Assembly: GCA_021613535.1 (NCBI GenBank)
Contig: CP075493.1
Coordinates: forward strand, 9,114,001 to 9,178,000
Length of the DNA: 64,000 bases
Direction of reading: 5' to 3'
Source of the DNA: Adineta vaga
Lineage: Eukaryota > Animalia > Rotifera
Positions 1-64,000 of this stretch are shown here, one piece after another. The notes beneath the pieces were generated by a model. The model was not told where the DNA came from. It did no database searches and saw nothing but the letters and a program-made list of their open reading frames with translations. Both the position numbers and the translations under genes were made by a program. Each line of letters begins with the position of its first letter. Within the stretch, counting starts at the first letter, position 1.

Positions 1-2488
<2,488 letters not shown>

Positions 2489-2690
2489 CCTTTTCTTCAC
2501 AGACAAAACAAAAATCCTATATATATTTTTTCTAGATGTTAACTTTTGAAATGATTGAAATAAATTGTGAATTAAATTAGGAAATTATTATTATTCGTTT
2601 GCTTTTTTTTTGTATTGTTTTCTCTTATCTAAATATAGACTATATTATCAAATAGAGATATATGTTTAATAGAAAAAGAACAACTAAGGA

Positions 2691-5507
2691 TTATTTTGTC
2701 CATCTTTTGAAAGGAAATCGTTGAGTAATTTGTTGATGATACCATTGACAGAATTTCGATTTGAATGATTCATGTAATTGAGCACGTGTTGCTTTGAAAT
2801 TTCTATTATGAAGATGAAATTTATGAATATCACCATCAGATATGTAAGAACTCGTTTCCATTATTGATGAAATTGGATCATCCTGAAAAGAGTGTTCTAA
2901 AAAATAGATTTCTGACATGTTCGAAAGACTTACCCAAACTTCTTTTAGATCAATATCAAAAAAAGGATATTCATGTGATAATTGTAACTAAAAATGAAAT
3001 CAATCGAAATCAAAACAACTACATTGTAAACAAATACAAACTTGAAGTTTATGTTTTCGAGTAGTATCAAATAATTCTCTAGGTTTTGTACAATCTAAAT
3101 AATGTTTATGATCTAGTGATTTTCAAAACAATTTCTGATCAATCTTACCGATTATTCGTTCATGAACACAACAAATATTACTACAAATATCAGTAGATGA
3201 AAGTGAATCATAACAAGTTTCATCGACTTCATGCAGTGGACATTGTATCAAACATGTATCACATGCCGCATATGAGCATTCACATGGTCCTGCTGATGAA
3301 AGATCATCTTGACCTAAAAATAAATCGACTATTATTTTGTAATATACAAAACATACATCGTTATGTACCTGAAGAATATCCTAGATCAGTTCGTGTACTT
3401 GAACAACGAATACATGATGTTGATGATGATGATGGACATGCATCACATAATACTGTTTGTTTTCCTGAAACATTTTTTAAGTATAGATAATTGATTGGAT
3501 AAAATTCAAATGATTTACCTAAATTTCCTTCATGGCATACACAATCTTGTGTAGAAACAGATGAAAATAATGTTTCTAATGAACTGGATAGTGGTATTTT
3601 GTATTCTTTCATAACTCGATGTGTTGCTGAACATTGAGATGCATATTGTATCAATGACGGACATGAGAGAGATTTAATTAAAGACATTGATGTTGTACTT
3701 GTTTGAATTGTTGATAAAGAATTTGTTCGTTCGTTACAATAATAAGATAAACAAGAATAACAAAAGCTATTTGTTCGACGACGAATTGATGGAAGTTTTA
3801 TTTGATTCATAACTTTTTTATCAATGGTATCAGCTATTTTCGTATCATTTTCCTAGATAGAACATATTTGAATGACTTGAATCTATCGAAAGAACAAACA
3901 ACGAAAATTTACTTCATGATTTTTCACTTGACGTCGAGCTTTCTTTTTCTTTGCTCGTTTTTGTTGTTTTTTCTGTAGTTGTATTTCATCTGCGATGCGA
4001 AATTCTTCACATAAATTTTCTAATTTTGTACTAAAATCTTGTTTACGATCAGCAGCTGTTTCAAAATCTAACACACAAATAAATTCAATCAATCGTATCG
4101 ATATCACAAAAACGATTCTTACTTAATCTTAAACAATCAATGGTTATATAAAATAATAATTGCCATGTTTGTTCTTCAGATCTTATTGTATGATAGATTT
4201 TATCAAATCGTTCAAAGAGATAAATTCCAATACATGTCAATACTTCTTCTTGTGCCACATCGAGCGTTTTAGCATGTCGTTCACGTTGACTACCATCAAT
4301 ATCAGGTTCAGCACGAGCGATTAAACTACCAATTAAATCTTTATTGCTATCAATATGAATATGTTTATCATTCGTACACGATCGTAAACCTAGAAATTAA
4401 AATCTATGTTTAATCATCATTGAAATATTGTCATGAGTGTCTTAGAAAGTATGTTCATCAATACAGTATTAGAGTAAGAATGATTGTGCTTTGAACATGT
4501 AAACTAACCTGCATATAAATTCGGACAAAATCCATTTCTTTGTGAATTTGTATGACTACAATTATGAATTAAAAGTTCGAATGCTTCAAATACTTTGACT
4601 TTGCATTCCGAACAAAATCTATAAAAGACAAATACCTATCAAGAGAAGAAAATGAATGAAGAGTTTATCATACTTATGTTTACGTAAATAATTCTCTAAT
4701 GTATGATTTAAACAATTATTTTCGACTAGAGTGACTTCATCTCGACATTCTTTATTCATTAAATCCCAAACAATTTCCCAATTTCTATGAAAAACAAATC
4801 CTATCATTTAAACTAATCAATATCGAGCATCTTACGTAATCGATTTCGTTTTTTCCAGAAGATGAAAATTACATCGACGACTCTTCTTAGATTTTGGAAT
4901 ACTTTCAATAAACGAATGAAATTTTGATCTAAATCAAATCATCAATAAAATCATATTCTAAATGTGTTTTCTTCTTACCCATGTGTATAAAATAATGTAT
5001 AAATATTTTCTAAACTTTTACTAAACGAATCTTTTATGGTAAAAACGTCATTGTTATTGAGCATAAGTGGTTCAAGTGCTGGATGATGATATTCAATTAA
5101 TGATTTAAGAAAATTATCAATACTATGAATTAGACGATAAGAAAGTATTCTCTAAAGAAATGAAAACAAACCTTGTTCGACAACCAATACATGATACACA
5201 ACGTGGAATATATTCTTTAATTTGATTGATTGGTACTGATAGAGCAGCTTCTAATTCTTCGGAAGTTAATTTTTGATAAGTTTTAATAAATGTTTCATAA
5301 GTTTTGCTTTTTTTATTAATATGACATGTGTGCATAGGGAGAAATGTATCATCAAATTGCAGTTTCATCTAATCAAAAAGATACAAATCTTTTTCGAATA
5401 AACATGAAATTTCTTACAAGAAAATCGTCATCAATATTGATTGGAATTTGACGTTTATCGAACGATGCGATCTCTTCTTTCGAACAAACTGCTACTAAAT
5501 GAGCCAT
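2691..5507 (-). CDS. GGNBP2: Gametogenetin-binding protein 2 homolog (multi-exon)
   Basis: Start MAHLVAVC..FDKRQIPINIDD at 5507; CVSCIGCR, PALEPL, LFYTHGSK, IPKSKKSRRC, WDLMNKECRDEV, LENYLRKHKFC, ERHAKTLDVAQEEVLTCIGI and C-terminal LHESFKSKF, all collinear with GGNBP2. Confidence 0.92.
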
Positions 5508-6480
5508 TATTTTCGTCGATGATTGACAAGAACGAGAATCACAATTCCGCATTTGTGATCTGAAAGATAAATTAAGATTTTCTAGGTAATTGTTTGGACT
5601 TTGAAACGGACAATTTGATACAAAACACGTGATTGGATAGAAAACAATCGTACATATGTATATGTGGCAGCACAAGTTAGAAGAATCCAAAAGATAAGCA
5701 CGAGAAAATATGGACACCAATACAATAATACATACATTGATTTTTCTATTCGAAAACAACAAAAGCGAACGAACAGGATTGGTTAATTGATAAAATCAGT
5801 TATTCATTCAAATAATACAGAAAGAAATATTTTTTTGCATTAATCAACATAAACGTTTACCTCGAATTTCATTGCAACAAATAGAAATGAAAGTGTGTAT
5901 ATTTTTAACATATTTTAAAAGATAAATCAACGCATATATATTTATGTAAAATTTATATGAAGATTTATTAGAGAAAAACTCTATAAGTAAAATAAGTACT
6001 TCCCCAATTGCTGTAATTCATCTAGTATAGTATACAAACTATCTAAAGACATATCGATATATCAAATAATATCTAAACTAGACTATATTTATTTAGCTTA
6101 TTTCAACAGGAAATTACAAAATTCCATCGATTCTTTGAATAATAAAATTTTTTTTAATCAGCGTACCATGTTGATTGTTATCAGTTAAATATATATCTTC
6201 AAATAATGTATACAACGTGTAAGTATGCATGTACGTTTCTATTTTTTTTCAGCGATTGATATCTACTGATTTGAAGAGAGTAATCAATATTCGGTATAAA
6301 TCGAAACATTTAATGATTCGTTTTTTTTCTATCATTAACCTCGTACTTACATTTATGTCAAGGATGATAATGATTGTAGGAAAAGAAACTGTACATGTGA
6401 ATCTCAAAAAAGAGACAGAAAGAGAGAGAGAGAGACAAGACACTCACACACGCGCAAAAATAAATATAAAAAAGAAAAGA

Positions 6481-9400
6481 TTAAATTTCCATTAAATCTT
6501 TCGTTTCACTTGGTTGTTGTTGTTGAGTTGATCGAATTGTTGCTCGAATATATTCCAGTTTAGTTCTTATGCGTGAATCTAAATTTGGATTTTCATCAAT
6601 AATATCAGTAAGATCAAACAAAGATGGTAAAACAGTTGTTGTTAAAAGATGATTAATTTGATTTGTTTGATTTCGATGTTCATCAATTTTACTTTCGATT
6701 ATATTCATACGATTTAATAATGTTCTACTTAAATCCGTAATCATTAATTTAATATCAGAGATGTCATTCGATGATCCGATGATTGTATCATCATTTGATA
6801 ATGATCTATTTTGTGGACTTTTAAGTAATGTTTCCAACTCATCAATATTTCTATCAGGTGATATTAATACTTCTGAATGAGTTGATATGTAACTTATTGG
6901 TTGTGATTTGATTTGTTGAATAGGTACTGGAAGTATAATTGATGATGTATTTGGTTGAGAATGAAAGATTGATGAGCCAATTGATTTTGAAATATTGTGT
7001 TGATCAATTAGGTTAAGTTTTGCTTCATCAGATTCGATCTCAGATAATTTTACAGATGTTTCATTATTTGTTGATAGTGAAATATTTGTACTCGCTGTTT
7101 CTGTATCACTACTTTGAGTTGCACCATTTGATTTATTTGGATTTTTTAATGCATTTTTTAGTAGTGCATCGAGATGTTTCAAACTATCTAGCATCTAAAA
7201 AAAGAATGAATGAATGATAAATAGAAATTAATTGAGGGTGTAGGTAGATTTTTATTTACAGGTGGTTGATTTGGTAATGACGCATCTGATGGTAAAGACG
7301 ATTGTATTGCGTCGAGTGTATGTGGAGGAGAAATAGGTATATGACTATTTTCGATAGTCTCTATTGGTACTGCTGTAGTTGATGTTGAAATTGTTGCCGT
7401 TGCAGGAGAAGTGGAAGAAGGAGGAGGTATCAATTGCTTGAGAGAATCACTGGCTAAAGTTGTATTAATAAGATGTGGAGTGGATACTATAGTCGAATAA
7501 GGATAACTCGATGGTGTTTGTGTTAAAAGAAGAGGATTTTGTAAAACGTGTTGTTGCTGATGGTTGTTTAGCATCGTTGTTGGTTGCGATTGTGTTTGTG
7601 ACATTGATGGTATCTTTGATTGAAAAATATCTAATTGAAAGACAAGAAAAAGAGATAAAAATTGATGTTACGTATGACGTCTTACTTTGTGTTACGTCGG
7701 AAGTAACTACACCTGCGGATTCTTTGACTTGTCGTTGATCGTCATTTCCCAATCGTATAACTGATGAATCATCTTGAACCATTATCGGTGTTGGTGGTTC
7801 GCTAATATCATTCGTAATAGTCGATGCTGTACTTATACTTTGTGATGTTTTAGTTTTATTGAACAATGTTATTTTTAACGCTGCATCTAACTTTTCCAAA
7901 CTGCCACCAGAACCCGATACACTTGAACTCAATTCTGCAACTGGAGCGATAGGTATTGGTTCTGTTGCAACAATAGGTTTTGTCATCGATGGTGGTGGTA
8001 TTTGTTGTTGTTGTTGTTGATGTGGTTGTGTTATATCAACTAGCGGTTGAGCAAGAATCGTCGGTGTTGGCGTGATTATAGGTTTTAATGTTGTCTGTTG
8101 TTGAGTGGCGACGGGTGTAGCCGTTTGTTGTGCAATTGGTGTGGTTACATGTTGCTGTTGTGGATGTGAAACAATAGAAGACTGAGGAGTATGATTAACA
8201 ATCAGTTTTGAATTTGGACAAAAGACTCCAGCTTTTCGATCAATTTGTTCATTTTGATAAGCTCGAAATCGATCTTTAATCGATTGTATAACAAACTTTT
8301 TATCATCTTCTAAGATATATTTTTTTTCAATGAGTTCATTAGCAATTTGTTCTGGCGTTTCATTCTTATAATTGAAATGAAAACGAATAGCTTCATGTTC
8401 TGTCCATAGAGTTTTTCGTTTTGATTTATCGGTAATTTTCAATTTTAAATCAATTGAATTATTTGTTTCGTTCACTTGTAGATCATCGTTTGAATCGCGT
8501 ACAAACTCAATTCTTAAACCGATATCATCGAGAAAAAATGAATGTTGTAGTAATTCATGCACAGATAATCGTTCAGATTTATTCGTACGTATACAACAAT
8601 CGATGACTTCTCGTACATCTTCATGTTCAACTTTATAATAACAATCTGGTTTTAAACCAGCAGTAACACGTTTAATCACAGCTGTTGGACCTTTACATTC
8701 AATATATGGATATTCACCGGTAATCATTTCTAACATACATAAGCCAAATGAATAAATATCAACAAGTTCATCATATTGTTCATCAAACATTTCCGGTGCC
8801 ATAAATTCCATTGTACCACGCATACTTTTAGCAAATGTTTGAGTTTTAAATGTTGCTAAACCTAAATCACCAATCTTAACGCAACCTGTTGTACTTGATA
8901 TAAATACATTGTCACATTTTAAATCACGATGTATAACCGGTGGATTTCGACTATGTAAATAAGCGAGACCTTTAAGTATTTGACGACACCATTTTTTCAT
9001 AACATTGATACGTTTTTCTTCCTTTTGTCCTTTAAAATTACGAATGTATCTGTAAAGAAAGAGAAGAAAAGAAAAACAAATGATATTATTAACTTCTTGC
9101 TATCTCGTTTTTACCCTTTTAAAGAACCAGATGTCATTAATTCTGTTACAAGAATAATCACTTTCTTGTTTGTTCGTGGATTTGTTTCTTCCCAAAAATC
9201 ATAAAAACGTACAATATTTGGATGTTGTAATTTTTTTAACATTTCAGCCTCTTCTTTGAAACGAGCACGTTCATGTTTATCAAATTGTGCAAAATCCTAT
9301 TAGGGAAACAAAGTTGTCATCAAATGAAAATGAAACTTTGTCTTACTTGCAATTCACACCAAGCAACAGCTACACTTGCTTCGGTATCCAAACCACGATA

Positions 9401-11005
9401 GACCGTTTTAAAAGCACCACGTCCAATTTCTTTTGCATATTTAATAAAACGTCCATCAGGACTTTTAGCAATTGCTTCTCCTTCTTCGTCATCCTAAAAG
9501 TAAAATCAACTTTGTTCTTTAGAACTGAGAATATTCTATTATTTGTATGATCAAATCATAGTCTTGATATTCGAAAACTTACTTCTCCTTGAGCACAAAT
9601 TGTTGATAATGAGGGAGCTGGGGTTGATAACGTTGTTGTAGGCACTGATTGATTTGAGCGTTTTTCTTCTTCAACTATCGATTCTTGTTTTCCATGCGTA
9701 TTAACCTGAAAACGAACATGATGATGATCATTTTCAGTTGTATTCGACACCGAAAGACCATTATGAATAACATTACTGGAATTTGCTGATGTATTTTCGA
9801 CATCTGCAGTCGATGTATTAGTATTTTTTCTTTCGATAATTGATCGTTTCAATTGTGAACTTGATGATTGATTAGGCGTAGAAGTCTCATCCTCATTAAT
9901 AGGAGATGATCTTGCTTGATTTACATTAGCTAATAAAATTTGTTGTTGTTGAGATTTACGTATTGATTTCACTTGAAATCGATTCGGTTTTTTACTGAAA
10001 GATTGATTTCCCGTTGGAGTTATTGTTGAATTCGGTGTTGATTTTCCATCGAGATCATCTAATGGATGATAACAATGATACGTTTTCGTCATATCATCAT
10101 CTGTTGTTGTTGGACTTGTCATCTGATCGGATTTTCTTGCTAATGAAGATTTCGTTTTCCAATCACTATTTCCATTTAAAATCGAATTGCAATCACGACG
10201 TTCTTTATCATCATTTATTGAACTTGAATCAACCTGTCGATCATTCTTTTCATTGATATGTTCTGTTTTCCGAGTTTTTTGCATTCGACGACATTTTTTC
10301 GTTCTATTCGAATTCTCACCCTCGGATTCATCAGCATCACCATCATCGTCTACGTATCGAAAAGTTAACTGTTTTTCATCATCTTCAGAACTGATTTGAG
10401 TTTGAACAGCAACAGGATCTGTCGACATTGTTTTGATATTTGTATGTGTAAGAATGTGAGCAATACGACGAGTTGTTGGTGATTGAAATCCATTTTGAGA
10501 CTAAAGAAGAAACACAAATGTAAACAAAAGAAATCAATGCAACTTCTGATATGATAAAACAAAATGAACAGAGACGAATGATACCTTTTTATGAACTTCT
10601 GTTGAAATCTGTATCTATGAAAATAGGATTTTCAATCGAATAGTTTTTGTCGAAAGGTTATACCTTTTGTTCATTATGATTATTGATTTGTTCGGGTGAA
10701 GCTGGAGCAATAGCATGAAAAATAAGTGGTGGTGATGGTGAATGTTCTGTTGATTGTGCACTCGTTGTTTGCTCAGATGAATGACTTGATTTAAGTTTTG
10801 AATGAAAAAAATGATTCAATTGTAACGTTCGTTTTTTAAATTGATTGCTAAAACCATTTGTCGTGGAATTATTTGGTAGAAAACTTGCTGTACTTAATGG
10901 TTTTTTAATACTTATTCGACTGCTTCTTGTTTCTGTCATGGTATTTACAGAAGGACTACTTGATAATTTGGATTTAATATTTCGTAATGATGATTTTGTC
11001 GTCAT
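6481..11005 (-). CDS. WNK: WNK (with-no-lysine) serine/threonine kinase (multi-exon)
   Basis: [33 protein letters not shown] (WNK-type Lys in the Gly loop), [50 protein letters not shown], then a PF2-like autoinhibitory segment (EAIRFHF), a Q/P/T-rich region and a C-terminal coiled coil. Exon 11005-10664 and a 30-nt exon 10614-10585 splice in frame to the MSTDPV exon. The 5' end is uncertain; further upstream exons are possible. Confidence 0.93.
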
Positions 11006-14000
11006 GTAAAAAAAGAAGTGAAGATTATATTAGACAATCTGACGAGAAATACTTTTAAAGATTTTCTTTGATCAGCCAAAGAAAATCCATAGTATTTTAT
11101 ATAAAAATAAATGATTGAAGTCAAATCTATGAATAAGAGAAATATTTCATCAGAAAACAAATCTAAAATAAATACAAAGAAGAAAGATATTAAATATAGA
11201 ACTGGTTTTTATCTCTGACGAGAATAAGTTAAAAATAGACGATTAAGTTTTGTTTTTTCTTTCGAAAAAAAAGAGAGAAAACATTACCAATTATTTTCAG
11301 TGGAAAAAGATTATAGTTGACTTTGGAAATTCCCTCACGTATTAGGAAAATATCGCTATGATTGATAATAACTTATCTTTTTTTCATTCTGTGTCTTTTT
11401 CTTCTTGCTTTTTATTTCTACTCGATGTTGTTGTTTTTTATGTCGCATTTTTGTACGAAATGTGTACGCATGACGTCATTATTTTTATGAGTTATAGATA
11501 AAAATATCGTTTGAAATGTGAATAGGAAGAGAGTTTGATTACATACGAAATGAAAAGTGCAACATTTAATGTCATATCTTTTTTAATAAGAAATGTGTTA
11601 CGTTTCTATTTTGCTTCTCATTTTTTTTTGAAATATTACATATACGCAGCAAGCAAAGGATTGCTATAATCTCATAAGCTTCGAAGATTATGGTATAAAA
11701 TAAAACAACTGAAAAAGAAGAGAACTCTCTGATCAAGCAATAACATTTTGTCCAAATGGAAAGATCAAAGATCAAACTTGGAATTATCCAATTGGATAAC
11801 ATGTTTCAGAGAGGCCGCTATGTAACATCTGTCTGTTTCTTCTATCTCTTGAGATCGTATTTCATCATTCAGCGAACAGAAGAATAAGAAATTCTTTTCT
11901 TACATTCTTTTGTAATGCACTTGCATTCCATTGAATCAAAAACAACAGCTGATATTAATATTCTTCTAATCGACAATATAAACATGCATTTACAGACTAT
12001 ATTGTCTTTTGTCACAAAATGTGTTTTTTTTTTGTAAGAACACCTACGCATTTCTCTCAGGCAATGATTATAAAATTTGACTAATCGAATGAACGAGTAC
12101 TATGTACTGAATTTTATCACATATTATATCTCTCGCCCTTTTCTTCTCAATCGATAGAAAATTAGTAATGTCACGTAGCATATTTCGAAGTCTAATTAAA
12201 AATTGTTGTCGACATCTTTTTTGTTTTGCATGACATTTCTGCAATGGCAAAGGATGCGAAACAATATGGCAAAAGTAATTATGCGTTAATCTCTTCTTCC
12301 TCTATCTTAAGAATACAATGACCCTTTTTACATAAGAATTATATCTTCATAGAAAACGTATCTTTTATAACAAACTATATTGATACTAAACAGAGTAATC
12401 TCAAATAAGAATAATAACAATAACTACTATTTTACACATTTTTTCTTAATTTTAAATTGTTTTTTTTTCGTTAAACGTTTGCATTAACTATATTTTAATC
12501 GAAAAAACGGATAACGTATTTGATTACAATACTTACAAGGTAAATACCTATTGCACGTCTGTACTTATATTTACTTTGTTTTTCTTTTGTTTTTATCACA
12601 TGTCGTAGGTACATAAAGTAAGAAAAAACATCATGCGAACTATGTCATCCTATTCGAGCAGTCACAAGTTAGATCATCTGATTTTCTTCTGTAATCTTTC
12701 ATCTATAAATAAGAAAAGAAGTAAATATTCTATTGATGGAAAAGCGACAGAAAAAAAAACAACGTTAATCAAAAAATAAAAGCGTCCTGTTTTGTCGAGA
12801 CTATTTTTTCTCCTTCTCTCATTATTTATGATCTCTTTTTTACGAAATTCTTCCTATCAAGCAGATACAAATAATCATATAGTCTATGAAATGAATGAAT
12901 AAATCCTTGGAAGTGTAGATAAATTTTGTATGTTTTATGGTAAGAATCAATAATAATTTCTTTTGAAGAATACATACGGATTTTAGCTACAAATGTTTTC
13001 CATAATTGTGTCGAATAAATCAACTGAGTCTGCTAGTCTATATACTAGAAGTCAAACAAGAGAAAAAGCAAAAGAAAAAAAAATAGAACTATCCATTTAT
13101 CTGTATTATCTTCTGAATAATTCTTCGAGCTACATCAACGTTTATAAGAAGACATTCTTGTTGTTACTGTCGCCGTCGATGTCTGTCTAGACTGTTAAAG
13201 AGAAAAAAACGATGTGTATAGAGGACAAAGTTCTTCTGCTCGGCAAATTAAATGTTCTAGAAACAGGTCAACTTACGGTTATCTGTGATTTATCAGATAG
13301 AATGCTACTCTGTGTCGAATATATTTGAAAGTAATAAAAGCAAATCAATATTCTTTTTTTCTCTTTCATATATCAAAATATAAAATAAAACATAATATGG
13401 GTCCTGTAAAAAGATAAAAAGAAAGTCGTATTTCAGAATTCTAAGAATAAAACTCAGATTTTTTCATTCATCGAGGCATTGATAAATTTTTACGCAGTAG
13501 GTCCTTTTGTCTCTTTTTTTAACATTTGCACTTACTTAATGATTCACAGCATGTCGAGGGTAATATAAATATCTATACGCGATTTGATCATCTATTGATT
13601 TATTCATTCGTATGGAAGATAACTTAGATTAACGAAAATTTCCCAGAGCCAGATCAACATCAAGCTCGAATAACGAATGTTCGTATTTCTCAATATTTGA
13701 CTTGTAATGAACTAGAAAAAGAAATAAATATGTCTATATGTACTTCCTATGAAAGAGAATCATTTGTTTGACATTTTTGTTTTCGGTAATAAATATCCAG
13801 AGAACTTTGTTTTCTTTACTCGTTCTCGTGACTGATGACGTCGATCGAATACATATACATATATATGTATACAATTGCCACATACATACATATAGCGACG
13901 TTTTTTATCCCCTGTATATTTGCATAACAATACTCACTTGGCAGTAGTCCAATGAGACATAATCATCGATGGTGTGTGCGAAAGATTGATAAATAAATAA

Positions 14001-15307
14001 TGTTGAGATCCTATAGGCGACCTTTACAAAAGATCGAAACAAAACTCAGTTTCACAGATGTTCACAGCGAAAAGAATATTAATCTCGACGTCATAGAGAT
14101 ACTTTCTCTATTTACTAAATGAGACGTCATTGTATTGTTTACTAAATCGATAAGAAATACCTTTTGAAATGATTTCTTTTACTTGATTAATAATCATCAT
14201 ACTTGAAATTGTATTTTTCGTTTTTCTTTCTAAATCAATGTAACAGAAAGCAGAATACATTTGATTAATAAAAATCAATAGTTCTTTTGGAGAAAATTTC
14301 GTTAGTAATTCAATCGTGATGGCTAATGTAAAATGAGTTTTTAGAAATAATATTATCGCAGTGAGTTACAATCGAATCTATTCAATCTATATCAGCCAAT
14401 CATTTTCAGTATTAAAATAATCGATTCCTAATTTCCAAAGGATTTCAATAAAGCATTCATATAGTTAGAAATTTCCATAAGGATTGCATTATTCGAATGG
14501 TATTATATAGTACCACAGTTCTTTTCCTTCCGATATTCTCTGATGAATGAATTTGATTCTATTTATTGATGTAATATCAGCATGAGTGTTGTAACTGAAT
14601 TTCTAATGTTGTAATCAATCGTAAAAGTCGCGTTAAGATAAAATATGATATACATACGTTTATTCAAGAAAATGTTTCCTTATTTCTCTGTTATTTTTCG
14701 AAAGAAGATATATCAAATTTCTACTTTTCCAAAATTGATACTACGCATTTTTTTTGTCTAAGTATGGATTAGTTTTCGAGATAATATTGATATTGATTAG
14801 AATTAGACTTGTATCTATAAGAGAAATCTTATACTTCTAAATCAATTCTTGCTTTTCTTCCATTGAACATCTTTCAATATTTTATAGAAACAATTATTAT
14901 GCACTGATTTCTACTCTTGAAATCATTCAATCATTGACAAATAAAATGCACTATTGTCAATTATATCATTTTTTCTTAGAAGTCATTTCTTTCTCCGTGA
15001 TTTACAATGACAACTAATTATTGTACTAAACTAAAGGTATAAATCAATAAATGCGTCTATATATATATAAATATTATCTTTGAGTGTAAACAAGGTCATT
15101 ATCGTGCTTTTGAATATTTGTACTTTAAGTTGATAAATGAGATATGAATAAATCTATATTGAGATCTTAGTATGATACTCTCCATCGTCTGTTTCCATTT
15201 CTCATAACCTTTAGCAATCATGAGAATTATTTTATTCGATATAATTAGACTCTGTTCAAACGTTTGAATATGAATTTGGAGAAAGTTTAAATATGAAACA
15301 AACAATA

Positions 15308-16246
15308 TTAGTATATTTTCGTAATAAACAAAAATGTACACGTAAAAATAGAAAATTTCAATGATGAAAATAATCGTGAAGAAATTGAATTGAGATATGG
15401 TTGAAAATGATCAGCAATTATTTGATGTATAGTACTTGTAAAATGATAATCATCAAGAAAAACATATGTATCAGGATTTATACATTGTGAAACAATAGTC
15501 TTATTTGATATATACCAACATTTATCTGTTGTATTTAAGTGATATAATGATTGATTTGAGAGTATTGTTGTTAATAAGGAATTAACATCAAATAATTCTA
15601 TAGATGTTTGAGGATATTCCAATTGAATTTGAGTTATATTTGATAATAAACAGTGATTATGTTCCGTTATTAAATTATATAAACGTGAATCGTTCATCAT
15701 TCCAGGATAGAGTTGTAAGGGAGGAATATTAAAAATAACCAATTGATTTATTCCAAGAACAAGTAAATCATAAACTGCAGTTAGAAAAGTCTTCACTACA
15801 ACATGTGAAGATACATTGGAATTAATTAAATATTCATTTCCACTTGCCCAAAGTATATAAAGTGTATGAGATAAATCGACTGTATTAATTTCATTGGCTG
15901 CTAAATAAGAAACAATTTGTTGACGAATACCAGGAACCTCTGTTCGATTCATTTCTGTATAACCGATAAATAAATTATCATTATCAATCGTTGCATCACC
16001 ATAAGCAAAGTTTTTCAAGGTTGGAATATTAAGTCTATCAATCCAAATAAGATTGTTTGAAAACCGACCTTGATAATAAGGTGGAACTAAAGGCCACCGA
16101 TTATTCGTTAAACGATATACGTTTCCTGTATCGGTATTTGCATCGCCAAAGGTCACCACTGTATTGAATATATGATTAGATTTGTTACTTTGAACAGTAT
16201 CAATTAGAATAAGAATGAAAAGAAGATTTAATTTTGTGAAAGACAT
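15308..16246 (-). CDS. Secreted GDSL/SGNH hydrolase-like protein, Ala at the catalytic Ser, probable GPI-type tail; intronless
   Basis: Signal peptide; block I VVTFGDANTDTGN; YQGRFSN; block II NFAYGDAT; block III LYILWASGNEY; block V FLDDYHFT; hydrophobic C-terminus. Confidence 0.85.
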   Translation of the reverse strand: MSFTKLNLLFILILIDTVQSNKSNHIFNTVVTFGDANTDTGNVYRLTNNRWPLVPPYYQGRFSNNLIWIDRLNIPTLKNFAYGDATIDNDNLFIGYTEMNRTEVPGIRQQIVSYLAANEINTVDLSHTLYILWASGNEYLINSNVSSHVVVKTFLTAVYDLLVLGINQLVIFNIPPLQLYPGMMNDSRLYNLITEHNHCLLSNITQIQLEYPQTSIELFDVNSLLTTILSNQSLYHLNTTDKCWYISNKTIVSQCINPDTYVFLDDYHFTSTIHQIIADHFQPYLNSISSRLFSSLKFSIFTCTFLFITKIY

Positions 16247-18882
16247 TTATTCGAACATGAACTTCTTCGATTCGATTTGCGTTGTCAATAATATGGAAAA
16301 AAACCGAAATATACGAAAAAGCATGTGCACCACCTGTGTTTATGTATATACCTGTGAATCACCTATAACGTACAGGTTGATTTTATCAAATATATATATA
16401 TATATGTACGTATACGGTTTACGAAACGCTTACTTGATTGAAAACGAGATTTGTTCTAATACCTTGTAATCAAGACCAGTCAACCGTGATCCTACTAAGA
16501 CAGATAAATATGATGAGAAAAAAATCGAAATACCCGTGAGTTTTTGAATGAGAAACCGTTTATTCATAGATGATTTAGTCATATATAACCAATGTTTTTA
16601 TTTAAAAACCCGACGGTTCTGGATTTTGAGTGCAAACTCACGCATCATAGCAAAGATAAAATATATCAGGAACGAACAAAAAAGCTTACTTCGTCGTTTG
16701 AAATAAATAGACGATAGAAGATAAATAAATAGATATAAACTAATTAGTTATAAAAAGAAATAAAACTAAGTGTCTTTGTTCGATGAATGTTGATTCTGCA
16801 ACGATGATGGTGATGCCAATGATATGTTGTTCATTATTACAGTAAACTCTTTCCAAATCGACGAATACTCTTGACTTAGTAAAAGTTCTCTTACTTCTCT
16901 CTACATTTGAGTACCATAACCATATTAAAAATACTGGAATAAGTTTGAAATAAAATAAAAAAGTTTAACTGTACCTCAAATACTTACTGTTGCTTCATTC
17001 CATTCACACGAAATAACGTAAGACAAAAAAATGTAAAAATTGAAAAGATGAATTAATACAAAGGAACTAAAATGTAACGAATAAAGCCAATAAAAAGAAT
17101 AATTGCTATTTGTTAATCTAGCTGATTAGTGTATGTTTGCGGATCCCAAGCCATGGGATGAGAAATTGACATCTGAAGAGTTGATTGGTTACATACGCTC
17201 AAGCTGTACTGTAATATTCTTTCTAACTGTATTCATATACACGTACAGTTCTGATGGTTATTATGTGTAAGGAAAATCTCCTGAATAAGATAAATAGGAC
17301 TCTATTTGTATTAGTCTTTTTTTACTCACACGAATTGAATCAAAACCGCGCAGTTTATGTGCAAATGAATATGCCCATTATTGAGGACACGCAAATATTG
17401 TTTTCAAACGAGTCGAATTTATACATTTTTCTGTAAAGTATTCAATTTATGTATGCATTAAATTAGTCGTTCGCGATTGAGTATATTTGACCTGAATCTG
17501 TAAGTGTTGATTTTTTTTGCAACACCATTTGAGATTTGTCTCATATATTCAGGAATAAAAATGATTATTTGATTGACAACACTGAGAGCAATAATCACAA
17601 AACTCTTCCTTATTCAACTTAATACTAACACGCAGAGTCTCTCTTACAATTCCCTATAAACATGCCAGCGAGTCTTGAAAAATACTCGCAGAACTTCATA
17701 ACTTACATCGTAATTCGAATAAGTACCATCCTGAAATTTAACAAATCTTCTTTTGATTTTTATAATTATCTCAAACACTATTCTTCCAATTCTCATCTAT
17801 TTCAACAATCTTCTAGACATAAAAAATTTGCCACTAAGTACGTATTTTTCCTATCATTACCATATATAATCCTCTTGTTGTTCTCTTCCTATATATCCTT
17901 CATAATCACATGCTGATTTTTTTTCATGATAATATCCCGAAATAGATGGAGAAGAAAGTAAATAACCTTTATAGAAATTATCGAACGATGTTAATCGATA
18001 AAAATGAGAACTTTGTTTCTTTTTTCTGAGTTCATATTTATAGGAATTGTCGTGTAATATATCTGCATGTCAATAGGATTGTAATAGATTTATTCTATAG
18101 ATAAAAAAACGACAGGTCTCAAAGGAATTTTTTTTGTATTCTTTCTGCTAGTAACACTTGAATTTCTCCGGCTGTTCTATGAATAGGAAAGGAAAAAAAA
18201 GTCATTTTACAATTAAGATAATGAAACTAGGATATAAACTCATAGTCGGATATGACTGTCAAAGAATTGATGTTTTTTCTTTTTTCATTTTTATGACAAA
18301 GACTAATTTTTTTTAGTGAATATTTTCTTTTCTCTTGTTTTTCTTTCTGGTACATTGTTCACATGAAAATAGAATAAAAAGAAGAAGAAGAAAAAGATTC
18401 ACAATAGTCACTTAATCAAACAATTATTTTCCTTCTGCTTTTAGCCTAGTACTATTTGCATGCCTCGAAAACACTAGAACGACAAAATATTTCTTCGCTT
18501 CAGTTATATGAGTAAGTAACTGACTATTATTATTATTTTCTTCCTCATGAATTCTATCCCGAGATGATTTTACATAAGAACAGATTTTCTATGCATGCAC
18601 TGTTTTAAAGAATATTACGAGTGAATAAAACACGATATAAGGACAAAGTTTATCTTCTTATGGTGAAAGAGCGTAGAGGTTCCTAATATATTTATAATAC
18701 ATCTTCCGGTATTCATTGAAAATGCATAAAGATCCACTTAGAATTCAAGAATAATTCATGACATCGCATCTTTTTTTCTTTTCTCCTCAGAATGAATCTC
18801 AGTCATTCATGCAAGAGAATATTTACGAACTGAATTCATTTCTTCTTATTCTCATGTTTTAGTTGAATATTGTACGATTAAA

Positions 18883-19836
18883 ATGAATGATACAAATGGT
18901 TGTGACATTATTCTATGGTCTGAACAAGCAAAAAAAACAGTTCAACCACTCTTGTATATATGTATTTTTGGCACAATTATCCATCTTCTTTTCTGGATTC
19001 AACTCATTGCATATCCGACCGTTCGTCAATGGTCTATGCAATGGTTATATGCTTATTTAGCTTCGGATTTATTATTACTCATTCGTTTTTTTCTACTCTA
19101 CATCTATCGATGGTGGCCAATATGTTCTTTCTATTTTCTTCATTCGATGATTTGTTATTGTGAAGCTATTTTTGATAATTATCTTAATCTTTTACAAAGT
19201 TATATTCTTCTTGCATTGAACATCTGTCGATATTTACAAATAGCTCATAATTATAATATCTATTCTTTACATCGTTATTCAATTATCATTGCACATCTTG
19301 TAATATATTTCTTTCCTTTATTTGGTCATATCATTGCAGCAAAATATAAATGGACCATTCTACAAAATCCACCAGGTGATGCATGTGATCTTATTCCAAT
19401 TTCATTAACTATTCGCATAATATTTCTTCTATTTTCTTATTTTATACCTGTCATATTAACATTAATCTTTCTTTCCTTATGTCTTAAACATGTTCGAAAT
19501 ACAGATGGTATCCATACACAAGAAATTGTTGATGCTCGACATAAATATCATCGACAAATCGTCATTCAATCAAGTGTATTCTATTCTTTATGGATCATAT
19601 TTTGGTCACCACATATTCTTCTATTTCCATTCTTCTATAAGAATAGTACAGTGGGAATCATTGCTCAAATATTAAATTATATAAGTATAACACTTGATCC
19701 AATCATCATTGCAGCACTTGATGTAAGATTTTTACAAGCCTGGCAATCAACTAGAGATCATTTTAAACGATCGCTTAATCGATATCAACCAGTAAGAGTT
19801 CCAGTAATTATTTCGAACAATCAAAGAGAACAATAA
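18883..19836 (+). CDS. Rhodopsin-like 7TM receptor (divergent GPCR), intronless
   Basis: 317-aa ORF with seven hydrophobic segments, YLASDL in TM2, LALNICRY (DRY-like), YFIPV in TM5, FWSP in TM6, LDPII in TM7. Confidence 0.8.
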   Translation: MNDTNGCDIILWSEQAKKTVQPLLYICIFGTIIHLLFWIQLIAYPTVRQWSMQWLYAYLASDLLLLIRFFLLYIYRWWPICSFYFLHSMICYCEAIFDNYLNLLQSYILLALNICRYLQIAHNYNIYSLHRYSIIIAHLVIYFFPLFGHIIAAKYKWTILQNPPGDACDLIPISLTIRIIFLLFSYFIPVILTLIFLSLCLKHVRNTDGIHTQEIVDARHKYHRQIVIQSSVFYSLWIIFWSPHILLFPFFYKNSTVGIIAQILNYISITLDPIIIAALDVRFLQAWQSTRDHFKRSLNRYQPVRVPVIISNNQREQ

Positions 19837-20259
19837 AATTAAAAAGAATGGTTTATATTTGATTATCTACGTTATCATTAATAAGAATATTTATTGTGAT
19901 TTTTAGTTTCATTATTCAGTAAAGCAACAAAAAAACAAAAAGATTATTCTATTTGATTAAGATACATGGCAACAAAACAACACTATCTGACAACATCATT
20001 AGAATAAGACAAAAGAGAGCAAAACAAACTCGACAAATGCAAAGAAGAAAAAAAAAGAAACTGATTTACTAGAATAAAAATGTTCACTACAATATTCACA
20101 GCAACTCACATTGCATTATGGTAGAAAAGCAAAACAAGCAAGAAATTCAAATGATAAACGGCAGAAATATTCTATAATACTGTATTGGAATTAAATAATA
20201 ACGTTTGTTTTTGTTTAAGCAACTAGAAATGACAAAATAAAAGATTTATCAAATACATT

Positions 20260-23069
20260 TCAAAAAGATTTACTTGAAGAATTTCCATCAAATTGAGCAA
20301 GTGCAACGCGTAATTCTTGTAATTCACTACCGATAAAATCGTAAACCATTGCGCGTGATGTATTATTTTGATGACGTTGTTTCGGTGGTAATGGTGGTTG
20401 ATATTCTTCATCGTCATCTTTCGGTGGAAATTGATAATGTTCTGTATGAATGAATTCATCTTTATGTTGTTTATTAAGTAATGTTTTTTTCATTGGAATA
20501 TGTTGTTTAGGCATTAATATTGGTGCTTCATCATCTTGTACAGATGTTCGTTTTGGTGATGAAGAATTTTTTGAATCAACATTAACATAATTATTACGTA
20601 TTGTTGAAGAGTTTTTCGTTTGAGTTGGTGATGATAATTGATCATTTTCTAATAAGGGTTCATCTTTTGTTAATTTCTTTTTAATTGAATTTGATGTTTT
20701 CTTTTTTTCATCTTCGATCGGAACATTATCATAACCAGTTAATGGTATCTTTTGTTCATTATTACTTTCATGTTTACTAAAAGGAGACAATAGAAGAGAG
20801 TTTTTGTAAGGAAATTGTCTGTTTTTTACTCAGTAGATAGTGCTGTTCCATTAGTGTCACTCTTTGGAATCGATCGATAAATATCTTGAAGATGAACCTT
20901 ATCGATGATAGAAGAATATCAAACAATTGAATTTTTTGAAAAGAATACTATACTTTTTTAGGTACTTGATCTGGACGTTTTAATGAATGATGTTCATTGA
21001 TAACAAGTTGACTTGAACTATTTATCGATGAAGTAATTGGTGTATCACAACTAGAATGTAGAACGAACGTTTATTTGGTTGCAAGTTCATGTTTTTTTGA
21101 AACGAATTGCCTCGAGATAATAACTATGTAACCGAAAATCAATCTGGCTAAGCGATCAAACGGATATGTCGTCGATTCTATTCATAATTATAACTCTATT
21201 TTATCTCGTGTCTCGTGTCTCGTGTTCTTACTGAACTGACGTCATACATGAACTGTTATGGTTCTATGAATTGCTAGTAAATAAGTAGAATAGTAATTCA
21301 GGATATAAAATCAACATATTATATTCATTTTTGAAATGTAATCAACTATTCAACTAAGAGTCTAATTCTTCTGTAGGGACATCACACATCTCCAAACAAT
21401 GTACCTGTTCAATTTCCTCGATTAGTTTCTATCATATTGAAAATAGCGTGTTAGCTTTATCGATATATTCTCTTGTGAATTCTTTCAAAAGATAAATTTT
21501 TAATATTCTTACAAAGATTTGGATCGTTCAATAGTAAGATAACGTTCTTTTCTTTGTAATTCACGTTTACCAACTTTAAGTTTAACAAATTCTAAAAATG
21601 CCTTTAAATCTTCAAATGGTGTCACCTAAAATCGAATAGATCATTTTCGAAACGTTTTTCTCAATCTTATTTTCATACTTGTTTACAATATTCTTCAATT
21701 GGATGGCTTCCATCATGTTTTTTTGCATGATCACCCGTAAAAAAACAGGTTTGACAAAGATCGTAATTAAAACATCGTAAACATCGATATCTATTTTCAA
21801 AATATAAACAATTCAATTCCTAATCAAATTCTTATCTTTCTTTACCTCATGCCGATAACAGGATAAGCTTTGCATGTATTACATCGTGCTTCATGTCGAA
21901 CTATAATAAACACAAGATCTACCCTGAGGAGAAACTCGGAAATGAACTAACCTGTTTCCGTTGCAATCAGACGATGTAATGTTGGTAGCCAAACCAATGT
22001 TTGTGGTTCACGACTCATCCAATTGACAAAAATATCTTCACGAATAAGTCCATCATGTGTCTAATTATGCTTCATCAATAATCTTTTTCTTTCTCAAAAC
22101 AAAAAATTTTTATCTTACATGATCTAAACAACTCTGCACACAACCTGGAATATTATCCGGATGAAATGAATCAACATTGTCAAAATGATTTGGTACCTAA
22201 AAAAATATAATGAATAAATCAAATATTGAATGATTCTTGTTTTTACTTTTAATAAAATTTCGAATAGTTCAGTTAATTTTCCTTGTGTTGCAATGACATT
22301 CGGTGAAGTAATTTGCCGAAAGAAACCTTTAAAACAAATCATCTTTTTTTGTCTTCCATTTCAGAAACATTCTTAAAAATACATACAACGATATTTTTCC
22401 GGTAATTTTGCATTTGATAATGCAAATAAGATAATTTTAAATGAATTATGATCGAAATCTTGATTTTCTTCTCTAAACAAATCAAAAATCAATTCAATGA
22501 ATCTTTTCATTCAATTTCATTTCTCTTACATATGAAGAATGTCACAAAGAAATTTTAATAAAGTTTCAACAATTTCTTCCATAGTTGATTCATTAAAATG
22601 ATAGGATGAAATCAATTGATATATTCCTGTTAAAACTTTTCGAGCATTTTCATAACTGATTTTGACTGTTTCAACACCAAAATGTAATTGATGAGTATTA
22701 AATGCTCGTACAAGAATATTATAATCGACATAAGTTACTGAAATATTAATGAATGCGAAATCAAACTTTTCTATTGTTTATTTTTCTTTCATTTGTTGAA
22801 ACTTACATTTAAGATATTTCTGTAAAATACGAAGTTTACATGCGACACGATATGCAGCAAATTTGACTGAGGAAAGTGGTTCTATGAAAAAGAAAAGAAA
22901 ATTTATTGATAAAAACAAATAAACATAGCAACGAACCAAGTCGTTTGATAATCGTGTCATATAGTTTTTCTCTAGAAAAAAAAATTAGTAGTTCAATAAT
23001 GAGATTAAAGATAATAATCTCACTCTTTTTCATCAGTTGTTTCAACTGTTGTATTCGTTTCCTCGGCAT
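20260..23069 (-). CDS. Dystrobrevin/dystrotelin-like protein (EF-hand region + ZZ zinc finger, disordered tail), multi-exon
   Basis: [102 protein letters not shown]: the dystrophin-family cysteine-rich region. Confidence 0.85.
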
Positions 23070-24110
23070 CGGTTGTTGTTGTCATTGTTGAATTGAACGA
23101 ACGATTGAATGAATGAACGTATATGTAACGATAATTGAACAGTTCTAAACAGTTTGTTTATTTATTTTACTTGAACTGTACAGTTAATTGTATAATAAAC
23201 ATATAGACAAATTTCTACAACGAAATTTCTAAAATCAAAAAGTCTTTTTTTTGTATTGAACTAAAATATCCTTTGAATTGATGTTCAATTCATACATCAA
23301 GCGACATCTGAAGGATAAGTATGTTGCTAGGAGACAAAGAAATATTACATATAGAAAAGTGAAAAGTTATTGTGCATAGAATCATTTCGGCAACATGATA
23401 ATAAAGTATAGCATTGATCTTACAATACCCAATGTATAACAATGTAATATTGAAAATGATAAGAAGAAAAAAGTTATCATTTGACACTTTGTTATGTATT
23501 CATTATCTATTAATTTAGTCAGTCTCGTAAATGTATTCATTAATTAGAAAGTAATTTCGATAGTACAAAACATTTTGAAAACATGACTAGAAAAGTAAAT
23601 TTGATGATAAATCAATTTGGTATTGTCAACGAATGGATTATTCAAACAAACACTTAAAGAATGAGTGTTAAAGTTCATAGTTTATTAAAACATAAGTTAA
23701 CATTCGCATGATAATATACAAAAATCAATCGAGCTGTATATATTTGATTTGACAAACGAGCATGAATATATATATATATATATATGTGAGTGTGTGGAGA
23801 GAGAGAAAGACAAGAATGACAAACGTGCTTTTGTTACTGAACAATTATCATATTTTTTTTATGTAAATTCTTTCTGAATAAATGTATATATGAACAAGAA
23901 GACAAGCCCGGCAGTACTCATGTCAACTCGATGTATTTTCATTTTTATGTTGATTGAAAGATGAGTAGTTAGATTTCTTCTACATACATATATCAAGCAT
24001 CATTTATTTACTCGGCTTTTGTCTTTGTCATTTCTACCATCACCACCATCTGTACACAAAGTTCTTTTTGCTTGCTATTAGGTTTATTGTTTTGTGCGTT
24101 CGATATCTCA

Positions 24111-24132
24111 TTCTTCTTCTTCTTCTTCTTCT
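24111..24132. repeat. (TTC)n microsatellite upstream of the PTBP-like gene
   Basis: ttcttcttcttcttcttcttct read directly. Confidence 0.8.
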
Positions 24133-24340
24133 TTTTTCTCGTCTCTTATTGCTCTATGTTTGTGTAGGCCAAATATGTCTCTTCTTTCTCTTGCATTCAT
24201 TCGATTTTTTTAGTCCTTTTATTCCTTCCTATTTCAAATAAAAGTATTGTAGAAAAAAAAGAGTATATATATATATATATATACCTATAATTCGAGCGCG
24301 TGTGTATGCCAGTATCTTCTTCTTCTCTTCTCTTCTCAAG

Positions 24341-27300
24341 ATGTATTCAACTGCCGTGGATAGTAATGGCAATTTGTTTTATTTAAAGGTATGTCTTCGT
24401 TGTGCTTATTCTTTTCTTGAAATTGGATCTTCAAATAGCAGTATACAGAATGAGAAAAACAGCAGTGTAAGTGAAGGTAAAAGAAAAAGTGGTCTTTCTT
24501 CTCCGTTGTTCTTTTTCATTTTACTTTTTTTCTTTCTCTCTGTTAGCTGTCCGTTACATTTTTTTTTCTCTCTTCACTAAGGATAATAAAATCGACTTAG
24601 TTCGCATTAGTTTGTCTGTGTCACTACAATTAAAAGATAACATGGGTCAACAGAATAATAATAACTAAATCTTGAACATAAAGAGAGAGAACGAACGAAC
24701 GAACGAGCAAGCAAGCAAGCGGATCAATTTATTTGTCTGCTGTTGAAATCGATCGTAAGTAAAGAGAGAAAGACAGAGAAGCACAGAGAGAGAGAGACAT
24801 ACAAAAAAGAAATTCGTATTCAAAATGAGATGCCCGATATGCCTTATCTACATTGGTAAATATATTCCTATGTGTGATGCTTGATGATCAGATCGATTAT
24901 GCAAATCACAAATACACTAGAGTATATATTTACTAAAAAGAGAACTCTTTTTTTTTCAACTCATCTGATCTAGAATATATCAACAGATATTCTAGACATA
25001 TTGCGTTGATTTTTATATGTCATATATCAATAGGCGTGAGATTTATGTTCTATAGAGACGTATGAGAAGTAATATCAATGGTCATCAAAAAGAATGAACA
25101 TGGCAGTCAGATGTAGTGTCTTTTATCATAATTATTTCCTCTTTAAATCTTATCCTATCATTATTAAAAGTTTCTCGTTAGTTTAATGCATTTCCATGTG
25201 TGTGTGCTTTTCAATGAAATAAAGCGACAAGAGACAAAAATTTCTTTATTCTTCTTCTTCTGCTTTTTTTAAATATTTTTCTTCGTCATTTATTTCCTTT
25301 CCTTTTTCTGTCTAAACGTCGGTCTCTATCTCAATTTCTATACATCATAGCGAGGTAAAGTGTCGTAGTAGTAGTAGTAGTAGTTAATAATAAGAAAAAA
25401 AAACACTTAGATTTAACTGTGAGTGCTTAATGGATGTTGTGATTATGATATAGGACTATGTCGACTATTCATCTTTTTTTCCCTTCCTATTTTATGTATA
25501 ACTATGTCAACAAGAATTTTCAATGATGAAAAGAATAAGTGCCTGTTTCCGACCTGTATATGGAGTTGTTTCATCAAGTGTATGAGATCGATTGCAAAAC
25601 GTCTAATCATGACTAAAACAATCGACCTTTTATTTCAATGAATAAGTGGCTTACATCTCTTCAGAACAATTCTTTATTTCTCTTGTTTGAAAGCTTAACT
25701 TTGTGTTCTCATTTATGGATAGAATATATTTTCAAGTTCTATTGTTCTTCTCGATAAATTTTCTTCATTTTTCTCTTCTTGCTTATTGACAATTTGATGA
25801 AAAGATAATCAGTTATATATACATACACACACACTTGAAATATTCGTGTGTCTTATTGTTTTTTATTGATGTCGGCAAGCTGTTTTATGATCATAAGATC
25901 ATTCGATTCTTTGGTTTATTTTGTTGAAAGAACGAGAAATAAAAATGTGAAGAATATTTTTTACTACATCATAAACTCCGACCGAACAGAATTCGTATTT
26001 ACAAATCTGAAAAAAAAGACCGTGTAGAACAGAGAAATAGATTGACAGGTGTGCTTTGTGTGCTCTTTCATCTTTTTTCCTTCTTTTTTCCTGCCACTAA
26101 CAATATCATATGTATGTGCGTGAAAACGTGTGTAAATTTTAGTCAAACATAATGAAGAGCATAGTTTTTTTTACCTCGTCAAATCTGTTAACTCATAGAT
26201 TGATTGATACATGTTCTAATTAGAACAGAAGAATAAGCCTAGAACAAACATAGTAATCTATCGACTGTTCTTTAATCCAATAATAACGACTAGGAAGTAA
26301 ATTTTTCAAAAAAAAAGTCATTACGTTTGCCATAATATTCTTAAAAATCCAATAAAAGAAAGAAAACTTCCAATTGAATTTTTGATGATTTGTATATATA
26401 TATATGTGTGTGTGTATAAGGAATAATTGAGAATAAGTCAATAAATACTTGCACGATTTCTTATATATGTGTTTTTCTTTTGTATGTTTTAGCGATCCAT
26501 GAAGGTATATATGTTGCTGATAAATTGATGGAATGAAGAAGAAATAAAATTCATTTTTTCATATTTTGTATTTTCTCGTAGCGTTTACTTTCGCATGATC
26601 TTCCATCGTCTCCACCAACTAAAATTCTTGCTGGAACAACTAATGAAGAAGACATGAATAATACGAACGATCTAACAAACGGACATCAAAATAGTGATAA
26701 TAATGAAGCGAAAAAAGTACGTAGTTATTATTCAAATAAACATAATATTCTTCAATGATAAAAGTTTCTTTTTCTTAGGCTCGATTAGAAAAAAGTGCAC
26801 CATCTCGCGTTGGTAAATTGTCATGAAGATCTCCTTTTCAAAGTCAAGGATGTCTTTCTTTTAGTTCATTTACGAAATATCGATGCTAGTGAATTAGAAA
26901 TCGTACAATTTGGTCTGTCATTTGGGAAAGTAACCAATGTATTGAATTTACGGAAAAAAAATCAGGTTAATTTTTCTTTTCAAATAAATTTTTTCATTTT
27001 ATATTTATATATAAATATAAATTCTAGGCTTTTCTGGAATTTGACAGTATTGAACATGCACAAGCCATGACTGAGTACTTTTCCTCTCTACCGATATTAT
27101 TAAATGGTCGACAAATATTTGTTCAATTTTCTAATCATCAAGAATTGAAAACTGACCCAAACAATGCTAATAATCAACAAGCACAAGCTGCATTACAATC
27201 AGCAACGATTCTACAAGATATTGCACGAGCAGGTGGACAAAATTGTGTGTTACGTGTTATCGTGAATAATATGATTTATCCAATTAATGCAGATACATTT

Positions 27301-28355
27301 TATCAAGTAAGTCAAGATAAAAGCAAGACTTTTCAGAAAATAAAAGAAGTCGTTTTAAATTTCATTTAGATTTTTAGTAAATTTGGTGTTGTTTTAAAGA
27401 TTATTACTTTTACGAAGAATGGTAGGAAAACAGATTTCTGATATGTGAGTATTTATTCATATTTGTTTAGATAAATTTCAAGGATTAATTCAAATGAAAG
27501 ATGCAACGATTGCCCAAACAGCTAAAATGGTAAAATAAAATTAAAAAAAGTGTGTCATTTCAGAAAATATGATTTGATGTTTTATAGAATTTAAATGGTC
27601 AGAATATTTATAATGGTTGTTGTACATTACAAATCGACTATTCTAAATTACATTCATTAAATGTCAAATATAACAATGATAAAAGTCGAGATTATACAAA
27701 TCCAATTTTACCATCGAATGAAAATTCGAATGAACCTATTTCTATCGGTGCAAGATTTGTAACAAGTATTGAAACTTAAAACAAAAATCGAATTATATAC
27801 ATTCGATTTCTTTTATTTAAAGGTATACCAAATGTATATGGTTCGCCAATTATGACACTTGCTGGTGCTCCATTAACAACACTTTCAGCAATGAATAATG
27901 GTGCTATTCATTTTTCAGGTAGACACTATTTAAAAGTTATTTTTTCTTGTCATTGAATGAATAAAATGATAAATATAGCTCCATCAGCAACAATATTAAA
28001 TGCAAATCAACTAGCTCAACAATATACAACAGCATTGACATGTCCAATGACAAATGCGACTAATTCTGGTACAACCTTATTAACAGCAGCAACAGGAAAT
28101 CATGCGCAATCTCCAATATCTCTTTCAACATTACAGCAACATCATCATCATACATCAGCAACGAGTCCATATATATTTCTTTCAACTTCAACAACATCCG
28201 ATGAGGTATGTGCAAATCTTAGTGGCAATGTTCCTGATGTTACTAGTGGAGTTATATCTGGTAAAGCTGCAACTTTATCTTCACCTTCTACGCTTTATTT
28301 CTATAATAATAACAGTACTCCAACGATATATCCAACTGATTTTTTACGTTTGTGA
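24341..28355 (+). CDS. PTBP: Polypyrimidine tract-binding protein homolog with RRM1 and RRM2 only (multi-exon; terminal exons uncertain)
   Basis: [44 protein letters not shown] (RRM1); [74 protein letters not shown] (RRM2). Putative first exon 24341-24388 and 12-nt exon 26493-26504. Confidence 0.88.
24689..24720. repeat. Compound tetranucleotide microsatellite (GAAC)n(GCAA)n
   Basis: gaacgaacgaacgaacgagcaagcaagcaagc read directly. Confidence 0.75.
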
Positions 28356-29397
28356 TATGAAAATCTCGAATGCATGCTTGATTTTATTCTTCTATATGTT
28401 CTTCTCTTTTGTTTTCTTCTCGTCTCTTAACGGTGCTCATTCGAACACTATTCATCATTTCATTTCGTTGTTGGATGAACCGAAGGTACTCCGTCCGCTT
28501 CTCTTTTTCTCTCTCTCTCTCTCTCTCTATTTGTTTGTGTTCTTATTCATTAATATTATGCTGGAAATCATGATCTATTGAATCTATACAGTATGGGTTT
28601 GATTTAAATTTTTTGTTTTGTTTTGTGTAAAACTTTTCTTTGCGCAATCTCTCTTGTTCATGTGTTCTTGTTCTCTTTTTCATGCAAATAAAACTTATGT
28701 CTTTGTTTCAGTTCATGCTGCTCCAATAAAGGTAAAAACAAATATTCAAATTTATCTCACATTCTTTCTCCTTATCCTTTGACACATCTTCACATTTCTA
28801 TATTTTTGTTTTTCCCATTTCTTATTCTTCTGATTCTTCTTCTCTCTGCAGATAGATGTCCTTTTTTTTCTCGGAAAATCTCGTCCGTGTCGTATGTCTC
28901 TCTCTTCTAATCATTCAGATGACAGTTTTTCTATGTGCCAATTCTTAATCCTTTTGCTAGTTCACAAGTCAGATATAGACAAATATTGCTTATTCTTTCA
29001 TTCTAAAAATCGTTTTTTTAATTTTCTTAGCTCATATTTGTCTTCAAATAGAATGTGCACTCTTAGTCCTATCTTGATTTCTTGGTACTTTCTTTCAAGG
29101 TTAGTAATTGATAAACGAAAAGAATAAAACAACGAAGAAGAACTCGATGCTTTATTTTTGTATGCTTTACTTCGATGCAGTGTTATCAAAGTTTTCTTTT
29201 TCAAATATTTGAAATAAAAAAAAACATAAAGTTGATTGATAAAATAATATTTAGTTAGTTGACAAGATCAAATGATTTCAAAATATAAAGACAATCACTA
29301 TAGATTATGAATGTTTACAAATTTTATTAGATAAAGCAGGCGCTGAAAAACAAATGATAATTAAACTGGTTCTTTTTTATGAATTTTTTCTTCTAAA

Positions 29398-30688
29398 ATG
29401 TTTTCATTTTTTCATTTTCCTCTTCTTTCACTTTATTTTTTCTTCAATTCATGTTGCATCGTAACATCTGCAGAGAAAAAACCATTAAATTTCACTGTAC
29501 CTAATCGTGGCTCATGCCAAATCAATTCTGTCAATTCAAATCGATCCAAACATTTAGTATGTAATATAACTGGTCTGACCAACATCACTGTGAATAGTGC
29601 CTACAAAAACATTTCACTAATGTGATTTTGAATTTTACAAGCAATACAATATTTGAGAAGGTTGTGAGAAATAATTACAAAGTTTTTCATCAATTATTTA
29701 TTATTAATAATACACAATCAATCAATAGTACTTTTTCTATCATTCTACAAAAATCGAATCAAACTACGATTGATGCAACATACATCAAAAATATTTTTAG
29801 TAAAGATGCTAAACCATATCGTTTACTTGATATCAAGATTTTAAATTATTCTAACAATCAAGATGCACCTAGAATTCATGAAAATTTAAAGACAGTTAAC
29901 ATCAGTCAATTTTTTATCCATATACCTTGTAATCATTTAAATGGAGCGACTCATTATAATATAACACCTAGATCTTTTGCATCTACGAAAGATCCAATAT
30001 GTCAAAATTTATCTACAAATCCTAGAATACCTTCACAACAACAACAACAACAACGCGTTCCCGCAACCAAGCTTCCACTATCGGAAGAGCTAGGCCAATT
30101 ACTACCACATCAAAGAAAGCAACGACCGGAACAGAACAGTTAAGAATCATACAAACTACTTCTCGCTCAATAACATCACTAAGAACAAGAGTTGAAGTCA
30201 AACCGACGACCATCTCTATAAAAGATAGCGCAAAAATAAGTACCGATGAAACTTATCCGGAAGAATCGTCTTCTTATTTAACAACAGATTTATTCACAAG
30301 TACATCGATATCACTGGCAACTGAATTGATCACTCCAATGAAAACTGTATATCCATTTGTCAATAATTCTAAACTATTAACATCACTTCAAATCATTAAT
30401 CCTACTACTGTATCTACTGAAACATCACGTCGTTCTACTAAACGTTTTCTTGTTCTTCTTCTGTCTGGTTTAACAACAATTACTATCAGTGCATCATTGA
30501 TTGTAACGTATTTAGTCTTAAAATGTCGTCCAAAAGCGGATTATATAGTTAACGAAAATTCAAGCGAACTATTTGATATTTCCAAAACACCATCTACTCT
30601 TGATTCATCACATATATCAAAGAGTCTTTCTCAACGAAATGAACCGATATTTGAATCAAATGTACGAACATTCGATGATGATTTTTAA
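29398..30688 (+). pseudogene. Mucin-like type I membrane glycoprotein gene broken by two frameshifts (pseudogene or indel errors)
   Basis: Signal peptide ORF 29398-29625 and N-glycosylation-rich ORF 29622-~30030. A third frame is open from ~30026, encodes TTTTTTT and a Thr/Ser-rich stalk, and runs into a TM helix (FLVLLLSGLTTITISASLIVTYLVL) and cytoplasmic tail. Each junction needs one extra base. Confidence 0.7.
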
Positions 30689-31504
30689 ATTCTCTAATAT
30701 TTTTTCACGATGATAATACGAAGCGTTTCTTTTTACTGAAGAATAAATAAACAAATCGTATTATTATTTCATTTCATTCCAATATTAGTAACTATGTCTT
30801 TTTCAATATTTTCATCAATTAGATTTTTTTTATTTATGAAATCTTTATTCATTTTATACTTGGTAATATCTGGTTTAATCTATTTGATTAATTCACATTC
30901 ATTCAGTGAATGTCTTAACAATATCTTTATATATGTGATAATTCCAAAATCTGGTTTACAATGTAAAATTCAACTATCAGTATTGCGCAAAATTTCCGAC
31001 AAACGTCCACTTGTGCTTCATTTATATTTGATAATAATCCGTTTTTTGACGAATTTTCCCATCGATATTTTACTATTATTCATTGTCTACAATTGAATTC
31101 CGCAAATAACTTTTGAGCGGTATAACCTAACTGCAATCTCTCTTGAATGTTTCAATATATTGCTAAACGTGAATTTCATATCTATGATGTATAAATTTGG
31201 AATGAGATTTGATGTAAGCTTCTACTTACTACGAATTGCCTTCAGGTGAAGCTGTCTGATTGAATATCATTGCTCTATTTTCTACTGCGATTATCCATCT
31301 CTGTACATTATCTCGATATGGTTATCGAAAAAACCACAATCTACTAATTCTAAGTCAACTGTTCCATGAAGTTTATTTTTGAACATGTTCTAAGAAATTT
31401 TTATTCACATTAAAAAGATTTCGAGCATTAACAAAATTGGATTGAAGTTCTGCTACCGTGTTTATTGAATGAATAAAAATAGCTAATTGTCAACAATACT
31501 TTTA

Positions 31505-32320
31505 CTAATTCTTTTTTAAATGAAATAATACCGCGCACGTGAAATCATATTGATGAATAGAAGAAAAAAATTTGGGTTCCTCCAAATCCAATAGCGTTAA
31601 ACCGTATTTCTTGAACGTTTGAAAATAAACTGATAATGGCCGATGATAGATATTTAATGAAAAAGGTCCCCATTCTTGTCTTTCCGGTGTTTCATCAAAA
31701 TAAGACTTTGTCCATGTGAAAATACGTTTCGCGCCATCCTTTTCTGGCACACCATCGAAACATGGATGAAGTATAACAATGATTACGCGTCCCGATGATT
31801 TGAGAACACGTTCAAATGCCTAAATACATCCATAGAAACAATCAGAATAAAATCAAAATTTTTCGATTGATTCTTTTATCTAGACTAAATTTACTTTTAT
31901 AACTAATTCAAGGTCCGGTGTATCCATCAAAACATAGTTAGCAATAATCAAATCAATGGAATTATCTTCGATCGATTTTAATTCTGTCACCGAATCATGA
32001 TTAATGGTGATTCTTTGACGATCTTTTTCTTGTTGTACTCGTCGTTCAATATTCTCTTTAGCTATTTTCACGGCAACGGATGATAAGTCAACTCCAATGA
32101 CATGTTTGGCTTGAGTTTCGAGTGCAAATTTGATTGTGAGATATCCATTTCCACAGCCGGCATCAAGAATGACTTGATTGTCAATATTTCCGACGTATTT
32201 CCATAGACAGATATCACTTGATTCTGTTCGATTTTTATCACCGTGATCACCAATCCAGTTATTCCATTGCCCTGCATGTTCATCCCAAAGTTTTTCTACT
32301 GCTTCCAGTTCGCTTTCCAT
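31505..32320 (-). CDS. Class I SAM-dependent methyltransferase, bacterial-like, copy A (intact, 246 aa, intron 31820-31894)
   Basis: ILDAGCGNGYL (motif I), VIGVDLS, DLIIANYVLMD.PDL, AFERVLKSSGRVIIVILHPCF, YHRPLSVY; spliced CDS 741 nt. Confidence 0.88.
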
Positions 32321-32764
32321 GTTTGCGCAAGAGAAAGAAACGATACAGTGAACTTACACAATTGAAATGAAACATTGTTATCTCTGTGTAGTGTATATAT
32401 AGTAGAAAAAGCGATTAAACGTGGAAAAAAGTAAAAACAAATCGTTTTAAACAAGAGAGATGTCACTTTTTATTAAAAGATTCTTGTTCTTGCTTCGACG
32501 TAATCGCTTGACAAAACTTTGTTCGAAGTATTTTCATTTTGAAAACAATTAAAAACGAATAAAATACAAATGCAGAGTATGATCTGAACTCGTACCTTAA
32601 AATTCAAAATAAATAATCAAACGTTTGATTCATGATGGGTGGGATCTTCTATAAATTAGTTTTCGTTCTCCATTTATCTGAAATCGCGTACAACACAAGC
32701 TACACATAGAATTGAATCTCAAAGATTTCAGTTTAACAATGATTCAAATTCTGTATGACTTTTA

Positions 32765-33578
32765 TTAGTACTTTTGCAAATGAAATAATGCTGCATGTGT
32801 AAAATCATATTGATGAACAGGTACATACAGCTTTGGTTCATCAAAATCCAATAGCGTTAAACCATATTTTTTGAACGTTTGAAAATAAACTGATAATGGT
32901 CGATGATAGAGATATTTAATGAAAAAGCTCCCCACTCCTGTCTTTCCGATGTTTCATCAAAATAAGACTTTGTCCATGTGAAAATACGTTTTGCACCATT
33001 CTTTTCTGGCATAACATCAAAACATGGATGTGTTATAGCAATAACTACACGTCCAGATGGTTTGAGAACACGTTCGAATGCCTAAATATTTTCATATACA
33101 CGTTTACAATGTAAATAATCTTCGAATTCATTTTTTGTCACGAAATTACTTTAATGACGAAATCAAGGTCCGGTATATCCATCAAAACATAGTTAGCAAT
33201 AATCAAATCAATGGAATTATCTTCGATCGATTTTAATTCTGTCACCGAATCATGATTAATGGTGATTCTTTGACGATCTTTTTCTTGTTGTACTCGTCGT
33301 TCAATATTCTCTTTAGCTATTTTCACGGCAACAGATGATAAGTCAATTCCAATGACATGTTTGGCTTGAGTTTCAAGTGCAAATTTGATTGTGAGATATC
33401 CATTTCCACAGCCAGCATCAAGAATAACGATTTGATTATCAGTATTTCCGACGTATTTCCATAGACAGATATCACTTGATTCTGTTCGATTTCGATCACC
33501 ATGATCACCAGCCAATTGATTCCATTCAAGTGCTTGTTCATCCCAAAGTTTTTCTACCTTTCCTAACTCATTGGTCAT
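32765..33578 (-). pseudogene. Class I SAM-dependent methyltransferase copy B, 2-bp insertion frameshift (intron 33082-33149)
   Basis: Paralog of copy A. An extra 'ga' at ~32909-32912 (cgatgatagaGAtattt vs cgatgatagatattt) shifts the frame before YHRPLS and gives a stop at 32857-32859. The ancestral stop is at 32765-32767. Confidence 0.8.
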
Positions 33579-33722
33579 CGTTGGAAGAATAATCAGAAAA
33601 ATAAACTGTTAGACAAGAAAAATGAGGAATATTATCATCTTCATGCGTTTATGTATGAGAAAAAGAAAGGATGATTAATACATAGAAAAAAATAAAGCAA
33701 ATCGTTATCGGTAAGAGAGATG

Positions 33723-36012
33723 TCACTTCTTTTTAGAAGATTGAAATGTAGACGGTGGAAATTGCTGTTCATTTTCTGCGGAAAACGTTGCTTGAGTTAT
33801 CAGTTCTGGTAATAGTTGAATTTGATCATCGACATGAATTGATTCATCAAATGGATGTGACATGTCAGTATCGATTGTTGTCGATGGAGGAGATGATTTT
33901 AATTTCGTATAGACAACAGTTGGTGTACTTGATTGATCTTCAGATGTTGTTCTTGTCGATGAACGTCTTGTTCGTTGAGATGAACTTATCGCATTATTAT
34001 CAATTGAATATGACCTATGATTTCTTCGAATATGACGAACAAAAAAAAGAGTACCTATTATAAAGATAATAGGTGTCAATAAAGCAGCAAGTGAAATCAT
34101 TAGGAATGGTCGATAACGAGAATATAGACTGTTACGATGAACGGATGTGTTATTATCAAGTTTAAAATCAATTCTAGTTTCATTATCATAAAGATCTTCA
34201 TCAGGCACTGGATCAGAAGCAGATATATTTAATTGAGTTGTAGAGTTTACTAATGTCGGTATAGTAGTTGTAGTAGATTCGGTTGTTATATTTAATTCTA
34301 ATATATTAACTGCAGTTTGTTTATTCAGTATAATTTTCGAGATATTTCGTTGAATTGGTTGACATTGACAAACTGGATGACCACCATCAGCACATCGATG
34401 AAGTATTGTAAATGCACCTGATGCACGAGTAAAATAACGTAATACACATTCATTTAGAGAAGTTTTCTCTCCAACTAATAATCGTAACCAATGTTTTTTA
34501 CTTGTCACATTTCTTAATATACTTTTGCTTGTTATTTCTAATTGATAATAAAAAAATTCCAGAAGAATATCATCCGGTGTTCGACCCAGAAATTCTGTTC
34601 CATTTATATTTCCCCATTCATGAGAATTTAATTTAACAAGACTACTATTCGAATATTTACGAGAACAATGTTCTTCTCCAGATTGAATATCATAAACAAA
34701 GGATGGCAATACATAATAACACATATTATTGAATGAAACGAAATCTATAGGACAGGAAATATTATCAACAATAGGTAATTGTTCGTTCTTTTGTCTAGAA
34801 TGCATATATACATATATATAGTAAATATCACATGGATTACAGAGATACTTACATGGTTTGAAGTTCTGGGTTATCTTCACTGATAGTCTGTAAAGGTTTT
34901 TGTACACATAAGAAATAATCTGATAGAAATGCTGTTGAACACGGAAGAAGGTCAACAGATGGTAGTTGATCTAATTTCAATTGAGTCTTCACAATACATA
35001 AATCATCTGTGGGAACTGAAATATTTTTCGATGGAAGTAAATCATCGAATATATACGTAGAATTTCGATCGATCCAAAGAAAATTACGTCTATTCGATAC
35101 AAATGAATATGATTGTAATTGTTTCCATTGTTCAAAAGTTTTGATTAACATAGGTATACAAGTTGTCCAAGGATTAGTTTTTGAATAGAAATTTCGTGGA
35201 CGAGCTGTGATTAATTTTAAACATAAAGATAAACTTCGATCGTAAGTGAATGTTGATAAACAAGAATGTTGAACATCAATTTTTACGGCTGTATCCGAAT
35301 GAACTTCCGAATAATTGAAAGAATTTGAAAAACTATCCTTTAAATATGGTAAAAATGAACAATGAATCAATGGTTTTCGTACAGCTGTATGTAGAATTGT
35401 TTTTGACGACATTATCGGTAGACAATAACAAGATTTTTTTAATGAAAGTATAAATGAAAAATCACCAGTTTTACGAAGTGTTTGACAACGTTCTCGACAG
35501 GAAATTATTGCTTGAGTATATTCTTCATTCGTTAATAATGCATTCGGATGATAATTTTGAATTCCATGTAGATAATAACATCCATCAAATGACCAGTCAT
35601 AAATTGTTGATAACGATGGTAAAATATTGAAATCATTGGATAAAGAATAGATTTCCAATGCGTTTGAACTGCAATTATTAACTGATAGAAGTTCACCAAG
35701 TTGTGCGTGTAATTGATATCGAGTGTTAATTGTATATAAACACATACAATTTGTATGATTTGAATTGATTAGAATAAGTGTTCGACGACATAAACGAAAA
35801 CATAGTTCTATTGTCATATTCGAAGTTGTAAAGGTTTGATAAATGGACGTTGAATTTATATGAATGAAATCAATTAGATGTTGTCTTGCAGGATTTAATA
35901 TTAAACAAGCGATATGAGAATATGTTGATATAGTTAAATCTTCTTGATTACTAATTGAAATAATGATAGGAATAATACAGAAGAAAAGGAGGATTCGAAT
36001 GAGCATTTTCAT
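33723..36012 (-). CDS. Type I membrane protein with WSC-like and C-type-lectin-like extracellular modules (one intron, ~34796-34852)
   Basis: Signal peptide; MTIELCFRLC..CMC and FDGCYY..CRERC..SCYC (WSC-like); CPIDFVSFNNMCYYV..C..HPVCQ (CTLD-like); Thr-rich stalk; TM FLMISLAALLTPIIFIIGTLFFV; Ser/Thr-rich tail. at|gtaagt..tag|a splices in frame. Confidence 0.72.
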
Positions 36013-36577
36013 TTTAGTGAAAAAGAAACGAAGAGCATGTATGTATGTATGTAGTAATAATAAGAATCAACTTCAAGCATCTTTTTTTAATTCAACAACG
36101 AAAAAAGAAAACAAACAGTTGGTACAAAATAGATCAGATTTCAATCATGTGCGTATGTTAGTTGATTTTTGTTTATCAATAAGTTACAGATGGAAACTAC
36201 TATATTTAGAGTATATCAATCTACGTCTTGAAAAATTTATCCAAAAATGAATACGTTTTTCTTTTCTTCTAAAATACTCATTCATATGTTTGTCGTTAGA
36301 AAGAAAATTATTACTATAAGAATCGTATAATTATTTTCTATGTTGGATGTTTATACAAAAGATTTATAATCTTGTTCAAGAATAATAGAATACTGGTTTC
36401 GATTAGACAATTTGTATGAAGGAAAAGAATTCACACTGTTGATCTTTATTCGGCTGGAATGTTTTCTAAAGGTCATAATTTGTATATTTGATTGATTTTA
36501 TCACTATGCAACATAGTCGTTCGATTGGTTATTATGAAATATTGGATGATAGTATAGAATCACTTTTGTTGAACACG

Positions 36578-38409
36578 ATGAAACTGATGTTTGTGTATTT
36601 GTTCATTGGATTTCTCAACGAATGTTTATTAAGTATTTGGAGACGATTAGCTTGCTTTTGTTTTTTTCACAAATGAATCCTTTATTTTAGTTCGTAGTGA
36701 TCAAGCGACTGAACTCTATGATTATCTGATGTTCAATTATAATAAATATGTTCGGCCAGTGAGAAATAATTCCGATATTCTCAATGTCAAAGTTGGTCTC
36801 AAACTTATTCGAATTGATGATGTTGTATGTATGAAATGATTTGTTTTCTCGAAGAAAAAAATGTAGTTGAACTGCATTTTAACAGAATGCAAAGAATCAA
36901 ATAATACGAACTCATGTCTATGTACTTCATGTTAGTGAGTTGAAGAATTTAGACGAATAAGTGAATTTGTATGTGTTTAGGAATGGCAAGATTATAGTTT
37001 TATTTGGTCACCGGACGATTTTGGTGGAATTGAATATATACAAATACCCAATGATTTGATATGGAAACCAGATCTTGTTTTATATAATAGTAAATCTTAT
37101 TCTTTCATAAGAATAAATCGATATGTTTTCTTAAAGATGCTGATGGAGATTATCAGGTGAGATCAAAAGCAAAAGCATTTATTCGATACGATGGAACAGT
37201 GACATGGGTTTGTTGGTACTGATTCGTATTTTAAAATATACATTTTGATTTCGATAGAATCCTCCAATGATTTATAAATCTTATTGTCCGATTAATATTC
37301 ATCTTTATCCATTTGATAAACAAAATTGTACATTGAAATTTGGTACATGGTCATATTCTGGTTCATTGGTAAACTTACAATTTCTCACGGATCATCAATC
37401 AATACTGATTGAACGAGGATGGGATCTAGAAGATTATACACCTTCAATCGAATGGGATATTCTCGGTAAATCTATCGAAAATTATTCTCCTACTATTCTT
37501 CTTTTCTTTTCTAAAGATCTTACTGCTATTCGTCATGAAATTGTTTATGCATGTTGTGCAGAAATTTATCTTGATCTAACATTTACATGTGTTATACAAC
37601 GGAAATCTTTATTCTATACGATCAATCTAATCCTTCCATGTACTAATATATCTGTTTTGACTGTATTAGTTTTTCTTCAACCATCGGATAGTCGAAAAAA
37701 GATTACATTATCAATATCCATTCTTGTAGCTTTACTTGTATTTTATTTATTATTAATCGAATTGATGCCTCCAACATCATTTGCAGTACCTTTATTTGGA
37801 AAATATCTTCTATTTACACTTGTTCTCCTGAGTCTATCCATTGCAATTACAATAATTACATTGAATATACATTTTCGACGATATTCAACGTCATATATAC
37901 CTTTGTGGTTTAGAAATATTTTAATGATTTATTTACCAAAAGTTCTTCTTATGAAACGACCATCGATACCATCAAAATATATATATAAAAAGCAAAAATC
38001 AACATTAAGATATGACAATTATCAATTACGCTATCAATGGCAAGATGAACGACAACGACGTAAGATTGCAACTGCAACTAATCAGATCACTTATATCGCA
38101 CAACAGATAGAAAATATAAAAAATGAAAAAGAGGTAGAGTAGCTTGTTCTGATGTAATGACTATTCGATTTGATTGAATTATATTTCCTATTTGATGTCG
38201 AAATATAGATCAGCGAAGAATGGCGTTTTATTGCTTTAATACTCGATCGTCTATTTCTAATTATTTTCGTCTCAGTTACACTCATCGGCACTTTTGAATC
38301 ATTTCGTCATGCTCCATCATTATATAAACCTACGACATCAATAAATCCCATCTGTTATTTGTATTACCCACCAATCAATGATTCTCAATGGATGAAAATA
38401 TGTAATTAA
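36578..38409 (+). CDS. Nicotinic acetylcholine receptor alpha-type subunit (Cys-loop channel), multi-exon
   Basis: LYDYLMFNYNKYVRPV, WKPDLVLYN, Cys-loop CPINIHLYPFDKQNC, KFGTWSY (loop B), YACCAEIY (vicinal Cys, loop C), M1-M3, TSFAVPLFGKY, EEWRFIALILDRLFL (M4). Confidence 0.93.
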
Positions 38410-38635
38410 ATAATTAATCGATCGATCAAATTGACAACTTTTAATGTAATTCTATTTGATTATAAAGAAAGACATTTGAGTTTAAAACAACGCACGTACA
38501 TTAAACATGAAATTTCACCGTTACAAACATAAAATAAAATCAACCGGTCGATTAAAAATTACTGTTCAATAGAATGGACTAAAGTTCCGTTGATTGATTA
38601 TTCTAAAATCATACTCAAAACAATATTTTCACTTA

Positions 38636-40789
38636 TCACCTCCAATACAAACTTACACTATTTTGTTCATTAAGATAAACTCTGGAGAAAAAGGCTGGTA
38701 ATTGTACATTTCTTGGTACTTGATTTTTAATATAATCTTGTATCGTTATATTTAATTTCTTCAATGATGGTAATAATAACATTAATGTATAAAAATCTCG
38801 ACTTTTACTTCCACGTTTACAATCCATATAATCACATAATGCACATGTTAATTCTGTTTGAGTAGAATCAATTAAGAGAAAGTCATTTAAACATAGATTA
38901 CTTGTTGATATAATTAACAATGAAAGAAATAATGAAAATTCTTTATCATCAAGTTTTAATGCAAACATATATGTTTGAAGTTTTTCAACATCGGATCGTA
39001 TATATTCAATAAAGGGAAATAATTGTTGAAATTGTTCATTTAATTTTTGATTATTTGTATTAAAATAATTCCAAAATGAAGATTGATCACTATGGTGTAA
39101 ACATAGAATGATGATACTATGAATTGACGATTTTATCAATTGAATTTGATCGTTAACAGTATGAAAATTCATGAAAATTAGGTATACGTGTAGCAAATTT
39201 AACTGAACGATTTGCATAATTTTTAAATTGATTCATACATAATGACCATATATCCGTAGAATCTTGACAAATAGATAAATTCTATGCGATAAAAAGACGA
39301 AGATTGGTCCGAAAATCATTGAATTTTGTGTATAGACTTACGTCAAGTGTTTCTTTGAAAGCTTTGTGAATATTTGAAATCAATTGTCTACATTGAGGAT
39401 CTAATTGATCTTCAAAATCAATAAATGTTGATGTAGAATGTGTTACTAGAATAGACAAGTTTTCATCTAGAAACGATGTTTATTAATGTTTTAAAACTAA
39501 CTTACAGTCACTTTCGGAACTACTTGATTCATCTATTATTCTTCGTTTATTTGTTGTTCGATTTCGTGTTGATGATGTTGAATGAACCATTTGATGAAGC
39601 ATTGTTGTATTGGGCATTTGTCCATTACTCTGAAGCATCATACCTAAATTCATTCATTTATTTTTGAATAAAATCAAACATGAATTAATCACTTACGCAT
39701 ATGATGTTTGAATAAATTACTCTGCCGTCCAATTCGACTTCCTAAAATGATTTCTACTATTAAATTATAAATAAAGATTAGTTGTACCTTCAACAGACAT
39801 GCCCACTGTAATACATCGTTGGAATCGACAATAACGACATGCATTTCTTGTTGAAACTGTTATTTCACATGTGCCATTATCCATACATTTATAACGACTT
39901 GGTGCTCTTTCTTTAATACTTCTTCGGAAAAAACCCTATCCGAAAAATCATCTATATACAATATCTCATACGCACACACACACTATCGAGCTTACTTTAC
40001 ATCCTTCACAAGTTATCGCTCCTATAAATATATACAAATGAAGAGAAATTTCCATTTGGAGAAAGAAAAGATTTCAATAAACTTCTTACCGAAATGAATA
40101 CCACTGGATGGTCCTTGACACACATAACAAGAGATTTGAGCAAATATATCAGCTACTCGAGGTGTCTGTTGTAGTTCTATTCCTTCTACAAACATTTACG
40201 AATAATTGGAAATCTTAGGCATACAAACAAACTATACAATAACCTTTGACAGTCATGCCAATCATTAGACATTTTTGAAATCGACAATATTGACATTGTG
40301 TACGGGTATTTCTTGTAATCATACAATCTTTATTCTTTACACATTTATATTTTTGATCTTCACCATTGATGGATCGTAGGAAAAATTTCTAATTAAACAT
40401 GATCAATCCCATTTTTCATATTTTGAACGTATTCAAATTTTACTTTGCATGCTTCACAAGTGATTGCTCCACAATGAAGTCCAGAGGATTGTTCTCCACA
40501 TACTTGACATGGTTCAAATCGAGCTTCGAGCAAAATCGATAATGGATCTGTTCCTTCTGTACGTGATCCATGTGGTACATTACTGTAAGTACAAAAAGAA
40601 ATATACAATTTTGATATGATTGAACTTAATATTGGACAAAAAAGACAATAGCTAATGTCCAATATCAAGAGCATAGGTTCTGGTAAACTATGTATATGAT
40701 TATTGAAATCCTTAAATTATTATTTACATAGAAAACAAAACTTACCTATTGATCATCTTTGATCGACGACTATCATCCATTGCAAACAT
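38636..40789 (-). CDS. Nuclear receptor with two tandem DNA-binding domains (2DBD-NR) and LBD, multi-exon
   Basis: DBD1 [38 protein letters not shown]; DBD2 [68 protein letters not shown]-like segment..LKLDDKEFSLF. Start codon tentative. Confidence 0.9.
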
Positions 40790-41842
40790 GACGACGTCTG
40801 ATAGTTGATCTTTTCTCTTTTTTGTTCGATGACGAAGAAATAAAAAGAGAAGTAAAAAAAAGCAATTGGTAGAGAAAGAGGAAAGAAGAAGAAAATATGT
40901 CTTTGATTTTTTATTTGTGATGTATTGATATCCAATGACCGATCAGATCAACTGATGTCTTTTCTCTTTCTCTCTCTCTTCCATTCATGATGTGCGAGGG
41001 TCGATATTTCAATGACAAAAAAAAAGAGGGGAAAAGTCGACTTTGTCAATTGAGTAATCTCAAAATGACACTTACCAGTAGCAAATTTGTGATTTATTTA
41101 TCTATAGTTCTTTCTTTTTCATATACTCTTTATAAGCATTGTGATATAACAAAAAGGTAATTCTATAACATCACGCACATCTCTCATTCGTCTCTTTTGG
41201 TCTATTTGATACTATATACAGAATTTGTTCTAGATACGAGACACAATATTTTATTGCATATAGACATGTACATTCTTCTTCTTTTACTTAGTTCTCTTGC
41301 ACATATTGATATGAAGTTGACTGATAAGAATGATAACATACGACTAGTCAAATTGAATGATAAATTGATTAAAAGAAACTTGATTGAAATTTAAATCTTA
41401 GTGATATTAGTAGTCGATAGACCTATAATTTATATACTCTAATTATATGATTTTCTTAGAAAGTTAAAGCTATTTTCACATAGGTGTACTGGCATACTGT
41501 CAGAAATAGATTTCAATTATATGTTTGCACGGCAGTTCAATAAAGGTCATTGTATTTTAGAAGAAAAACTAATCGATTCACATTTGAGTACTACCAAGAA
41601 AGTCATCGTTGCTCGAGAAAATATCAAATTAAATACTGTAACTAATGTACTTCTTTGAGATTCGATAATTTTTATTTTCGTAAACTTTGACAAATGAATA
41701 GGATTTCACATGACTACTGATGTTAATAGGCTTTTTTGTAGTGCTTCAATATGTGATTTATAAGACACTTTGTTATTCTTATTTATTAACTTTATTCATC
41801 GATTTCATATGCGTGTTGTTGTTTCGTACTTCCACCAAAAAC

Positions 41843-42868
41843 ATGACATCGGCGGTAGCAAGAAAACAATGTTCCAACGACAGTAATTGTACCCAGACCA
41901 CGGTTGCCAATTGTGAGGGCTGTTCAAAAGCTTTTTGTCCAACACATTTTACTCAACATCGTAATTTACTTGATGAGAAAATGAATTTAATTATGAGCAA
42001 GCATAATGATCTAAAGAAGATGTTTAATCATCATAGATCAGAACCGTATAATCATCCGCTAATTCAAAATATTAATAGTTGGGAGAAAGAATCAGTTGCA
42101 AAGATTCAGCGTCGAGCAAAGGAGCTTCGAAAAGAAGTACTTCAATTAACAATCGCAAATCAAAATGAATTATCAATAAAACTACAGCAGCTATCTGACA
42201 GATTAAAGCAAAGTCGTGTAAATGGTGATTTCATTGAAACAGATCTTCAGTTATGGAAGAATAGTTTGATTGAACTAAAAACTAACTTAAATTCTTTATC
42301 GACAATATCCATTACGCAAAATGATGATAAGCCAATCGTATTTAATATGTTTATTGAGTCATATCGAAAAGTAAACGATGTATTCGAACGTCTTTCAGAC
42401 AATAGTGTTCAAATACTGAAATCTGGAAGAGTAGCCGCTCATGATGCAACAAAAAATCTCACAGAAGTACGAGGAAAACATGAGTATAGTTCGGGATGTT
42501 ATGAAATTCATTTATCTATCGACCGTTTTATTGGTGAATGGATGTTTTTTGGAATCAATTCGAAATCTGGTACTCTAGAGAAAATTTCGTCTGCACCTCC
42601 TGCATCAGCATGTGGATGGTCTAGTGACAATTCTTGTTGGTTAAATGGAACAGATCAAGTTGTGGGATCTAATCCTTCAGTTGAATTAAAAATGGATGAC
42701 AAAATATGTTTGCTCGTAGATTGTGACAATCGTCAACTTTCAATGGTAAACCAACGCACCAAAGCAAAGCATGAATTAATTGTAGATGAGAATTTCTGTC
42801 CATTTCCATGTCAACTTTCTATTGCTTTATATGATCCAAATAGTTATGTACGAATTGTAAACACTTAA
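41843..42868 (+). CDS. B-box-like Zn finger + coiled coil + SPRY/B30.2-like protein, copy 1 (intact, intronless)
   Basis: CxxxxxC..CEGCSKAFCPTHFTQHR, heptad region, RGKHEYSSG, WMFFGI, CGW, DKICLLVDC, FP.QL.I.LY. Start chosen by alignment with the paralogs. Confidence 0.78.
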   Translation: MTSAVARKQCSNDSNCTQTTVANCEGCSKAFCPTHFTQHRNLLDEKMNLIMSKHNDLKKMFNHHRSEPYNHPLIQNINSWEKESVAKIQRRAKELRKEVLQLTIANQNELSIKLQQLSDRLKQSRVNGDFIETDLQLWKNSLIELKTNLNSLSTISITQNDDKPIVFNMFIESYRKVNDVFERLSDNSVQILKSGRVAAHDATKNLTEVRGKHEYSSGCYEIHLSIDRFIGEWMFFGINSKSGTLEKISSAPPASACGWSSDNSCWLNGTDQVVGSNPSVELKMDDKICLLVDCDNRQLSMVNQRTKAKHELIVDENFCPFPCQLSIALYDPNSYVRIVNT

Positions 42869-43261
42869 ATTTTAGTATGGCTTTTATTTGTTTGTTTTTT
42901 TATCGGATAAATAAAAGCTGCACTTCATTGAATCATCAAACAATTATTTTAGTATTCACATAGCATTCTAAGATCGATTTGCAATAAAGAACCGGCATAT
43001 ATTTTAAACTACAATTAGATCAACATTTTTTATGGTCTATCATAAAATTTCTGGTCATTCTCATCGTTCTTCATTCATATGGATTGCTAGACATCAATTT
43101 CGAATAACATTCGCCGAAAATTTCTCACACTATCATCTAAAACTATAACTCATTGTATAAATAAAGTGTTGTCTGTTGACTTTACGCAAAATCTTTATCT
43201 TTTTATTGACATTTTGATATACTAGTCATTTGTATACTGTGCTCGATATCCACGCATACAC

Positions 43262-44280
43262 ATGTCATCTGCCTCAAAACGAAAAACATGTTCGATAGCC
43301 AGTGACTGTAAACAAACGGCTGCTACTAATTGCGAAGGCTGTTCACAAGCATTTTGTACTAAACATTTTATTGATCATCGTCGTTTACTTACTGAAGATA
43401 TGGATGCAATCATTAGTGAACATAATCATTTCCAAGCGTTAGTCAATGAACAATCTGTCGAAGTTGATTTGCATCCATTGACTCAAACCATTAATGATTG
43501 GGAACAAAAGTCCATTAAAACGATTCAAAACAAAGCTAGCGATCTTCGACAAGAATTATTACAATTAATAACAACACGTAGGAATGATCTTACAAGCAAA
43601 CTTCGACAATTAGCTGTTTATCTGACGGAAAGTCGAGAAAGTGATAATTTTCTTGAAATAGACCTTGAACAATGGAAATATAAGCTTGAAGATTTAAAAA
43701 CAAAATTTGAGTCTTCATCAATTTATACTTTTGATCGGCATGATAATGTTCCATTAGTTCCAAATACTTCGATTAGTCTAACCATCGAAAATGAATTATT
43801 TGAACAGATCTTTGATAGTACTGCAAAGATCTTCGAAAATGGACAAGTCATCAGTCATGATATATCATATAGTTATGTAGAAATTCGTGGAAGAAATCAA
43901 TACACTTCAGGTTGTCATACGATTCGTCTACGTATCGAACAATCTGAAGAGAGATGGATGTTTCTTGGAATTAATTCAAAATCGGAACTTCTACAAAAAC
44001 AATCATTTAATTCAAAATCAGCTTATGGATGGACTAACAATAATTATTTTTGGTTAAATGGAGAATGTCAACCAAACAGTCGAACCCTCGTATTGAAATG
44101 AAAATTAATGATGTCATTCGTTTAGTCTTTGATTGTGATCAACAAAAAATCTCGATGATTAATGAACGTACGAATGCCAAATACGATCTGTTTGTGAATA
44201 TCAATCATTGTCCATTTCCATGGCAATTGCACGTTAATCTTTACGAAGCAAATAGTCATGTACGCATTCTATCAGCTTAA
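43262..44280 (+). pseudogene. B-box/CC/SPRY-like copy 2, single-base frameshift near 44075
   Basis: ORF 43262-44101 aligns with copy 1 to WLNGECQP. The rest (QSNPRIEMKINDVIRLVFDC..CPFPWQLHVNLY) is in another frame ending 44280. Confidence 0.75.
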
Positions 44281-44811
44281 ATCACATGACGAAACTGAAA
44301 TGAACTTTGAGAATTCCTATTTTGTTTTGTGTAACACTACTTATTGATAATGAAAGCAATTGGTGATTATAATACAATTCATAAAAACAACTAGTTTGTT
44401 CAGTTTATGTCATCGCAGCTGACATACATGATATTGCTACTCTGGTTGCTGACTATTGCCATCGTTAAATATAATGTAATAAAAATTCCTTATTCCACCG
44501 ACATCTAACGTCAACTTTGGAGTTTAATTTGAAGATATTTCTTTAACTTTTACTTCTTATTAAGAACTCTTTGCTACAAATTACTATCTTTCATACGAGG
44601 ATAAATAACAATGACAATCACTGATTAAATATGAATGATCATAGTCTCAAATAAACTTTCGCAAGACTTCTAATCAGACTTTTTTACATGAAACTGTCTT
44701 GTAAATATAAAGGTGTGACTCATGTGTATGTTATTTTTTTTCTTGTTTTGGGAAAAAAAGAACACTAGCTTTTGAATACAATCATTAGCTTTAGGTTTAC
44801 ACTACAAACAT

Positions 44812-45803
44812 ATGACCTCACGAAAGCTTTGCTCAAATACTAATAGTTGTAAACAACCAGCTGCTACTAACTGTGAAGGTTGTTCGCAAGCACTTTGCAC
44901 TAAACATTTCATCGAACATCGTCAGTTACTCACGGAACAATTGGATATCATTATTGGAGAACGTGATCAATTTCAAGAAACACTTAATCAAAGCACTATT
45001 AATTCAAAAATACATCCATTTATACAGCAAATTGATGATTGGGAAAACAAATCCATCGCTAAAATTCGAGAAAAAGCAGAAAATCTGCGATCGGAGTTAT
45101 TTCAGTTCACTACTGTTCATATCGATCACCTTTCGAAGAAGTTGCAAGACCTTTCTAAAAAGCTGCGCGAAGCTAAAGAACATGAAAGTTTTGTTGAAAC
45201 TGATCTATGTAATTGGAACGAATCAGTCAATGTATTACGAAACGAACTCACTTTGTCATCAGCATTTAGAATTAGTCAATGCGATACAAATCCATTCATT
45301 CAGAATATCTCTATTAAAACGAACGCAGTTCAAGAAATATTCGAGCGTACATTTGACAATTCAGTGAAAACTGAAGAAAATGGACAGGTCGCTATTCACA
45401 ATTCACAGAGAAGTTATACAGAAATCCGTGGAAAACTGGAATACACGCTGAATCGACACACAATTCGTCTGCATATTGAATATTTGTCTAATAACTGGGC
45501 ATTTTTCGGAGTAACATCCAAATCAACACCTCTACAAAATCATTCATACCGGTCCGGATCAACTTATGATCGAATGGAGAACATCAGCCGAATAGGATCA
45601 GCGCTAGCATAGAGATGAAAACAAATGACATAATATGTTTGATCTTGGATTGCGATCAACACAAAATCTTTATGATTAATGAACAAACTAACACTAGACA
45701 CGAGTTACCGGTAAACATTCGTCATTGTCCTTTTCCATGACATCTTCATGTCATTCTGTATGAGCCCAATTATCGTTTGCGTATTTTGCCATCAAGACAA
45801 TAA
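44812..45803 (+). pseudogene. B-box/CC/SPRY-like copy 3, ~25-bp deletion frameshift plus in-frame nonsense codon
   Basis: Between Y and NGE there are 5 nt (gatcg, 45568-45572) versus 30 nt in copy 2. The downstream frame reads CPFP-TGA-HLHV (45738-45740) where copy 2 has W. The ancestral stop is at 45801-45803. Confidence 0.82.
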
Positions 45804-46761
45804 GCACTTTCTCTGCTTATTAACATGTCTGTTTGTAAATGCGAATGACTTTACGATCCTCAAGAGTTTTCATTTTAACAGCTTTGTAATATGAGAATAT
45901 TATTTTCAATTTTTTTAGTAGTTACAAACAAGAAACACCCTCACGATTTTTTCCATAAATTTTGACGTTGAGTTATCTCATCGGCAGTTCATGCTTCTTA
46001 ATAGATGTCTATAAATGTATTTTTGTGCCTTTATATCAGTGAAGAGTTTCATTTCCGGCGGTTTGAATCGTTATTTCCCTTCAAAAATCATGAGTTCTCA
46101 TAACTAGAATTTCAAAGAAGTATATTTTTCTAACTTTTTCTGCCAACTAATCTTCCTATTGTTCTTATAGTATCAATTAATCTAATTTCGACAGAAAAAA
46201 CCTGTATACCTCTTTGTTTCTATAATACAGCTCGGATCGTGAAATTATCCCATATTAATGCAGTTTGGATCGTGAAATTATGCCCAATTGACAACGAAAT
46301 GATCTGTGAGTGATTGTTCTGTCGGTGAGTATAGCATATCAGCTCGTGAGTTGAACTAATCAATCAGATCTTGAATGCGGTATAAGTCATAGATATAGGC
46401 GACATCTATTCATCATATCTCAAGTGTAATATCAACACAAAAGTGCATTGACTTTTCCTTTGTTAAATTTTCGAAAGTGAGTGATATGATCTTATCACTT
46501 TTTCATCGTTAAACGAGACAAAAAGTCTCATCAATTATTTTTATTGGTTCAAACCAAAATGCACGGACGGTAACGACGATGATAAATCTGTATAATATAA
46601 ACTGTTGAGTCATGTTTTTTTTTGTTAGTTTTTTCTCCGTAACTTCTCTTTGTCGTACGCAATCAATCGTTCGATTGTCTTTAATAACATATGAGATGTA
46701 ATATCTTGTAAAAATTCAGTTTTTTATACTTATTCATTCTAGATGACTTGGCACCAACGAC

Positions 46762-49700
46762 ATGACTTTGCAATGGAAACGTCATCATAATACTGAAACC
46801 ATAGACGACGATATAAGCGTCGAACTAGCAGTAAGAATTTGTTGTCTGACAACGTCCTTGAGAGTTTTATAGCAAAAGATATCTCAAAAAAATAAATTTG
46901 TCAAATCTGATAATTTCATACATGACAAGAAAAGAACTAAAGATGATGACAGCAGCCGTAGGTCTTCTTTCCTTCGTAAGATCGAAGAATATGTATGGAG
47001 GTTATTATTGTGTTTTCTTTTATTTCCTCTAGTCTTACAAGACACATGTAGATCGTTAGATAGAAGAAATGAAGGAGAAGAAGAAGAAGTAGACAGCCGC
47101 TCGACGGTAATAAAATCATCTTCGATATTGATTCAGTTGCACATCGCAAGAAGATGAGAGCAGAAGAAGAGGTGGAAAGATCTTTCTTGATACAGATATC
47201 TTCTATTTAGCTTTATTTTCTTTTTACTTTCAAAATAGGTTCTTCGACAACATTGGAAACAAATTTTACAAATCTTTCAAAAAGCATTAGTCGATCAAGA
47301 TGATATCAGTTGTGTTCTATCACATTTTCAACATGCAGTCACATTACTTACCGATGAAGTGGCTAGTCAAGATGAACCCGGACCAATTCTATTATATTTT
47401 GTAAATGAAGCTATACTTGATACATTCTTTGTTTGGTCACTCAGTTGTCCCGAATATGCAGCTGATCTAAAATATCATCAATTGCGTTGTTTCGAATTTC
47501 TTCTTAGTCGAACGCAACAAGAACTTCTCTTCCATAAGCAAATTGTAAGTTGAAATAGAAATGAGATTCTTATTTTGTAAATTAAATCATCGATATTCTA
47601 GTTTAAACCATTGCTCAATCTTCTCCGATCATGTGAATCTTCATCCTCATTAGATCTCATTGAGAAACATATGATTGTTGTGCTCAATCAAGTAAGTTTG
47701 ATTTCTATTTCTACGCGATTTCTATATCTGATCATCATGATAAATAGGTATGTGTCAGTATAACAAAAACTCCGGAATTATTGGAATTCTGTTTCGATAT
47801 CAGTGCTGAACATGGACCATCTCGATTTATTATTTTTTCTCTTCTAATCCCATTTGTTCATCGTGATGGACTTGCTGGTAAGAACACTTGTTTTATAGCT
47901 TCATTTGAAAATTCCTCTGAGATCATTCGTCAAATGTGATTGAAAAAACAAATATACATATATTTAGACATACCATCTCCACAGGGTATAACAACAGGTG
48001 GGAAAAAAAGGTTTTTTTATATGAAAGAAAAATGAAGTTTTGTTTTTCGAAAATGATTACTGCATGTTTCATTTATTATGAGAGACGTTTTGTGATTGAA
48101 TAGTGTTGACATGATCATCTATTTTCTTCTTTCTTAATCGATACATTTCAAACTTATTTAGGTCAACAAGCTCGCGATGCTCTTTTACTTATCATGCAGT
48201 TATCAAATCGAAATGCACATATTGCACGACATATTGTAGAAAATACGAACTTTTGTCCAGTAAGATAACACAAAAAAAAAGAAAAAGAAATATTTTAAAG
48301 TAAAACTGAATTGATTACGTTCTAGATTCTAGCAACTGGTTTAAGTGCATTGTATTCTGATTTACCACATCATTTAGCAACAAATAATGACGAATGGTTT
48401 ATCTTAACAAAAAAAGAATGGTCAGAATGTCCTGCTCTAGTTCAATTCATGAATTCACTTCAATTTTCAAATGATGTTATTCAAGTATGTTCTTTTCAAT
48501 ATTTGTTCATTTCTCATCATACAATATCTTAGATTGCACATCCAACAATTGGTCATCATTTATTGCAATATATTTATCATGGATTTCTTGTGCCAGTTCT
48601 TGGTCCAAGTATTCATCAAGTATGTTAATAAGAAAGAAGAATTTCTTTTGACAGCATATCAAACGCTTAAAAGAATTTCACAATAATAAATATAAACGCA
48701 TCATATATGCGAGTGTATGTGAGCAAATTTCTTCTTTCATAGGATCTTCACGAAATACCATTGAAATTTTCTGATTTACAACACTTTTCGGTAAACAATC
48801 AGGGATATCTGTTTGATATGAAAAAAAAGAAAACAAATTTAATCCTCAGAATATTTTATTTTATTTTATTTTACTTTTTTTTTGCTGCTTCACGTTTATA
48901 TTATAATTTGCACGATATGCTATTGCATGCTCTTTTTTTCCTCCGAATAAGCATGATCAGTAGATTTTTTTTTAGTTTTCTTTTCTTTTGCATGAATATG
49001 AACTTATGGATTGTTTTCTATAGAATACTATGGATGAAGTGATTGCAGCAACTGCTTATTTGGATTTATTTCTACGTACAATTCATGAACCAGCTTTGTT
49101 AAAAGTCTTTTTAAAATTTATTCTTTGTGCAAGAATTGATGAAATGAGTTTATTGGATACGTTGATACAAAGAATCAACTTTAATACAAAAGTAAATTTT
49201 TGACATCGAATGTCTTCTTTTAGTTTTACAAAAGAGAAATTTTCCTTTCTATTAGCTTGGATTGGTGTCGTTGGGTTTATTTTATACATTAATTAATCTC
49301 AATTGTGAAGATATTATGTACCGTCTCATATTTATGTATGACGAAGAAAAAAAAATCAAATTGTTCAGTTATTAAAGTTTTCTTTTCTGTTATAGGTATC
49401 TCATACCCTGTCGACATGTTATGTGCAGTCAACGACGACATATAACTGATGTAGAAATCTATGGAAAAAATGCAGAAAGATTTCTTTCATTACGACCTTC
49501 GTTTTCCAAAGATAGGTAATGTAAACAAAGAAAAGTCGATCAAGTTTTCAATGATATAGATTCTCTTGAGGGAAGAAAACGAGATCCCTTTATTCCTCTC
49601 TTATTAGCTCATTTATCGACAGTTAGATGCTTCTGATAATCGAATGTGTACTTTTGCATATGATTAGATCATCAATTCATTCTAACGCGATCTTATCTAC

Positions 49701-52646
49701 GATCGATATGTGTATATAAATGAGAAACGATAGACATGACACTGGTTTCCATGAGAATCAATTAATAAAACAGATGGAATATACTCATAAGTTTTCGTTA
49801 ACATCATCCAGATGTTGATGTATACGGTCAAAGTAACAAAATATCAATAGTTGAAGTTATTAGGAAAAGATAATTTCATCATCGACGAATTCCATAGAGA
49901 TTTTACTGATAAAATTTTCTTAATTCAATTGAATACTAGCATGACAAGAAGATAAACATTCGTCTTTTTTTCTAGCAATGAAAATTCACAATCAAAACAA
50001 GTTCGAGTCAGCTTTAATCAAAATGACGATTCTTCCAATGCTATGGAAAGATATGAATCAACATTTGGTGCTTATCTTGAGGTATAAAATGAAAAGTTTT
50101 CTTTTCATATGCCATCATCGTGATTGTTTTCTTTTTATCTCTATAGGATGCACATTTCAGTATAGTTCGTTGTCGTGTTGCTAGTCGTTGCTGGACAGCA
50201 CCATATGATGGTGAAAATCCATCACCAGATACAGTTATTGTTGATGCTGATTTGATTTCAATAGCAAGTAGTCTTTCATCATTAAATATCGATACAAATA
50301 ATTGCAAAAAAGTGGATTTTACTTCAAACAATATTTCGAATCCAAAACAATCAACGAAAAATGTCGCCGCTTCGAATGATTCCGGTATACATGAAGATGG
50401 TTTAGATACTAATTCTCAAACAGAAATTACACCTATAATAACAAAATCAATCGGAGATGATTTTCAATTACCAGCATGGTTAGCTAATGGTGAACCAATA
50501 CCTGATGAACTTCTTGCCAAACGTTCATTGAATTTTCAATCAACTTATCAACATTTTGATCACAACAATACTGACGACGATGATGAGGATAATGATATTG
50601 ATCCATATCAACCATCTTCTTTTTATGGATTTTCATTCATTGATTTATCAAGTGCAGAAGATACATGGTCAATACGTTCATCGAATGCACCATCGATTGA
50701 CAATGCAGGTATTCGAGATGAAATCAAAACATGTGTTGAAACATTAAATACATGTTTAAATCAATTTCGTGAAATGAATGAACAAATAAATAATCAAGAA
50801 ATTGAAGAAGAAATTGATGAAAATGTGCAGATATTATTAAATGAAATGATTGATGAAATTGAAAAGTCTTTAGCAAAACATGAAATTTTCAATACACAAG
50901 ATTTATTAACAATAAATCCTGTTCTATTAGATTATAATTTATTAAATGAATTATTTTCGAAAAAATTAACATTAAATGAATATTTATCCGTACTAGATCG
51001 TCTGATTGATAATAATATATTAAAACTTTCATCAAGAACAGGTGAAGAATTAACAAACGAAATTACTCAACTTGCTGATGAAATTGATCATTATCGAACA
51101 AAAATTTCAACAGATAATAATAATGAAATGGAACAAAGTTTATTAACAATCAATTTAGATAATCAATATCATCAGCAATTATTAACAAATACACAGTCGA
51201 ATTATTCAGTTATTTCATTTTTACAACAGTCAACATCAATGGATATATCACTTTTAGCAACGAATGACTATTCAAGTCAAATGCAATCAGCACTCTTTAC
51301 ATCAACTTTTCAACAACAACAACAACAACAATCAACAACAGGAGCATCTGCTAAAATGGCTGATGTTGGTATGTATTAATCATTGTATACCTTTCGATTA
51401 GGTTTTTATATTTGGATATAGATGAAAAGAAGACAATGATTGAAAATGACTTGTAGTTTTATGCAAAACATATAAGATAGAGAATGACATGCTTAAGAGG
51501 AATTCATAGAATCTTTTAGAGATACTCAAGACTAGAAGAGAATCAATTTTGATTAAATCATTTTATTTTCAGGTCCATTCCTACGCACAATCTTTTCAAA
51601 ACTCGAAAATATGTTACAAAATTCTTTACATGTTAATCTTTTATTAACTGGTATTATTGCTCGATTAGCTCATTATTCTCAACCATTATTACGCTCTTTA
51701 TTACTTAATCATAGTCTCGTACTTGAAACCAATGTAAAATCACTTTTTCAGGTAAGTTTTCTTTGAAAATCAAATTCTATTTCTCTCTCTCTCTCTTCTC
51801 ATAGATTCTCTCAAATCTCAAATCAAAACTTGAAACTATTTCACAAACATTCAATGATTTTAATTATCTCGTAGAATTAGCACATGATACTCTATATCAA
51901 CGCGAAAGTACTGCAAAAGTATGAAATTATGATTTTATTCGTCGATATAGTCTTTTACTTTTGCCGTTGTTTATTTATAGGAATTCGATGAAATGCAACG
52001 ACGAGCACGTTCACCTTCTCGGACACGATCAAAATCGATTGATCCTGACAAAGGTATGTAGAGAGAAGATCTTTTCAAATTTTTCACTTTAATTTTTTTC
52101 GACACAGATGAAGAACGAGTTTTTATCGAGACACGACAATCACCTATAAAAGGTTCATTGCATGACGTTCTTTTTTTCTTTTTTTATCGCATGTTTGAAA
52201 TAGAGAACATTTCGTAGCAAAAATCGAACTCTTTCTATTTTTTTCTTTTTTTGATTCATTTAGAACGTTCATCCAAGCGAAGTCGAATATTAGATTTTTT
52301 TCGTGGTCGAGGTCGACCAACGGAACGTGCTGATGCCAATTTCAATGGACGTGATCAATCGCATCTTTCATTCATCGATAAAACATCTATGAAGTACGCT
52401 TATCTCGCTAACGTACAAAAAATATCTAAATTTTTCTCGTTTAGATTTATTAATATTCGTGAACATAATCAACCAATGCCAATCAATGAATGGGATGATC
52501 CAAAAACTCGTAATATAGCTTATTGTGCTGTTATCTTTAACGAATTTCTCAAAGAACTTGCTGCAATCACATTAGAACATAGTGTTCAACAATTCGACGA
52601 TGATCAAATCTTTGATGATATATCACCAATCTCCTTAATGCTTTAA
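46762..52646 (+). CDS. FHIP1: FTS- and Hook-interacting protein FHIP1/FAM160A homolog, multi-exon
   Basis: VLRQHWKQILQI, GPILLYFVNE, FSLLIPFVHRDG..GQQARDALL, NFCPILATGLSALYSDLP, YIYHGFLVPVLGPSI, EVIAATAYLDLFLR, GPFLRTIFSKLENMLQNSLHVNLLLTG, NIAYCAVIFNEFLKELAAITLEH. Confidence 0.92.
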
Positions 52647-53563
52647 AAGAAGATGTATTTTTTCTTCTACTCATTCGAGTTATCATATGGGTTTATTTAT
52701 TTTTCTATCATTCGCAATAAGTTTGCTTGTCTTTGTCTGTTCTGTATCTATCTATCGTTTGCAATCCTATTCTAATCATTTATTGCTTTCTTTTCTTTTA
52801 CAATTAGAAATCTTTTCTTGTTCATTGGTTGGATTTTTACATATTGTGCATATCACTGATGATCGTACGAAATTCACGCACTGCTCTTTCTTTTATATGA
52901 TTGTTGTGTTCTTTAACTTTCCTCGCATTTGTATACATTTATGAAAAGTAACAGAAAAAAAATGAAACATCACAGAATAAAATTGCACAATGTGTGCTTA
53001 GATTTCACGAAAACAAAATTGATTGACAATGATAAGTTACATTGACTTCAATCATCATGTTTATATGCATCATTAAGAACCTTTAGTACCGAGAAAAATT
53101 GATCTATTAAAAGAATAGAACTCGTTTAGAATATTTGTCAATTTGCATCATTACTCAAGCATTTGATCTGCTGTCAAAACTATTGACACATTAGTTTCTC
53201 AGGCTGTCCAATTGGTTGATTTGAAACAAGTCAATATTTTTCTTTTGATGAAATTTTCTACTCCGAAAGAATCATAAGAAGTAAAAAAGTAGAGTATTAC
53301 ACCAGCCGTCATGCTTTTAATAACAGTGCTAATCTCTATAGTATTGCACGTTCTATTTTGACATGATGTTATTTCTTTTCTATAGGATATTCATTAAAAT
53401 CAAACATAAGATTTATTATGAAGAACATGAATCACGTACGAATAAAAGATGTTTGAATGTATTTGAAAAGCATACAGACAACTACTGAGAAATACATACA
53501 GATATAAACGAAAAAAAAAGAAGTTTTTTTAAGTCTTTAGTATTTTGTTTTTCCTGAAAGTTG

Positions 53564-53879
53564 TTATCCTTTGTATGCGCGTTGAAATTCTACAAATAAA
53601 AAACATAATTTGTTTGTTTTTGAACAGAAAATAAAAGATTCATCACCTTCAAATGTAACCATTCCATCATTATCGGCATCAATTGCTGCAAATGCTTTTT
53701 CAATCGATGTTCCATCTTTATTATTTTGTTCATGATACGCACGAAATTCTTTTAATGTAATATATCCATCTTTATCCTAAATGAAAACAAACGATTTCAA
53801 CTTTGGAAATCTTTCGTAATCTTACGCAATCTAAACGATCGAATTCTGATCGTAAATCCGTTGTTTTATCCGATGACAT
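53564..53879 (-). CDS. Small two-EF-hand calcium-binding protein (~70 aa, 3 coding exons; not in the ORF track)
   Basis: MSSDKTTDLRSEFDRLDC|DKDGYITLKEF..AFAAIDADNDGMVTFE|EFQRAYKG*; two canonical DxDxDG..E loops. Confidence 0.82.
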
Positions 53880-55356
53880 GTTATCTAATGATCAAAATAG
53901 AAGAATTACTTTATACGTTAATTTATAATGTTGATAAATAGCAACATAAACTTGTCATGTTTGGACATACCTGTTTGTCTTGAAAATCTGAGAGCTCAAC
54001 TATGTATTACAATCGTCTGATTTTCTTTCTATATATAGTATATGTTCTTTCTCTCAAAATAGAAAAAAGGATTTTCTCTCATTCTCTCTTTTTTTTCTTA
54101 ACAAGGAAATCACAATTGTGTGATGTTGAGCATTAGACATTTACAATATAAATTCAAGTTTCCTTTTTCCTGCATGACATTTAGTTCTTTTTCTTTTATA
54201 CTGCAAACAATAGATTGAGAATACTTCTCTCTCTCTCACTCTCCCTATCTATCTATCTATCTAACTATATATATATATACATATATTATATGCAAATTAG
54301 AGAGTTAAAACAATTATGATAGAATTTTTCTCTTTCTAACTAGTGTGTGTGTCGTAATTGTTATCGAGAGGAAGTCTAACAAACAAATCCCCATGCATGA
54401 CACAAAGGAGATTAAAAACTGATAGCATGTAAATATAAATAGATCAAGAAGTAGAAGATTTTTTTTCCTTGATACCCACGCTAATTATAATGGCATGAAA
54501 AAGTAGTCTTCTCAATTAGATGATCGATTGATTATGATACCCTCGAGCAAAGTTTTTATACTTCAATAATTGGATAAAAACCATAGTACCGGATGTCATT
54601 CACGTTAAGATATTAAATATAGCATGTTCATTTTTGGTAAAAATAAGATAAATGTCACGAAGACAAAGAATAAAATGGAACGGAAACAATATGTTGAACC
54701 AAGAAATCAAGGGATTGAGAACTACTATATTAGGTTTTTGTCGCATGTTAATTATTAGTTGTAGTATATATAATCGGTATATTAATAATGATGAAAAGAA
54801 AATACTTGGCCAATGAAAGTGAATAAGATCGATCAATGTTCCCGGAAATCTATAAAATTCATCTTTTTTTTCTATTTTTTATTTAAAAATAAGTATTTTC
54901 TGTCTGTATCTGGAGGGCAGAAAAACAACAGATCTAATAAAATTAATTTGTCGAATTTGATTCTTTCGTTGTTAAAGTCGGAATCAAGATGTGTTGTATA
55001 CTGTTTTAAACAACAATAGAATGACACTTTTCGTTGCTTTTTATCTTTGAAATGAAACGATTAACTCATATTCTTTTGAAAATCAATCAACGATTCAAAA
55101 TATTAGGATGCATTCATCATTATTTACTAACAAAAGCTATTAATATGAATACATCATGATTACAAAAGTACAAAAATCTTTTCAAACAATATCATTTGAT
55201 TACAATTAACCTGCTATTGTTAAAATACAAAATCTCTGAACCAATCTCTGTGATGTCTTTCAACGATCAAGATTTGAAAATGAATAATCATTTATATGAG
55301 AAGGAAAACTTTTTGCTTCTTGAATTTATTTACACGGCATAATTATAACAAAATAT

Positions 55357-56337
55357 TTATTGAGGATTGATTAAACCAGTGTGTTGTATTCGTCGAAATA
55401 AAAGTACACCTTTCCATTGAATTCTCTTGCGTAATTCAGATAGAATACCTAGACAGACGAATGGAAAGAGTAGTGTAACAAAATAACAGAAATAATCAGC
55501 ATAACCCTGTAGTTGTGCACCATATTCATCGGGTAAACCACAAATATGAGCAAAAATAACAGCATTCAATGGAATGTTAGTGGCTAAATATAAAATACAA
55601 ATGGATAGTAATTGAATTGTCATTTTACGTTGTTTACGCCAAAGATTTATTTGATTTAAACGTCGTTTCTGATAATAGATTCGAATTAAGACCGATATAC
55701 TAGAAACTGTTATAATTATGGTTGGAACAATACTATTAACAACCGGATCCCAAAATCCAAGAACAGGATCATCCAAATAACATGGAAAATTATTACAAAC
55801 AGGTAATGAATAATCGTATGTGTTAACACATGGTGGAAATATAATGACAATTCCATAGAATATGACAATATATACACTTAAGATAAACAACGGCAAATAA
55901 TGAAGTAGAAGACGATTATTTGTTGTTCGAAACAGTTGATTATGAAATATGAGTAGATACCGGTGAATAGAACCCCATGCCATAATAATTGTACATCCAT
56001 TGTACAAGGCAATATCGAAAAATAACCAAGTAAGACAAAAAGCGGGTGTTGATGGTTGAACAATACCTGTTTCTAGGAAAGTAAGATGAAATGGAATATC
56101 AATAAATTCGACAATTAATCCGATAATGAGTAGAATGATAATAATATGATTACTCAATTGTGATCGTAATTTTTTATCGACGAAAAGATGAAAAAGTAAG
56201 AGAAAAGAACAATAAATAGATGGAATAGCTAAGATAAGAAAAAGCCAAAATCGAACTGGACGTGATATAGACATTTGTGCCTCTTGAAAAATAGTATCTA
56301 AATTGTTATTGATCATCATCGTTCTAAAATAAATCAT
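55357..56337 (-). CDS. Rhodopsin-like 7TM receptor (divergent GPCR), intronless
   Basis: Seven hydrophobic segments, IMAWGSIHRYLLIF (DRY-like), WRKQRKMTIQLL in ICL3, NIP in TM6, LFPFVCL in TM7. The start Met could be any of several near 56286-56337. Confidence 0.82.
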   Translation of the reverse strand: MIYFRTMMINNNLDTIFQEAQMSISRPVRFWLFLILAIPSIYCSFLLLFHLFVDKKLRSQLSNHIIIILLIIGLIVEFIDIPFHLTFLETGIVQPSTPAFCLTWLFFDIALYNGCTIIMAWGSIHRYLLIFHNQLFRTTNNRLLLHYLPLFILSVYIVIFYGIVIIFPPCVNTYDYSLPVCNNFPCYLDDPVLGFWDPVVNSIVPTIIITVSSISVLIRIYYQKRRLNQINLWRKQRKMTIQLLSICILYLATNIPLNAVIFAHICGLPDEYGAQLQGYADYFCYFVTLLFPFVCLGILSELRKRIQWKGVLLFRRIQHTGLINPQ

Positions 56338-57812
56338 ACATAATAATCATCATAACTAGATAGCATCATACAAACCATAACTTTGTCTCAAGTCATCCAC
56401 ATTGAAAGGTACTATGGATTGAATGCAATGAAACTGACATGAAAGTTGCTAAAAGAGTCTCAATAGTAATTACAATCATTAGTTGTCAAAACGGAAATAC
56501 ATTTCAAAAGAATGCATGATTAATAAGATAATTCTAATGAAAATTTAGAGAAATAGAACTGCGCATAATTCACCATGAATGTTACTTATTACCTAGAATC
56601 TCATATGGAAATATTTTTATTACGAATGTTGGTGAGATTTTACTTTAATAAGTGTATGATCTGAGAAAAAGCAGTTGATGTTCTTTCAAACTTATATAGA
56701 AAAGACCGTTGTTTTTAGAAGAAAAATGTCATCTTTTACTTTATAATTGTATTGATTACAATCGATGTCCTGTTTCGTTTACTCAATATATCTGCTTTAT
56801 TTGTATTACTTATATGCCATTTATTGGTTTCATTTACTATTTTCGACCTAGGGATAACTTTTTGATATTAAGATCTCAATATTTCTCTAGAATACTATAA
56901 TCATATGGAAATTTAAAGTTCATATTTTGTAGATGAAAAATATGGATTGTTTAGGAAATATTTTAAATAAATACTTCATAAATTAGGTCATATATTAATC
57001 ATATTTTTTCACACAAGAAAAGAATAGAAGTAATTTTATTTTTATTTTTATGAAAAACTAATGTCGAAAATTCGAATAATAAATATTATTCTCATATAGA
57101 TCAAGTAGATCGTGACATCGAACAGTAGTAGTTCATCTATATTTAATGAAATAAAAAAGAAACGATATCGTAGAGAACAAACATATCAAAATACTTTTAC
57201 ACAGAATTACATAAAAAATTAGCTGCTCTGAAAGGAATCTGTGGAGATTTTTCGGATGAAAGGATGCTATTCTATTAAGTTTTCTTGCGTAGTTCAGATA
57301 GAATAATCAATGGAGACAATCATTCATTCCTACCTCATCATCAGTTAATCCACATATACACACTTTCTTTTATTAAACATATGAGTCGATAATAAACAAT
57401 TATTTTATGCTTAATGAATAACCTATCTAATAGTTTTTTCATAATGTTCAAGATCTGATTGTTTAAAGACGTTTCTGGATTGTTTTTAATATCTATCTCG
57501 AATATTTCTTCAATAATTACATTTTGATTTGTTGATAACGATCAATGCTTTAGGACATTGTTTATAATTAACCTTCATAGTGAAAAATTAAAAGAAGTTA
57601 TCGAGTATAAATTTAATATGATTACACCTTTCAACTGCTTCACATTTTCTCTCTTTGACACGCCTTTTCTTATGCATGAAAATAGAACCAAAAGTTTTCT
57701 TTTAACATATTAAGTAATATTTTCTAAAACAACCCGACAAATTTTACATATTCAATCCGAAGAAAAAGAGAAAAACAACTGCAAAAATGTTAGCACAATC
57801 GATTTGCATAAC

Positions 57813-60273
57813 TTAAACTTTCTCAGCATTAGTAATAATATTTCGTAGTTTTGTTCCATTATTCATTTGTTTTGTTTGATTAACCGAATGAAATGTTAAA
57901 CAACCAGCATGTAAAATAACTAAAACATCATTTGTTAAAAATGCCACTGTCCATGCTAGAAAAGACGAGAAATGAATGATTCGTTTTCTTTATTCAATCT
58001 CTTACGCCATGGTCGATATTGTACTGATTTCTTTTCGCCTTCTGGTCCAATAGCCCAAATCTTTTTATTCCCACCATCGGTAACGATTACTCCATGACTT
58101 ATTGGATCGATTATTAATCGATTCATATTATCGACATTTAATTCATAGAGATCAATACGACGAATAAGTTGACCTATTCATCAAAATGAACAAAGGACAT
58201 CATCTTTTGAAGTATTGAGAGAATATGAAAACGAAAAGAAAAAAAAAGGAATGAACTAATCCTTACCATTCTTTTGTCTTTTTTCAACGAAATATCTTCC
58301 CGGTTCACGTTCACGTCGTTTACCTAATATATAACATGATTGCATATCAACAGCTAAACTTCTGATTTCAACTCCAACTTCAAAATGCATTTGTAATTGT
58401 AATTCATGATCATAGACGGAAATTTTTGATTTATTACAACCTTTTTCTGACCCATAGAAAATTAATTTTTCATCTGATGATACACGTTGACAATTTAGAC
58501 CACGTTCAACAATACGTTCACGTTCAAGTTGTTTCCGTGTTAAATTACATAGATATAATTTACATTCTAATGGTTTTGATGCACCTTGTTTATGTTCACC
58601 AACAATAATTATACTATCATCATGATAAATACATAAATCTTTGATTTCTCCATCAGACCATTGAATTCTCTAAAGAAAGGAAAACAGAAGATAATAATAC
58701 GGTGTTTTTCTCACTTACTTCATTCTCACTTCCATTAGCATCGAATATAATTAATGAACTTTTATCTTTATTATAAAGTAAAATTAAATCATTATTTGTT
58801 ACAGCTAATATTCCCCAATCATAACTTTGTGCTAAAGGAATTTTCTTATGAAATTCATTATTACAAGTATCTAGTTTGGAATGAAATGTTGTTGATAAAC
58901 GATTTAATGTGGATGAAAGTTTAGCACTATTTAATGATAATGAAAGATCAGCAATTGAATTTGACATGGTTTTTGACATGATGGTATTGCATGATGGTGT
59001 CTGAGAACGTTGTTGATTGGCAGTAACTCGTGGAGAAGATGCTTGATGAATTGTATTGCCATTTGATACATGAATTGAATGATGTTGATTTTGAGCAAGT
59101 ATATTCAGTGATTTATAATGGTTTCCTTTACTATTCACATGTTTTTTTATTCCTCGACCATTTGCAGGTGTTGATGTTTTAACGGGTTCATTATTTGATG
59201 AAGACGATGTTGAACTAGTTGAATCTAGAAGCAAAACAGAAAGATGTATATGAAGACAAACGAATGTTTTCTTTTTTTTTACCATCAAGATGTTGTATTC
59301 TTATTGAACCGGACAATGTTGATAGATGATTTTTTCCATTACCTAATATTAATTCATCTGTTTGTGATGGTGAATCTACTTGATTAATTCGTTTTTTCTT
59401 TTGTTGAATATCTTCACTATCAATTTCGAAAATTTTCATATTCGGTATATGTTCATGAAAGAAATCATTTGCATCACGGATATCTTCTTGTAAATGATTT
59501 AATTTTATTTGTAATTGTTTAAATTGTTCAATTGTTGACCAATCAGTAATCGTTGTTCGTAAACCTTGTATTGTTTTTGAGATTTGTTCACAACGTTCTT
59601 TATATTCTTTGATAATTAATTCTAAATCATTATTCCATGCTAATGTTTGTCTTTCAACAATTTCTTCATTAGTTAATTGTGCACGACGTATTTCATCAAT
59701 TAAATGTGTGTAATAATTTTGTATCACATCAAGTGATTTTTGACGAACTTCATTAAGTTTCCCACGTGCATGATCAATATTATCATTCATATTTAAATAG
59801 TCTTGTTCTAATGTATTGATATTATTAGTTAAACTCGTTAATGTTTCACGTCGATGTTGATTTGCACATTCAAAACAAACAAATGAACAACAATGTGAAC
59901 ATTTGACAAATGATGGTGATTGATTACAAACTTGACATTGACCAGTAGCTTCCACATGAAAATTACAAGATTTTATTAAATCAAGTACAGTTTGATTCAA
60001 TGGTAAATCAGTTATATGAGCAATTGTTGAACAGATTTCTTTTCGACAATTTTTAACTGGACAAAAATGTAGATATTTACCTTTCCATTCATTTTCTAAA
60101 CAAGTTCCACCTAGAAAACATATACGATCAATTGTATTGATTCAAACAAAAGAAAAACAATTACAAATTGTATGGCCACAGTTGGGCAAAACTCGTGGTT
60201 CGACATAACGTTGCAAACATGATGGACAATTTACTAATGTCTCAAGAAGATGATGAGGTATTGCTGCTGCCAT
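57813..60273 (-). CDS. TRIM-like protein: RING + B-box-like + coiled coil + C-terminal beta-propeller (NHL-like), multi-exon
   Basis: MAAAIPHHLLETLVNCPSCLQRYVEPRVLPNCGHTICGTC..FCPVKNC (RING); CQVC..CSHCCSFVCFECANQH (B-box-like); long heptad region; short beta-strand repeats (DWGILAVT, LAVD, RPWTVAF). Confidence 0.8.
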
Positions 60274-62132
60274 ATATATATATATATACTGAAAGAAAAT
60301 AAAACAAAACTTCGATTACTGTATATATATATACATATAATAAGTGGGAGGTGAAGTGCTTGCCATTCTTCTTACCTATGAGAAAGAAAAAGTAATAGTG
60401 CTCAAAGGTATAAAATAACCATTTCTCTTCTATCTCAACGGTTCATCTCTTTCTCTCTCTCTCTCTTATATATTATAATTTTCATCGGTGTGAATATTTG
60501 TTCAAACAAAGGCAAGCGAAAGAGAGAGAGAGAGAAATATACGATGAGAACGAAAAAGAAAATTTTTTTATATACATGAATGTCATTATTCTTGATGACA
60601 GGATATCCGTTTCTTTCTTCTTTTCATCACATTTATACGTCGTAATCACTTGTTCGAACTCGAGTCACGCTTGATTTAACGATAGGGAAATGAGATGCGA
60701 GAAGAAGTAGGTGATAAACATAAATGGATTTATATTGTATTTGTATATATACTTTGCATGACAGATGTGAATCTTTCTTATCCATATATATGTTTAATGA
60801 GTATGTTCACAACGTGACACTAACATTGAAGTCATACTAACGAACAAAGAATAGTTCATTTGTCGGTATTGCCAATTTGCAATGTACAAAGACAATCAAA
60901 TGTTGATATTGATGTTTTTCTTTTTTAATAAAACAAAACCATATTCTTAACAAAGCTTGTCATCAATTGTATTTGTATGGATTTGAAGTGTGAATATGTC
61001 TCAATTATCTTTGATCAAACCGCAAAGAAGATATGTCATTTTTTTCTGACTTTCAGAATACTCTGTATCTTTATACACAGATATCTAATGATTAATTAGA
61101 TGAAATAATGATGTATGAATGTCAAGAGACAAGTAAATAATCATTGAACATTTAACTGAACGTAAAGAAAGATATTAAAGAACTCGAGACGTGTCAAATA
61201 TAAAAGTGTAGACAAACATACTCACGAAAACTTAAAGTATTCTTTTTCAATCGAATGAATAGAGATGTATAATTGTCACAATTGACATTAAAGTTATTTT
61301 TGCAATTCTATATCGAGAATAAAGGTGTATGATAGACTATTGAATGTATTAGTCAAAAATAATTATTTGATTGTGAAAAAAGAGGCAAATATCGTATACA
61401 TGTAATTTTCGAAAAACCTGTTGATAATGTTTTTGAGACATAAAAAGAACTATAAGACGATTTCTTCTATATAATGAATTTTATTCGAATGCAAAGCAGT
61501 AGGAATTAATTTTTCAAAAGAAAAGATTCTTAACACCTTCTGATCATAAATGTATGCTTTATTAAACATGAGACAATTCATTGATAGAATTATTTATTAT
61601 ATGTATCTAATTCATGCATATATTGAATGATGAATAAAAATATGTCTAGCAAACAGCAGTAGTTGACACCTTTTCAAAGTTCATACATTCTCTCTCTCTC
61701 TCTGTCTCTATTCTTACGAGCCTATGAGAAAAAGATTGTCATCGATAATGTTGAATTTTATCATCGAATACGTATGACAGGTCATTTAAATCAATTATTT
61801 TTGACACAATATGATGGTAAAATTTTGTCTTTAGTTAACCTCAGCAGATGGTTTCTATTTCTAAGAAATCAATAAGATATAAGTTAGATCTATTCAGAAT
61901 TGCTTCTAATGAGAAGGAAGGTGTTATTTTCAGTTATGAAATCTTAAGTAAAAGATGAGAAGAAACTACTCAATATTCAGATGACTTTCTTACATGTTCT
62001 AATCACATTGCTAGCGTCAAGATGTTCAAATGAATAGTTTTTATTTCGACAATACATGAAAACGAATTTTTTTGTATTAGAAAAATATGACAAGTTCATC
62101 GATGATCACATATCATGGAAGTATTTTAATCA

Positions 62133-62864
62133 TTATTGTGGACCTAGAAACACAAAGTTTAAACTCTTGAGATGGTGAAAGAGCGAGGAAAATAATGAAA
62201 CTCACCACTGCTTAAGTCAGTGACTCGTAAATTAGCTAAATACTGTCTAGTTTCTATTGACTTTTGTGCTGATTTGAAGCCTCGACAATCTGGATCATAG
62301 CATTTTTGGTAGTAAACATTTTTAATCGGATCAACAAGTAAATAGACTCGATTTTTCTTATGATTTCGTCGAACATTTTCACAATATCGATAATTTCCTG
62401 TGATTTCCACTCTATACAATCCATGTCATTAGGTGGATGAACTTTTCGAATTTGACCACCATGTTCTGCCAGCATATTCGTTAAAAAGCGTTCAATATAT
62501 GCATGTTCTCGAGGCATATGTTGATTTGCATCCACGTTTTCATTTGCTGTATGGAATTCTACATCACTATTACAAAGATCATTGCAAGCCTTTTCAGCAG
62601 CTGATTGTTCTGCTGCTTTTTTTGATGGAAAATTATCGTTTCCGATGTACCAACGTCCATTTATTTCAACTTCAGCCTAAATGATTTGTGTTTCACTCAT
62701 GACGAGAAGGATAGATATAATTCAAGTGTTAAACGTACCTGAAAAGATAGTTGACATAAAGCATTTGATTGTTGTTTAAATCGATAATTAGGCATTGGAA
62801 GTTGGTTTTTTTGACAATGTTCTTGTAAACGGTTTTTCCAAGATATTTCAATTCCCATTGCCAT
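62133..62864 (-). CDS. dsRNA-binding domain fused to a PrimPol/UL52-type zinc finger; one frameshift near 62424 (possible pseudogene)
   Basis: Exon 62864-62739 MAMGIEISWKNRLQEHCQKNQLPMPNY..F plus exon from 62676 AEVEINGRWYIG..SKKAAEQSAAEKAC form a dsRBD. Then IERFLTNML..GGQIRKV and, in a shifted frame, YRYCENVRRNHKKNRVYLLVDPIKNVYYQKCYDPDC (C-x6-H-x19-C-x4-C). Confidence 0.78.
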
Positions 62865-63751
62865 CGTTATTCGTAACTGTTTACTTATATGTTATTTTAT
62901 ACACTTACTAGAACTCGATTGATGATATTCAGAGATGTTTCGATAATTTAGGTACGTGTGATTTCGTACGATCAGATCATTTTTTATTTTGTTATTTCGA
63001 AACTGAAGTAGAGTAAATACATAAGATACGAGCGAAAGTGGGTTTTTTTAATGAATCACAATTTATAAACACTTGTTTACTTCCACGTAATCACGTTAGT
63101 TTTCATTGAACGATTGAATATTTTACTATTTAAATGATCCAATAGACATAGTCGATAATTCTTATCTTAATCACGGTAGATATTTTACCATATTGATTGT
63201 TTAAATGAAACAAAACTATAAAATGGCATATAGTATAGAAAACAAGTGACATCTTTTTCCGTTGTTTATGGTTATAGCTTTATTATATTTATTTTTTTGT
63301 TTCTTTGTAAATTTTATTGTTATTTGCAAGAATATAACATTATACTTAATTTAAAAAGCATGACCATTTCATCTTCAAACTCGATATATCGACTATAATT
63401 TCTTTGCTTCCTCTTGCTCTGCATCCTCTCATCAATGCACTATCATAGTTATTTTCGGCTATCTTTCTTTCTCGTAATTTTCTTCGACAGTTTCCTATTC
63501 GATTACATAGAATGCAGTTCCGACTCATTCATAATCGCTAAACGAGAAAAAAGAACGCCGTAAGTCAAAATATGAATTTTCTATTTTCGTCGTAGACATG
63601 TTTTTTTTAATATATTTCACACAAGTCTTATTAGACTATCAATAACAGCGAACAAGAAAAAGTTTTTGACTAATCATTACAGTAATAATAACAACAAGAG
63701 AGACACACATATCCACATGCTATACAAAAATTAACAGAGATCATTGACGAT

Positions 63752-64000
63752 TTATAATCGTGAATTGTCATCTAAAATAGAAAAGAAGAGAGGAGAATAA
63801 ACAATTCATTCTATTCTTTTACCATCCTGAGGAGCGGCACGTTTACGACCACGAGTAGCAGTTGAAGTTCGAGGTTTAGTTCCATGTCCACCGCCTGGTT
63901 CATCATTAAGAATACGACGATAGTTTATCAATGGTTGCCAAGCATCACCATCAATCGTTGCATTATGAACAAGTTTATCCACATGATCATAACTGAAAAG
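63752..64000 (-). CDS. Probable 3' end of cohesin subunit SA/STAG (gene continues beyond window)
   Basis: Exon reads HVDKLVHNATIDGDAWQPLINYRRIL..RGRKRAA, resembling the STAG C-terminal W.PL.SYR.SL motif followed by a basic tail. Short last exon DDNSRL* at 63771-63752. Confidence 0.55.

What the first reader, a model, noticed from the sequence alone, without database searches (positions are those of the whole stretch)
62133..62864. dsRNA-binding domain fused to a stand-alone PrimPol zinc finger, with no primase catalytic domain
Seen: two spliced exons the ORF track misses encode a canonical dsRBD (KNRLQEHCQK..PxY..F..V.I.G..KKAAEQSAA). It is followed by the PrimPol C-terminal module, both the preceding helix/GG.IR segment and a Zn knuckle with C-x6-H-x19-C-x4-C spacing. 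The corrected protein is ~200 aa and has no AEP polymerase motifs. Known: PrimPol uses this UL52-like finger to bind ssDNA template and start primers; dsRBDs bind A-form duplexes. Inference: the fusion could recognise R-loops or RNA:DNA hybrids (duplex plus displaced ssDNA), or link RNA silencing to DNA repair or transposon defence. I know of no described protein with this architecture, but could not search. This copy is interrupted by a frameshift.
Basis: partly seen in the sequence, partly recalled or inferred. Interest (0 to 1): 0.85.

Follow-up and report, generated by a model that had tools for sequence, protein, structure and literature searches.

The report
Rotifer dsRNA-binder with primase zinc knuckle
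Bdelloid rotifers carry an intact, expressed and apparently undescribed gene that joins a double-stranded-RNA-binding domain to the part of the PrimPol primase that grips 5'-triphosphate ends, with no enzyme attached, which suggests (untested) a sensor for triphosphate-ended double-stranded RNA made by viruses or by the animals' many RNA-silencing polymerases.

Summary
The architecture is real; the frameshift is not. In Adineta vaga this three-exon minus-strand gene encodes a 202-aa protein: a dsRBD plus the PrimPol/UL52 C-terminal zinc module, with no AEP catalytic domain. All four sequencing runs laid show one extra base behind 62426 on every haplotype, so the break is an assembly error at a heterozygous site. 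RNA-type contigs splice both introns and bridge the two domains. A syntenic ohnolog on chromosome C4 (noted earlier by this scan, s1-489702) and orthologs in Adineta and Rotaria share the architecture under purifying selection; a Didymodactylos fragment belongs to the family. No fusion was found outside bdelloids or in papers. Host PrimPol is a separate, complete gene. The R-loop reading is weak: the PKR dsRBD rejects RNA:DNA hybrids, and the human PrimPol finger binds 5'-triphosphate rather than ssDNA. Its key arginine (R417) is kept in 83 of 86 family members. Best hypothesis (about 0.45): a non-catalytic adaptor for 5'-triphosphate-ended dsRNA from RdRPs or viruses. Function is untested.

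The parts
62739..62864 (-). Exon 1 (codons 1-42): ATG and first half of the dsRBD (helix 1 with LQE; region-2 loop lacks GPxH in this copy)
   Evidence: Pfam dsrm 1-24; RNA contigs
62677..62738 (-). Intron 1, 62 nt, GT-AG, phase 0; same position in all homologous loci examined
   Evidence: spliced in X13 and X14
62575..62676 (-). Exon 2, second half of the dsRBD with the KKxAE region-3 motif
   Evidence: Pfam dsrm 35-66, E 5.2e-5
62270..62520 (-). Exon 2, PrimPol C-terminal module (helix, GGxIR strand, zinc knuckle), residues about 95-178
   Evidence: Pfam Herpes_UL52 E 3.4e-9; PrimPol profile match E 1.7e-21; model of the ohnolog
62285..62389 (-). Zinc knuckle: R139 (= human PrimPol R417), C141, R146 (= R424), H148, Y154 (= M432), C168, Y169 (= H447), C173
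   Evidence: sequence; conservation counts; PMC10415149
62426..62427 (-). Apparent frameshift: one base missing from the assembly at a heterozygous site (codon 126, Ala or Val)
   Evidence: insertion in all 4 runs, every haplotype seen
62144..62205 (-). Intron 2, 62 nt, GT-AG
   Evidence: spliced in X14; matching loose ends in X13
62133..62143 (-). Exon 3 coding part, ending in the stop codon; 3' UTR covered by RNA contigs to about 62039
62865..62992 (-). 5' untranslated region covered by RNA contigs; contains an in-frame stop, so no upstream catalytic exon

Best explanation
A conserved, bdelloid-wide, non-catalytic nucleic-acid adaptor. SHOWN: intact spliced gene with RNA-type contigs; dsRBD plus PrimPol-type zinc module joined by a flexible linker; no AEP domain; purifying selection; ohnolog pair with a short form (this window) and a long form (C4) that adds a FYVE-like zinc tail. 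INFERRED: the dsRBD holds an A-form RNA duplex while the zinc knuckle, through the R417-equivalent arginine and two aromatic stacking residues, grips a 5'-triphosphate at a duplex end beside a single-stranded template overhang, as it does in PrimPol. Together these would recognise the de novo initiated product of an RNA-dependent RNA polymerase still paired to its template, either from the expanded bdelloid RdRPs or from RNA viruses. The protein would stabilise initiation or hand the duplex to Dicer/Argonaute or a nuclease, with the long form's tail recruiting partners. The window copy is the tail-less, less constrained partner and may bind more weakly or tune the long form.
For: Intact and spliced. 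Family in Adineta, Rotaria and Didymodactylos with conserved synteny and intron position. dN/dS 0.10-0.47 in most pairs. The long-form dsRBD has all three RNA-binding motifs and superposes on HYL1 dsRBD1 at 0.9-1.0 A. The human PrimPol finger needs R417 to bind a 5'-triphosphate duplex (PMC10415149). The equivalent is R in 83 of 86 distinct family modules, against 55 of 68 in true PrimPols. The R424 equivalent, proposed there to be structural or to contact the catalytic domain, is relaxed to 66 of 86 against 68 of 68, as expected if the catalytic partner is gone. Bdelloids average 38.9 RdRP copies against 2.5 in monogononts (PMC7943196), and about 24 RdRP loci are seen here (my count). Nematode RdRP products are triphosphorylated short dsRNAs (PMC7695165).
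Against: No binding data. The triphosphate role was shown for DNA duplexes in full-length PrimPol, not for an isolated module on RNA. R417 may be conserved for structural reasons, and the family members are closely related, so the counts are not independent. No paper found shows 5'-triphosphate small RNAs in bdelloids. No RNAi gene lies next to it. The window copy lacks GPxH and has 13 nonsynonymous to 9 synonymous variants among runs. The two domains have no fixed relative pose in the model (pTM 0.47).
Confidence: 0.45

Rival explanations
1. Generic Dicer/RdRP cofactor of the HYL1/DRB/R2D2/RDE-4 type. The dsRBD binds dsRNA or a partner protein, and the zinc module is a plain single-strand or protein-binding surface with no triphosphate specificity.
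For: The dsRBD is closest in sequence and shape to plant DRB/HYL1 and RNase III domains. The short forms have a degenerate region 2, as protein-binding dsRBDs often do (own knowledge).
Against: It does not explain the near-invariant R417 equivalent and aromatic stacking positions. Known cofactors have 2-3 dsRBDs (own knowledge).
Confidence: 0.22
2. DNA-side factor: binds triphosphate-bearing RNA primers on DNA or R-loops, or acts in trans on PrimPol priming during repair after desiccation.
For: The module's native ligand is a 5'-triphosphate primer-template. Human PrimPol's catalytic domain cooperates with a separated C-terminal domain (section title in PMC10415149). The host PrimPol has K rather than R at the 417 position.
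Against: The PKR dsRBD does not bind RNA-DNA hybrids or dsDNA. The PrimPol finger is not needed for ssDNA binding. A. vaga has complete PrimPol ohnologs with their own fingers on C3 and C6. The R424 equivalent is relaxed.
Confidence: 0.17
3. Decoy or restriction factor against the PrimPol-encoding elements in this genome (called KDZ transposons in earlier scan notes), competing for their primed intermediates.
For: Four AEP+finger copies outside the host gene exist, three nearly identical. A shared origin of the finger with them is not rejected (AU p 0.62).
Against: A shared origin with the host PrimPol is not rejected either (p 0.53). The dsRBD has no clear role in this model. The gene is old and syntenically stable.
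Confidence: 0.06
4. The family is functional, but this short ohnolog is a decaying duplicate with little role.
For: Loss of the tail and of GPxH; many nonsynonymous variants, including R12L in helix 1.
Against: The short clade is shared by A. vaga, A. ricciae, A. steineri and R. sordida (99/92), sits at the same locus in Adineta, shows dN/dS 0.26-0.45 against other members, has no stops or lost zinc ligands among variants, and has RNA-type contigs in two studies.
Confidence: 0.1

Closest known systems
Eukaryotic PrimPol (CCDC111) C-terminal zinc-finger domain, Pfam PF03121 Herpes_UL52
   Same: CHCC knuckle with C-x6-H-x19-C-x4-C spacing, the preceding helix and strand, R417 and R424 equivalents, aromatic or His residues at 432 and 447.
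   Different: No AEP domain, so it cannot prime. KS after the His is mostly KK/RK. It has an N-terminal dsRBD. UniRef's automatic name 'DNA-directed primase/polymerase protein' for these proteins is a misannotation.
dsRBD cofactors of small-RNA pathways (HYL1/DRB1-4, TRBP/PACT, Loquacious, R2D2, RDE-4)
   Same: Small non-catalytic dsRBD protein; domain closest to HYL1/DRB (about 40% identity, rmsd about 1 A).
   Different: One dsRBD only, followed by a primase-derived zinc module and, in the long form, a FYVE-like tail.
RIG-I-like receptors and C. elegans PIR-1 (5'-triphosphate dsRNA sensors)
   Same: Hypothesised logic only: one part binds duplex RNA and another binds the 5'-triphosphate.
   Different: No helicase, CARD, RIG-I C-terminal domain or phosphatase; unrelated domains. 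Any likeness would be convergent.
Primase large subunit p58/PriL C-terminal domain
   Same: A non-catalytic module that holds a 5'-triphosphate primer end as a separate polypeptide (PMC5934617).
   Different: Fe-S fold, serves DNA primase, no dsRBD.

Membership tests
PrimPol (AEP primase-polymerase) | AEP catalytic core with motifs DxE, SxH and hD | tested here: not met
   202-aa product with no room for it; no family member has the motif I and II pair; in-frame stop upstream within RNA contigs
PrimPol (AEP primase-polymerase) | UL52-like CHCC zinc finger | tested here: met
   PF03121 E 3.4e-9, 36.9 bits against cut-off 21; four ligands invariant in 45 aligned members
PrimPol (AEP primase-polymerase) | Triphosphate-binding Arg417 and Arg424 equivalents | tested here: met
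   R139 and R146 in this copy; 83/86 and 66/86 in the family. Sequence only
PrimPol (AEP primase-polymerase) | Being the genome's PrimPol ortholog, or half of a split one | tested here: not met
   Complete intron-containing PrimPol ohnologs on C3 and C6
Type-A (RNA-binding) dsRBD | alpha-beta-beta-beta-alpha fold and Pfam dsrm match | tested here: met
   Window halves hit dsrm; ohnolog E 1.1e-18; model matches HYL1, Z 13.3, rmsd 1.0 A over 72 residues
Type-A (RNA-binding) dsRBD | Region 1 Glu and region 3 KKxAK-like motif | tested here: met
   LQE and KKAAE in this copy; KKEAE in long forms; motif definition from PMC11309768
Type-A (RNA-binding) dsRBD | Region 2 GPxH loop | tested here: not met
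   Absent in the window copy and degenerate in other short forms; present in the long forms
DRB/TRBP/R2D2-type Dicer cofactors | Two or three tandem dsRBDs | tested here: not met
   One dsRBD in every full-length member
DRB/TRBP/R2D2-type Dicer cofactors | Physical association with Dicer or Argonaute | not testable with these tools
   needs pull-down
RIG-I-like receptors | SF2 helicase plus RIG-I C-terminal domain | tested here: not met
   No such Pfam hit in family members
RIG-I-like receptors | Selective binding of 5'-triphosphate dsRNA (works like) | not testable with these tools
   inferred only from residues
FYVE domain (tail of the long form, not in this window) | Double treble-clef zinc fold | tested here: inconclusive
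   Top rows are FYVE and Slp-type fingers, Z 5.4-7.1, under the tool's trust level; Pfam FYVE E 0.24
FYVE domain (tail of the long form, not in this window) | Basic R(R/K)HHCR phosphoinositide-binding motif | tested here: not met
   Absent from the alignment

The most novel reading that the evidence does not exclude
Bdelloids built a helicase-free sensor or initiation factor for 5'-triphosphate double-stranded RNA by moving a DNA primase's triphosphate-binding zinc module onto a plant/RNase III-like dsRBD. It would serve their expanded RdRP silencing or antiviral defence, convergent with RIG-I and PIR-1.
Probability: 0.4. Interest if true: 0.85.

Novelty: new variant of a known kind. Interest (0 to 1): 0.68.

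Why it matters
It gives a natural stand-alone PrimPol zinc module, a domain with no match among solved structures here, which makes its triphosphate-binding role testable away from the polymerase. If it binds triphosphate-ended dsRNA, it is a new route to RIG-I-like recognition in an animal and a concrete handle on how bdelloids run their unusually large RdRP/Argonaute system against transposons and viruses. It also corrects two database errors: a false frameshift in the A. vaga assembly, and the label 'primase/polymerase' on the family.

Tried and rejected
Pseudogene: rejected by reads. Chance neighbouring of two genes or a model artefact: rejected, since the C4 ohnolog has the second dsRBD half and the finger in one open frame and many species agree. 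Split PrimPol: rejected. Mobile or viral gene: no phage match; two viral contigs match the dsRBD only; introns and synteny are stable. A remnant of the Cys tail downstream in the window: none. PDB sequence search with the finger: nothing. ESM Atlas feature searches: no usable hit; the Atlas structure search returned only separate PrimPol and dsRBD clusters. Origin of the finger (host PrimPol, element PrimPol or foreign): unresolved. RIG-I C-terminal domain search in the genome: blank but uninformative, as no control rang. Paper searches for bdelloid+PrimPol, PrimPol+zinc finger+dsRBD and UL52+stand-alone+dsRNA-binding: 0 papers. The joined spliced window protein was never sent to a search tool.

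Full report
1. What is in the sequence. On the minus strand the gene has exon 1 (62864-62739), a 62-nt GT-AG intron, exon 2 (62676-62206), a second 62-nt GT-AG intron and a short exon 3 ending in a stop at 62133. Searched piece by piece, exon 1 matches Pfam dsrm positions 1-24 (E 4.9e-4), the start of exon 2 matches positions 35-66 (E 5.2e-5), and the distal frame matches Herpes_UL52 (E 3.4e-9). The knuckle is C141-x6-H148-x19-C168-x4-C173 in a 202-aa product.

2. The frameshift is an assembly error. Four runs from four studies were laid on 61700-63200. Each shows one extra base behind 62426. In the two DNA runs and in X14 both haplotypes have it, G on one and A on the other; X13 shows the A haplotype only. 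This restores the frame, gives Ala or Val at codon 126, and makes the segment collinear with homologs. The assembly also mixes the two haplotypes around this site, as expected where a consensus dropped a heterozygous base. The RNA-type contigs splice intron 1 (both runs) and intron 2 (X14). One 622-nt contig runs from 62992 to 62310, through the dsRBD and the first two zinc ligands. These runs are contigs and their RNA status is the tool's guess, but the splicing argues for transcripts; they give no expression level or strand. An in-frame stop lies upstream of the ATG within the contigs' span, so no catalytic exon is hidden upstream.

3. Genome and relatives. The genome is Adineta vaga: the C4 paralog is identical to I4U23_018087/UJR30558.1. 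Window 47.7-74 kb is collinear with C4 3.139-3.173 Mb, so the two genes are ohnologs. The C4 copy is intact and adds a 12-Cys tail. Full-length dsRBD+finger proteins occur in A. ricciae, A. steineri, Rotaria sordida, R. socialis, R. magnacalcarata and R. sp. Silwood 1 and 2. A Didymodactylos carnosus fragment has the finger and tail, but its 807-nt contig does not reach the dsRBD. Gene order STAG - TBCB - gene - RING is kept in Rotaria Silwood1, A. steineri and A. vaga C4; the short form in A. vaga C1 and A. ricciae has STAG - gene - RING. Intron 1 sits at the same phase-0 position in all loci examined, including a very divergent metagenomic one that is also next to TBCB. The finger tree makes the family one clade (95/99), with short (99/92), long (95/97) and third (97/90) subclades; the short clade spans Adineta and Rotaria. 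dN/dS is 0.10-0.47 in most pairs for both domains; two dsRBD pairs with the A. steineri short form reach 0.8, and synonymous sites are near saturation. The search of 1.84 billion representatives drops sharply from the family to ordinary PrimPols, and none of the non-family hits among the top 150 has a dsRBD. All named members are bdelloids. Monogonont and other genomes could not be searched directly, so 'bdelloid-specific' is likely, not proven.

4. It is not PrimPol. A profile of 48 PrimPols finds a complete, intron-rich host PrimPol pair on C3 (7.499-7.501 Mb) and C6 (8.958-8.960 Mb), plus four nearly intronless AEP+finger copies that earlier scan notes place in KDZ transposons. The fusion is neither, and no member has the AEP motif pair. 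Whether its finger came from the host gene, the element or elsewhere is unresolved (AU p 0.53 and 0.62).

5. Domains. The AlphaFold model of the C4 protein (mean pLDDT 84) has three confident domains joined by disordered linkers. The dsRBD superposes best on HYL1 dsRBD1 (Z 13.3, rmsd 1.0 A, 39% identity). Its profile scores plant DRB, RNase III and giant-virus dsRBDs at 44-60 bits, against 28 or fewer for other A. vaga dsRBDs. That hints at a foreign or archaic source, but the comparison is biased: the outside set was picked by this profile and the endogenous ones are cut by introns. Long forms keep all three RNA-binding motifs (E, GPxH, KKxAE); the window copy lacks GPxH. The finger module has no clear match among solved structures but matches predicted PrimPol and giant-virus primase models. 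The tail is FYVE-like in fold (Z up to 7.1, middling) without the lipid-binding motif.

6. Mechanism. In human PrimPol, ssDNA binding does not need the finger; it is needed to hold the 5'-triphosphate of the first nucleotide (PMC5934617). R417A and R424A abolish binding to a triphosphate-ended duplex, and modelling puts R417 on the triphosphate, M432 and H447 as stacking residues, and R424 in a structural or catalytic-domain contact (PMC10415149). In the family the R417 equivalent is R in 83 of 86 distinct modules, position 432 is aromatic in 85, position 447 is His or Tyr in 82, and R424 falls to 66 of 86 against 68 of 68 in PrimPols. That is the pattern expected if the triphosphate pocket was kept and the catalytic contact released, though related sequences are not independent. 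The PKR dsRBD binds dsRNA but not hybrids or DNA. Combining the two, the simplest ligand is a 5'-triphosphate RNA strand paired to an RNA template, which is an RdRP product. Bdelloids have greatly expanded RdRPs (38.9 copies on average, PMC7943196; about 24 loci here by my count), and triphosphorylated RdRP duplexes are what PIR-1 and RIG-I sense (PMC7695165). This step is inference, at about 0.45. Rivals are a generic Dicer cofactor (0.22), a primer/R-loop or PrimPol trans-factor (0.17), a decoy against element PrimPols (0.06) and a decaying duplicate (0.10). The window copy shows 9 synonymous and 13 nonsynonymous variants across the runs, none at a zinc ligand or R139 and none a stop, so it is probably under looser constraint than the long form.

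7. Novelty. The proteins are in databases under automatic names only, and no paper in the held library links these terms; the library omits most subscription journals. Both domains are known, while their union and a free-standing PrimPol finger appear undescribed. I class it as a new variant of dsRNA-binding adaptor, with a real chance of being a new kind of sensor. The scan had already noted the C4 copy (s1-489702); that note is not independent support, but the locus was checked here.

8. Limits on method. Full-length searches used database proteins (P0006 and others). A joined model, with X/NNN at the assembly gap, was built only inside local scripts for dN/dS and trees; host PrimPol exons were joined there too. 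Viral contigs and element-borne genes were only observed.

Noticed in passing
G000:C4:3152854-3154061 (L002:674-1881): Intact ohnolog I4U23_018087 with an extra 12-Cys FYVE-like tail; the better-conserved copy for experiments.
   Followed up: yes
window 63806-64000 (-), continuing into L011: 3' end of a STAG/SA cohesin subunit gene. The TBCB gene that lies between STAG and the fusion gene on C4 is absent on C1, and not called at the A. ricciae short-form locus.
   Followed up: partly
window about 57800-60280 (-): RING/B-box/coiled-coil (TRIM-like) gene, the conserved downstream neighbour in Adineta and Rotaria.
   Followed up: partly
G000:C3:7.499-7.501 Mb (L044) and C6:8.958-8.960 Mb (L045): Host PrimPol ohnologs; both have Lys rather than Arg at the position of human R417.
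   Followed up: partly
L003, L004, L006 (C3) and L005 (C1:18.06 Mb): Nearly intronless PrimPol-like genes with DxD in motif I, three almost identical; earlier notes place them in KDZ transposons.
   Followed up: partly
L080:2983-3636 and L081:1448-2131: Viral-collection proteins with a similar N-terminal dsRBD (45-54 bits to the family profile); L080 has a weak PIN/NYN match behind it; no zinc finger.
   Followed up: partly
L043:1253-1878: Very divergent family member (about 38% identity) from a metagenome, with the same intron and TBCB upstream; probably a distant bdelloid or other rotifer lineage, useful for dating the fusion.
   Followed up: partly
L048:10001-13163 (P0218, A. steineri): Gene model joining the dsRBD and half the finger to EF-hand/ZZ (dystrobrevin-like) domains, off the usual synteny; either a model merge or a rearranged copy.
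   Followed up: no
window 62976-63200: No contigs of the two DNA runs lay on this stretch upstream of the gene at 90% likeness; may be filtered records or a divergent haplotype region.
   Followed up: no
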